This document shows, one piece after another, positions 1-64,000 of a stretch of DNA of 64,000 nucleotides (position 1 is its first letter; every line of letters starts with the position of its first letter). The notes under the pieces are model-generated. The model was given only the letters and a program-made list of their open reading frames with translations. It was not told where the DNA came from and did no database searches. This DNA is from Neodothiora populina (taxonomy: Eukaryota): NCBI RefSeq assembly GCF_041146345.1, contig NW_027191413.1:1550001-1614000 (forward strand), written 5' to 3'. The position numbers were made by a program, and so were the translations under genes.

Positions 1-40
1 GCCAATCCACTTCCACCTCGGTGCCAGGACCTGATTGGCA
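1..40. promoter_or_regulatory. Inverted pair of CCAAT boxes upstream of HAP5
   Basis: GCCAATC at 1-7 and GATTGGC at 33-39 (reverse complement of 31-39 is GCCAATCAG, a good match to the CCAAT-binding-complex consensus), about 360-400 bp upstream of the HAP5 ATG. Confidence 0.4.
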
Positions 41-398
41 GCAGCGGTGGATAGTAAAGTACTCGGAAAACCAACAGGTAAACACATGATTTCTCTTTGC
101 TCGAAGCCCCCTCATCCGCGTGTGTTTTCTACATCAGACTCGACACCATGCGCGCGCGAGACAGAGAGAGGGAGCTTGACGCTCGCCTCGATGCCCGTGA
201 CGCTTCTTTGCGTATTCGTCGCGTTGATGCCGCATCCTCTGAATTATGAAGAGCCTCACTGCTGATGCTGATGCCCGTATTCAGCTTGACCGAACCACAA
301 AAGAAACAGCTATTGGGGACCCGTTCGCCGTCCACGGGTACTCCCATCTTCTTTTTGATTAAGGTAGCTCGACTATCGCACTTCTTCGGCAGATCATC

Positions 399-1572
399 AT
401 GAACGTGTCGGGATACAACACGATGCAAGCCGCGAACGCGCCTCAGACCGCACCCAAGCGCTACGACGGCCAAGACAGTATCGAGTATGACGAGAAGCAG
501 GGTGGTCACTATGGTATGAGAATGCCGCCGAGTTTCTGGCGCTGAATAGATATTTTGCTAACTTCTTCATCACAGGTGCAAGCAGCAACGTGAGGTCTAC
601 GAGGTTCATGTTCTTATAGTAGACGCGACTGACAGGATCGACAGATCGCGGGACATGGCCAGGCACCTCCACCAGAGACTTTTACCGGTTTGTGGTCAAA
701 CGTCAGTAGCCTGCACCCTTACATTTCGTTACCCAACGAAGGCGCAGCTGACAAGTGAACAGGTCTCACAAGGTCTCTCGGGAAACTATCGCGACATCCT
801 GAACACATACTGGCAGAACCAGGTCACCAAACTTGAGACGGAAGACCATGACTACAAGATCCACCAACTCCCGCTTGCACGCATCAAGAAGGTCATGAAG
901 GCCGATCCCGAAGTCAAGATGATATCAGCGGAAGCTCCCATTCTCTTCGCCAAAGGTTGCGACATCTTCATCACGGAGTTGACCATGCGCGCATGGATCC
1001 ACGCAGAGGAGAATAAGAGACGCACTCTGCAGCGCAGCGACATTGCGAGCGCCCTTGCTAAAAGTGATATGTTCGACTTCTTGATCGATATCGTTCCTCG
1101 TGAGGATGCGACACCTCAGCACAAGCGCAGACAGGACTTTGCTCCTTCGGCGTCATACACTGTGCCAGAAAGTCAGCCTCCGAATGCAGGCGGCAATGTC
1201 GTGGGAGCACAAACTTCGGCACCACAAGATCAGACGCATCAGATGAGCGCACCCGATTTCACTGCCATGGGCCAGCACATGCCTCCGGAGCAATACGCGA
1301 CACAAGCAGGCATGTATCCTCCACCTGCGCCTCAACAAGGCTACGCTCAACCCGGCATGTTTGATGCCAGTATGTATCAATACGCACTACCTCAGCAGCC
1401 GGTGAGTACCTATGACTCCGTGATACTCGACACACGGCAAGCTCATGCGAACGGACAGATGTATCCTCCAGGACAGAGGATGACCGACCCATCCATGGGC
1501 GGTGATTCGACGCATCAATTCCGCGTGGAGGAAGGGGAGAGGGAGGAGGAGAGGAACCAGTATAATGCTTGA
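399..1572 (+). CDS. HAP5: CCAAT-binding complex subunit HAP5/HapE (NF-YC), spliced
   Basis: Histone-fold core HQLPLARIKKVMKADPEVKMISAEAPILFAKGCDIFITELTMRAWIHAEENKRRTLQRSDIASAL. The N-terminus was rebuilt from ATG 399 (..YDEKQGGHYG) through a 14-nt exon (576-589), exon 645-701 (IAGHGQAPPPETFTGLWSN), exon 763-1401 and exon 1459-1572. Confidence 0.95.
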
Positions 1573-2731
1573 CGAGATTGATTGATACCCCCCGCCCCAC
1601 TACCATCATTTGAACGGCAGACTAAGCGGTTAGCGAGCCATGGGATAGGCCGTATGTTCGCAGTGCTGCTTTTGATTTTCCTTGATATTTTTTGCCCTGT
1701 CTACTTTACGGATGTTTACTGCGCGGTACGGTGCGTGATGTCAGTCACGTCTACAGTCGTACGAATCCAGCCGTAATGCAAGCTCGTGTCTCTCGATGAG
1801 GGACGCTGATAACGATCGGAACTACAGTATACTTGTACGGCATATCCGACCCGCTCAGCCGGAAGAAAGTGCACTTGTGTGAGTTCCCCTGTTCTCTCCG
1901 GCCACATGGAGACAGCGGACGTGGGCACGATATCTATACCGAGGATAAGATTATTCAAGCTTGGTTGCACCCGGGCCTGTTGTCATGAGCTCACATACTG
2001 TATATCCCGTAGAAAGAACCCGCATTGCGAAAATCAGTCCAGGCTCGCGAAAGCCGATTTACTTGTGTGATGTATACCGGAAAATGCGGGACTCCGCAAT
2101 TACCCTTGGTAAAGAAACGGGAGCCGCGATATTATCTTGCAGATGACATTAATCGTGATTGGATCTGGACCTGAGCTGCGTCATGTTGCGACGTCAAGGG
2201 TCAGCCAGCACGATAACACGAGAAAAGACGGAGCCACAATGCGGTATCTCTGTCGGGCCTGATATGCCACGATCTCGGGTATGGGGATGATGAGGGTTGA
2301 GGGAGAATGATGCACGTCCCGAGTGCCCCAGGGACAAAGAGTAAAGCGAGTAAAGTGCAGGTTACGGTAGGCGGTTCCTACTCGAGTACGAGATACTTTG
2401 CACTGTACGGAGTCTATTTCGCAGATGATCTCTAATGAAGATTATGGGCTACTCTGGGCTGTAGATGAGGGGGAGGGGTTCCTCTGGGGCCTTGGCGCTA
2501 GCTCCAACACTGCTTGCTCCCAAGACACTTTGTGCTATCCTTCTTGAACCAGCTCTTTTCTCTCCCTCTCTCTTCTTTTCCCCTCAACATCACAACTCAA
2601 CTCATATCCGTTGCTTCTTGACTTCTAGTCTCTACTCTCTTCACAAACTGCTGCAAGTTTGTGATTCCATCTCCAGTCCACTTTCTCCAGTCCACTTTAC
2701 CCAGACACTACCCAGAAACCCCACCGTAAAC

Positions 2732-4156
2732 ATGAAAGTTGGTGAGTGAAATGCGGGGAAAAGCTCTCTCATCCATTACCCTCGCTCCTTCTCAATCGAG
2801 CGATATCTGTGTAAAAGTATGGGATATACGTGCGCTGACCACTGCTCTGTAATACAGTTGTCGCAGGAGCTTCCGGCGGCATCGGCCAGCCTCTATCTCT
2901 TCTTCTCAAGTCGTCGCCCTTGATCGACCAGCTCTCTCTATACGATGTTGTCAACACTCCCGGCGTTGCTGCCGACCTGTCCCACATCTCGACGCCAGCT
3001 GTGAGTATAACCTCGGGCCCTGCATTCCGATGTCCAAAGAGCAGTGCGCTGAACTCCGCCAACAGAAAATCGAGGGTTTCCTCCCCAAGGATGACGGTAT
3101 GAAGAAGGCCTTCACCGGTGCCGACATGATCGTCATCCCTGCCGGTATTCCTCGTAAGTCATACCAGACCCTGTAACGCTTCACCCGAGGGCGGGAAGAT
3201 ACGGGGTGTTGACTCGTCTTCACAGGCAAGCCCGGTATGACCCGTGACGACCTGTTCAAGATCAATGCCGGAATCGTTCGCGACTTGGTCAAGGGTGTTG
3301 CCGAGTTCTGCCCCAAGGCATTCGTCCTCGTCATCTCCAACCCCGTCAACAGCACCGTCCCCATCGCAGCCGAGGTTCTCAAGGCTGCCAACGTCTTCGA
3401 CCCCAAGAAGCTCTTTGGTGTGACCACCCTTGATGTTGTCCGTGCCGAGACCTTTGTTGCAGAGATCACTGGCGAGAAGAACCCGGCCAAGACCACCATT
3501 CCTGTCATCGGTGGCCACTCTGGCGAGACCATTGTTCCCCTCTGGAGTCAGGCCAAGCCCGCCGTCAACGTTCCCTCAGACAAGCTCGATGCACTAACGT
3601 ACCGTAAGTATTGTGCTTGATGCTTGCTCGTCGCTGTGTCTGACTTTGATCTCAGGTGTGCAATTCGGCGGTGATGAGGTCGTGAAGGCCAAGGACGGTG
3701 CCGGTTCCGCAACCCTCTCAATGGCATATGCCGGTTACCGCTTCGCAGAGAAGCTCATCAAGGCCGTGAAGGGCGAGAGCGGCATTACCGAGCCTACCTT
3801 TGTCTACCTCGCCGGTGTCGAGGGTGGTGATGCCATCGCAAAGGAGACCGGCTGCGAGTTCTTCTCCGTGCCAGTCGAGCTAGGCGTAAGTTTTCTCTAT
3901 CCATGCTAGCTGGTCAAGAAAGTAGTACTGACATGGTTCACAGCCCGAGGGTGCCAAGAAGGCCATCAACGTTGTTGGCGATGCAAACGACTACGAGAAG
4001 AAGCTTCTCACCAAGTGCTACGAGGGCCTTGGCGGCAACATCAGCAAGGGTGTCGAGTTCATCAAGAACCCTCCCCCAAAGTGAGATTACCCATTTGTGT
4101 CGACCATCTGGATCCCAAAGACATGGCTAACCTGAATGTGGGCAGATAGGCTCTGA
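2732..4156 (+). CDS. MDH: NAD-dependent malate dehydrogenase, cytosolic type with possible peroxisomal splice isoform
   Basis: [21 protein letters not shown]ossmann start after a 10-nt first exon; [42 protein letters not shown] and [14 protein letters not shown] motifs. No mitochondrial presequence at the main ATG. Ends NPPPK* (4084 unspliced, or 4149 via the proximal acceptor) or NPPPKL* (4156 via the distal acceptor). Confidence 0.96.
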
Positions 4157-4688
4157 TTCAACGATTTGATGCATATTCAGGCCCCCCGACATTGATACCA
4201 CGAAGATAAAAGGTCGATTGTGAGCCAAGGCGTGTGCTGGGGGAGGGGTCTTGGGGAAATGGTTTAATTGAGAAATCTCGAACATGGCAATATTTTGCGA
4301 CGATATTCTTCGAGCTAACCCCAGAATTCAAAGTACTGCTGCTTGACCACAGTGTAATCCTTCTTTTCTTTTCTTATGCTCGCCATGTTCTTTCTGCCAA
4401 GTTCATGCGACAATGGGGGCCCGGTTTGGCGGAGTCTTGTGTGAAACCCTAGACTTGGGGTAACCCGTTCGATGAGCCGAAGCAAAGTAGACCAGACACA
4501 TACAGACAGTTGGCACGACCTTCTCCGCCTCCTTGTTACTCGAAAAGCGTGAGCTCCAGTCTTGATCTTTCCCCGGTCCGACTCGCAGAATGCAAAAGGG
4601 TTGTCGCAGCAGATGTCCCCACCCGCAGTATCACTCGACTCGCCACGAAAAAGCAGGCCGGCCTTCAGACTGAGTGGCCAGTCACGCA

Positions 4689-4882
4689 GCCACGCCACGC
4701 CACGCCACGCCACGCCACTTCGTGTCGTATGTGCCCAGGCGCGATCAGGTCCCGAAAGTGATCAGTCGCACGCGCAGGTTCGGTCGAGCTGGGGCTACTC
4801 TTTGTCGTCTGATGGCTGGAAAAGTGAGGAGACGGCAGAACGAGTGTCTGTGTCTGTGTCTGGCTCTGGCTCTGGCTCTGTG
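4689..4882. repeat. Microsatellites (GCCAC)6 and compound (TGTGTC)n(TGGCTC)3
   Basis: Read directly at 4689-4718 and about 4844-4882, between the convergent MDH and TRS33 3' ends. Confidence 0.9.
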
Positions 4883-5117
4883 TAGCCATGGATAGAGACT
4901 CTTTTCCGTCTTTCTTTTCCTCTCCCCTCTCTTGTGATGGCAGTATGTATTGCACGCAATGCGAAGTGATCTCTCGCTCGTATCGTTTCCTGAAGTTCGA
5001 GGTTCGGCCCGGTCGAATCCGTGGCAGCTCAGAGTAAGGCTTGATGAGATACATTATTGTAGAGTCTCCGTGCTGTGGGTCCTCCCTTTTTCTCTTGATG
5101 GGCGAGAAAAAAACAAA

Positions 5118-6182
5118 TCAGGGTTTCGAGCCGACGGTGCGGATCTGGAAGACGGCGCTCTTGAGATCGCTCGTTTCCGCTTGCACGGTGACGTTGAGTC
5201 CGAAGCCGCTCAGGGCGCCTCTGATGATGCCGCAGGGGAACCAGAGGAACTTTTCGGCGGGGTTTGCTGGTCAGCTTTTTTTTGTCTTGACTCTGAAGCC
5301 TGAGAGAAGGGGGAATTGGAGGGTGGTAAGGGAAAGAAAACTCACGGCTTGTGCCCGCCCCAATGCCTCTTCGAGACCTCTGGCTCCACGACCTCTGTCC
5401 ACAGACATGCGCGAAAGAGGCGGGAAGCGGCTGTCTGTCAACACAAACGTGCCCCTGTGGTTTGTCTTTAGGTTGTCGATTTGCTTGCGGAAGACGAGAG
5501 TCCAGAGGTCTTTGCAGAGGAACTTGATCATGTCCAGTGGTGCGTTTGGGCGGGGTGACTGTGCTGAGAATCTGATTTGGCGAAGGGAGAGAGAGAGAGT
5601 CAGTCATGAATGCATCGGTGGGGGAAGGGCATTCCCATAGAATGACAACACGCACCTCTCCACGAGGCCCTGTCCGACTCGGTACCCGAGCGCGTCAAGA
5701 CGGTGGAACACGGCCTCTCGCGCTTCTTCGTCGTCTTGTGCTCCTCCTCCTCCTTCTGCTCCTCCGCCCATGCCGTCTCCTATGCCGTGACCGATGCCTA
5801 GACCAGTTCCCGTGAACGTCTCGGCGCCTCCTCCACCCAGCGACCCCATGGCGGCTTTCGAGGTTCCTATACTCTCAGCGTCTCCTCCATTGCTGCTCAG
5901 CACACTCGTCCGATCAGGTCCATTGTTGGCCCCAGGTGTTGTCGTCGTCGCCGCTGTCGATGTGTTCTTCTTGACATATGTCGGCGAAGTGTAGTTTGTT
6001 GTCGTCGTCGTCGTGGATGACAGAGACAAGTGTTGGCTTTGACGGATCAAGAGGGCTTCTTTGGCGTGCAGGTCGGCGACTATGCGTTGTGCTAAGGGCA
6101 CGAGTTCGATCAGGAGCAGGTCGAAACACGATGTCGCCAATTTGTCGGCGTCTGGGTCGTGGGCTGAGGGGTGGGCTGACAT
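5118..6182 (-). CDS. TRS33: TRAPP complex subunit Trs33/TRAPPC6 (Bet3 family), 2 introns
   Basis: SCFDLLLIELVP; RLDALGYRVGQGLVERF; LDMIKFLCKDLWTLVFRKQIDNLKTNHRGTFVLTD; FLWFPCGIIRGAL...VFQIRT. Contains a long low-complexity Ser/Thr/Gly insert. Confidence 0.93.
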
Positions 6183-6538
6183 GACCGGAGATGCTTGCTG
6201 AGAACGAGACGGCTGTTTGTAGGTTGGCAATTGCAAGACGTTAGTTTCCTTGGTCAAGGACTGGATATGGAACAAGGTTGGAAGCAAGCCAATAAACTCG
6301 AATCAAGATGCACGCAGTTTCAAGAAATGTTGACTGAAGATGTCATGTATGCCGCACAGTGCAGGTGCTCTGGAGATGACGCCTGTGGTCAAAGCTTCGA
6401 TATATACACAACTACCTTACGGCATACAGTCTAGCAGCTACGTCGGTAGCCTTTTATATCTATACTCTAGCCTTGTAATCTTTCTGGAATTCCTCTCAAT
6501 AGACAGTCCATATGGCTGTCTTCCATCTCGACAGGAGC

Positions 6539-8270
6539 TCAGGCAGCTTTCTTGCCGTCGCAGAACTCCACTACGGCATACTTACCACTCCACGCCCACT
6601 TGCGCTTCCCGCTGTCACCACCCCCGCCCTCGGTCTTCCTCAGTTCTTCGTCTTTGCCGGGTGGTAGACCTACCACAACATCTGCCTTGCAAGTCCTCAG
6701 TGCCAGAGTGCGCATGCCAGATCCAGGTCCAAGGGGTCCGATAGCTTCTGTAAATGGAGTGCTGGGGTCCCACATAGCCTAGCACAACATTATTAGTATG
6801 CAACTGTATAAGCATATCTGCACACGAGACCTACATCGCCAGTGAGCTTGCGGTAGTTGAGGTCGCCCTTGAATATCACAAGCTCGCTCTCCTTAAGATC
6901 CTCGTACAGCCGTTCCTGTGAGGGTAGGCGCCAGTAGCTTCCACCTTCGGTCCAGAACGCATTCGGACGGAGCACAATCTTGCCTTCGCTGTAAAGCCCG
7001 CTCCAGTTCTCGAAGAGCGCCTGTAGATCTGCACACTCCTTCTCACTGAGCTTCTCTGGCGTCACATCCTTGAATTTGTCATCTTCGGATGCCGTCTCAT
7101 AAAAGTCCTTGGCGTTGACCAAGACGGTGAGTAGATCAGAAAAGTCCTTGGGGATGACGTCTGAAACGAACCAAGGAATGTTCTTGGGGTGGAGCACAAC
7201 CGTAGTGGCAAGTCCAGATTGTAGTAGATAGCCGGCTAGCACGACGTCGACAAATAACTCGAAGCCAGCGTTGTCGAGGACAATGTCAATACGTCGATCC
7301 TTGCTGCCCGACTTCTGCGCTGCGTAAAGTGTGTCAAAAGCAGCATCGAAATCATTTACAATGATGTTGTTCTCGGCTGCCTTGCGCGCCTTGGCTCCCT
7401 GTAGCTTCTGGATATCTTCGTAAGAGAGATTGGTCAATAGTGACAGATCAGTGGCGTTGCCCCAGAGGCAGATCTCGCACATCTCGGTGAAGAGCATCTT
7501 CTCTGCAGCCCTGCTTTCCTCTTCTGTCCTTGATCCAGCGGTAGCTTTCTCCTCTTCGAGTTGCTTGGTGAGTTCGTTGTAACGAGATGCAAGCTCCAGT
7601 ACCGCAGGACGAGAAGACCTGAAAGTGGACAGCTTCTGCTTGTTGAACACGTCATATCCCTTCCAGTACTTTGACATGGCAAAGAATGTGCTCAGACGAC
7701 TACGTGAACATGATCAGGAAAATGGCCTTGAAATCGCTGAGTAGTACAGTCACGAACCGATAGAGGTAGCATTCCGAGTACAACCAAGGTACGCCGAACC
7801 ATTTTGGGTTTCCGAGTTGCTCCAATTCTCTGTTGTAACCTGCAATATCAGGCTGTCCATCATCCGGGAGTGGGCTATGTACCCTTGGATCAGCATTTCT
7901 TGCCGGAACGAAGTGTGTTCATTTGATACTTACGGAAGCTGACGGTCGTGTTGCAATTCATGTTTGAGTTTAGCAAGACCTTCCACGATCTTTTTGCCTT
8001 CTGCTTGCTTTTCGGGGTCGGTAGCATTCGAGGTCGCCTTGTGCATATCATCAATGGCACCAGTCTGGAACAGTCAATTAACCTCCCGCCATCACTCGTT
8101 CGATTCTCCTACCAGAATGACCGGCCATCGATCGCGGGCTGAGATGTAGGCGAAAGACGCCTCATCAGAAGTGACGTATGGTACTAACAGATGTTAGGCT
8201 CGGTCTTGAGTTGAACTGAACATATCACATATGGGAATAGTAGCTCACATGTCTTTGTGTCGTACTCCAT
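6539..8270 (-). CDS. Damage-control sugar-phosphate phosphatase, ARMT1/DUF89 family (YMR027W-like), spliced
   Basis: RDRWPVIL, PWLYSECYLYR, LWGNATDLSLL, IVLDNAGFELFVD, HPKNIPWFVSDV, IFKGDLNYRKL and LRTCKADVVVGL motifs. ATG at 8270 (MEYDTKT). Confidence 0.92.
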
Positions 8271-8633
8271 GATTTGATACTTATATGGTGTTATTCTGAA
8301 GGCTCACGGTCGTCGGTGGTTCAGACTTTAAAGTATTGCACCAGCAGCTGCAGTGACGTGGAGCGTTCTGAAACTATCACACGGATTACGATGGTTACCT
8401 AAAATACCTTAACGGATCGTTCTGGACCGCACTCAATTAGATAATTGCACACTGTGGCTCCGGCTTGAAGAACCCAAGGTATATTACTCTCACGTTCATG
8501 CTTTGATGTCGCAATATTACAAACCATATCCGTCACTATTGCGGTCGACCACAAAAATGATTCCTCTACGGCAACCTCTCCAGAATGCTGCATGAATCAT
8601 ATAGACTAGAGTTTAGATTCAATTTCACCTCCC

Positions 8634-8752
8634 CTCTGCTTGGTGTAGTTGGTTATCGCGTCCGACTGTAATTGAAGTCGTCTCTTGGTTAACCAGAGAT
8701 TAAGCATAACGTTGTTATCGGAAGGTCCCTGGTTCGATTCCGGGAGCGGAGA
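8634..8752 (+). tRNA. tRNA-Tyr(GTA) with 45-nt canonical intron (8672-8716)
   Basis: Acceptor stem CTCTGCT/AGCGGAG with C1-G72 and A73 (eukaryotic Tyr identity). A box TGGTGTAGTTGG; anticodon stem TCCGA/TCGGA with loop CT-GTA-A; intron at 37/38; B box GGTTCGATTCC. Confidence 0.95.
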
Positions 8753-8753
8753 C

Positions 8754-8759
8754 TTTTTT
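8754..8759 (+). terminator. Pol III oligo-T terminator of tRNA-Tyr
   Basis: T6 run 2 nt after the discriminator base. Confidence 0.85.
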
Positions 8760-9279
8760 GTGTCAGTTCACTGCCTGCTCGACCCAATACTGTGGAAGTC
8801 GAGTCTGCCTTTTTGTGCACAAATTAGGACTGTAGTTATATACTGATAAAAAATTGCGTTGCTATTTAGATGTTCGCAGTGTAGGCCATACTTGTACCAT
8901 CCTTTTCCGTGGATAGGACGTATCATGAATGTAGAGTATGTACCTACCTAAGGTAGTTCAAGCAAATCGCCTTCGATATACGAGTTATACCATGGAGAAA
9001 GGTTGAAGGCACAGTGCATTGCGGCAGTCGCGACTCACTCAGCATATATGGTGCCTGCCATCTTGTAACCATGCACGAGGCTTGCTACTCCATTGATAGC
9101 ATAGTCCTTGCTCCGATGTTATTGATTTTGTCCACCCATAGCTTACAGTACCACCGACGAGTATTCAGCTTATCTCAAGACGTTCGTTAGATCGCGTGGC
9201 TGGCCTGGCTCTTTTGTTTGAATAGTAAGGAATCATCCTTTTCTTGGAAGCAGAACATCACCCCCCTCGATCAGAGATC

Positions 9280-10294
9280 ATGATCATGACCAGAGTCTCT
9301 TATCTTGGCCTCCTTGGCCTTGTCTTTCCCATCTCTCTGTCAACTGCTCAGACTACCCACATGCCCCCATGCATGGTAAGTTGGTCCTGAATATGTAGTT
9401 CTAAGTCAGACTCCATTATGAGTACACCACTGGAGCTGACTTGATACTCGACAAGTCTACATGCATAACCCCCTTCTCGGCGAACCACGAGCCTGATCTG
9501 TGTCTCAAGTCCTGGATAGACACCGTTTCGGCCTGTGTCAATCATGCCTGCAGTAACGACACCACTTCTCAAGTTGGAGCCACGGCTGCTTCCTTGCCAG
9601 TGGGTGGGAACATTAGTATGACCTTAGCGCCCAAACTTGAGTTTGCATGCATCCAATCTTACGTCCCTGGATATGGCGACGACCCGGCATCTCTTGCGCT
9701 CTTGGTCAGGAACGGAACATGTACAGAGTCTCCGTACGCTTTCCTGAGTTTTCTCCCGACTTATTCTGACGAATCGGTCATGAGTGCTTGTCGCTTGCAC
9801 TTGTACAGCGTTAGTGGTTGCGTCGGCCAGGATACGTATGTGTCGATTGATGATTCAGGCCTGAGGAACGGCGTCTGTTCTTTCAAGGGTGGCAGAAGTG
9901 TACGGCTTGTGTGCGACGTCGACGTTGGCCAGGACAAGTCAGCTATAGACAGAGACAAATCCGATCGTGCAGGTGAGCTTATGTGCTCTGAATCCCAGCA
10001 TTGTGAATCAAGCAGGCATATTGATTGATGGCCATGATAGACGCCTATGCCTATCTTGACTGGCTATGCGGCAGTAGTACAGACAATGGCGCAACTGGCA
10101 ACACATCCACATCCGGTTCGGCGGCCACAGCACACGTCGACGCTGGAAATGCGACCCCATCGCTTGTCTTGTCGCCAACAGCAGAGTTAGTTGCGCCGAT
10201 AGACTTGTCGATAGCGCGGAGAGCGGTTGCGCGTCATGGGGGCGCAGGATGGGCATTGGTCGCTGTGCTGTTCGCTAGAATCGTTTGGCAGTGA
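9280..10294 (+). CDS. Secreted Cys-rich, possibly GPI-anchored protein with CFEM-like motif, 2 introns
   Basis: Signal peptide MIMTRVSYLGLLGLVFPISLSTA; PPCMSTC..DLC..SACVNHAC; introns 9376-9455 and 9973-10040 keep the frame; Ser/Thr/Gly-rich stalk; hydrophobic C-terminus GAGWALVAVLFARIVWQ. Confidence 0.7.
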
Positions 10295-10732
10295 TGGCAA
10301 TGGTGATGGACAACAGAGGATTGTTGGTGCAGGTGAAACGTTGACCTCTTGCACAGCTAAGCTTGGGGAGGCGGGACTGTATGGCAGTTAACTGGGCTTG
10401 TATCATAGCGGATCAGAGTGGGTTGGGGCTTTCTGGACATCAAGCTTGTATTGGGCATGTCTATGTATGATGGTCAATGAGTTTCCTCAAAAGTGTTTCG
10501 ATAGATTCAAAACTTCAATGGATGTGGAAATGATTGGTATTGAAATGGAGAAGAAGAATTGATCAAAGCGTCAATTGGCTCGGTCGACATAAGATTATAC
10601 GTATGTGACGGGGCTCAACACACCACCAACGCCCCCGATGCGCAGAAGTTTGTCGCTCTGCGCCAATGCTATTTCGTCGAAAGTCTGCTGCTGGTGATAC
10701 AGGAAAGGAGGTCCCCCGTGCGCCTGCTTGGT

Positions 10733-12344
10733 CTAGTTGTACTGGGCATAAGCGGCGGTACTGTTGAACTTGAGGCCGCCTCTGATGACCTTTTCCACAG
10801 CGCTCAAAAAGTCCTTCTCGCTGGCAACCTTTCTCCTCGCTCGGATGGCGAACATGCCGGCCTCGGTGGCGACACTCCTGAGCTCGGCACCGGTCGAGTT
10901 CGGGCACAGTCTACTGATGAGCTCCCATCGGATGTCGCGCTCGACACTCATACTCTTGGCATGGATACGGAGAATGTTTGCGCGGCCCTCCATGTCGGGC
11001 AGCGAGAACTCGATCTTTCTGTCGATACGTCCGGGACGCATGAGGGCGGGGTCGAGGGTCGAAGGTCGGTTGGTGGCGAACATGACCTTGATGTTTCCTC
11101 TTGCGTCAAAACCGTCGAGCTGGGTGATGAGCTCGAGCATGGTTCTCTGGACCTCGTTGTCTCCTCCGGCACCGTCGTCGAAACGAGCTCCACCGACGGC
11201 ATCGATCTCGTCGAAGAAGATGATGCAAGCCTTCTTCGTCCTGGCCATCTCGAACAGCTCTCGCACCATGCGGGCACCCTCACCAACGTATTTTTGCACC
11301 AACTCTGATCCGATGACTCTGATGAATGTGGCGTCGGTTCTGTTGGCGACTGCTCGCGCGCAGAGCGTCTTACCGGTTCCTGGAGGGCCGTAGAGCAGAG
11401 CACCCTTGGGAGGGTCAATGCCGAGATTGACGAATCGTTCGGGTGACAGAAGGGGCATCTCGACAACTTCACGCAGCTTTTCGATCTGCTCCTTGCATCC
11501 ACCGACATCGCCATAGGTGACATCTGGCTTGTCTTCGACAGTCATCATGGTGACGGAAGGATCGATCTTTGGCGGTAGAGGAAGCATGATTTGATACTTG
11601 TTGCGGTCGACACTGCAGATGTGAGGTTAGCACCGAGACCAGGACAAAAGCAGATGGGAGTTGTTGGTAATGGTAGACTGTACGCACCCGACTCTCATGC
11701 CCTCCTCGATATCAGTGGGCGATACACGCTCGCCCAGGTTCACGACGAACTTTGCGATCTGCTTGACGTTGATGACATATTTGCTCTTGTCGGAATCCTT
11801 CTCGTCGGGAATGATCTTTGTACATCTGGCGACTTGTAGGGGTTGTTCCTCTTGCATGCGTTGTCGGTCGGCGGCGATATCCCACAGATGCGGAGGCGCT
11901 AGACCGGTGTCGGATTCCTATAGATAGGACGAGTGTCAGAAAGCGCAAGAAGACGATAAGCCTCGACACCAGGGCGGAGTGTACCTTGACACCTGTTCAT
12001 GATAAGTTAGCATGTATGTCCCTGAGCGCGCGGACTGGGCAACAAGTAAGCCGGGGACTTACCAATCTTCTCGTTCACACTAGTCTGCTTGTCTTTGATT
12101 TCTTTCTCGAGCTTCTTCAGCGCGGCGGCATAAGGAGCAGCGCCATATGTCTTCAACACTTGGATGTCCCTGTGAGGAGAATGGATGAATAAGCAAAGGG
12201 CCCAGTAGGTAGATGGTATGCTGCAGCAGTCAAAGTCGACGGTACTCACTCGTCAGAGAGAGGGGTGATCTTCTTCTCTTCTACCTCATCATCGGCGAAT
12301 TTCTTCTGGTATTTCTCCCAGTTCGAGCCCGTTGCGCTGGGCAT
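10733..12344 (-). CDS. RPT1: 26S proteasome AAA ATPase Rpt1 (regulatory subunit 7/PSMC2), spliced
   Basis: [12 protein letters not shown] start; [40 protein letters not shown]; Walker A GPPGTGKT; Walker [10 protein letters not shown]-terminus YAQYN. Includes an 8-nt microexon at 11985-11992. Confidence 0.97.
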
Positions 12345-12906
12345 TGTGGATTATGTGGATTGTCGAAGGTAGAGCGGCGAATGGGACGGCGATGACCAGA
12401 TGATGATAGCAGCGGATGGTGTTTCTCTCGTCCAGGCTGATACTGTATGGGACAGACAGATGATGCAAGAAGACTCGTGGTGGCTCAGGATGTTGATGAT
12501 GGTATTATGTCGGAGTCGATGATGGAGTGGTGATGGAGAAGCGATGGACAAGACAACAATAGAGGATTAGTATCGCTGTTGCTGCTGCACTCACTGTACT
12601 GTACTGTAGAGAGTACCTTAGCGTAGAGCTACGCCGGGAGACGTCAGAGCGCAGTCGAATCATGGTTTGCTGTGTTTGTCTTGCGGCATGACTCAATCGC
12701 CGCCTGCCGTCTCAGGCTTGTTTAGAGAGAGTAGTTAAGAATTTCGGAGAAGAGGCAGGTGCAGCTTAGAGAGCGCATTTGGCAAGGGGATCACATATAA
12801 TCATCCATCCATATCACAGATATTGTACTTGTTGTACAGCATAGAGTCCCTTACTTCCTTTGGTTCAAGAAGAGTCATCTTCTTACTTCGCATCTAATCC
12901 TCCAAG

Positions 12907-14796
12907 ATGGCGCAAGTAGCGCCTCCTGCCAGCAACGCTGGGAACAATGCCTTCAAGGTAGTTATATATTTCCCACCAGCTTGCATCATCGTCTCGGTCA
13001 CTAATGCCATGTACAGGACAAGGAGAAGCCCCAGGCTGTGCGAACAGCCAATATTGTGGCTGCTAGAGGTCTGTGACATTCAGCTGCATCTTTCATACCC
13101 ACCGTGTTCGTGCTGACCATGACCTCTCTTAGCTGTCGCCGATGCCATTCGAACGGTAATTCACCACGCTGCCACCGCCAACATGATAATCTTCGTCGAG
13201 CATGCGCGCTAATACCGTGAAAACAGTCGCTGGGACCCAGGGGTATGGATAAGATGATCCAGACGGGCAAGGGAGAGACCATCATCACAAACGACGGAAA
13301 CACCATGTTGAGAGACATGTCTGTCCTCCATCCTGCCGCCAAAATGCTTGTCGACCTCGCCAACGCCCAAGACATCGAAGCTGGAGACGGTACCACCTCA
13401 GTTGTTGTCATTGCTGGTAGCTTGTTGGGCGCTGCCGAGCGCCTTTTGGCCAAGGGTATCCACCCAACTGTCATCTCCGAGTCCTTCCAGCGCGCTGCAG
13501 AGAACGCCGTCGAGACTCTCCACTCAATATCAGTCCCCATCTCCCTCACCGACCGACAAACCCTCCTCAAGGCCGCTTCCACCTCGCTCTCCTCCAAGAT
13601 CGTTTCTCAAGAACCCAAGCTGGCTCCCATGGCTGTCGATTCCGTCCTCAAGATCATTGACCCCAAGGTCGCAGACAACGTCGACTTGAAGAACATCAGA
13701 ATGTTGAAGAAGGTCGGTGGTGTCATTGATGACAGCGAGATGGTCGATGGTCTCGTCCTCAGCCAGCAGGCAGTGAAGAGCGGTGGCGGTCCCACCAGGA
13801 TCGAGAAGGCTAGAATCGCTCTGATCCAGTTCCAACTCAGCCCTCCCAAACCCGACATGGAGAACCAGATCGTCGTCAACGATTACAGACAGATGGACAA
13901 GATCCTAAAGGAGGAGCGCACCTACTTGCTGAACATGGTCAAGAAGATCAAGAAGGCCAAGTGCAATGTTCTCTTCATTCAGAAATCCATCTTGCGCGAC
14001 GCCGTCAATGATCTTTCGCTCCACTTCCTCGCCAAGCTCGGTATCATGTGCGTCAAGGACATCGAGAGGGACGAGGTTGAATTCATCTGCAAGGTATGGC
14101 TATCATCTATCCACATCTACAAGGACACCGCTAATCATTTTCACTTCATAGAGCACCGGTTGCAAGCCCATCGCAGATGTCGACTCTTTCTCCGAGGACA
14201 AACTCGCCTCGGCAGATCTGGTCGAGGAGGTGTCCATCCTGGGCTCCCGCACCGTCAAGGTCACTGGCGTCAAGTCATTAACTCCCTCCAGCCCCAAGAC
14301 CGTCAGCATCATCGTCAGAGGTGCCAACCCCATGATTCTGGACGAGGCCGAGCGAAGTATCCACGATGCACAGTGTGTGCTCCGCTGCTTGGTCAAGAAG
14401 AAGGCTCTTCTCCCCGGTGGAGGTTCTCCCGAGATGGCTGTCTCCACCAAGCTTTCTCGCGACGCCCTTACATCCTCATACCCCGATAGCATATGCTTCA
14501 AGGCCTTTGCCGAGGCACTTGAAATCATCCCCATCACTTTGGCAGAGAACGCTGGTCTCAACTCGATCAAGGTCGTGACCGAACTCCGATCACGGCACGC
14601 AACCGGCGAGACCAACGTCGGCGTCAGTATCAAGCGCGGAGGTGTTGGTATCATGGGTGGAGAGGCAGGCGAGAAGACTATCGGCGAGGGCGAAGGTGTC
14701 ATGCAACCTCTTTTGGTCTCGACCAGCGCTATTGAGCTGGCCACCGAGACGGTCAGAATGATCCTCAGAATCGACGACATTGCCCTGAGCAGGTAA
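12907..14796 (+). CDS. CCT4: Chaperonin CCT/TRiC subunit delta, 4 introns
   Basis: [53 protein letters not shown]; delta-specific [32 protein letters not shown]; ends [11 protein letters not shown]. Confidence 0.97.
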
Positions 14797-17008
14797 ACGA
14801 ATAGAGGAGAAAGGGAAGTGGTACCTGAAGGTGTACAAAAATAGATGTTAGTGAAATGACCAAAGCCTACCTACCCTCGAATTACCGAGACTGCCCTAGA
14901 AAGGGGACACCAAGTGCATTCAGACCGAGCATCTTGCGCTTTGCATAACATAAGGCGAGCACAACTTGCTGCCTACGTGACAGGGACAAGATGGCAGGGT
15001 GCAATGTCCAAAAGTCCGGATATTACGAGCTTACGCCGTATTATTCCCAGTGAGCTCACATACAAATTCTTGTGGCGCTCTATGAGCTTCACGGCCTAAC
15101 GTTCTGGGGCAACGAGAAGAAGAGCTCGTATCTCGTCTCAAGATCCATGCATAAAACAGCGGCATACGTGCATCTCTTCTGACCTGCAGCCCTACCGGCT
15201 AGATACTCTTGATGGCATGTTGCTTGCAGGGAAGAAAAACAGTCGCCACCAGTGTCTGTTTCCAAGACAGTACACAACGCGGAATGCACTGTAGCCATGG
15301 AACTGGTTTATGCACTGTGCACACTCGGATTGTGCTGCCACGCCGACAGACTTATGCTTTTCCTTTGTTCCTGGCACTGAGGTTTTATCAGGTCGGGGTA
15401 AAAGGTATGGGGCAAGCTGGAGACAAGCCAGAAACGGCGGGCACCAACGGACACTCGCATGCCGAGAACTGTCTCCGCTCAGCTTTTGTGGGCAACCCCG
15501 GGACAAACGCTTTTTCGATGTGAGTATGACGTGTTTCTTCGTGATGAAGGCAATAATGCCCGGGCTGCAGTGGGATAATGCGGTATCTGGTCAACGGCCG
15601 TCGCCCTCGAAGTCACACACTGTCGTTTTCGCAAGATAATCAAATGTATGGTAGCAAGTCCTAGGTGAATACGGTAGATTCGCAAGTGGGAGGACATGCA
15701 TAGACCAGCAGAGGTCGGTATTAAATGTTTCGCTGTCCGAGTCTGTCCAGAACACACCCTTGCACATGCGTTTTCTGTTTTCTTAGCTTGATGTACCATC
15801 TTTTATAAAGCTCGTCCGGATGCGGCATCCGCGGGGGTGTGGTGCACAGGCACGCTGCCCTGTGCCCTTTTGGCTCAGGCGAGCGAGGGTGTGTACTAGG
15901 TACTGTAAGGTCAGGTAAGCGCGAGGTGGGTAAGCACGGAGTGGAAACAGATGTACTGTAATTACTCGTTTCAGCGAGATTCATAGCGGTGAATAATAAC
16001 CGTAAGGTACCTTGTTCTTGCTTGTGCTCTACCTTTACCAGTACCATAAGTGATCTCGAGGTTTCCTGCTCTTTCTTTATCAATCTATATTATTGGCGCC
16101 CTCGTTGCCATTGAGATGTTCTTTTGTCGACAGCCGAAGTAGCACAGATCCCAACCCCCTTTCCCTTTCTGCTCTCCTCTGCTCGCGTTCACATGATCTC
16201 GTGAAAACAGAGTCGGCGGTGTGAAGCGAATGTTCTGGCCTACAGTCCACAACGCTCCCGGATATCTGGATGCAAAGCGATAAGCACGACACGACAAAAC
16301 TACTAGTAGTACTCGAACGTGCCCGCCCCTCCATCAGCATCGAGGATCCCGCGTCAGGTCTTGATCTTGATAGCCGATTTTCCTGATCTCAGGGTCTCCA
16401 ATTGTGTCCATAGACAATTTACTGTTTCCACCGTTAGGTGTGGCATACTGGGTCCAAGAAAGAAGGAAGGGGGTTTACCTCGAGCTATCTTTAAACTTCG
16501 GACGCTTTCTGGCTTCAGTATACGGTGGTGACTCGCCTCATCAGCCTCTAACACACCACCTCACCACTTCTCTACCACCTTATACCACCAGATCGATCCA
16601 CCACATCCTTCTCCGCTGCTATATCGTAAATCTCTGCAGTCGCACTCACTTCCAATTTCTGCCGACATCTCGCTGAGACACACTTCCCAAGCATACAATT
16701 CCAATTCCATCCGGACAACCGTCTTACGTCACAATTTCGCATTCGGTGTCTGCTTTTTGTTGCCCGTCGAGTCTTTCAGATATTGATCCATCTCGTCCGA
16801 TCGATAGTGCGACAAGGACATTGACCGCGAAGACTTGAAGAATCCAAATTGTCTCTCCGGCTCGGCTCAAGTCGTCCGGCCCCTTTGCATGGTACATATG
16901 CTGCATCACTGCCTCGCACGAGCACACGACAACACAGAAGACTGAGCCCATGAATATCTAGTATTTTCACCCACCACCGTTGCACACATCACTGTGCCAC
17001 CACACGAC

Positions 17009-19069
17009 ATGCCCTCAGAGGCCCCTGCCAGACGCTTTGACCCAATTCCCACCGAGACATCCTCCAGATCCAACCGAAGCCCTCCTGCCGACGACGCAAA
17101 GATGCCCCAGCCAGCGCCCAGGAAGTTCGCCGTTGAACCGGTAGAGACTTCAAAGAACAGCAACAGAGGTTCTACATCATCCTCAAGTCGAGCGCCGAGG
17201 AAGTTCTCTGCTCAGCCATTCGAGACGACAGCCGCCTGCAGTACTAAGGCTCCAGGCTCCTCTAAGAACACCAAATCCAGGCTCAACCCCAAGCCTTTCG
17301 AAACATCCACATCCAGCAATAGGAAAACCCTTACCACCGAAGCATCGCCTTCATCAGACTCTGCTCTTGCGGAAAAGCCTGCACGGCGGAGGTTTACACC
17401 TGAATTGATTGCCACTTCCCAACGCTCGCGCAAGCCAGTGGAAGCGGCTCCTACTTTTTCAGACGAGCACAAGACCGATTTCACACCCAATATAGTCAGG
17501 CCCTCGTACAACAACTCTGGCCAGCAGGTTGCTCCAATCGCTGTGCCTCCGAAAGCTCATGACATGGCCAGTCGCATATTGCGACCATTCGAGCGTCGCA
17601 ACGAGCGAACGCTTTCGCAAGGTAGTGGCCGCAGCCACAGCTTCCGTATGCCTGACCTGGAAACGATTGAGAGCTCGGAGAGTGAGGAGCGTAGCAATCC
17701 ACCGAGTATTTCCTCGAGTCCCTCCCAAGATGGCTCACCCTTGACCACTTCGGACAGCGCCATGTCTGAGATGTATAAACACGCTACTAGGATCCGTGAG
17801 AGCGTCGATGAGAGTGTTGCCAACTACATGCTCATGATCGAAGCCAAAAGGGCGGAAGAGAAACTCCGAGAGCAGGCGCTGGCCGCCTTTCCCAACTCAG
17901 ATTTTCACGAACCGGTTGCGCATTACGTTGCAGATGTGGAATCCGACAGCGACTCGATGGAGATTGACGATCGGCCCGCCACCTGGGACGGACACGATGA
18001 GGACGATTACATTCCCGCACGACGCACTTCAACTCATGGCAATTGGGAGTTGCAGGAAATGCGTGCTCATCACGAGCGACGCGAGCAAGAGCGCAATGCG
18101 GCGAGCACGACGGCGAGAAGGACCTCTACAACAACAAAGTCGCCTTGGTGGACCCCTGGCGTTGAGGACTATGTCGTGGCAAGTCAGAATGATCCCGAAA
18201 TGAGGAAAATGCGCGACCAAGCGCGTCCCCCGATGCTCGGTGCTGACATCCGCTTCCCTCGATCTGCTTCGCCCGAACCCGCTCGTTTTGATGTCACCCA
18301 GGGATCACAAAGGCTCCGACATCAGATGTGTTACCTTAGCGAACAGTCTGACTCGCAAAATGATGCGGACGGTTTGTGGGGTGCGCAACTACACAAAACA
18401 TCCACCAGAGGGAGTGCCCAAGCCTCGACCCATTCTCAGGGACAGGGACTGTGGGGAGGATTCTGTGTTGACGAACACAAAGACCAGCCCAATGGGCTAA
18501 ATCCACACATGCAACAGCTCCAGACAGGGCTGATGACACCGGCTGTCGAGTCAGGCAATCCCTTTGAGCGTATGCACCATCCCAGCGATATCCAAGCACC
18601 GGTACCGGTACCTCCAAGCATTGTGCTACCTTTAAGCCCTTCGGAAAGCGACTCGATCAACATTGACAGCGTGCTGAAGACGGAGAAGGACCTCGATGAT
18701 CTCATGGCAAGCGACTATCCAGACACGTTCGTCACGCAAGTATATAATTACCTCTCCCTCGGCTATCCTACACTCGCTCGTCCTTTCGACGAAGAGCTTG
18801 CAAAAATTAGCGGTGTTCCCATATCGGAGCTACGCCACGATGATGACATTGCGAAGAGCATGCCTAAGGGGTACATTCGATTGGGCGATGACTTTGAAGG
18901 ACGAGGGGATGGGATTGATCAAGAACTACAATCGGGCGGATGTGCGCGTTGGAAAGCACTGAAGCTATATATCCGGGAGTGGGCGAGACAGGAGAAAAAC
19001 ATGGTCAGAAAGGAGAGCATTGGTGACAACTGGGGTACTGGTGCAAGGCGAGGCAGTTGGGCATTCTAG
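17009..19069 (+). CDS. Intronless conserved-looking fungal protein of unknown function (about 686 aa)
   Basis: Long ORF with first ATG at 17009. Disordered N-terminus with repeated R[RK]Fx(P)EPxETS motifs; ordered-looking C-terminal block FVTQVYNYLSLGYPTLARPFDEELAKIS...CARWKALKLYIREWARQ...WGTGARRGSWAF. Confidence 0.85.
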   Translation: MPSEAPARRFDPIPTETSSRSNRSPPADDAKMPQPAPRKFAVEPVETSKNSNRGSTSSSSRAPRKFSAQPFETTAACSTKAPGSSKNTKSRLNPKPFETSTSSNRKTLTTEASPSSDSALAEKPARRRFTPELIATSQRSRKPVEAAPTFSDEHKTDFTPNIVRPSYNNSGQQVAPIAVPPKAHDMASRILRPFERRNERTLSQGSGRSHSFRMPDLETIESSESEERSNPPSISSSPSQDGSPLTTSDSAMSEMYKHATRIRESVDESVANYMLMIEAKRAEEKLREQALAAFPNSDFHEPVAHYVADVESDSDSMEIDDRPATWDGHDEDDYIPARRTSTHGNWELQEMRAHHERREQERNAASTTARRTSTTTKSPWWTPGVEDYVVASQNDPEMRKMRDQARPPMLGADIRFPRSASPEPARFDVTQGSQRLRHQMCYLSEQSDSQNDADGLWGAQLHKTSTRGSAQASTHSQGQGLWGGFCVDEHKDQPNGLNPHMQQLQTGLMTPAVESGNPFERMHHPSDIQAPVPVPPSIVLPLSPSESDSINIDSVLKTEKDLDDLMASDYPDTFVTQVYNYLSLGYPTLARPFDEELAKISGVPISELRHDDDIAKSMPKGYIRLGDDFEGRGDGIDQELQSGGCARWKALKLYIREWARQEKNMVRKESIGDNWGTGARRGSWAF

Positions 19070-20260
19070 ACCATTCCGTTCGTTCCTACCAGGAAGATCA
19101 GCCATTTCGGAGGCCAAACAGCATACTTCGAGAGAGAGAGGCCGTTGTTGGATATGTGTGCGGTAGGGAGAGAAGAGAATAGGGAATGCGACGAGGGCGT
19201 TTTCATACCAAAAAAACATCCTCATGGTCGTTAGAGATCATCAGAGCATTGATCAACAACAGGGTATTTATCATGGCGGAGAAATACTGTGTGAGGAGAG
19301 GGAGAAAAGAGGGAAGAGGGAAGTTGAGATTATCATCATCACGAGTACGACAGCTCTCTTTTGTTAATTACTCTTCATGGGACTCGGAGTTAACATAGGC
19401 GTACACACATTCACGCGAGACATGGGGGAAGGGATGGGTTGTGCAAAAGAGAGAAAACCCACCGTTGTCTTTTGCTTTATTTGTTATCAAGTCCATCTAT
19501 CTTTTGCACCCTTTTTCTCTTTACATGTCATTCTTGGAGGGAGAATGTGGTCCCCTTTTTTTTCTTTTTCGAGAACAAATTCCTTAGATGACGAATCGAT
19601 ATCACAACTACACCAAACCTAGTAGATGCAGTCCTCTGCACGTCTCGCATCTCCCTGACGAATCACGGCTGATCGATCTTTTGCGAGGGGTGTATCTGTC
19701 ATTTTGTAACACTTGTCTGACGAACGAAAAGGTGAGAGTAGGATATCCATCGTGGTGTGAGATTCGTATATGCTTCTGTGCTTCTACCCTTCCCCCCTGG
19801 ACGCTCACTATAGAGTCTACCTGTGCGTTTCCCTTCTGCGTCTCGATATGCTATCTTTGTGCACTTTCATTCCTTATCTTGCCCCCCACCCTCGGATATC
19901 TCAACTGTGGCTTGGTTCGGATGCGATTCTTTCACTCGCGGCACGAGATCTACTGCTGTCTATCTTGTCGCGTAACCGATACAAGCCAGTAGATGGGAGT
20001 GCTACAGGTCAAGTTTCAACCGAGACAAGGGGGTCATAAGCAGGACAGCATGTTCGTCTCTGCGCAGAGGACGATATGGATCGCCTCCTTTCGGGGCTCA
20101 CCATTTAGACTTCGGTGTAATCTGGACCTGCGAACGGTCTGCCGAGTGGTTGACTGTAATCGCAGCGGTCACGGTGGAAGTGACAGCGCGGGTGTGCGCA
20201 TGGTCCTCTTCGGCATGGGTTCTTGAGCTTCCTTCTGCTCTTTGCCCCCGGGAGAGCGCC

Positions 20261-21023
20261 TCACTTGTTGTGGATGAGGAAGTTCCTGAAAGAGTCCCAT
20301 TTATCGGCATTCTCATATCTAGGTTTGGTTGTCAGCGGACTGAAGTTGTTGATGACGAGGGAAGAGAAGATGAATAACTCACATGTAAACCATGCTGCTC
20401 TTCATGCTCGGCTGCAGCATGTCGGGATACCACCTGAACATCCACATGACGCCGGCCCAACTGAGACTGGCAAACACAGGCCACGACCCCTTCCTGATAC
20501 TCTCTCTCGCCTCGACCGACAAGCCAAGCGCATCCCCCAAGAACCCCGACCCGCCTCTGCCACCGTACTTGGCACCCACAAGGGTATTGTCTCCCGGCGG
20601 CTGGAACGCCAGCTGAGCGACGCCGAGTATCACTCTCGCAAAGACATAGATGACGATCTGCTGGCTGACACTACTCTTGTATCTCCCAAAGACATAGTAC
20701 CCGCCCAGCAGGCCGGCGAGGAAAGAGTCTGCTCCTCGTTCTCTTCCTTGGGCCGTCGATAGCGCCAACATGGTGCCTTTGTAGATTAGAGCGAACATTG
20801 CCAGATTTCGCGCGTGCAGTCTGGTGGCTTTGAAGATCAGGCGGAATTTCTCTTGCAGCGTGCCCGATCGGAAGAGAAAGATCATGACGAGGGCATGGGG
20901 AAAGCGGACTTTGGTGCCGTAGACCAAGCCATTGCGGACGGCTTTGACAAGTGTCAAGGGAGCATGGTATTTGGGGTCGAGAATCATCCTCTCCAGCGCT
21001 GCCTGTAATCCTGAGACGTCCAT
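20261..21023 (-). CDS. PXMP4: Peroxisomal membrane protein 4 (PXMP4/PMP24, Tim17 family), 1 intron
   Basis: KAVRNGLVYGTKVRFPHALVMIFLFR; HARNLA; DSFLAGLLGGYYVFG; QQIVIYVFARV; WPVFASLSWAGVMWMF; LQPSMKSSMVYIY. Last exon IYENADKWDSFRNFLIHNK*. Confidence 0.93.
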
Positions 21024-21734
21024 GTTTGTATAGCCGATCTGGATTTGCCTGGCAGAAGAATATAGTATTCTATACTTTTTGAAATATCAAAGTTGAGGGG
21101 AGGTTATCGACGCAGAAACGATGGACAAGAATGGAAACCAACAAAGAAGCAGCTCTTGACTTTCTCCCACGAATTGTTTGTTTCCACTGTGTAAGAAACA
21201 GTCTCGAACAGAGCAGGCCAGGAGGTTAAAGAAGACGTTCTGGTATCTGCATCTGCGAATACAAATATGCATGTGATGCTTACCACCTGCACCCGCAAGG
21301 TGTAGTGCAACGACTATTGTGCCTCGGCTCCGGTAATTAAGTTTACTATGTAACCTTAACTCCTCTCTTTTCCCCAGGCCTCGGGAAGGGAACAACGCTG
21401 CACCTGCTTGCCTTACCGATGCCGTGGGATGCAACAACGTCATTTGCAGTGTGAAGGAACATGTGCACAGACCTAAGCTTTGAGTTTCTGCTTACCACCC
21501 CTCGAGCTCGAGTTCAACTGCATCTCGTCTACCTTACACATACATTGCTCCATTTTGTAGACCATTATACTCTGTGGTGCTGGTACGAAGCCAGCTCCGG
21601 ATTGCGTATCATTAAAAATCAATCTGTACCTATACTGACAACATGTACAAGAAGGTAGTACGCGTTACAATCCAAACTAAAGCAGACCAAGTCAGCCTCC
21701 TAACACCATGCGAATTCCAAATCATAAATCGCTT

Positions 21735-21858
21735 CATCATTGTAACCAAGGGTACCCAGCTGTGAAAGGTACCTGCTCGGAGTAGTCGCTAAATCATCGT
21801 TACCCAAAAGTACCCAGATGTGAAAGGTACCAGCTCGGAATCGTCGCCAAATAATCGT
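21735..21858. repeat. Imperfect tandem duplication, period 58 bp, about 2 copies
   Basis: GTACCCAGCTGTGAAAGGTACCTGCTCGGAGTAGTCGCTAAATCATCGT at 21752 versus GTACCCAGATGTGAAAGGTACCAGCTCGGAATCGTCGCCAAATAATCGT at 21810. Confidence 0.85.
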
Positions 21859-21919
21859 ATAACCTCATGATGGTTCATAGCTTCGTGAACGCCGATGAAA
21901 TTCATCGGTAGGAAAACCC

Positions 21920-22562
21920 TCAAACGTCCCTGTCCCCTTGACCACATCTGCCGCTCATACAGCTGCCACTCATATAGCTACCACTCATGTAGTTACCGCT
22001 CATATAGCTACCACGGCGTTCGTCCATGGGACTGCAGCCCGAAGGTGTATAGCTACCCTCGCTAGTGGTCATCATCTCTGGCCAGTCACCCATGTGCTCG
22101 AACATGCCAGGATGTGCTGGGCTGGGAGCTTGCTTCGAGAGGCCCTGAGATGCGAGACTGCCCGTGCTCAGACTCATCTCGCGGTCGCCGGCTTCGACAA
22201 ACATCGAGCCCGAACTGCCAGAGTCTCTCCTGCTTTCGGTCGTCCTTTCCTCGTCGTCACAGCAGTTTGCATGTGACATTGGTGGGTGGTGAACAAACAG
22301 CCAGCTGCTCGAGTGGGTGTGTCTCTCATTGATGCTTTCGACTCCTTCCTGGCCACTGATCGAGTCATCGTTGGACGATGTTATTGACACGGCGTCGTCT
22401 TCGTCTGGACTCTCCATGTTCGGATCGATGCTATCGTTGCGGCGAGAACATCCACAATTATGGCATCTGCACACACCGGGCTTGAAGGTAGGACGATCGA
22501 CCGGCAACGACGACGTGTCGAGTGCGGTCTGAATGGATGGAGTCTCTGCGGTTGCCCCCATC
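21920..22562 (-). CDS. Hypothetical Ser-rich protein (start uncertain: 22591, 22562 or 22417)
   Basis: ORF of more than 200 codons with RRDS/RRGS sites and a C-terminal 15-bp repeat encoding (SYMSG)-like units x4. TATA-like TATATATA at about 22575-22584. No family recognised. Confidence 0.4.
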
Positions 22563-23819
22563 GTTTGCGTGTTGTATATATATAGCGTCATGCACTCGCG
22601 TTACAGATGCACGATCCGTGTTGCGAGAGAACCCCAGTCGGTTGTGAAGTACTGTTTGCGGAGCGCTGTTGCTGCACTGGACCGGAAGATTTAAGCTGTA
22701 ATGCAACCCCTGAAGCTGTGTCACGCTGGGCGTGCGCGTTTACTAGAGGAGTGCAGATGGGCAAATTATTCCATGGTTCAAAGGAAAAGTGCATGAACGG
22801 GTCAGGAAGAAGGGGTCGTCTTTAAGGAAAAAGAAAGCTCCGGTCAAATACTATAGAGTACCGGTTTACCCACGCCTTACTCGAGGTCCGCATACCACTG
22901 ACAATTGGTCATCGCCAGCACCGGTGAACTACGCTGCGGCATGTAAGGCAAGGTAAGATAGCTTCGAATTGAAACCAGGCGTCCTTCGAGCCTTGGCACC
23001 ATTGAAAAAGAGGGCGGTCGGCACCGACGAGCCACGAGGAGGCACTTGTAGTAGCATGTTGCATCAAGTATTAGCTATCATTTGCATTGCGCAGCGGAGG
23101 TGCCGACCGCGTACGCCGACTTAGAATACTCGTGATGAAAAGAGGAAGCCTTTGCGGAGGACGTTCGGGAGTTCGCTATCGCGCTTAAGCGTGGAAAACG
23201 GCATCACAGATGCACCCCACATCCACCTTGGAGTAGCGAGAGGGATCAGTTCGTTGTCTTTCTTGTCCTTGTCATGCTGCTGACCACACTCACAATACTT
23301 GAATGGTATTCTTTTTAAGGCGCCTTCAATGGGGCAAAACCGTGGTACCCAAGCAAGTTCCGACTTCGGCATACTGAGAGGTGATAAGAAAATGCTCAGC
23401 TGCGCAGAGGTTCGCGTAGTCCAGGAGGATCTGGCTTGACAGAGCTTGGTTGCCTGCTTTACAGTACCCGTATGCTTAATGTCTTTTTGTATCTTGTGAG
23501 AATCTCGATGGTTGATAGGAGACCTATGATCCAAGGAGGTTTGTAGTCACAGTACGCGGAGGTGTCTGCAAGTAAAAGTGCAAGGTAGATCCTGTGAGAG
23601 CTAGGGCGTGGTGATGGATGTCCACTGCAAGTATAAGAGATCATATGCACACCAAACGCCGGCTTTTCAACTCCCTTATATTGATGATCTGCCGGCAATG
23701 TTAATTTTAATTTCATCTGCCGGCCTCTATCTTAATCCCGTCTCTCGGCCTCTATTCCCATCACCATAAGGACACCGTTATCGCCATCACACCCAATCCT
23801 TCCATTCCCGTCGGTTCTC

Positions 23820-26800
23820 ATGCCCACTCTGAGACAACTTACATGCTCGATCGAGCTCGGGAGTACCGATCTCAAGCTTGATGAGTTTGGCACAAGGTAT
23901 GGTGACGGCCATGTAGAGACTTACGTCGCAGTGCCGTACGAAGACATCAGCTTTAGCATTCATCTCACCTCCAAGGGATACGTTGCGCCAGGAATCGCAT
24001 TCTTCGTTTTCATAGATGGCCAGTACCAATGCAACCGAAACCGAAGAGGCTTGCTGGTACCGGAGCACAACACTCCGTCCAAGCAATATGAGATTGACCT
24101 TCGAGCCCGCCAAAAGGAAACAAAGCAACCAGATGGAAGCTTCATCGGCCGCGATTGGACATTCCATGAGCTAAATACAGGTGAGATCGGGAGGAAATCA
24201 ATGTTAGCAGCCCTGCAGCTTCTCTGACTCTTCCTTCTAGGGAATGTGCAAAAGGCTCAGCATGTCAGTACTACCTTCCTTGACAATGTCGGCACCATTG
24301 AAGTCGTAGTTTTGCGGTGCAAGGAAAACCCAGCACCAGAGCCATTATTGAAGGACGCCCATGCCAGAAAATCAGCGCAGCAGGCACCATGTGTGGCAGT
24401 AAAGCGATCTGCATCACCTCCTCAAGTGGCAGAGGTCAGTAAAGCAGACGCGCCACAGAAGACTAGTAGTACTCTTGGAGGTTTCATGGGTCTATTCGAT
24501 GGTGCCGCAGATAATTCAGATCTTGACGATTGGCCTACCATGAAGTGTCCTCCAGGAACAGGCTATACCTACAATTACGCTAGAAGGGTAGATCCCGATC
24601 ACAAGGATGTACCGCACAAACGGCAGACCACCCCGAAACCATGGCATCTACCATCTGACCCTATTGTAGCACATTACGGACCTATACCTCAGGTGCAGAC
24701 TATACTGAGCAACACTCCCGAGAGTGAAGACCACTACAGTGGTAGAGAGCGAGTTCGCCGCGATGTGAAGTCCACGCCGTTGCATGGTGCTACATCGCCA
24801 TGTCCACCTAGACAAACCAGATTTCACGCTATGCCTGATCAGCATGCTGAGAACCTTGGAGGCTATGCATATCCAGTAGGCAGTCCTTTCGTCGCATGCT
24901 ATCCCAATGGCTACCCATTGAATTCCGGGCATGCTGCACCTCCGGCGGGTGGTGAACCGCAATATTATCCTTATGCTTACCCAGCGGAGGCGTACCAATT
25001 TGACAGACCTTTCACCAATCAACGTTTCTACGCACATGAAGCCTCAGCACCACCGCCTGCGCAAGGTCCCCCAGGAGCGCATCATCACCATGCGCCCAAG
25101 ACCTCCCGTGCCGGACGTGAACGCGTAGGCAAATCTCTTGACGAGCGGCAAAATCCAGATGTGGGATCATTACCTCCATCACCTCGATGGTCCAAAGCAG
25201 GCAGGTAAGTACAAGAGACCATAAGTTATGTAGATGCCGAAAGCTACTAATACTTGCATAGGGCACATGGTCACAGTGCCTACAATGATGCTCAGCATGA
25301 CACGGCCGCCGCTGGCCGCTGGCAGATGCGTGACTGGAGTGACACTCCAACATCGTCAGAGGATAAAAAGCCACACGACACTACATCATATCATCCAGAC
25401 AACAGGTCAACAAGCAAGTCTGGCAAAAGTGGGTCAAGCCATAATGGATTATCATCCCCTCGCGACAGTGCAAAGCAGGACTCGGGTGTCAAGTCAGCTG
25501 CTTATCAAAGTCCATGGGATGACAACGACGCTGCGCAGAATCAGGTGCAGTCAAACGACCGGGGAAAAGTCATTTCCTCTGATCAGCAAGATGGATGGAG
25601 TTGGAACGTGAACAACAAACCCAGTGAAAAGGCCGAAGCCTGGGATGATCAGCAGAGGTCCCATTGTGCATCGCATACCTCTCCACCAAACGAGCAAGAC
25701 AAGAAAGACACCTCGAAGAAGTCCAGCGGCGCAGCGAGTGGATGGGCCGAAGCGGCGCCAGAGGCCTGGAATAGTGAGAATAAGTCAGCAGAACATGTTG
25801 AAGTCACCCAGCCCTTCACGTGGGAGACGACGTCCAAAAAGGGCTCCGTGAAACAGTCCTCCCATACAAAGTCAGCCAATCGAGGTGGAAGCGTCAAATC
25901 TGCAGCACACAATGATCGCAAAACAGAGGATGACTGGGCGCAAGTTACCTGTCAAGCTGCTGGCGCTGATTGGCATGAGACAGAAGAACATCATGCGCAG
26001 CCATCGTCAGACAAGACCAAGGAATATCGGCGGACAAGTGGTATCGGCAAGACTCAGCCTGAAAGCACTGTAAGGGAGTCCGTTTCTGCGAGTGCTACCC
26101 AAAAGCTCAAAGTGACAAGCGTCGCTGGGGATGCGAAGGTGGTGAGCGAGGTTCAAAAGACTAGCAAAGTCTCTGAACGGGCCAACACAAGTGAGGAGAA
26201 GAAGCATAAGTCCGCAGGTAACGCTGGAGACCCTCATGTCAATCCTAGTCACAAAAAGAGTGGCCACGCGAAGACGGCATCGTGTTCTCGGTCCAAAGCC
26301 GAGCAGACGACAAACAGCAGTGATGGGACCGCACCCCATTTGCCACACACCAAAGAATACTGGAAATCATGGAACAAGCGTCCGGGCAGTCTACTTAGCA
26401 AAGAAGAACAGGACTCAGCAAAGAACAGAAATGCACAAGATCCGTACCTGGGACCAGCCGAGCCCCTGCCCTTGATTCCCGAAGACTCCTCACTCGCGAT
26501 AAAAGGGAAAATCAAGCACCAAGTCCAAATCGGCAAGGCGGCCGCTTACTTTCACCTCTGTGCACGACCAGAGTATCTCGACTCGATGAACCTCCCATAT
26601 GCCGTCTTCACCTTCAAGTACCGCAGCAAAGAAACTCTGGAGCGGAAATTCGGGATGCGCATCGAGGACGATAACGCGGCGCAGACGAAGGCCAGACTGG
26701 CGGACTTGAGCAAAGAGCAGCTCGTGGAAGAAGTGCTGAACCTGAAGGTACGGCGATAAGTGTTCTCTCCTTGCCATTACGAACCGATGATATGGTTTTT

Positions 26801-27093
26801 GCTAACACGAAAATGCCAAATTACAGTCAAAGAGCAAGTCTCCGGCCTCAGCTCGCAGTATGAGCTCCAAAGAAAAGGTAAACGCATGGGACGCAGGGAC
26901 GAAACCAGCGCGGAGCGAGAAGAAGACATCGTCGACTACAGCATCACTGCATCGTACGAGCAAGACCAAGACCAAGACCCGCAGCAAGACAATTGAAGCG
27001 GGAAATATTGCCGACGGAAACGGTGATCGAAGCAACGCCTCGAACACTGCTCCCTCACACAGTAAAGCCAACCCTCCTCGAGCGGTAAGATAG
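23820..27093 (+). CDS. Large uncharacterised fungal protein (about 1000 aa), 3 introns; C-terminus possibly frameshifted (would extend to 27272)
   Basis: Ordered N-terminal domain MPTLRQLTCSIE..YGDGHVETYVAVP..FSIHLTSKGYVAPGIAFFVFIDGQYQCNRNR..FIGRDWTF..VGTIEVVVLRC. Long disordered Trp-punctuated middle. C-terminal block KHQVQIGK..YFHLCARPEYLDSMNLPYAVFTFKYRSKE. Introns 24181-24240, 25205-25261 and 26748-26826 join the ORFs in frame. Confidence 0.8.
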
Positions 27094-27285
27094 ATGCCGA
27101 AAAGAAGAGCAAGAAACAGATATCGGCAGCATGCGAGGACGAGATCGTCGTCGCTGGATCAAAGGCGAAAGGTGAGACGGCGAATAACTGGGACGACACG
27201 AAAAATCCGATTGAAAACGATTGGGCCAAGGAAGCAGCAATAACAGTGCCTATGGATGATCAAGCATGGTAAGAGTACAAAGACA

Positions 27286-27393
27286 AAGAAGAAGAAGAAG
27301 AAGAAGAAGAAGAAGAAGAAGAAGAAGAAGAAGAAGAAGAAGAAGAAGAAGAAGAAGAAGAAGAAGAAGAAGAAGAAGAAGAAGAAGAAGAAG
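27286..27393. repeat. Perfect (AAG)36 microsatellite
   Basis: 108 bp of uninterrupted AAG, followed by (GAG)3. Confidence 0.97.
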
Positions 27394-27892
27394 GAGGAGG
27401 AGGATATCAACTCATCTCCTTTCCTGTCTTTCCACTACGCATTACTTCATCTCCGTAAGGTAGTATGCAGACAGCCGGGCTGGCCAGATATCCACTGGTC
27501 AGCCGAGACGAAACGGAGGACGAGAGGGAGGATTATCCGCGCATCTTCTCTTACCCTTTTCCTTCAACAGGATGAGGATGAGGATGAGGATGAGGATTGA
27601 ATGGCTGGATAGCCGGAATGCCGAATAGGTAGCGGTAATAGTAATAGTCGTACTGGTGGTGGGTCCAGCCATGGATCATAATAACCATAGGAGCATGCAC
27701 TGCATCCTCGAGGAAACCAGTCTCAGTCAATCTCAATCGATTTATTCTTGTTCCTATTGCAGCTCCTAACATGGAAAAAGACAGTCGTTGATTCTTCGAC
27801 TGAGAAGACATACTTCTCGACAGAGAGACACTATTCCAAGCCAGGTCAAGCCAGAATCGATTCTAGTCCGTCCCCACAAGACATTGGAAGAT

Positions 27893-27895
<3 letters not shown>

Positions 27896-27942
<47 letters not shown>
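27896..27942. repeat. (AG)~23 microsatellite
   Basis: Read directly. Nearby are (GATGAG)4 at 27571-27597 and (ACATGR)7 at 28135-28176. Confidence 0.95.
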
Positions 27943-27945
<3 letters not shown>

Positions 27946-28565
27946 GATTGACCCCATAATTCCCAGCAAGTAGAAGACGATAAGAAAGCGACGAGGTTTA
28001 TCTATTTTCTGAACAGACCGAGATGTGATAAAAAAATATAGGAGGGGGTATATATAAAAAGAAAAAAAAAGCCAACGACACCCTTTGAGCTGGCCTGCAC
28101 TGCCCTGCCCTGATGTGTGAAGGGTGCGGTGTTTACATGGACATGGACATGAACATGGACATGAACATGGACATGGAGCATTCGATCGACCAATCAATCG
28201 ATCGAGCCTTTGGTCGACCCATCAACCAACCAACACTCGCGTACAAGCGTGCTTGAAGCATGCCTCTCTCTTTCTCTATGTTCCCTGTGGTCTAGAGATA
28301 ACAGTGTTTCCAAGCATCAACAGACTTCTAGCCCAATATCAAGTCCAAGCTTTCCAAAGTAGATCCAGAGCGATGAAAAAGAGCTTTGGGCCTGGGATGG
28401 CAGAAAAGAGTAAAAGAGCAGTCGTGCGTTCTTGGTACTCGATAGCCAAAAAAAAGGCTACTTGACATTTCAACACATGATGTCCCATGATAAATCGGAT
28501 CAATCCCCTTTCTTCTGATAAAAAGTCGTCATCCTCATACTGTCGCGTGCGTGCGTAGGTTTTCA

Positions 28566-31128
28566 TTATAATGCTCTCTGGCCCTCCTTTCTCACTGGTG
28601 ACCGGCCGGCGAACAGAGGCACGGGCGTGCCGAATGGACCACCTCCGCCCATCTGCCGTCTGAAGTTCACGCTGTCGTATAGCTGCTCGGGCGCTCTGTC
28701 GTCGGCTTTGCCATGTTGCATGTGCATGGGATTCGTCATGTGGCCATGTTGCGCGGCCGAGGCTTCGGCGAGCAGAGAGGACTGCATGGCGGGGCCGTGC
28801 ATGGGTCCGGCGTAGTGATGTCGTTCGTGGTCTGCGGCCGTGACACCGTCATTTGGAGCGTCAATGGTCGATGTGCTCGAGATGTTTGAGAAATTGCGGC
28901 GGTCTTCATGGTTCGCGAGGGGGTTTGCTAGGGCGGAGCGGACTTTGAGCGAGCTGATGGGCGAACCGTCGTCGCGCGCGACGCTCAGGCTGGTTTTGTC
29001 TGTATTCGGAGCTGCGGTGACGGCACTGGACGGTGGATCACTGGGCGCGGCGATGGTGTCACCCGAGTTGAGACCGTTTGGATGAAAGTCGGCCCTCTTC
29101 TGAGAGGCCATGGGCGTCGTGAAAGGCGACTGAGTGCGATGCGGTTGAGCGGATCCTTGTCGAAACAGATTGACCGAGAGATTCGCGTGTTGTTGGTTCT
29201 GGAGGCTGAAAGGAGAGCGAGATTGCTGATGAAATGGATGCTGCGCGTTTGCCCATGGGTTCTGCTCCACCCACTTCTCTCGAGCAGCGCGCGCAGCCAG
29301 GCCGTGGGGATCATGAGTGTTCGGGTGCGCCGGTGCCACAGGCAGCTGATGGCGAGGAAGCTGTAGGGTGAATCAGTGTCATGTCCTCACCCGTGTGGAT
29401 GTGGATCTTCGTGGTACCTTCATCGCTTTCAGATCGTCATCTAGCTCCGTTGATCTAGCGCCGTGTATCTCGGGGGCGGCGGGGAAGCCAACATAGCGTT
29501 GCATGCCAGAGATGATGGACACCTCTCGGTTGTAGTTGGCTTGATTGCGAATCTGATCAGAGTATTTGGTGGGGAACTTGTAGGTGTACTTGTCGGCTTG
29601 GTCGGCCTGGAACTGCCTGCGCTCTTTCTGTATGTCGTACCAGGTTCTTCCCAGCTCGTCGAGGCGCTCCTCGCGAATCTTGCGTGCTTCCTGGAAGAAT
29701 TGAGTGTGTAGCTGGGCGTGTTCACCCAGGGTCTGGTTGATGATTGACTGGCTCTTGTAGCGCAGACGGGCGTATTCCTGCTGGATCTTGGTGTCGCGGC
29801 GCGATGTGATGCATTGCAGTTGGGCGATGAATTCGGGATGTGCAGGTTCAGGGCGATTTAGTAGGTCCAGTTCAGCCTCTGCGGCTGCGAGCTTCTCACC
29901 GTGCAGCCTGTGTGGTTTGTCAGTCCAGGTTCCAACAACGACAGACAGACTGCATAACACTCACTTTGTGCGGAACATGTGAAACTTGTCGGCAAGCTCA
30001 GCGTAGGCGGCTTGTGCTTGTCTCTTGCTCTCGGCATCGTCGTCGCTCTTGGGCGCGCCGTCTTCGTCTTCTTGCGGTCCGAGCGGTGTCCCGATGTCCT
30101 CGTCGCCTTCGGCTTTGTTTGGCGCGGCCGAGGCTTCTTTTAGTCTCTTTGCTCGCTGCTTCTTGCCCTTCAGACGAGCCGCCTTCATGGGAGATATGTA
30201 GGGGTTTTGGTCAACATCGTCGGGTTCTGGTGTCTCGCGGTCCGAGGGTGTCTGGACAGTGGGATGCTCTGTCGTTTCTTCGATGTTGGTCTCTTCGATG
30301 CTCTCTTCCGGCTCATTGGCCGTCGTCGAATCTACGTGGTCGGTGGGTCGAGGCAGGAGAATGTCGTCAGAGTCCGAGGCGGCCTCGGAGAGTGGGCTGT
30401 CGGGTTCGCTGAGTGGAGGAGACCTCTTGCGCTTCTGACCAGCGAGTGCAGAGGGGGAGGCTGCGAGGTCTGCGGGTTAGCTAGAGAGTCTAAGAGGACG
30501 ACGAGGGAAGACTTGTTTGCAACGCACCAACGGTCCTGTGGGCGGGAGAGGGTGATTGAGGATCAGGGCGAGGCGTGGCTGGAGAGGAAGCGGGCTCAGT
30601 CCAATGGTCGGGAGCACTGGTCTCTTGATTGAGTTTGCTGGGAGTGCGCGTCGTGTCTGGTAGCCTCCAAGACTTCTGGGGCGATGGCTCGAGACGCTCG
30701 GTTTCGGCCTCCGAGTCGGCGTCCTGGATTGCGAGGGTGTTTGTCTGAGTGGCTTCTTGCTCGTCGAGATTGCCGTCAAAGTCGCTCAGGCTGCTGGACC
30801 CATCGTCGCGGTCACGGCCATTTCTGGCAGTCTTGTCGTTGTTGTTGTTGTTGTTGTTGTCGTCGTCGTCTTGGTTGTCGCTGTCGTGTTGGTCGCGCAT
30901 GACGACGTCCGGCTGCGCAGCGGACTCTGGCAGAGGGAGTGGGGTGTCGATGGTGAGGGTGGGTCTCTGGGACAATGGCGACTTGGGCGGGTCGTCGGCG
31001 GTGTGGTCAAAGTAGTTGACGTTTGATCGAGAGGTGGTGGATAGCGGGGATATGGAGGGGGTGGAATTGCGAGTGTGGAGAGAGCGAGGAGTGTGGCTCC
31101 GCTGTCTGGAGGGATGCTGAAGAGACAC
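28566..31128 (-). CDS. DEP1: Rpd3L histone deacetylase complex subunit Dep1 (Sds3-like family), 3 introns
   Basis: SSSLSD..DSEAETERLEPSPQK N-terminal motif. Sds3-like coiled coil AYAELADKFHMFRTKLHGEKLA..ELDLL..HPEF..LHTQFFQEARKIREERLD..WYDIQKERR..QANYNREVSIISGMQRYVGFPAAPEIHGA..DDLKAM. Confidence 0.85.
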
Positions 31129-31930
31129 TGAGAGAGAGAAAGAGTCGGGTCAGCAAGCTTGTTGTGGACACGGGAAGCGGTGGGCGTACTGTCTGTGGTA
31201 TTGCCCGGCTCAGTGGGTTCGGCGGTTGCGGGCAGCGCGATCATGATGCGCTACCCGTAATCCACTTTGTCTGTGAGGAAGTAGTAGACTGAGCACTGCG
31301 CGGTTCGGTGGGTCCAGCTAAGTGGCAGCGGAGGTGCTGTATATTGGAGAAGAGAGGGGTTGGTTTCGGGATGCCGCCAGTAAGGATGAGCGCGAGAGGT
31401 GCAGGTAGATCACATGTAGAAGGTACGGAAAAGTAGCGGGTCGGGGAAAAAGAGAGAGACAGAGCGAGAGAGCGAGAGAGAGAGATGGCCGAGGATGGAT
31501 GAATGAAGGAAGGAAGGAAGGGATTATGACCAGGTTTGCCGGGGCTGGAGGGAGATACAAGGGACAAAGACAGGAAATAATGTTGGTCTCTGTTCGACAG
31601 GGTGAATAGGTAAGGTAAGTAATGGTAAAAGGCAATTGATGCAATTGATGCAAAGTGCAAGTGCAAGTGCTTGTGCTTGTGCTTGTGCTTGTTCAGCTCC
31701 GCCGGCTGTGCTCTTGCTGGACTCGACAGTAATACAGTAATACAGTGGCAGTGACATACTGTACAGTGATTGCTTCATTGCTCTCTGATTGCTCCACATT
31801 TAGTGTACAGCGACCGGATTACCAGGGTTTAGCCTACCAGGACTCCCCTTATCTCGCTCTGATCCACGCTCAAACACGACAAACATGCCTAGATCCTGGC
31901 TTATCGATAGAGAGCGTGGCCCCTTATCAC

Positions 31931-31966
31931 GTCCACGTCCACGTCCACGTCCACGTCCACGTCCAC
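31931..31966. repeat. (GTCCAC)6 in the DEP1/NOP12 divergent promoter
   Basis: Read directly. A compound (TGCAAG)n(TGCTTG)4 also lies at about 31655-31692. Confidence 0.92.
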
Positions 31967-32108
31967 GGGCCAAACACAGGCTTGGCGCTCGATCAGGGTT
32001 TGTGGTTGGCAAATCTTCCAGTTCCGAGGCAGGTGCAGGCATGTGCAGCGGTGGATTATATTTTCTTTTATTTGACTCCGTTCGATTCTACCACAATCAC
32101 CTCGCACT

Positions 32109-32187
32109 TCGGCCGCAACCATGTCCAAATCATCGGCCGCAACCATGTCCAAATCATCGGCCGCAACCATGTCCAAATCATCGGCCG
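32109..32187 (+). repeat. Perfect 24-bp tandem repeat x3.3 spanning the NOP12 start codon
   Basis: TCGGCCGCAACCATGTCCAAATCA at 32109, 32133 and 32157, then TCGGCCG. ATGs at 32121, 32145 and 32169. Confidence 0.97.
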
Positions 32188-33956
32188 ACAAGTCCTCGAC
32201 AAAGGACAAGAAGTCCTCAAAGCCCGAGCACACCAGCAAGAAGAGCAAGAAAGACTCGACCAAGTCAGACTCTGCGCAAACTGCCTCCTCTACCTTTGCT
32301 TCTGCAGTTGGACCCGCAGCATTCGACACTACCATCTCTTCCCTCTTTGCCAATTCTGTAAGTGCTCATTGTCTAAACTTCTGGTGACAAATCATTTGCT
32401 GACCACTCCGAAGCTCGGCCCCAGCAAGCCCAATGAACCAGTCCGGACGAACAGAGACGTCGAGGAAGAGGATGAAGAGCTTGAGGAGCTCGAAGATGAA
32501 GATGGAGAGGACGACAGCGAAGATATGGATGTAGACGCCAAGTCTTCCGCCCCCGCTGCTGTGGAAAACGACGACGACAACAAACGCAAGAGGAAAAGAA
32601 AGGACAAGCACGACGATCTCGAAGACGTCTACATGGAGCGTCTGGCGCGCGACGAGGCCAAAGCCCTTGCAAAGCAAAAGCAGGAGAGAGCCTCGAAGCG
32701 GGTGAAGAAGACGGACGGCGACGATGAGGAGGACGAGGATGAATCAGAAGCCAGCAGCGACGCTGCTTCCGACGACGACCAAGACGCAGAGGACGCAGGA
32801 ACGCCGCCCCCGGTCCACGAGTCTCTGCTGCCCGACATGAACACCGATCTGGCAAAGTCGCAACGCACCGTCTTCCTCGGCAACGTCTCCAGCGAGGCCA
32901 TCACTTCAAAGACTGCCGAGAAGACCCTGAGGCGCCATCTATCATCCTTTTTCTCCGCCCTCGATGCTCCCGCCAAGGACCAGCCTGCGCATTCGATCGA
33001 GTCAATCCGCTTCCGCTCCACCGCTTTCGCCAGTGCCATCCCCAAGAAGGCCGCCTTTGCCAAGAAAGAACTCATGGAAGCCACCACGAAATCCACCAAC
33101 GCCTACCTTGTCTACTCCTCTGCCGTGCTGGCCCGTGAGGCTGCCCGTAGACTCAACGGATCCGTAGTCCTTGACCGCCATCTGCGAGTCGACGAGGTAG
33201 CTCATCCTGCCAAGGTCGACCACAAACGCTGCATCTTCGTCGGCAACCTGGGCTTCGTAGACGACGAGTCAAACATCGACAAGGCCAACGAGGAGCAGGG
33301 CATCCAGAAGCGTCAGGGCAAGAAGACCCCCAGCGACGTCGAGGAGGGCCTATGGCGCACCTTTGCAACCTGCGGCACAGTCGAGAGCGTGCGCGTGGTA
33401 CGAGACAGCAAGACCCGAGTGGGCAAGGGCTTCGCCTACGTGCAATTCACCGTAAGCCCATCTTTCTTTCTTCCCCATCACCAAACCCCCAAGCTAACCC
33501 TTCTTCTCCCCCCCCCCCCAGGACGAAAACGCAGTCGAAGCAGCCCTGCTGCTCAACGAGAAGAAATTCCCCCCAATGCTGCCTCGCAAGCTGCGCGTCA
33601 CGCGCGCCAAAGCCATCAAGCGCAACGCAAAGTCCAACAACGCCAACGCTACGCGCCCACCACAGCACACGCAACAACCGCGCTCCAGCAGAGCCGGCGG
33701 CGTCTACAACCCCAAGATGTCCTCGCAGGAGCAGTCCAACCTCGGACGCGCAGGGAAGCTTCTGGGTCGCGCCGCCGCCGCGCAGTTGCGTAACGGAGAC
33801 GGCTCCGTCATCAAGGCGCCCGAGAAGTTTGTGTTCGAGGGGCATAGGGCGAGCAGCAGTCAGGGCAAGAACGGGTTCAAGTTCGGAAAGAAGGGCAAGC
33901 CGGGTTCGAAGAGCAGTACTAAGAGGGCTGCCGCGTGGAAGGCGAAGGGCAAATAA
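32121..33956 (+). CDS. NOP12: Nucleolar RRM protein Nop12 (RBM34), 2 introns
   Basis: [15 protein letters not shown]; acidic tract; [100 protein letters not shown]. Confidence 0.93.
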
Positions 33957-34469
33957 ACATGCTTCTTTTTCCTTTTTCTTCTTTCTTCTTCTTTACTTGT
34001 CGTTGGCTAGCTATCAGCTCTGGCTACCCCAGAAGGAAACAGCTCTTTGCATTTCATACTGCTGTATATACCCCTCTTCCTCCCGCCGACTTGACTTTTC
34101 CCCTGTTCTTGCCTTTCTGATCTCCTGTTGCTGAAGCACTCCACACGCCGTCATAACAGAGAAATTCTTCCACCCTTTTGATAAGTGAATATATTGGAAA
34201 CCATCATGGTATGGTATGGTATGGTATGGTATGGGGACTGCCTGAAAACAAAAACATGCCCTCGTATCAATCATGCTCGTTTAGTCATATCATCTCAGAA
34301 AGAGGAGGCCAAGTACACCTCGCCGGGGCACTGAGAACAACACCGCATAAGGAAGAAAACATCTAGTCATAACGGAGTGAAAACCTCCGCCTTTGTTCCC
34401 ATCTCCTCTCTCGATCCCGTCCTCCAACAAGGACTTCCTGACCCAACCAAGCGCCACCAAACCCCGTGC

Positions 34470-35558
34470 TCACTTCCTCTCCACGCCCCCAAACTCTCCA
34501 TACTGCGCCTTCGCGTACGTCTTCCTGCGCCGGCCGACACAGCACTCGACAGCCCAAACCGCGCAATCCAGCAGTGCCAGGACCGTCGCGACCCAAGTGA
34601 GCGCCATGAACCTGCCGCCCTTGGACGCGCTCACACCGATATCCTTGCCGTGCTGATTGACGACATTCGCGACCTTGACCGCAACGGTGGTGGCGAGTGC
34701 GCTGGCGATTAAAATGGCAAAGAAGGCGAGGGTGCAGAGCAGCATGTTTACGCAGGCGGTGAGACGGCCGGTTAGGAAAATGCCGACGAGGGCGGCGAGG
34801 GCGCAGATGAGTAAGAGACCCGCTGCGAGGCAGTAGAGGATGAAGACTGCTTTTTGAGCCACACGCGCCGTCTTGATGCCGTCGTTTATGGCGTCCGGCC
34901 AGTCGAGGGATGTCAGGTTTATGCCGACGCCCGAGTTGTCGAGTTCGGTCTGCAGAGTCTTGCTGGGGTCGAAATGGAAGAATGCAGTCCGGTTGCTGCA
35001 GTGCGTTATGTTCTTGTCGATATCTGATTTGGTCACTGTGGCGTTGGGCACGGCGGCTGGAGTGAAGTAGCCTTCGCAGTAGTCGAGGATGTGCGCGGAG
35101 TACCAATCGTGCAGGCCGAGGTCGCGCGCGAAAGTGCCAATGTCGTCGTTGAGCTCGCTTTCGATCGAGTTGGTTATATTGTGGATCCAGTTCGTCACGG
35201 GGTTGCCGCTGCTGGTCGACTCGCTGTCGTTGAACACATTTCGTCCGATTTGAGATGTGTTGAGCTGCGAAGAGAATATATCAGTCACGTCAAGCTGAGT
35301 ACAGCGATGCATCGCTCGCAACGTACGGTGACTATTGCGTAATCCTGTATTGATCGTTAGCTCTGAACACTACTCTGTCTTCTTCCCTTGCGATAGTGCT
35401 GACCTCCATGAACCCTTGTTTCGAGCCGGCAAACAAGCTGTCAATTGCCCTCAGCTGAAGGCACATTATGTTTCTTGTCGACTCCAGACTTACCACAGCA
35501 TCGACAGGATAAAGGCCGCAATGCTCAACACCAACGGTACGACCGCAGAGGAACGCAT
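34470..35558 (-). CDS. SUR7/PalI-family tetraspan membrane protein (Pun1-like), 3 introns
   Basis: N-terminal TM helix MRSSAVVPLVLSIAAFILSMLCLFAGSKQGFMEDYAIVTLNTS; LGLHDWYSAHILDYCEGYFTP motif; three C-terminal TM helices; GGRFMALTW. Confidence 0.9.
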
Positions 35559-36360
35559 CTTGCACTCAGCGAGGAGAGTGCTGAATTTGTGGTGTTAAGA
35601 TAGTTTTGTATGTGGTATATGCAGATATAAAAGAAAACAAAGAGACTGATGGTTGACTTCACTTTGGCTTGCGACTCCAAATTGAGACAACAACTGTTAC
35701 ACTTTGATTCACTTCCATTGTGAGAACAAGATGAGACTGTTTACTTACCTTTGTACTCTCTATGTTTAATCATGCAAACACATGACGTCGCACTCATTCC
35801 AATGACCTCGAGTTGTCGAAACAGGCTTGTAAACATGCCAAGGACGGGCGCTTGTTGTAACGAAGATCAATATAGCAGACCCCTTTTAATTGGTCGTCGA
35901 ATAACAAGCAACCTATTGGACTCGACCTTCAACCTTGACTTGCCTTGTTTGTGGTGAAAGACATCGGCTTAATTCACCGATTTTGCAATAGGCTCGCATA
36001 AAAACGGTACACTTCAAGGAGAGACCTACAGTGACTTATATGCACCCCTTTTGACATATTGCCAGGGTTCAAATCAAGTACAAGCCCATGAGATATGCAA
36101 CCTTTTCCAAGGATGAACAAGACTTACGGGTTATGATGTTCATGCGATCGATTCGACTCCATCTAGTCGCCCTCGATCAAGTCGCATTCTTTCGTACGCC
36201 ATCGAAGCTAACACACGATTAGCCTTGAACATGAACGCCTGTATTATTGGTAATGTCTTCTTTGATGAATCTTCTTGCTCCATTTCGCATCCCCGAAAGG
36301 ACAATCTCATAACGCGTCTCTGTAGCGATCATAATCCGTGAATCATACAGCCTTGCTCTC

Positions 36361-37410
36361 CTATTCTTCCTGGCGAGGCTTCCAATCTGTGCTTTTGAAT
36401 ATCTTACTTGGTCCCTCATCTGCATTGTGGCCAGGCGCCGAAGCACCACTGTCCTTTCTCCGGCTAGACCCTGCCTCCCCTGAAGATGAAGGTGTACTCT
36501 CGAGTTGATCCATGAAAGGGCTGTAAGGCGCAGCGATGACATTCTCGCGCCCGCTAGATCCGCCTATGCCTGGTCGCATTTGCTGCTCCGAATGTAACTT
36601 GTCCAATGGCTCTCCTAAGATATGGTACTTCGCCCACTCAATCGGCGGGCATCTAACCACATCCTGAGCGGTCGGGATATTCTCAAAGACATGGTGCGAT
36701 GGCTCGCCGCTTGATACATTCGGAACCTCCCGGGAAATAGGTGTCTGCTGCGAATCTGATCTCCCTCCGTCGTACAGTTGACCGGGCCTAGAAGGCTCCG
36801 TTGAAGTTTGTGGGGTTGGGACTTCGCTTCCTTCCTTTCTTTGATCGGAATCTACTGAGCTGTTCCCATCGCTGTCGTCGTCTGGTGGCGCAATCCATGT
36901 TTTCCCTCGCGGAGGCCCAGAACTATTTGCTTGTGAAAGTACATATCGACGGAACTCTTCTGGACGCTGCATAGCCTGCCCTTTTATCCGCTCGAGGGTT
37001 TGCAAGTCATTTTGTGCCTTGACCCTTTGGAATTGAAGGCTGGAGATTGCAGCACGAAGAGCTATAGCATCTGATGAATCTTCTCCAGAGAAAGGCAGTG
37101 GCGGGGGCTGGTCTATCAGCTGCGGACTAGGACGTTGATTGAGATGTGTTCGTGGATCCGCGGAAGGCAGTCCTGAACGTGGCTGAGGTGTGTTTGTCGA
37201 ATGGCTGTTCCTCGATGCGGATGCATCACCGCCACCAATTATGACTGGATTTGCATTCCTCAAAACTGGCGTGAGGGGACTTGCTGGCGGAGCATCTGGC
37301 GAGCTCTCTCTCGTCCTGGCAAAAGTAGCCGGGTCTTGAGAGAATACTCCTGATGTCCCATGAGAACCAACAGAAGGCCGTTGTGACGACTTGACCGTGA
37401 TGAGAGGCAT
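36361..37410 (-). CDS. Intronless uncharacterised protein with ZZZ3/Ahc2-like coiled-coil region
   Basis: 349-aa ORF with DAIALRAAISSLQFQRVKAQNDLQTLERIKGQAMQRPEEF and IPTAQDVVRCPPIEWAKYHILGEPLDKLH blocks embedded in disorder. Confidence 0.8.
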   Translation of the reverse strand: MPLITVKSSQRPSVGSHGTSGVFSQDPATFARTRESSPDAPPASPLTPVLRNANPVIIGGGDASASRNSHSTNTPQPRSGLPSADPRTHLNQRPSPQLIDQPPPLPFSGEDSSDAIALRAAISSLQFQRVKAQNDLQTLERIKGQAMQRPEEFRRYVLSQANSSGPPRGKTWIAPPDDDSDGNSSVDSDQRKEGSEVPTPQTSTEPSRPGQLYDGGRSDSQQTPISREVPNVSSGEPSHHVFENIPTAQDVVRCPPIEWAKYHILGEPLDKLHSEQQMRPGIGGSSGRENVIAAPYSPFMDQLESTPSSSGEAGSSRRKDSGASAPGHNADEGPSKIFKSTDWKPRQEE

Positions 37411-38743
37411 GCGTTTGGTTTATGCACAAGTTTGTGCGCAGATCTCTTGATTAAGGAAGGTGATGAAATTAATGCAGCCGGGCTTACCGGGCTTATGCCG
37501 AAAGCTGGATTTACAAGCAGCTCTGGCTGTGAAACTTATAACGTGAGGCAGGGATCGGCACAGGTCAAGAACTCAACGCAGTACTGCTGCAGACCACCCG
37601 CGTCTGCTCGGTGAATATGGTCTTCTCAACGCTGATGTTATTGATCAGGCTGCTTGCTATTGGCACTGACCGTTTTATAAGGTCTGATTGATGGTGCTTG
37701 CCGCCAAAAGTGTGAAGGTCGATGCAGAAGTGGCAACGCCACGGGCTGCGAAGATAAGATAAGGAAAGGTTGGAGTTGGCAAGGTTCGATGCTTGTTGAA
37801 GTGTCGTGATGGGGCACGTTCCTTCTGGGGGTGCTTACGTACTTACCATAAGTGACCGCCGTAGCAAGCTTGACTCTTTTGACAGTGGAAGCTTCCTCGT
37901 CTCACAAACACGGCCCGAGTCTGTTTGCCGTCAGAGGCTCTGCCCTTTTCAAAGGCTTGGCAAATTCATGCTTGGCTTGAGTCGGACTCGACCATGCTTT
38001 GGTTTCGTCGGCTTTTGGTATACAAAGGAGTTCGTTTTTGGTCTCTGAGTTGAAGCCGAGGTTTAGCCGTGTTCAAGCGCAATCACTAATTAATAACGAA
38101 TTCCTTTGTATATACTGTACGCAGACTTGTGCCTCCCTATGCAGTATTCCCTGGATCGGCACTATGTGTAGCGAATCATGTGCACTACGAACTGTGTGCT
38201 TTCACAACACCAATGTAAGGTCGATCTTGCTTTCCGGCTTTAGAGAAGAGGGTAGACAAATCTGAGCGTTTCTTCTAAATAATTAGAGGTTACCTGCGCA
38301 CGTTGACACATTCCTCGTAACAGTCTCTATAATGCAACTCTTCACCGTGTCGTGTATGAGAAGTGACTCGACTCCAGGAGAACTTTTCAGATATTATATG
38401 CAGAATTGTCAGCTCGAGTACTTGCGACAAAATGCCTCGTCAATTGCTGGTCTATAAGAGACTACGCAGTTACTGTTGTGACTGTCCACCAATTGTTTTC
38501 CACCAAGTGCTCGACTCAATATCAGTGCCTCCCGATCATCCTTGTCAAGCGTCCCTATTGCTGTGTTACTGTATAAGCCCATAGTCTTGCTCTAGCAACG
38601 TGATCAATCCTGGATTCGTAAGTAATAGTGCAATGAAACGTATTTCGAATCCAGTCATTGGTCTGTACTCGTAGTCTTCTGTCCAACATGTCCGACCTCA
38701 TCATGACTTGTGTAGTCACACGCTACATCGCGTAGGCCATCCA

Positions 38744-39132
38744 ATGGCGAAGACCAAAAAAAAGCTCGTATTGCTTGTGAGGGGAGTTATCTACATAGTC
38801 GTCGATTGTCCAGATTGACTGATTGCTAACTTTGTTATTTACCAGGCTAACCTCTCTGGGCTAGCAGTGGTCGCTTTGCTGATCGCAGCTCGAACCAAGG
38901 TCAATCTGGACGCACAGCTGCCTTATTTCGGAATCAACACGACAAGGCATCTGCACCTCTAAATGGTGAGGACGGAGCTGAGATTACTTCTGCAGAGCTG
39001 TTCATCTCAGCTTGCGTATGCATACAAAACGAATTCAACCGCACAGGCAAAACTCTGGGCAGTCATTGCATGGACATTCGACTATATTCCGTGACTACGC
39101 TCTGGCTAGAACATTGCTTTGACTACATCTAG
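38744..39132 (+). pseudogene. Possible spliced small ORF or decayed DUF3328 (UstYa-like) gene fragment
   Basis: Canonical-looking intron 38777-38845 (GTGAGG..GCTAAC..CAG) gives a hydrophobic 49-aa peptide. A shifted frame carries SHCMDIR and EHCFDYI* ending at TAG 39130-39132. Confidence 0.25.
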
Positions 39133-41170
39133 GCCAATCTTGTGTTCATTGTTTGTGGCTCTAGACAATCATATAGAGGACGCACTTTAATTACTTGTAA
39201 TACGTTCTTGCAGGTGCAAATTATCGTCTCTAGCCAATTCGATGTCGCCAGTGCAAAGGTTGCTACCAGCAAGGACATGGTGCCAAGAGGAGTTGGGTCC
39301 TGCCACGAACACCCCGACCATTCGACGCTTTGCGAACGAACGAACATGGTCGATGCGCTCGAGGCCCATGCGACTTCCTTGGGCTCGACGATCTTCGCGC
39401 GCGCGTACAATTTACTACGGTACAGTAGCATCAGGACGGGTACAGCACTTGCACCATATGATTCTGCACGTGCTGCATGCACCTTTCCAACGCTCCCTCA
39501 CAAGAGCTTTTGGGCCTGCGAACTGCGCAATAACAAGTACTGGGCTAATCCATATCGAGAAGTTGCTGGGTGCCGCATTACGTCAGATGCATTTTGTGTT
39601 ATCGTTGCGCATCACATCATGCACCGAGATTGGGGTGGCCTCGGCAGGTCGCAAACAGCGGAGTCGGTTCAATCAAGTTACGCAAGGGACCGGGACGACA
39701 AGGATTAGGAGATTAGGACGAGTGCGTTGGCCCGTGGGCGAGGGGGCTGGGGGTGAAGCCGCTGAAAAGCTACCTAGAGGTGCCGCTATGTACTGTACCA
39801 TGGCAAGCAGGAGCTAAGAAGCTAACAGAGAGAGCTCTCACGTGGCGTCTGCTTCTCCACTTTGAGATGATTCCCACCTAAATTACAAGCATGGCCCTCT
39901 CCGAGCCCTCGCCTTCGTCTTCTCGCAAGCTGATTTGTCCATCCCTCTACCACCTCTGATTTGTCGTCGCGAGAACGCGAAGCTCATCGATAGCCGCCAG
40001 ACTGAACCCGTCAAGCTTTCTTGACAGTAGCTTCTGATAGGCTTGCACTTTTGTTGTGCCTGATATACTTATATCGAGAATATCAAGAACATAATTTATT
40101 CCACCACCAGCCCCAGTGGATCGGCGAGTCGACGAGTCGCGAACCGCGGTATTCATAGCTTCCGTCCAAACGACTGCACTGCGACAGCGCGCGTCTTCCG
40201 ACACAGAGAGCTGCGTGCTGTTATTACAGTGACTGTAACTTCATCTTCACTACTTGCCCTGCTTGACTTGAGAGCTCGATAATTCCCGGCACACCTCGAC
40301 GTCACCACCTTCTCTGGTACAGCGCAGTCATCGGTCAAGCACCGAAACTTAGGTACGTCGTTCCAACTCGAAGGATGGACGGGACGCATGCATGACTGCC
40401 AGCACACCGGTCGCGACACAGCATTGCCTACCATTGTGTCCGCAAACACGACTGCTGTGCGCTCGAAGCCTGCTGCTGACGGTCGCGCAATCTGCCTATC
40501 TCTGACCACGCTTCTTTTGGCCTGCTTGCTCGCTTCTGCCCTCTTCCGCTGTCGAGATACTGTATTTTTGACGTAAATTTCCGCGACTGACAGCTGCCCA
40601 CAGCACTTGCTCCTCATCTTGCCGAATCCGCCTATCCGTCTTCGCGCATTATTTTTTCCTGTCTCTCTCTCAGCGCACCGAGACGACGCTCTAATACTCC
40701 CAGCTCGTGGCGAGGCTGAAATTTAGATTGCATCCGCCTGGCTAAAGGGACGATTCGCGCGTCATCTTAGTGACAGCGCATTGGAGCCAGCCCATCACCG
40801 AGCACATCGCCATTCCGTCTCTCTTCCTCCTTTTTGATTCGCTGTCAACCCCAATCTTCCGCCTAGTCTTGTCCTCTAGCGCCTCTCTACTGCGACGAAC
40901 ACATCAGCCACGCTGCCTCCCGTCAACGCTTTTCAGGCACAGCCGCTGCACGATACAGTCCAGACAGCAGTGCGAAATTGAGCAGAAGCCTGCTGACTCG
41001 AGCAGTCCAATCTACGCTGTCGCCCATACAAACAGTCGCCGCAAGCCGAGTTTGCGATTGAGTCCGCACTTGGTTTCGCGAGACTCGGATCACCAACCTC
41101 GAGACAGCAATCTTACTGCAGTCATCCTGCGCATCCCCGCTATTGGGCCACGCCGGTCGCCAAACACAGT

Positions 41171-42298
41171 ATGGATCAGTATGGATACGGCCAATCACAT
41201 GGCCACAATCCCTATGCGCCTCCACCACACAACTCCAGCAACAACAACGGAGGCAACAACAACAACAATGCTGGCGTCGCTGCCACTTCTCCTGCTCAGC
41301 AGAACCAGATGCATCCTAGTCAGAACCAAGTCTCGCCGATTCTCTCATCCCAGAACCACGGTTATGCTCAACAGCAGCAGCAACAGTCACAACAGCAGAC
41401 ACAGCAACCCAACAACACCGCGACACATCAGGTCATGTCGCAGATGGGATATCCTCAGACTTACGTCTCGGGTATGCAACACTACAACGGTTTGACGCAA
41501 GCTGCTGCCATGGCTGCCACCGCGGCCGCCTCGGGATACCCGAGTGCAAACTATGGCATGTCTGACCAGGCCATGCCCGCTATGACTCAGGATCCTACGA
41601 GAGCGTCTCCTCGCATGAACGGGGCGGGAGTCAAGCCCGAGCAGCAAAGACAAGGACCGCGATCACCTTCGCAAAATCAAATGAACCTGCCCTCGAGTCT
41701 CGCAGGTCAGATGGTCATGCCACAGACTGCGCAAGCGGCGATGCAACAGCGTCGTATGAGCACCATGAGCAGCCCAGCAGTCCAGGCTCCCCCACCTTCG
41801 ATGAACCATCGCGCATCCGTATCGGGCCAGATGGTTCAGCAACAAGCTCAACAGACTCAACGACACGCATCACCTGAAACGGCAACAGGCGCGGCAGAGG
41901 AGTCTCCTCTCTACGTCAACGCCAAGCAATTCCATCGCATCTTGAAACGAAGAATGGCGAGGCAGAAGCTGGAGGATCACCTGCGTCTGACGTCCAAGGG
42001 GCGGAAACCCTATCTCCACGAATCACGCCACAACCATGCCATGAGACGACCAAGAGGACCAGGCGGGCGTTTCCTCACCGCTGAAGAGGTGGCCGCACTC
42101 GACGAGAACGGTGGTGGTGTTGACGGGGATGGCGCAAATGATGGTGCAGCCTTGTCGAATGGCACTTCCAACAACAAGAGAAAGGCAGCAGACATTGGCG
42201 ACGGTGTCAAAGTGTCGACGAAGAAGGCCAAGTCGCTGAAGCCGAATGCTCCCAAACCGAGCAATGTCAGCGATGAGGACGACGAAGACGACGGATGA
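41171..42298 (+). CDS. HAP2: CCAAT-binding complex subunit HAP2/HapB (NF-YA), intronless
   Basis: [26 protein letters not shown]...[27 protein letters not shown] core; Gln-rich N-terminus; basic KRKA..KKAK near the C-terminus. Confidence 0.97.
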
Positions 42299-42965
42299 AC
42301 AGCGATGCGTGTCGCATGCTTTTATGCGAATGACTAATGACAACAGGCGTTTCGGATGACGGCTCCTTGACGGCTCGCACCGCGCTGCGTGGGTAACGTT
42401 CCAGCTATGTGTTTTACAGCAGGCGGGGCTATGCGGCGGGGGACAGGATTGGACTTGATTCGGGTGGGCCGAAACGCTATGTATGTGCACGAGGTTCAGT
42501 GATATGGTTTGTGGACGCTCTCTTGATTCTATGGGTATACCCTCGGTAGTATGCAGCCAGTTGCGGGCTTGCTTTGGCGTTTTAAGGGAATTGAACCGAG
42601 TTCATGTATGGAGAGGTGCCGGCTCTTAGTGCTAGGTGCTGATGATTCACAAACATGAAGTGAACAAATCTCTACCTTAATCAATAATGATCTAATCTCG
42701 AAAATGGGTGACTTGTTTGGGATATCTTGTGCTATATCTACTGCACCTTAAGGTACTGTAGGTAGTGGACTGTACCGCGGCGATGCTTGAATGACAAGTG
42801 CACGGACCTCTGGCGCTGTGAATCTCGCGACTTCGTACATCCGCTTCGAATCCCCGGCTGGCAAGTATTATTGCTGAATGTTCAAGTGAGAGCGGCTGCC
42901 TCGCATCGTCATCTCGCTGGTACACACATCCAGATCCCAGCAACACAGCAGATCGTATTCCCATA

Positions 42966-43726
42966 ATGATTTGCAGTCGCTGCATCCGCGCGTCGCTGCG
43001 CTACAGCAAAGAGCAGATTTCACAGTTCCCTAGGAGAAATCTTTCGTCAACGACCAGAACAGCGGCAACGATTTCACCAAACAACGCCAATCAATCCGCT
43101 CCACGACAGGGCGATCCTGCTTCATCACACAATCCTCCTGCCGCTACGTCGACTTCGGCCGCACAGCCCTTCAGCTCTTCTCTGACGCCGGCAGCAGAAA
43201 ACCAGGCCCTGCCCGTAGCCGGAGGGAATTCGTCCCAAGCACCTGTCGCCGTCAAGAGTTCTGTCGTCGCCGGTACAATCCTCAAAGGTCTCAACTTCAC
43301 CAAGGGCAAGCAAGATCCCGTAGCCCTCGAGGATTCTGAATACCCCTCGTGGCTCTGGGGAATCCTGAATGAGGGAGAGGCCAAGTCTGGTCTTGCAGCC
43401 ACAGTAGACGAGGGCGATCTGTTCTGTAGGTCTATTCTTGCCTTGCAGCTCCATACAGTATTTGAATTCTGACATATTCTATAGCAAAATCAAAGAAACA
43501 GAGACGAAGAGCAGCCAAAGCACTACGGAAGCAACAGCTGTTGAACCCTGAGGCTCTTGCCCCGAAGATCCCAATGCACCAGCAGACCGTCGACCTCCCT
43601 CCCGGTGATGGATCATTGCAAGGCGCAATGGAGGCTGCTAGCGCTCGAGACTCCCTCACAAAGTCTCTGAGGAAAGAGAGGCGTGCCAAGATCAAAGAAG
43701 CCAACTTCTTGAAGGCAATGGGATAA
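42966..43726 (+). CDS. MRPL37: Mitochondrial large-subunit ribosomal protein mL54 (YmL37), 1 intron
   Basis: Presequence-like MICSRCIRASLR; SSVVAGTILKGLNFTKGKQDPVALEDSEYPSWLW; C-terminus LRKERRAKIKEANFLKAM. Confidence 0.92.
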
Positions 43727-43894
43727 ACATATTGTAAAAACAAAATCTCCCACAAGCAAATTGTATCAACACCTCAGCTGCTGCTGTGTGCTCAGCCATT
43801 CACATCCACGTCCCCTTCTGACTGCATTCCATCTCTGTTGCTTCCTGATCCTGACACACTTGTCGTTCGTCTCTCGGCCCTAACAGCACGCTTC

Positions 43895-44766
43895 TCAGTC
43901 GAGCCAATCCATGTAATTTTCATCCCCGAATCTCGCCTCCCCAGAACTGTTCCCACTTTCGAGATCGTCCCTTTGCATGTGGTTTCTTGCAGGCGGATCC
44001 TCAAGGAGAGTCTGTGCCTGTTTGTAGAGAGTGTCGACCGACTTCAATGCTACTGTGACAGCAGAATCCAAGACCTGCGAAAGCCGCTTAGTTGAGAGCA
44101 GGCTTCCGCGTCTAGACGACGACGGAGTGCTCTGGTACTGTTCCGCATTGTCGCTTGTTATGGCTTCGCCCTGATCCGAAATAAATACAGGGAGAACAAC
44201 AGCTTCTTTGGAGAGCATGTCTAGACTCCCCTGCTCGGTAGGCAGAGTGCCGATGCTGTGGGTCTTTGCATTGACTGACATGCCAACTTGCGGGCAGTAC
44301 GTGGGATCGTACCTGCAGCTTCGGGTGGAGACTGTCGCAGCAGGCGACCGGCTCGCTTCTTCTTGTGTAGATCCGTTGCTCATGATAGTCCGAACATGTC
44401 TTGTGTTGTGCTCGTACTTTTTCGATGCATCTTATAAGGCTTACCAACAACAAAGAACTCTCTCGTAGACAAAGGACACAACGTTTGCAGCAGCACCTGT
44501 TCGTCACCTCGATATCTCTTGCTCACCATCGATGAAGAACGGCTGTTCTTTGTCCTCAATCGCGTATCAATAGCCGTGATATCATTGCTTCTTGTCAAAA
44601 AGCCCCTGACTACAGCACGGCACTCGAGGCGATTCGATCGCAAAGAGCAGATCCGGAAGTTCGCATCCTTCTCGATTTGTGTCTTACCATAGCAATAATA
44701 TGCCGAACGTCCAGGCACGTCAGTGAACCTTATCAGAACATCGTTCACTAGAGTCTTTGATTCCAT
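43895..44766 (-). CDS. Hypothetical protein (two abutting ORFs, gene model unresolved)
   Basis: A 128-aa ORF (44766-44380) and a 162-aa ORF (44383-43895) with a GTAAGC donor near 44444. I could not find an acceptor that joins them in frame. Confidence 0.3.
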
Positions 44767-45950
44767 TGTAGAACTGCTACCCCAGCGTAAAGCGGTGAGC
44801 GAATATATGCAGCTCTATCAAGGCAAAGCATATTTCACTCTATCCTTATCATCTTGTTTACATAGCACCTCGGTGGTAAGTAAGGATATATACTACAAAA
44901 CTTCCAATTGATGGAAAAGTACCTTACCATATCATAGACACTAAGGTACCTACTGACGCTTGCCTTATCTCCTGGGTCCATATGTGTAGTGTCTTACGGA
45001 CCATGCTGATCTGCTCAGAAGACTCCCCCGCATGACCTGACCGTGATTTCACTGACGAAGGCTCACCATGTGATTGAATTCCCATTGTCTAAAGTTCCGA
45101 CTTCGACAGTACAGAAGAGACCACGCGCTCTTTGTGGTGTTACACCGATCTGATTACTGGCTTGATACAAATTCTACTTGGGCCCTCCAAGTCGTATCTA
45201 CAGGTCAAGATAGAGGCAGGCATACGACCTCGGTACTCTGTCGATCTAGCCGACATATTGCACCATCATCGAACCTTCGCTGCAATATTGGCTGAATATA
45301 CCCCTTGATTCTTCTAGAGTACGCCAACGCTATAGTGACTAAGGCACCACAATCTACCCTATCATAATGAAAACATGCGGCGAGACGGAAGAGCGAGAAA
45401 AACCGGGCCTATTGCATGAAGCACTGACGCCCACGCTAATCGACCTTAGGAAAGTCACCACAACCCTCACTGCTGTGATCCAGGCACCTACACACCTATC
45501 TCTGTAGATGAACCCATGACATCTTGCACATCTCATCGGGAACCGCTTATCAGGACCATAGTTCTCAAGATCCTGGTATGAGCAGGCACACTTCTCATAT
45601 CACTCCGCAAAGTGTTCAATGCTTTAGACGGCCACTAGCGTGGACGCCCTGCAAGTGCTCGTCTCTGCTCTTTCCTCGATGGTCTAAGCATGACATGTCT
45701 ATCATAATACAAGGTAGTATGATATCCCTCAAGCCATGCAGTGATTCGATCTCTGAGCGGCAGAGCGGCATGCTTAAGGTTGGGTCAACCGATCAGATAT
45801 TCATTTCATCTCGATTTGGCAGGACAGAGCAATGAGGTCTGTTCGTGTGATAGCGGCCAGTCGATGGTACATAAAGGTATGTCAGTCTCAATGGTTTCAA
45901 CCTCAGCAAGCTCTGTGAGATCTCTTTTCCTTTCATTGCTGCATTTCACT

Positions 45951-47965
45951 ATGCTCTTCTCCGTTTTCGCACTCGGGGCCATCTTGTCCCTCGCGCTAGC
46001 GTCCCCAGTCGGCAACTATGCAGTGCATGAAAGGCGTGACAGACCAGCCCAGGGGTGGAACAAGCTGGGACCCCTGCCTCGAAGTGTTGTTCTTCCCATA
46101 CGTATCGCGCTTGCACAGAGGAACCTCGACAGTGGCTACAAGTATCTCGAGGAAGTCAGTCATCCAGAGTCTGAGAAGTACGGTCAACACTGGTCCGCCA
46201 AAGACGTAGCGGCAATGTTCTCCCCTGATGATGAGACCGTAGACTTGGTCAAGGAGTGGCTTGCTACCTCAGGCATCTCCAACGATAGGACCAAGCTCTC
46301 GCAAGGACGCAATTGGATATCATTCAATGCCACTGCAGAAGAGGCTGAATCTTTGCTCAAGACGGAGTATCACGTCTACGAGCACACATCTGGTACTCCT
46401 CATGTGGCTTGTCAGGAGTATAGCCTCCCCACTCACCTGAAGGAGAAAATCGACTTTGTTCTACCATCTACCCACTTCGATGCTAGAATTGACCGCACGC
46501 AACGCGCAGGCCTCACCAAGCGCCAGCATGGAAATGCTAAGGATGTGGGTAAGCCTGGATCATACAGCACCCCAAGGTTTGGAAACTGGTTGAGCAAACA
46601 ACAAATCATCTCCGAGCTAGCCAATTGCGACGAACAAATTGTCCCTGATTGTCTCCGTGCTTTATACAAGTTCCCAAAGAGTGGCAGCGCCAATCACAAG
46701 AACAGCTACGGCATCGTCGAGTATAGTCCTCAATCATATCTACCATCTGATCTCGACCTGTTCTTCAGCAACTTCTCGTCCAAGCAGGTGGGCGACCGAC
46801 CCAAATTGGACTCGATCGATGGAGGTGTCCTCCAGACGGAGGTTGAGTCATTCGACTACAACGGCGAGAGTGATCTCGATCTGCAATACGCCATGTCGCT
46901 TGTGTACCCTTTGAATGTCACATTGTACCAAGTCGGAGACTTGGTCGAGGGCGCATCATTCAACAACTTCCTGGATGCACTCGATGCCTCCTACTGCGCT
47001 GGCGACGACCCTTCGCAAGACGGTGTCTACCCTGATCCGTACACAAACTATTCAGGTGCATACGAGGGGCCTGAGACTTGTGGAGGCTTTGCAGCTGCGA
47101 AAGTGATATCGACCAGTTACAGCTACAACGAGGCCGACCTCACACCAGCTTACGAGATGCGCCAATGCAACGAATACATGAAGCTTGGTCTCATGGGCAG
47201 CACCTTCCTGTATTCCTCAGGTGACTACGGTGTCGCCGGTAACGGCGGCCAATGCATCAACGACGACGGCAGCTACAACAACGGCACCTCGGGCAAATTC
47301 AACCCAAGTTTCCCATCATCATGCCCATACGTCCTCTCCATCGGCGCCACGCAGGTCAAAGACGGCGTGAACATCCTCGACGCCCTCGCGAGCGGCACAC
47401 AGCCCGAGGAAGCCTCCGAGACCGTCATCTACTCCGGCGGAGGCTTCTCGAACGTCTTCCCCATCCCCTCGTATCAAAAATCCGCCGTCCACGGCTTCCT
47501 CTCAAAACACACGCCGCCCTACGGACCCGATCGATTCAACAACTCCGGCAACACGCGCGCGTTCCCTGACGTCAGCGCCAACGGAGCAAACTACGTTGTT
47601 GCCGTCGACGGCGAATTCGCCCTGGTCTATGGCACTTCGGCCTCGTCGCCTACCTTCGGGTCTGTGCTGACTTTGATCAATGACGCGAGACTCAATGCTG
47701 GCAAGTCGTCGATTGGATTCATCAATCCTACTCTCTATGCGCACCCGGAGGTCCTGAACGATGTCACTGAGGGTGGAAACCAGGGCTGTGGCACTAATGG
47801 GTTTTCCAGCGCCAAGGGCTGGGATCCTGTTACTGGACTTGGAACGTGAGTTTTCTCTTTTTTTCAACTTCCTTTCTGTCTATCACGTCACACCATGATT
47901 GCTAATGTTGAATTACTAGGCCCAATTACCCGAAGATGAAGTCTCTCTTCCTTAGCTTGCCATGA
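45951..47965 (+). CDS. Secreted sedolisin / tripeptidyl-peptidase (S53, aorsin-like), 1 intron
   Basis: Signal peptide MLFSVFALGAILSLALA; pro-domain VSHPESEKYGQHWS; KR cleavage site; catalytic GESDLD (Glu/Asp), SSGD oxyanion and YGTSASSP (Ser); Ca-binding GWDPVTGLGTPNY. Confidence 0.95.
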
Positions 47966-48390
47966 GGAAAGCAACCCCTTTCAATGTGTTTTCGCGCGGA
48001 CTAATCTGTCCGGAGCTTGGCTTTTCTGCTTATCATGATGTGAGACGACGAAGATTTGGCTTATGGATACTCTGCTTCGAGCTGCCTACTTCTTATATGA
48101 TTCCACCAAGGAAGAAGAAAACTTTCACTTCACAGTGCTGTCTCATATCTTGCTTTTCCAAAGTGCTTGCGTCACAAGTGAAACCGAAGTCCTCATCCTT
48201 TCTACGTAAACGTTTAGTGTTCCTCGGGAAAAAGCGATTACATCTGCCTCTTTTCCTTATTGGATCATGTGATTTGACTCACGTATGTAGCATCACACAA
48301 ACATGCTCAAACGCCTCTTCTACTATTTTTCAACTACCATATCATCGATGAATCACCCAGCTAATAAAACCCATCAACGCAGTCCCAGAA

Positions 48391-49095
48391 CTAATTTCCA
48401 TCTTCCGGGCCCAAAGGACTAATTTCCACCGATCCCATTGTAGTCTGTCTCCCCAGCCTATCCGAGGGTAATGCAGCAGGAGAAGAAGAAGAAGAAGAAG
48501 AAGAAGAAGAAGAAGAAGAAGACGCCTGCGTCACTCCTGGAGTCGTCGAAGAATGAGAAAAAAGCGGCATGACAGCATCGCCATTACCGCCGTATGGGCC
48601 GAAGACATCCTTGGTTGAAGTCGCCTCTTTTGGTCCGGCGAGGGTGTTGGGTTGGGCGGCTTTGCGGTCGTCTACTGCGTGTTTCTGCTGGCTTCTCCTG
48701 CGTCTTGCTAGGAGGTAGATGATCACAGCGGCTAGTAGGATTGTACAAGCACCTCCGATGGTGGCTCCTACGATGCTGCCGGTCTTGGAGTTCGAGCGAC
48801 CTGATTGGGTAGACGAAGTGCTTGAACTTGACTGCCTCGTCGAAGGCAATGGCGGTGCTCTGGTAGTGATCTGTATCGTTGGAGATTCTGAACCCAAGAT
48901 GGCACTCGAGCTGAGCTCCTTCGATGATGACGTTGACATTGCAGTCGTTATGGGAAATGTGGAATGGACCGAGGATACATCCTTACAAGTACTTCCTGGA
49001 TTACATGGATTGGCTGAGCAGCAGCCACGGAATCCATTCTGACAGACATAATAAGCACCTCCTTGACAGTCCTGGCGAAGCAATATCGTATCCAT
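48391..49095 (-). CDS. Single-pass membrane protein with small Cys-rich N-terminal ectodomain and Ser/Thr stalk
   Basis: CQGGAYYVCQNGFRGCCSANPCNPGSTC; S/T-rich linker; TM helix IVGATIGGACTILLAAVIIYLLA followed by RRRR; poly-Ser from a (TCT)n repeat at 48481-48521. Confidence 0.8.
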   Translation of the reverse strand: MDTILLRQDCQGGAYYVCQNGFRGCCSANPCNPGSTCKDVSSVHSTFPITTAMSTSSSKELSSSAILGSESPTIQITTRAPPLPSTRQSSSSTSSTQSGRSNSKTGSIVGATIGGACTILLAAVIIYLLARRRRSQQKHAVDDRKAAQPNTLAGPKEATSTKDVFGPYGGNGDAVMPLFSHSSTTPGVTQASSSSSSSSSSSSSSPAALPSDRLGRQTTMGSVEISPLGPEDGN

Positions 49096-50033
49096 CGTGG
49101 GTCACCACGCGAGAGTCCGACGGACGTGCATGAAGTATGCACCTGTGTGGGTATGGAAGAGGACAATAGCTGTCACGCTCAAACAGGGAAATTGGGAGCT
49201 TCTGCAAGGGCATGGTGGAATGCATGCTCTGTTATAGAATACCGGAAGAGAATGAGGAGGTATGAGGAAGAGAAACTACAGAACAAAGAGAGTGATAGGA
49301 GACATGGAAACGGACACAAACAAGTTCAAGATCTTGTACACAAGCACGTGTCCACATTGCATCCTACCGTGGTATGCATACAGCTGTCTTCTTCCAGGAT
49401 CTTGAACAGTGCTTTCCTCTCCAAGAAGATTATAGTACGGTCAAAAGCTTGCACCTCATCCAGTGTGTGTTGTGTGCTCCAGCTAAGAGACTACATCTGC
49501 AACAATATGCGCCTCCTATGTGATCAATTGGCGAGAGATTTCAGTACCTCAGTTATGTACAATCACATTTCTGACGATTCAGTTGCTTTCTCGCCCAGTT
49601 AAGAGTGTGGTGCGAAGTTATGGTATGCTTGGCAACGGACCTCATGTCCCGCATTGGGACGAGTATTGCGTGTTTCGTGACATCACAGAGCTTTCAGTAT
49701 GTTTAGTAAAGCGTCCAGAGAAGACCACTCTGCCACTCTATCATGCAATATACAGTAGTGCAGGGCAGCGTAAAGGAAAAAGGTGGTGTATGAGTTGACG
49801 TACAGTACATGAACCTATATGGTAGTTATAAAAGCATATAGCTGACGTCACTACCATGTATGACAATAATAGACCGGAGGTGAGTATCCTGTAGACAAAC
49901 AACCAGACAACTGAGTTAGTCGCCCCCGAGCTAATGCTAGTGAATCTCCATCGATTTAGATCTGGACTTAACTGGGTACTTTGAAGCTGTCTATAGAAAG
50001 TACTCTCGAAGAATTGAACGCACACCCGCCAAC

Positions 50034-50975
50034 ATGTCGAAGAGGACGCTGGACAGCTTCTTCGTTGCGCCACAAGCAAAGAAACAGAAACTATCAACAG
50101 CCGCTCCGTCTCAGCATCCAACATATCCATTATCAGTGGCTCAACTACCACCTGACATCTCCGAAGCACTAGAGTTTGCACCAGCTGAGGAAGGCACGGC
50201 GATCAATGACCAGCCTGATCTGGACCTGGTCTACTTCCAGCCATATATAGCGCGAGATGTAGCGAAATCGCTATTCCAGTTCCTTCGAGCTGAACTGTTC
50301 TTCTATCGAGTCGAGTACAAGATTAAGCGAGGCCCAGTGGAGACTCAAATTCGGACGCCGAGGTTTACCACGGTCTTCGGAGTTGACGACAGTGCTCGTT
50401 TCAGCGAAGACGGTAGTGTTGTGGACTTTGCCACAGGAAAGAAGGTAGCTAAAGATCGCTACAAATATGAACCTAGACCACTGCCAGCGTGTCTCGATTT
50501 CCTACGCAGGCTGACGGAGGGAAGCACTGGGAAGACTTACAATTTTGCCCTGGTGAATTATTACGCGTCAGGGAGTGATAGTATATCTTACCACAGCGAC
50601 GATGAGCGATTCTTAGGAGTGGACCCAGCCATAGCATCATTTTCTCTCGGCGCAAAGCGTGACTTCCTCATGAAGCACAAGCCGACGCAAGGGTCAGGAA
50701 AGGAGGAGACGAAAGAGGCTAAGCCTCTCAAGTTACCTCTGGGATCTGGAGACATGATACTGATGCGCGGCAAGACACAGTCGATGTGGTTGCATTCCAT
50801 TCCTAAGAGAAGGGGTGGAGAGAGCGACCAAGGCCGGATCAATATTACATTCCGCAAGGCGGTGGTCCGCGAGGGGACAAACAATTACTACCGATACAAC
50901 GTGGGTGAAGGGGTCCCCCACAAGTGGGACGACAAGAAGGGCATGGTTCCGTGGTCAGAAACAGCTCATACTTAG
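50034..50975 (+). CDS. AlkB-family 2OG-Fe(II) dioxygenase (ALKBH2/3-like DNA demethylase), intronless
   Basis: TPRFTTVFG; YNFALVNYYASGSDSISYHSDDE (HxD); IASFSLGAKRDF; WLHSIPKR; RINITFR. Confidence 0.93.
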   Translation: MSKRTLDSFFVAPQAKKQKLSTAAPSQHPTYPLSVAQLPPDISEALEFAPAEEGTAINDQPDLDLVYFQPYIARDVAKSLFQFLRAELFFYRVEYKIKRGPVETQIRTPRFTTVFGVDDSARFSEDGSVVDFATGKKVAKDRYKYEPRPLPACLDFLRRLTEGSTGKTYNFALVNYYASGSDSISYHSDDERFLGVDPAIASFSLGAKRDFLMKHKPTQGSGKEETKEAKPLKLPLGSGDMILMRGKTQSMWLHSIPKRRGGESDQGRINITFRKAVVREGTNNYYRYNVGEGVPHKWDDKKGMVPWSETAHT

Positions 50976-51741
50976 GCTTGTTCGAAGCAGCCTCGTCTCT
51001 CCGAGCGATCCGCTCTGAAATCACAATAGAGATAGCGTCCTTCGAGCGACACGATCGAAGATGTACTAGTTGACATGATAGAACAGACCTGGAAGTTGTT
51101 AGACACTAGAAAGGCAACCCAACGTTACCTCATAGATATGTACAACAATTACACAGTAAAACTTGGTCCTGAGTGTTTTCAGAAGAGCCAGGGTGATACT
51201 GCACAAGCAGCTCGTTGTCCAATGAGGCCGCGGCCCATATTATCGCCTCCAGCACATTTTCATCATACCGTACGGAGAGAACGGACTTTACCAAACGGAA
51301 ATAGCAGATTGTTTGGTGAGCGTATCGCCGAGAGATATTTCAACAGCCTTGAGCACTCTGACTAACATAGCAATCAATGCATACACGAAACCTGTGGTAG
51401 TCGGCATCAAGTGATGAATGGTCGAAGAGCTGGTCGAAGAGAGCAAGATAAGATGCTCAGCAGAACCTTGGACATGATGGTTAGGTACAAGTGGTCAGTC
51501 GCGAAACGGATGGGTGATGGCTTGGCACAGAGATCTTACTCTCAGTCCAGGTTCCTACCGTATTGTGCGGTCGCTTCCTGCGGTCGTTTCTCTATAGCAT
51601 CCGCAACCACATCATCACCAGATTGGTGTTTCTCCTCATTTCTTAATCGTCCTCGGTGACATCACCTTTGGCTTGATTTGATTTGTGTAAAGTTGTAAGG
51701 TCATCCTCCTTATCTCTCCTGGCTTGATTTGATGAAGATCT

Positions 51742-51748
51742 TATAAAA
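51742..51748 (+). promoter_or_regulatory. Candidate TATA box of the Zn2Cys6 TF gene
   Basis: TATAAAA about 320 bp upstream of ATG 52066. Confidence 0.4.
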
Positions 51749-52065
51749 GCCCGCGCGCACCTGCAACAGGCGCGTTGCATATGCCAAATTTTGTGTAGCA
51801 GATTACACATCAAACAGACACGACAGGACCAACTAACCAGCGACGAAGCAGAAAACTCCTAAGCATCCATTTTTGGGCCTTCGCCATCAAGTGATTCGGC
51901 CTCCCCGTTCCTTATTAGCAGCCCATCAACTGGGCTGAGCGCGCGATCCAGCACGTTGCCATATTTGGAACAACACGCGCCTACGGGAAACAGGCATCTA
52001 CTATTCCCTGCATCGCGCCTTGAGTCCCATAAAGGACACTTCTGCTCCTTTTCATAAGTGAAAAC

Positions 52066-55014
52066 ATGTTGACCCCAACCCCGCCTTCGGCGCACTCTTC
52101 AAGTGGTGCCTCTCCAGATACTGGACAGTTCCGTGTGGTGCGCAAAAGAAACAGGATCCCGTTGTCTTGCGGCCCTTGCAGACATAGAAAGTAAGAGACA
52201 TTGGTCACGTGGCGATATAGAGAGCAACAGCGAGCTGATGGCCATTCTAGGCTGAAGTGCAACCGCGGACACCCTTGCGACAACTGTCAGAAGCGCGGTG
52301 ATACTGCCTCTTGCGCCTATGCCTCACCTACTGTGCGAAAGAAGGGAGCGACCTCAGCCATGCTGAATAGCTCCCCCGATGACATGCAGAATCGCATAGA
52401 TCGGCTCGAAAGCCTTGTACTCTCACTCATGACCAATGGACATCAGTCCGCTGGACCTACCGCTGCTCATGCCGCCATTACCTCTAGTCGTAGTGACAGT
52501 CTCGCCAATTCTTCCGCCACCTCCTTCATGCCATCTGACCCGAACAGCATAAGAGAGGTAGAAGGCGAAGACAGCGATGTCAACGATGTCGCGCAAGGCT
52601 TGGGCATCATGAAAGTCGATAACGGCAAAGCAATGTTCGCGTCTGATTCGCATTGGTACGCAATTCTCGCCGATGTAAGTACAAGCCAACATCCATTCCA
52701 TCAATCCAGCTTTTGACACGGAGACCCAGATCGCCGAGGTCAAAAACTACTTTGCGAATCACAAAGACCAGTACCAAGAGCAATTTCAAAAGGTCGAAGC
52801 CTCCAAGGAAGACCACGATACTGGATCTTTCCTTTTCAGGGCTCCAAGGTTGAATGACAAATCTGAGATCATTGCCAATTTCCCCACCAAGCCTGCTGTA
52901 GACCGCTTGGTCGCGCGTTACTTCAATTCATACGATCCAGCCGTTCGTAAGTGGCATACCGTCCATATGCATTGCTGATTGGCTTTCCCTCTAATTTGAT
53001 CTACAGATATCATTCATGGTCCTACTTTCCAGACTCAATATGATCAGCATTGGGCGAATCCTTCCGAGACCTCGTGTGTCTTCTATGCTTTGCTCTATGC
53101 TATCATGACATTGTCTCTACAGTCCTACAACCGAGCGGGAGACGAGCCTCCTGAGTACCGCGGCAAAACCCTTGAGCTGTCCATAAGCTACCGTAGAACT
53201 ACTGCTCAATGTCTGGTGCTGGCGGACACTAGCGTACCCATGGCACAAATGCTTGAGGCTCTCCTCTTGCATCTTCAAGCAGAGTACAGCAGGAGTAGAG
53301 ATGCTGAGACTGGTGTGCTGATGATATCGTGTATATGTGTACGCATGGCCATGCGCATGGGCTACCACCGCGATCCCAGACCTTATCCCACCATTACACC
53401 CTTCCAAGCAGAGATGCGAAGGCGGGTGTGGTCATTTGTCAGACAGGCAGATATCATGTTTTCCTTCCAATTCGGCCTCCCTAGCATGATACGATCGGAC
53501 CACGTTGACACGGAAATGCCACGAAATCTGTACGATGACGAACTGCACGAGGACATGACGGAACTGCCTCCATCGAGAACAGACTCTGAGATCACGCCCA
53601 TGTCTTACATGATTGCAAAAGCTCGGCTGGCGTTCTTGTTCGGCAAGATCGTCGACCGCACTCAGTCGATCCATATGCCACCTTCATACGATGAAGTCAT
53701 GAAACTCGATGCCGAGCTTCGAGAGGCACACGAGTCGACACCGCAACACCTGAAATTGCGAACCATCCAAGAGTCATCGCGAGATCCAGCAAACCTGGTC
53801 ATGGAGCGTTTCGGTCTCGAGCTGATATACCTCAAGTCACAGGTCATGTTGCACCGCAGGTTCATTGCAAGAGGAAGAGATACTCAACGTTATGCCTATT
53901 CGCGACGTGCATGCATCGATGCATCAATGGAAATGCTGGCACATCAATCGACCCTGCACCACGAAGCTCAGCCGGGCGGTAGACTTCGATCCGTGAAGTG
54001 GTTCATCTCCTCCCTGACGACACATGATTTCCTTCTAGCAGCAATGGTTGTCTGCCTGGACCTATACCACACTTCTGAAGTGGAACGTCTTGGTCGCAAG
54101 TCGTCGACCGGATCCTCACCAATGTCCTCGGACGTTTGGGCTCAAGATCTTAAGCCGCAGATGATGAACGCACTCAACCACTGCATAGGCATCTGGGATA
54201 GCCTACGCGATCAGAGTATGGAAGCATACAAGGCATCAACGACACTGCGAGTGATGTTGGAGAAGCTCGTGGCGCAACAGCACGCCATGTCGGGAGGATT
54301 GCAGCAGCCACAGCAGGTTCCCCGCGCACACATGACTTCGGCATATCCAGCCCTCCGTCAAGGTGGCTACGGCGTATTCCCCAACGGCCAAGTCGCTGAT
54401 GTGGTGGAGGACGAGGTGCCGCCCGAGCACTCAGCAGCCATGACACTGGGCTTGCTGTCTTCTGGTGGCGTGAGTCCCAACGCAGCATTCGCTGCTCATG
54501 CAGGTCAGGGCTTATCGATGGAGGGACGACCATATCCTGCGAGCATGGCAGGTCTGCTCAACGACCCCATGCCCGCGCGGACCGGTCTCACGCCGCAGTA
54601 CAGCGGTGCAGAGACTGGTCCGCAAGGCATGACAGGTGCGTTGAGTCCTGGTTCACAACTGCTCGCCATGGCTAACATGAGCAACGCGGCGGGCGCAGAA
54701 GGGGTGGAAATCGACTGGGTAAGTACTGGATCGAAAACTCCCAGGAAAGGAAGACAATCCGCTGACATTTCGAAATGCAGAACGCATGGGATTCATATGT
54801 TCAAGGCACAGCAATGGACCCGATGCAAATGTGGTCGATGAATGTCGATGCGGCCGGTCCGCTGGACGGGCAATTGCAGCAGCAGCAGCAGCATCAGCAG
54901 CATCAGCAAGCGCAGTCGCAGCACGTCGGTGGACACAACGGCAGCGGCAACGGCAACGGCGTGGGCAACAATTTCATGGATGGCCTCGATCCGCAAGGCA
55001 CCGATATGATGTGA
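52066..55014 (+). CDS. Zn(II)2Cys6 transcription factor with fungal-specific TF (middle homology) domain, 4 introns
   Basis: RKRNRIPLSCGPCRHRKLKCNRGHPCDNCQKRGDTASC; dimerisation helix MQNRIDRLESLVLSLM; VRMAMRMGYHRDP..EMRRRVW..DTEMPRNLYDDEL. Confidence 0.95.
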
Positions 55015-55369
55015 AACGGTTTGGGCATGGGTAAGGTCAGGTCAGGTAGAAAAAAGCGAGTCAGAATTGTGCCAGCGTAAATCTGGTGTCGACAGAGAAG
55101 AGAGCACACGGCGAAAGGGTATGTATGAATGACAAAGCGCGATGACTGCTGAATGGCAGAAATGCAAGTGCTTAGCGGTATGTTTTTCTTGTTTCTTGGT
55201 ATAACCGAATGGCGATGAAATTGCAGAGACATGGATGACAAGGCAGCATGGGTTCAGTAGGGGCATTCCTCTTCTGTACCATGCTCTAATGAGACACACA
55301 CACACATATCTCCACTCTTTTGTGACTCTCAGCACTCGTGAAAGACATGATATATTTCTTGACATACGA

Positions 55370-56059
55370 TCAAGCAGAACCAGAGTTCGGATAACCGTCC
55401 TTATCCACAGGATTAGCTGGACCACCTCTCTGACCCAGAACGCCCGCGACATCGACCTTCTCCTGTTTCTCCGCCTTTATCTCCTCACGCGCAGGAGCCT
55501 GCTCAGCCTTCTTCCTATCCAAGTCCGACTCAAGGCCCGGCGCAGCCCCCGTGGCACCAGGTTTGTTCTCGACGGCATCGGCAATCTTGGACTCGGCAGG
55601 CGCAGCCATCTGCTCGCCGTCGTTCTCGTTGTGTCGCCCTACATCCTCGTTGCTGAGGCCTTTTGATTCTTCGCCTGCTGGGGCGCCGCGCACGCCGCGC
55701 GCTACTGAGGTCGGGGTCGCTTCGGATTGGGAGTGCGCTTGCTCTGAGTGGATGCGCTTGTCGCTGTTTTTCGGGGCGGTGGTCAGTCTTTCGGGGGTTT
55801 CTTTCTCTCTTCGTGGTGGAAGCTGGGACTATGATGTGCATCACATCTTGCGTGACGAACGGTAGAAGCAGCATCGCGTGGGTGTAGTACGGGAGATGAA
55901 TGAATAGAAATAAGAGACATACGTCGTGGGAGCATCACTGTGGGAATTGATGTTTGACTGAGCTTTCTCAGCGGGCTCTCTGGACACCGGGTTGCCAGGA
56001 GTGGTGTATGCCTGGTTGAGGCTAGGTTGCGCGGGCCCTTGGGGATCGAGTCCTGACAT
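55370..56059 (-). CDS. Small hydrophilic protein of unknown function (about 175 aa), 1 intron
   Basis: Exon 1 MSGLDPQGPAQPSLNQAYTTPGNP..; intron GTATGT..ACTGAC..CAG (about 55921-55764) joins in frame to DKRIHSEQ...LESDLDRKKAEQAPARE..VDVAGVLGQRGGPA. Rich in Gly/Ala/Glu/Lys with few aromatics. Confidence 0.75.
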
Positions 56060-56993
56060 TATGATTACTGTACGGGAGATTGATTATGAACTGATCTTGG
56101 GATCTGAGGCGCAGATGTGTATGTGAGGTCTTGTTTTTCGTGAGTGTTGACGAAGGGGACAATTGTTTGGATGGGTAGGTAGATTTATTCCTATTCTAGA
56201 ACAAGTGTGACAACAGAAAGCAAAGAAATAAAGTACAGACAAGATAATCTAGAGCAGTGAGGTAGGAACAAAGTAAAGAGCAGGCGATCCATCCGTACCC
56301 TACCTTATCTCACCACAACCACAACCCGTATTGCCGTCCCTTGTTGACACAAGATATCTGTGCATCGCCAATCCTCCTCTCGATCGCGGAAAACGTCCGA
56401 TTGACAAGCAACGTAAGGTAAGGCGATTCTGTGGCTTGTTCCCTCCACTATTCCTTGTCTTTTTCCCCCCTCCCAGAATCAGATGCGTCCCACTTCCCCG
56501 CACACGTCATCGCTTGTCACAACACCGTAATCGATTTCGGGTTAATGTCTACAGGGCAGAGGGTGTAGCTTTTGAAGTACAGTAAAGGAAGATGGAGGGA
56601 CATTATACGAGATTCGAGATAGATTGATGATTTGCATGAAAACAAGTGACGGTAGATATACTAGAAGATTATATTTAATCACGTCTATAGATGTGCAGCA
56701 AGATAGTCCAACAGAGAGATCTATGAAGCAACACGGCACACATGATAATTGTGGATACAATGACCATCTAGATGTAATGTACGGTACTGTACGTGTGTGT
56801 CGTGTGTATGTGCATGCATGCAACGGGTCGGACGCAACACTCCGCTCGACTACTTCTTCCCACCCCTTCGTATCCTTTTCGATCGCTCTTGAAAAGATAT
56901 ACATATACTATCTCTCGTCCTCTACATCTCGTATACGTCCATAAAACCAAAACATCGTGAACCTCATATTCCCACATACTTACATATCTCATA

Positions 56994-58113
56994 ATGGCGT
57001 CCCGCAAAGAAGTCCTGAACAAGGTCTCCAAGATCGTGCCGCCCATGCTCGAGCACTTCCACAAGGGTGAGTCCAAAAGAGCTGCAAGACTCATCGCGTG
57101 CTTTGTTTTGGGCAATCGCTGACTCTGACAGGAATGCTGGGACGAGTGGCCGTCATCGGTGGCAGCGAAGACTACACGGGAGCACCATACTTTTCCGCAA
57201 TGGCATCAGCAAGACTAGGCGCCGACATGGTATGTCTTCTTCGATCTCCTCACATCCCTCGAGTGTTTCAAGCCCACTCTGAATTCTCGCGAAAGAAGAA
57301 CTGAAGAACTAACTCCACCAGTCTCACGTCATCTGCGAGCCCGGCGCAGGCCAAGTAATCAAGACGTACAGCCCGAACCTGATGGTGCACCCATACATGC
57401 GCCAGCAGAAGAACATGGGCGCCAACGAAACCATCGACAGCGTGTCCGAAGAAGTCGTAGCGATGCTGTCGCGACTGCACGTCGTCGTCATCGGGCCCGG
57501 CCTCGGTCGCGATCCTGCCATGCAGGAAACGTGTGCGCGCGTCATCACCGAGGCCCGCAAGAAGGACATTCCCTTCGTGCTGGACGCCGACGGCTTGTTC
57601 CTTGCGCAGACACGTCCCGAGCTCGTCGAGGGCTATAAGCAGTGTATCCTGACGCCTAATGTTGTCGAGTTTGGCAGGCTGGCCAAGAGCAAGAACATCG
57701 ATGTCAATGCCGAGGATCCGGAGCAGCTGTGCAGTAAGCTGAGCAAGGCGCTCGGCGGCGTGACGATTATTCAGAAGGGAAGCAAGGATTACATCTCCAA
57801 CGGCCAGCAGACGCTCATCTCGGACTCTGAGGGCGGTCTCAAGCGCGCTGGTGGTCAGGGTGATACTCTCACTGGCTCTCTTGCCACTCTGCTCGCTTAC
57901 AGGAAGGCATACCACGACAGGATCTGGGATCACGACAACAGTCTCAGCGAGGACGAGACGCTGACTCTGGTCGCTTACGGCGGCAGCGCCATCACCAGGG
58001 AGTGCTCGCGCTTGGCGTTCAAGGAGAAGGGCAGAAGTCTGCAGGCTGCCGACCTGACTGATCATGTCCACCAGGCCTTCTTGACCGTTCTGGGCGAGAA
58101 CACCAAGCTTTGA
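56994..58113 (+). CDS. NNR2: ATP-dependent (S)-NAD(P)H-hydrate dehydratase (NAXD/CARKD), 2 introns
   Basis: [86 protein letters not shown]; ends ENTKL*. Confidence 0.96.
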
Positions 58114-58797
58114 GCGCGGATAGAACAAGACTAGTCGACGAATTGACTTGGTCCTTCTCTTTTTTTGGGTTATTTGTATAAATATATAGCATGAATACAT
58201 GAAATAATGTGGATCGATCGACACACAGCAACCAAAACCCGAGAATTACGTTCGTCCTGATCATCCCTCCTTTTTGAGTGCTATTGGCCAGGCGTGAAAA
58301 TCGCCGTCATACTATAGCTCTGCACATCTGTCTCGCCATGAAGTCGACACGAGAATCAGTACACCTTTACACCCCTCCCAAAGACAACTTTGTCAGCGTG
58401 GCAACGTGGACAGCACAATCCATGTCAAGCATCAACGTATTCCGGAATCCTTGCAAACTTCATCGAAAGAAGCTGTATGGTCTGATCGTCTTTCCTTTCG
58501 GTCGCCCATGACTCGGAAGTCAATAGTCTGCTCGTTTTGGAAGATGTGATTGATAGACACAATCTTTTTTGCGGAAAAATAAAGTGATAATAACTCCCCT
58601 GTTGTGCTCATGTTGTCCATACAGACAACCCGCAAAGGCCCCTCTGGCAAGATACTCTGCTATTGCGTCCGTGACCGTGGAAAGGAGGTTCGGCTAAAAA
58701 CATGGAAACATAAGGCGCTAGAACATGGTACAATACTGTCATCGATGCTCTCTTCGTGGGGTCGATGCGTCGTCGCCTAACACGAAGAAGGCTCGAA

Positions 58798-61418
58798 TCA
58801 CTCGCGTGGGGGGATGTATGGCGAGTATCTCCAGATCCTCGCGCGCATATCTCCGCTGCCGGTGGCAAAAAGTCCTCCTCTGGCGGGACTGGGCGCGACC
58901 GAGATGACTAGAATAACAATCAGCGAAACTGCCAGAAAGACAATCTAAGTTTCAAGCGTTGACGTACCAGAGTTCTTGTGGCCCTGGAGCATGAGCTGGG
59001 CGTCACCCGTGTTAGGGTCCCAGAACTGCACTCCTCTGTCCTTCGAACCGGACAACACCCATTGTCCGTCGGGGGTGAGCGCAACACTTAGAACAAAGTC
59101 CTGCACAGAGTTAGCTTTCTCGATTTCTCTCTCTTTTCTGAAATATTTGAGCTGACCTTGTGACCCTCAAAGGTTCTGATGCACTTGCCGCCGCGCAACT
59201 GTCCAGGCCTGTTGAAGTTGGCGCTGTACTGCGGTTGCAGCTCCCACATCCTGATGGTTCTGTCGAGACTTCCCGACACAAGCTCTCTGCTGGTAGGTGA
59301 GAAGGCCACCGAGTAAACACTGTCCTTGTGACCAGGGTTTCCGCCCGCCTCTTCGAGCCTCTCAAGTAGAGTGCCAGAGTGTAGATCCCAGACGCGCACG
59401 CTCTTGTCGAGACTGCCAGCTGCCAAGAACCTGTTGTCGGGAGAGATTGCGACAGTGGTCACGCCATCCTCGATGGTCAAGGAAAGGATACACTGGTTGT
59501 TAGGAATGTCCCAAACACGGACGGTACGATCGCCTGATCCGGAAGCGATCAGACGACCATCGGAGGAATAGTCAAGCGAGTAGATATCTTGTTCGTGACC
59601 GGCAAATTGGTGGCGGATCTGGCCAGCTTGAATCTCCCAGATCTATTTTTGACTTGTCAGCAAAAGCTCAAACGACTGGAGAATGAAGGTGATGTACGTA
59701 CGCGAATGATCTTGTCCTCGGCACCAGTGGCTAGGTAGACACCATCGGGACTGAAGCAGACGCTTCGGATGTAGAGATCACCGTCTTGCGACAAACTTGT
59801 ATCCTGCAAGTGCTTGACTTGCTGGCCGCTCTCGACGTCGAAAATCTGAGCAGTTCTGTTGCAACCGGTGGCGACAAAGCGGCCGTCGCGACTGAAACGA
59901 ACGCAGCAAACCACACTAGGGTGGGCCAGATTGTGGACGAGCTCGACATCGAGCACGCGACGGATGCGGGGGTTGAAGACTGCGTACCAGTCATCGCCCT
60001 CGCGCTTCAGCGAAGGAGGAAGGGCGTCGATTGGGAGATCAACGAGCTGGTTGCCGCTGGCGCCTAGCTCACCCTGGAACTGGTTGTGTTGAGGCAAGGC
60101 AAGGGCCTGCTGCTGCTGCGCAAGGGCGGGCGGAGGGGTGGGACGAGGAACAGCCGGCGAACCAGGGTAAGGACCAATGCTGTTCTGCTGAGGGGTGGCC
60201 GGACCGCCGAGGGGACCTCTTGGGTTTGTGCGAGGCTTGCCGGGTCCGGGCGAAGCTGTGGGTTGGGGTGGTTGAGGCGCGTAACCTGATAGGAAGCGTT
60301 AGAAAACTGCTCAGTAGAAGTCATGTTACGCAGAAATGATCATCTTTGGCTCGGCGGCTTGGGTTGTGTAGTGCAAATAGATTCTTTGCCCTCTATCCCT
60401 CTCGCTTGATTTGCGCCCTCGATTGCGTGACACGTCACGCAGGCACACCCGTATACACACACAAGCGTACAAGTCTTGTCTCCTGCTCTCCAACTTTCTT
60501 GCTCACAAATTTCTCGTCCATGCCAGATGTGATAGGAAATACAGGCATCAATCTCAAGAGGACAACAAGAGAGCTAGGCTGTGCATCACAGCGTGGGGAC
60601 TCGTCCGGCGAAAGTCTCGTCGCATAGTCGATGGACCATGATCAGAGGATAAGCCAACGATGAGGTGCATTCGAGGAGACGATGCGCATGCAGCCGATAC
60701 GTAGTTCAACGAAAGTAGGAATTCATCTTACCATTTACACCGGGAGCAGGCTGGCCGTAGCCGCCGAAAGGCGCGTGTTGCGGCGGTCCAGGGGCGGGGT
60801 TCAGACCTGGAGGGGGCTGAGACATGTGTCCAGGCATGCCTTGTGCCTGAGGAGGCTCTTGCGGCGGAGGCGCAAGTCCAGGACCACCCTGGGCAGCAGC
60901 GCCTGCCATGATACCCTGGAAAAGGTTGGCAGGGCCGTGACCAATGGCGGGTGGTGGGGGCTGGGCAGGTCCAGCATGAGAGGATTGGGAAGGACCGCGT
61001 GCTTCGAGCTCCCGACGCAGGCGTGCGATGTCGTCTTCATATCTGCAAGTTTCTGTGGTCAGCCAAGTGTATAAGTGTTTCTAAAGCAGCGCGATGCAGC
61101 GCAGCAGAGAGGGATGGACGTACTTGTTCTTCATGTTCATGTGAGTCTGTTCGAGCTGGAAGATCTTGCCGCGGACCAACTCCATCTCTTGTATTTGGTT
61201 GTTGACTATATTCCACAACGAATCAGTATCGGATCTGTCAATGCATGCGAGTCCAGCGAGCATGTTGCGGCGCAGGGCAGATACTCACGCTGCTGCTCAT
61301 ACTCGATGGTGCGCGCGCCTTGAGCCTCGAACTCGGCGCGGACTTGATCAAGAAGCTCGGCAAGTCTGTTGTTGGGAGTAGGCGCTGGGCCTATGCCCCG
61401 ATGTGACGGATGATACAT
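58798..61418 (-). CDS. TUP1: General transcriptional corepressor Tup1/RcoA/Rco-1 (N-terminal coiled coil + WD40), multiple introns
   Basis: [109 protein letters not shown]. Confidence 0.97.
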
Positions 61419-63349
61419 GGTGGTTGGAGGCGTCCAGCCAGACAGCTAGAGCTGCGAGGGTAGATACAGAATTGCTTTAGACGGGGTCGCGTCACCAAAC
61501 AGCACGTTCTGGCAGTGTTTTATTGCTGCTCACTCGCTGTGGTCGAGATGGCGAGCTGTCGCGTTCTGGTCGCGCAACACGGTACTTTCAGCAAACGTCG
61601 CGATGACAACTTAAGCGGAGATTACCGCCGGGCAGGTCGCCAAGCGAAACGTGTGGTTTTGGTATACGCGATGCGTGATGGATGACCGTGGCAGGGGCGG
61701 TGACAGTGAGATGGCCTCGATGGAGACGGTGTTGGAGAAACGTTTGAGTAGACAAGGGAATAAGTCGGGGATGAGAGACAGAGGGAGAGGGAAGGGAAGA
61801 TGTGGATGTGGATGTTGACGATGCTTGGCAGGCGCCTGTCAGCAAATGGCAAGAGAGTACAAGACGAGAACCAGAGAAGGGCTGAGAGGGAAAGAGACAA
61901 GAGACAAAATCGAACGAACAAACGACAGCCAGACGATTGAGCTTCGCGCTTGGGGACGAAGGAACCGTGACCGTGACTTTGACCGTGAACCCTCTCTTGT
62001 GCCTCCAGATGCCTGTGCACAACAAGTACAAGTACAGCCCAGCCCAGTAATCCAGTAGAAGCGAAAGCCACTGCACGCTGCACACGCGCTCGGATCTCTT
62101 ACCTTACCTTAAGCTTCCGTTGGCGTTCACGGGCCTCCCGAGTAGTGCCGCTTTGGTGCGCCCCACATAGCATCCATGCATCCATGGATGGATCCCATGG
62201 ATATACAGTAGTGTCTCCCTCGTGTATGCTTTGTGCTTGTGGATCGAAAAGTAAGTCCGTACTTGTACTTGGCAACTCCCGTTCGTCTCCTATTCCACAC
62301 ATGGTCAGCCAGGTGCAGTATGGGAGGTTCCTTGACTTTTATTAGCCTATCTTGGATCACACTTCGTGGAACCCTAGACGTTTATAAGATCATTGAACCT
62401 CTTCTTGGTCCACCATGTTGAACACCTCGGCATCGGACACCACACTTTGCTCTTTAACGCCTGTGTCTACTGTGCTGTGGTGATGCGAGTGCGAGACAAT
62501 CAGCTTGTGCAACCCACAGTGAGATACCTTACAAGAGACCTGCACCGGTAATGCAAGTCCGACCCAGCGGACACTCGGATCGTTCCCCAGTCTCCGAATC
62601 AGCAAGTGCACCGCAAGTAAACATGCAAACTTACTGCTTTTGCACGCAAAGAAATGCCAGCGAGATGAACCCTCGGAGCCCTACGGATGCACTCCATCTG
62701 CTTCGCTTGTGCTGTATGCTTACAGTATCTCTTTCACTGGAACAAGAGTTTTGCCGCGCGCTTATACGGTCGACGTGACTTTCTTTGGGATCTTGTTGTC
62801 CAAAGCAGCATAACTTGCACTGCTCAAGGGAGCCGTCGGTTGAATCAAAAGGCCTTGAGGTACGTGAGACATTGAGAAGCCATGTCGGTATACCTTAACG
62901 AGGTACGGTACTCGGATAGTCCGTACAGTGCCTGAGCTTGCGGCACAGGTACTGTACTTGTACACGGCCACTGCGAAGTAAAATCCCATGTGGAGTAAGT
63001 GCGTGTCTTAGTCCCTGATAGCGTTGCGAGCCCTCGGCTGAGATGCGAACAGCCCTGGAGATCGATCTGTAGGGCTGAGTTGTAGATGGAGTCCGAACGA
63101 GTCCAAAACATCCGTTCGCCGACCCCTTAGGCATCACATAGGTACTCTACGCAAAGCCAGTCCTGTACTGTACAGATCCAGAGTGGATTCCTGACCTCAT
63201 AAGGCTTACCTCGACTACAGCCTCACATCCTAGGATCCTAGGCTTCACTTGCACCTGTTTTCATCTCAGCACCGCACAACACACACCAATAGCTACGACC
63301 AGTGCATCAGCCTCACGTCGACTGAAAGGCGAATCGCACATCCTTCGCC

Positions 63350-64000
63350 ATGCAGACAATGAACCAGATGGCGGGCGTACACGACCCTGCACCAGCTGGG
63401 TTCCCCGAACCACCACCTATCCCGCAGGACGACCCGGACCTCGAAGGGCAAACCACTCAATCGATCAAATCCCGTCCCTCACGCTCATCACTACCACCAA
63501 ATCGACAACCATCTCGCCGCACCATGAACGATGGCCAGTCATTACATCCCTCGGTGAGACAACAGGAAACCCTGGCGCCGCCAGACCGCTACACCATGTC
63601 ACGACACTCGGCCGAGTCCAGTATTGGTGGGTCCGAGATGGAAATCGAATGGGGTCCTCGACATCCTTGCTATCCACACCCGAATCCACACGTTCCCCTT
63701 GATTCACCGGAATATACGACCACACGGATCATCAGGGTGCAGCGGGACTGGCTCGTCGCAGGCGATCTCTACCCGGCCTTCCAGAATCTCTACCCCGAGA
63801 TATTGATCGGCTATGTGAGCGAAGATGACTTTAGAAAGATCATCGAGACTACAAACAAAATGCTCAAGGAGGCCTTCAATCCATGGGCGACGGGTAATTG
63901 GTTCGATGCTTTCTTGGGCATCGCGACTGGCTTTCTATGGGACAACACAGGTCTCACGGCTACCAAGCGGAAAGTGGCTCGACTGGAACGTTGGGTTGAC
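63350..64000 (+). CDS. ERF4: Ras palmitoyltransferase accessory subunit Erf4/Shr5 (Golgin A7 family), truncated by the window end
   Basis: Open frame from ATG 63350 to the window end (absent from the ORF track because it has no stop): EWGPRHPCYPHPNPHVPLDSPEYTTTRIIRVQRDWLVAGDLYPAFQNLYPEIL..VSEDDF..AFNPW..LGIATGFLWD. Confidence 0.85.
   Translation, partial: MQTMNQMAGVHDPAPAGFPEPPPIPQDDPDLEGQTTQSIKSRPSRSSLPPNRQPSRRTMNDGQSLHPSVRQQETLAPPDRYTMSRHSAESSIGGSEMEIEWGPRHPCYPHPNPHVPLDSPEYTTTRIIRVQRDWLVAGDLYPAFQNLYPEILIGYVSEDDFRKIIETTNKMLKEAFNPWATGNWFDAFLGIATGFLWDNTGLTATKRKVARLERWVD

Follow-up and report, generated by a model that had tools for sequence, protein, structure and literature searches.

Among fungal malate dehydrogenase (MDH) genes, those of Yarrowia and Aspergillus fumigatus are the closest described counterparts of the locus analysed here, since in both the 3' end of the message can be spliced in more than one way. 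The coding sequence (CDS) of the Yarrowia gene YlMDH2 was described as ending in a pair of 3' splice sites separated by 4 nt, and cDNA, RNA-seq and YFP localisation data were presented in which use of the distal site leads to a protein ending in AKI and to the peroxisome; both mRNAs and both localisations were shown, with a ratio that varied by carbon source, and the device was thought by its authors to be unique among the yeasts compared (Kabran et al., 2012; DNA Res 19:231, PMC3372373). For the MDH of A. fumigatus, three mRNAs were reported from RNA-seq, in which the terminal intron is retained, spliced to a proximal acceptor or spliced to a distal one, and this three-mRNA state was proposed to be ancestral to Saccharomycotina and Aspergillus (Hurtig et al., 2020; RNA 26:1464, PMC7491326). 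Cryptic PTS1 motifs arising by alternative splicing or by readthrough have also been reported for glycolytic enzymes (Freitag et al., 2012; Nature 485:522). In searches of full text from non-subscription journals, the MDH device appeared only in the two MDH papers and in reviews citing them, and no survey of it across Pezizomycotina was found.

We analysed a stretch of 64,000 nucleotides of Neodothiora populina DNA (the window), which contains an MDH gene composed of six exons (2732-2741, 2858-3000, 3066-3153, 3226-3603, 3656-3885 and 3944-4084). The five annotated introns of this exon model are 52-116 nt long and are all of the form GT[AG]AGT...CAG, and translation of the annotated exons gives a protein of 329 amino acid residues with the C-terminal end NPPPK. 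In the protein search, the last exon was 100% identical to the 329-residue 'hypothetical protein AAFC00_002871 [Neodothiora populina]' (P0001), which matches the Pfam families Ldh_1_N (3.9e-45) and Ldh_1_C (6.2e-37), and its orthologues are named malate dehydrogenase, in some cases cytoplasmic. Since the protein has no N-terminal presequence and begins directly at the Rossmann (NAD-binding) fold, the host gene encodes the non-mitochondrial NAD-malate dehydrogenase of this Dothideales fungus. The features of the gene and of its 3' end are collected in Table 1. Downstream of the gene, at about 4674-4730 of the window, translations of the open reading frames show HATPR three times consecutively, suggestive of a short intergenic tandem repeat with a 15-nt unit.

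Table 1. Coordinates in the window of the MDH gene and of the elements at its 3' end
Feature	Positions	Strand	Basis
Malate dehydrogenase gene, as annotated	2732..4084	+	Exon model, translation, last-exon protein match, Pfam
End of the CDS in the intron-retained mRNA: Lys codon AAG (4079-4081), stop TGA (4082-4084)	4079..4084	+	Sequence, translation
5' splice site GTGAGA of the terminal intron	4081..4086	+	Sequence
Branch-site consensus GCTAAC, branch A at 4130	4126..4131	+	Sequence
Proximal 3' splice site CAG, 65-nt intron	4143..4145	+	Joined-form translation
TAG with dual use: stop codon of the proximal mRNA and distal 3' splice site, 69-nt intron	4147..4149	+	Sequence, joined-form translation
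Predicted hidden coding end after distal splicing: G completing AAG (Lys), CTC Leu (4151-4153), TGA stop	4150..4156	+	Joined-form translation

The annotated CDS ends with AAC CCT CCC CCA AAG TGA (4067-4084), and this end overlaps a donor, AA/GTGAGA (4079-4086, with the slash at the exon boundary), that shares its first bases with the last Lys codon and contains the TGA stop; removal of the intron puts the exon end after AA at 4080. Further downstream, GGGCAGATAGGCTCTGA at 4140-4156 holds a pair of 3' splice sites whose AGs end 4 nt apart, at 4145 and 4149; the branch A of GCTAAC lies 15 nt ahead of the first (proximal) and 19 nt ahead of the second (distal) of these ends. Three mRNAs would thus be expected from the MDH gene: unspliced, spliced to the proximal site and spliced to the distal site. 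By translation, the unspliced form ends in ...NPPPK-stop, and the proximal form, in which 4080 is joined to 4146, encodes the same protein, with AA+A again giving Lys before the TAG stop (4147-4149). Joining 4080 to 4150 instead gives AAG CTC TGA and a protein ending in ...NPPPKL-stop, a putative PTS1. Every one of these elements, donor, branch site, both AGs, Leu and stop, is intact in the window. The original prediction had described this arrangement, that is, the CDS end with a GTGAGA donor overlapping the last codon and the TGA (4067-4086), the branch site, the two acceptors and the C-termini of the retained, proximal and distal products, and the sequence and the translated joined forms agree with it at each of these points.

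Considered as a tripeptide alone, the NPPPKL end has the canonical K and L of the PTS1 consensus at positions -2 and -1 and a non-canonical variant, P, at position -3; the residues ahead of it are likewise rich in Pro. PKL fits the pattern [SATPCVNG]KL, which is included in a published list of PTS1 motifs (Stiebler et al., 2014; PMC4207609), and, in Histoplasma capsulatum, -PKL fused to mNeonGreen was reported to suffice for peroxisomal localisation (PMC13343957), in line with the earlier claim that -PKL is a PTS1 variant. The proximal/retained end, NPPPK, has no PTS1. The 'PKL' of PMC12273641 is a plasmid name, which is irrelevant to the tag.

We consider it likely that the tandem acceptors of the terminal intron yield both a cytosolic and a peroxisomal MDH from one gene. 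With the splice sites used as predicted in N. populina, the unspliced and proximal-CAG mRNAs would give the cytosolic enzyme ending in ...PPPK, whereas splicing at the distal TAG would add Lys-Leu-stop and so complete the C-terminal PKL, allowing Pex5 to carry a fraction of the enzyme, the PKL form, into peroxisomes. The peroxisomal enzyme would use a malate/oxaloacetate shuttle to reoxidise the NADH of beta-oxidation and could also have a part in the glyoxylate cycle, and the ratio of the two isoforms might also be regulated. The shuttle role is proposed because of yeast Mdh3, as treated in reviews; in PMC12316961, MDH is mentioned for yeast Mdh3 only. A separate peroxisomal MDH gene may be present elsewhere in the N. 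populina genome.

Translation past the TGA stop (4082-4084), the route taken by animal MDH1, could also be imagined to produce a peroxisomal form, and a readthrough-derived PTS1 is in fact known for human MDH1 (Stiebler et al., 2014). In N. populina, however, the frame past the TGA stays open for 16 codons, until a TGA at 4133-4135, and its last residues are ...TWLT, with no PTS1, and the stop is followed by GA, as opposed to the leaky CU context described for MDH1. Contradicted by the sequence of the extension, readthrough was rejected, and the probability that we leave to it is close to nil.

With both strands of the 64-kb window counted, the acceptor pattern NAG-R-TAG-R-Leu-stop is found only once, at 4143, and the composite of AAGTRAG, branch site, tandem acceptors, Leu and stop is present solely at 4079. 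In unrelated sequence, taken as the other sequence within the fetched loci, we counted 1 occurrence of the acceptor pattern in a total of 407,898 nt. The terminal arrangement is not due to chance, because the motif is unique in the window, is this rare in the background and recurs at the equivalent position in 35 of the 47 orthologue clusters that could be assessed (see below). These observations are difficult to reconcile with the view that no splicing occurs, the motifs being chance or fossil strings in a 3' UTR and the 329-residue protein the sole product. The deposited annotation, which has no terminal intron, agrees with such a view, but spliced products were seen in relatives, and splicing was reported from RNA-seq data in A. 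fumigatus and Yarrowia (Kabran et al., 2012; Hurtig et al., 2020), and we regard it as highly improbable.

For the survey of orthologues, an alignment of the last exon was used to scan metagenome contigs, which gave 80 loci, 78 of them with the stop in view. Together with the window, these form 59 clusters, which are related to one another, so that the counts given here are not counts of independent events. The intron could be assessed in 47 of the 59, after leaving out 11 intronless, mRNA-like clusters and L076, which ends 8 nt past the stop. The tandem device, with an AA/GT donor on the last Lys codon and NAG-R-TAG-R-Leu-stop downstream, is present in 35 of the 47 assessable clusters, the window included. 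The distance from the donor to NAG-R-TAG-R-Leu-stop in these 35 clusters is 47-173 nt, with a median of 62 nt, to which the 65/69-nt intron of the window is close. A branch site of the form CT[AG]A[CT] lies 3-19 nt upstream of the proximal acceptor in 27 of them, a range within which the 15 nt of the window also falls. The junction reads AAGT[AG]A in all 35 (donor hexamers GTGAGT 20, GTAAGT 7, GTAAGC 3, GTGAGA 2 and others 3), and CAG serves as the proximal acceptor in 24 clusters, TAG in the remaining 11; the distal TAG (35 of 35) and the purine that completes the Lys codon are constant because the search pattern requires them.

Intron bodies vary visibly in sequence and length across the orthologue loci. 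At the hidden coding end, all six Leu codons are used among the 35 clusters (TTG 11, CTG 7, CTC 6, CTA 5, TTA 4 and CTT 2), as are all three stop codons (TGA 16, TAA 12 and TAG 7), and the resulting tripeptides are AKL (18), PKL (6), SKL (5), QKL (5) and TKL (1). When clusters with tandem acceptors are considered, Leu follows the distal AG in 36 of 36, and a stop comes next in 35 of these. That every Leu codon and every stop codon is used at a fixed Leu-stop points to selection acting on the hidden Leu-stop as a translated frame. The arrangement is thus conserved, with synonymous change.

The same codon usage bears on the proposal that the intron serves control at the RNA level (mRNA stability, choice of 3' end, or retention coupled to intronic polyadenylation) and that Leu-stop is incidental. 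The unspliced and proximal products are the same protein, so that the proximal splice alters the RNA alone; moreover, one clade, that of L031, keeps a spliced terminal intron with no tag (see below), and retention in Lipomyces starkeyi is likely coupled to intronic polyadenylation, as Hurtig et al. (2020) suggest. RNA-level control leaves unexplained, however, why Leu, written with six different codons, follows the distal AG in every tandem-acceptor cluster, with a stop after it in all save one, and why A, S or P predominates immediately ahead of the Lys, and we find it very unlikely as the main role of the intron.

Three further clusters of the 47 (L001, L010 and L079) reach KL-stop via a single acceptor. 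In L010, TGG is found at the position of the proximal AG. A scan for a hidden PTS1 in the 24 non-tandem clusters, combining donors near the stop with YAG acceptors 40-320 nt downstream, identified none beyond these three. Judged by the nearest named protein, which makes the labels approximate, the tandem arrangement is present in contigs near Aureobasidium (L002, 99%; L006, 100%) and Elsinoe (L051, 95%), and also near Pleopsidium (L071, about 92-94%) and near Pleosporales-like and Mycosphaerellales-like proteins. The YAG-NN-AG followed by Leu and stop that the original prediction anticipated in orthologous 3' ends is thus found in the 35 tandem clusters, with the three single-acceptor KL-stop clusters in addition, and its interpretation of the locus is supported by this comparative evidence. 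Its more general statement, that cryptic PTS1 isoforms including those of MDH are known in fungi, holds for the published cases of A. fumigatus and Yarrowia.

Transcript-like evidence comes from other fungi. A single run is listed for the stretch, with 5% of the sampled words, and its contigs come from relatives, being 80-99% alike to the window. These contigs skip the MDH introns, one joint (3153->3226) being of the GT..AG type, and in one record the part from 3560 to 3944 is exactly 273 letters long, which equals the exonic length, with the alignment ending at 4080. The joints 4080^4146 and 4080^4150 were not present among the relatives' contigs of that single run. One contig that continues past 4075 reads ...AAA TAG ACT CTG A, as would be expected of the proximal form of a relative, and its distal form would be Lys-Leu-stop.

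A tblastn search of P0001 against 18 chosen metagenome loci identified 12 with an intronless CDS and 6 with introns. From the absence of introns, we infer that the short intronless metagenome contigs represent RNA. L009 and L039 carry AAR TAG R-Leu-stop, the proximal product, and L016, which has a single 1-nt frame slip, carries AAG TTA TAG, that is ...PPPKL-stop, the distal product. In L033, the terminal intron is retained in an otherwise intronless CDS; L022 ends in AAA TAA (...PPSK-stop) and has no distal TAG; and six of the 12 intronless contigs (L008, L014, L026, L036, L063 and L068) show no sign of the device.

The last-exon search returned 49 proteins, nearly all ending in ...[A/S/P/T/Q]K, and 106 of the 145 orthologues in the full-protein set end in [ASPTQ]K, a PTS1 minus its last residue. 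Only 1 of the 145 annotations, P0071 from Phyllosticta citricarpa (...PPTKL), ends in KL, and the deposited N. populina protein ends in ...PPPK, as foreseen in the claim that gene callers would miss the distal form. The annotation of P0079 (Delitschia confertaspora) ends in ...GPKYVPAPQHRL, a longer extension with a PTS1-like HRL. A peroxisomal MDH is needed for reoxidising the NADH of peroxisomal beta-oxidation, and its absence from the N. populina annotation and from 144 of the 145 orthologue annotations would be due to a single hidden Leu codon. Since gene calls miss this codon, peroxisome inventories and metabolic models would be wrong at the MDH step. A simple rule for annotation pipelines would be to look for AA/GT at the stop, followed by NAG-R-TAG-R-Leu-stop.

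The hidden KL-stop is absent from 9 of the 47 assessable clusters, and loss of the device is therefore tolerated in some lineages. L011 and the L031 clade have an intron at the same place with a single acceptor, whose use gives AAG TGA, that is K-stop only. In L031, L038, L050 and L052, we noticed the donor AA/GTAATG, the branch site CCTGAC and a single TAG acceptor followed by GTGA, about 55-60 nt past the stop. Splicing in this clade gives AAG TGA and the same ...SK-stop end, with no tag. The terminal intron of the L031 clade is removed, as shown by the intronless contig L032, which lacks exactly the 53-nt terminal intron of L050 and is identical to it in 36 of 36 bases past the junction, yet it persists in the gene without a targeting role. 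Other clusters (L013, L015, L017 and L018, the last comprising L018/L020) end in PPS-stop, with no hidden tag by the donor/acceptor scan, and 26 of the 145 orthologue proteins end one residue earlier, in PPA, PPS or PPQ. L029, with TGG in place of TAG, L035, in which the GT is lost, and the L040 clade look decayed, and the L040 clade looks like a recent loss of the tag. In L040, L042 and L044, at about 75 nt past the stop, the tandem acceptors and Leu are intact and the stop is lost (GAG), which gives ...KLERSVI-stop.

Such decay (L029, L035, the L040 clade), together with the tagless L031 clade and the non-canonical Pro at -3, would suit an inherited relic, in which the intron of N. populina is spliced but only cytosolic enzyme results, either because distal splicing amounts to infrequent noise or because PKL targets too weakly here. 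Against this, 6 of the 35 tandem clusters encode PKL with its Leu and stop intact, contig L016, which represents the distal product, ends in PKL as well, the tripeptide sufficed for import in Histoplasma, and none of the elements is damaged in the window. We therefore hold a relic to be unlikely and retain the production of a cytosolic and a peroxisomal enzyme from one gene as the best explanation.

The device had been known from two or three species; the survey adds many Dothideomycete-like and Lecanoromycete-like lineages, as well as a signature of selection. We tentatively suggest, as an idea on which we would not yet rely, that the one-codon hidden exon might be the default state of the cytosolic MDH of Pezizomycotina (38 of 47 clusters), with Leu and stop under purifying selection, and that the proximal acceptor might be conserved as a decoy that sets the peroxisomal fraction and perhaps regulates it by carbon source. 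If this were true, the tagless lineages (the L031, PPS-stop and L040 clades) would have needed another solution for the peroxisomal NADH shuttle.

Compared with known systems, cytosolic and peroxisomal MDH isoforms are also present in S. cerevisiae, where they are described as the products of two unspliced genes (MDH2/MDH3), in contrast to the single alternatively spliced gene proposed here. In human MDH1, a cytosolic MDH likewise gains a hidden PTS1, but by readthrough at UGA CU and not by splicing, in a different branch of the MDH family and with a longer extension (Stiebler et al., 2014). The cases of Freitag et al. (2012) share with the proposal for the N. populina gene that an abundant cytosolic enzyme acquires a minor peroxisomal form through an altered mRNA 3' terminus, which cannot be seen in the annotated CDS, although, as reported, they concern other enzymes (GAPDH, PGK) and other intron designs. 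A further known case is the MDH of L. starkeyi, in which splicing of the same terminal intron creates a PTS1 (Hurtig et al., 2020); there, a single acceptor is described and the switch is between retention and splicing, a situation similar to that of L001, L010 and L079 and different from that of the window.

YlMDH2 resembles the N. populina gene in that it is described as the single non-mitochondrial MDH gene of its species, whose CDS has a 3'-terminal intron with a distal site that creates a PTS1 (Kabran et al., 2012). It differs in its two ends, ...PAN and ...AKI, in the sequence of its sites (UAGCUAG) and in having, as reported, no retained form, whereas in N. populina the proximal product is the same as the unspliced one and the distal site adds only Leu, giving PKL. 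The likeness is greatest to the MDH of A. fumigatus, where, according to Hurtig et al. (2020), the retained form is the annotated one, the acceptors are also 4 nt apart, the proximal product equals that of retention (only the wobble base and the stop being changed) and the distal UAG adds one residue to give a putative PTS1. The proximal site is AAG in A. fumigatus and CAG in N. populina, and splicing in the former, a member of the Eurotiomycetes, is supported by RNA-seq, whereas in the latter, a member of the Dothideomycetes, the device is known from its sequence. The design, with tandem acceptors 4 nt apart and a proximal product equal to that of retention, is thus already published for A. 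fumigatus, as is a close version of it for Yarrowia, and the N. populina MDH is a well-supported further case of this mechanism that introduces no new principle.
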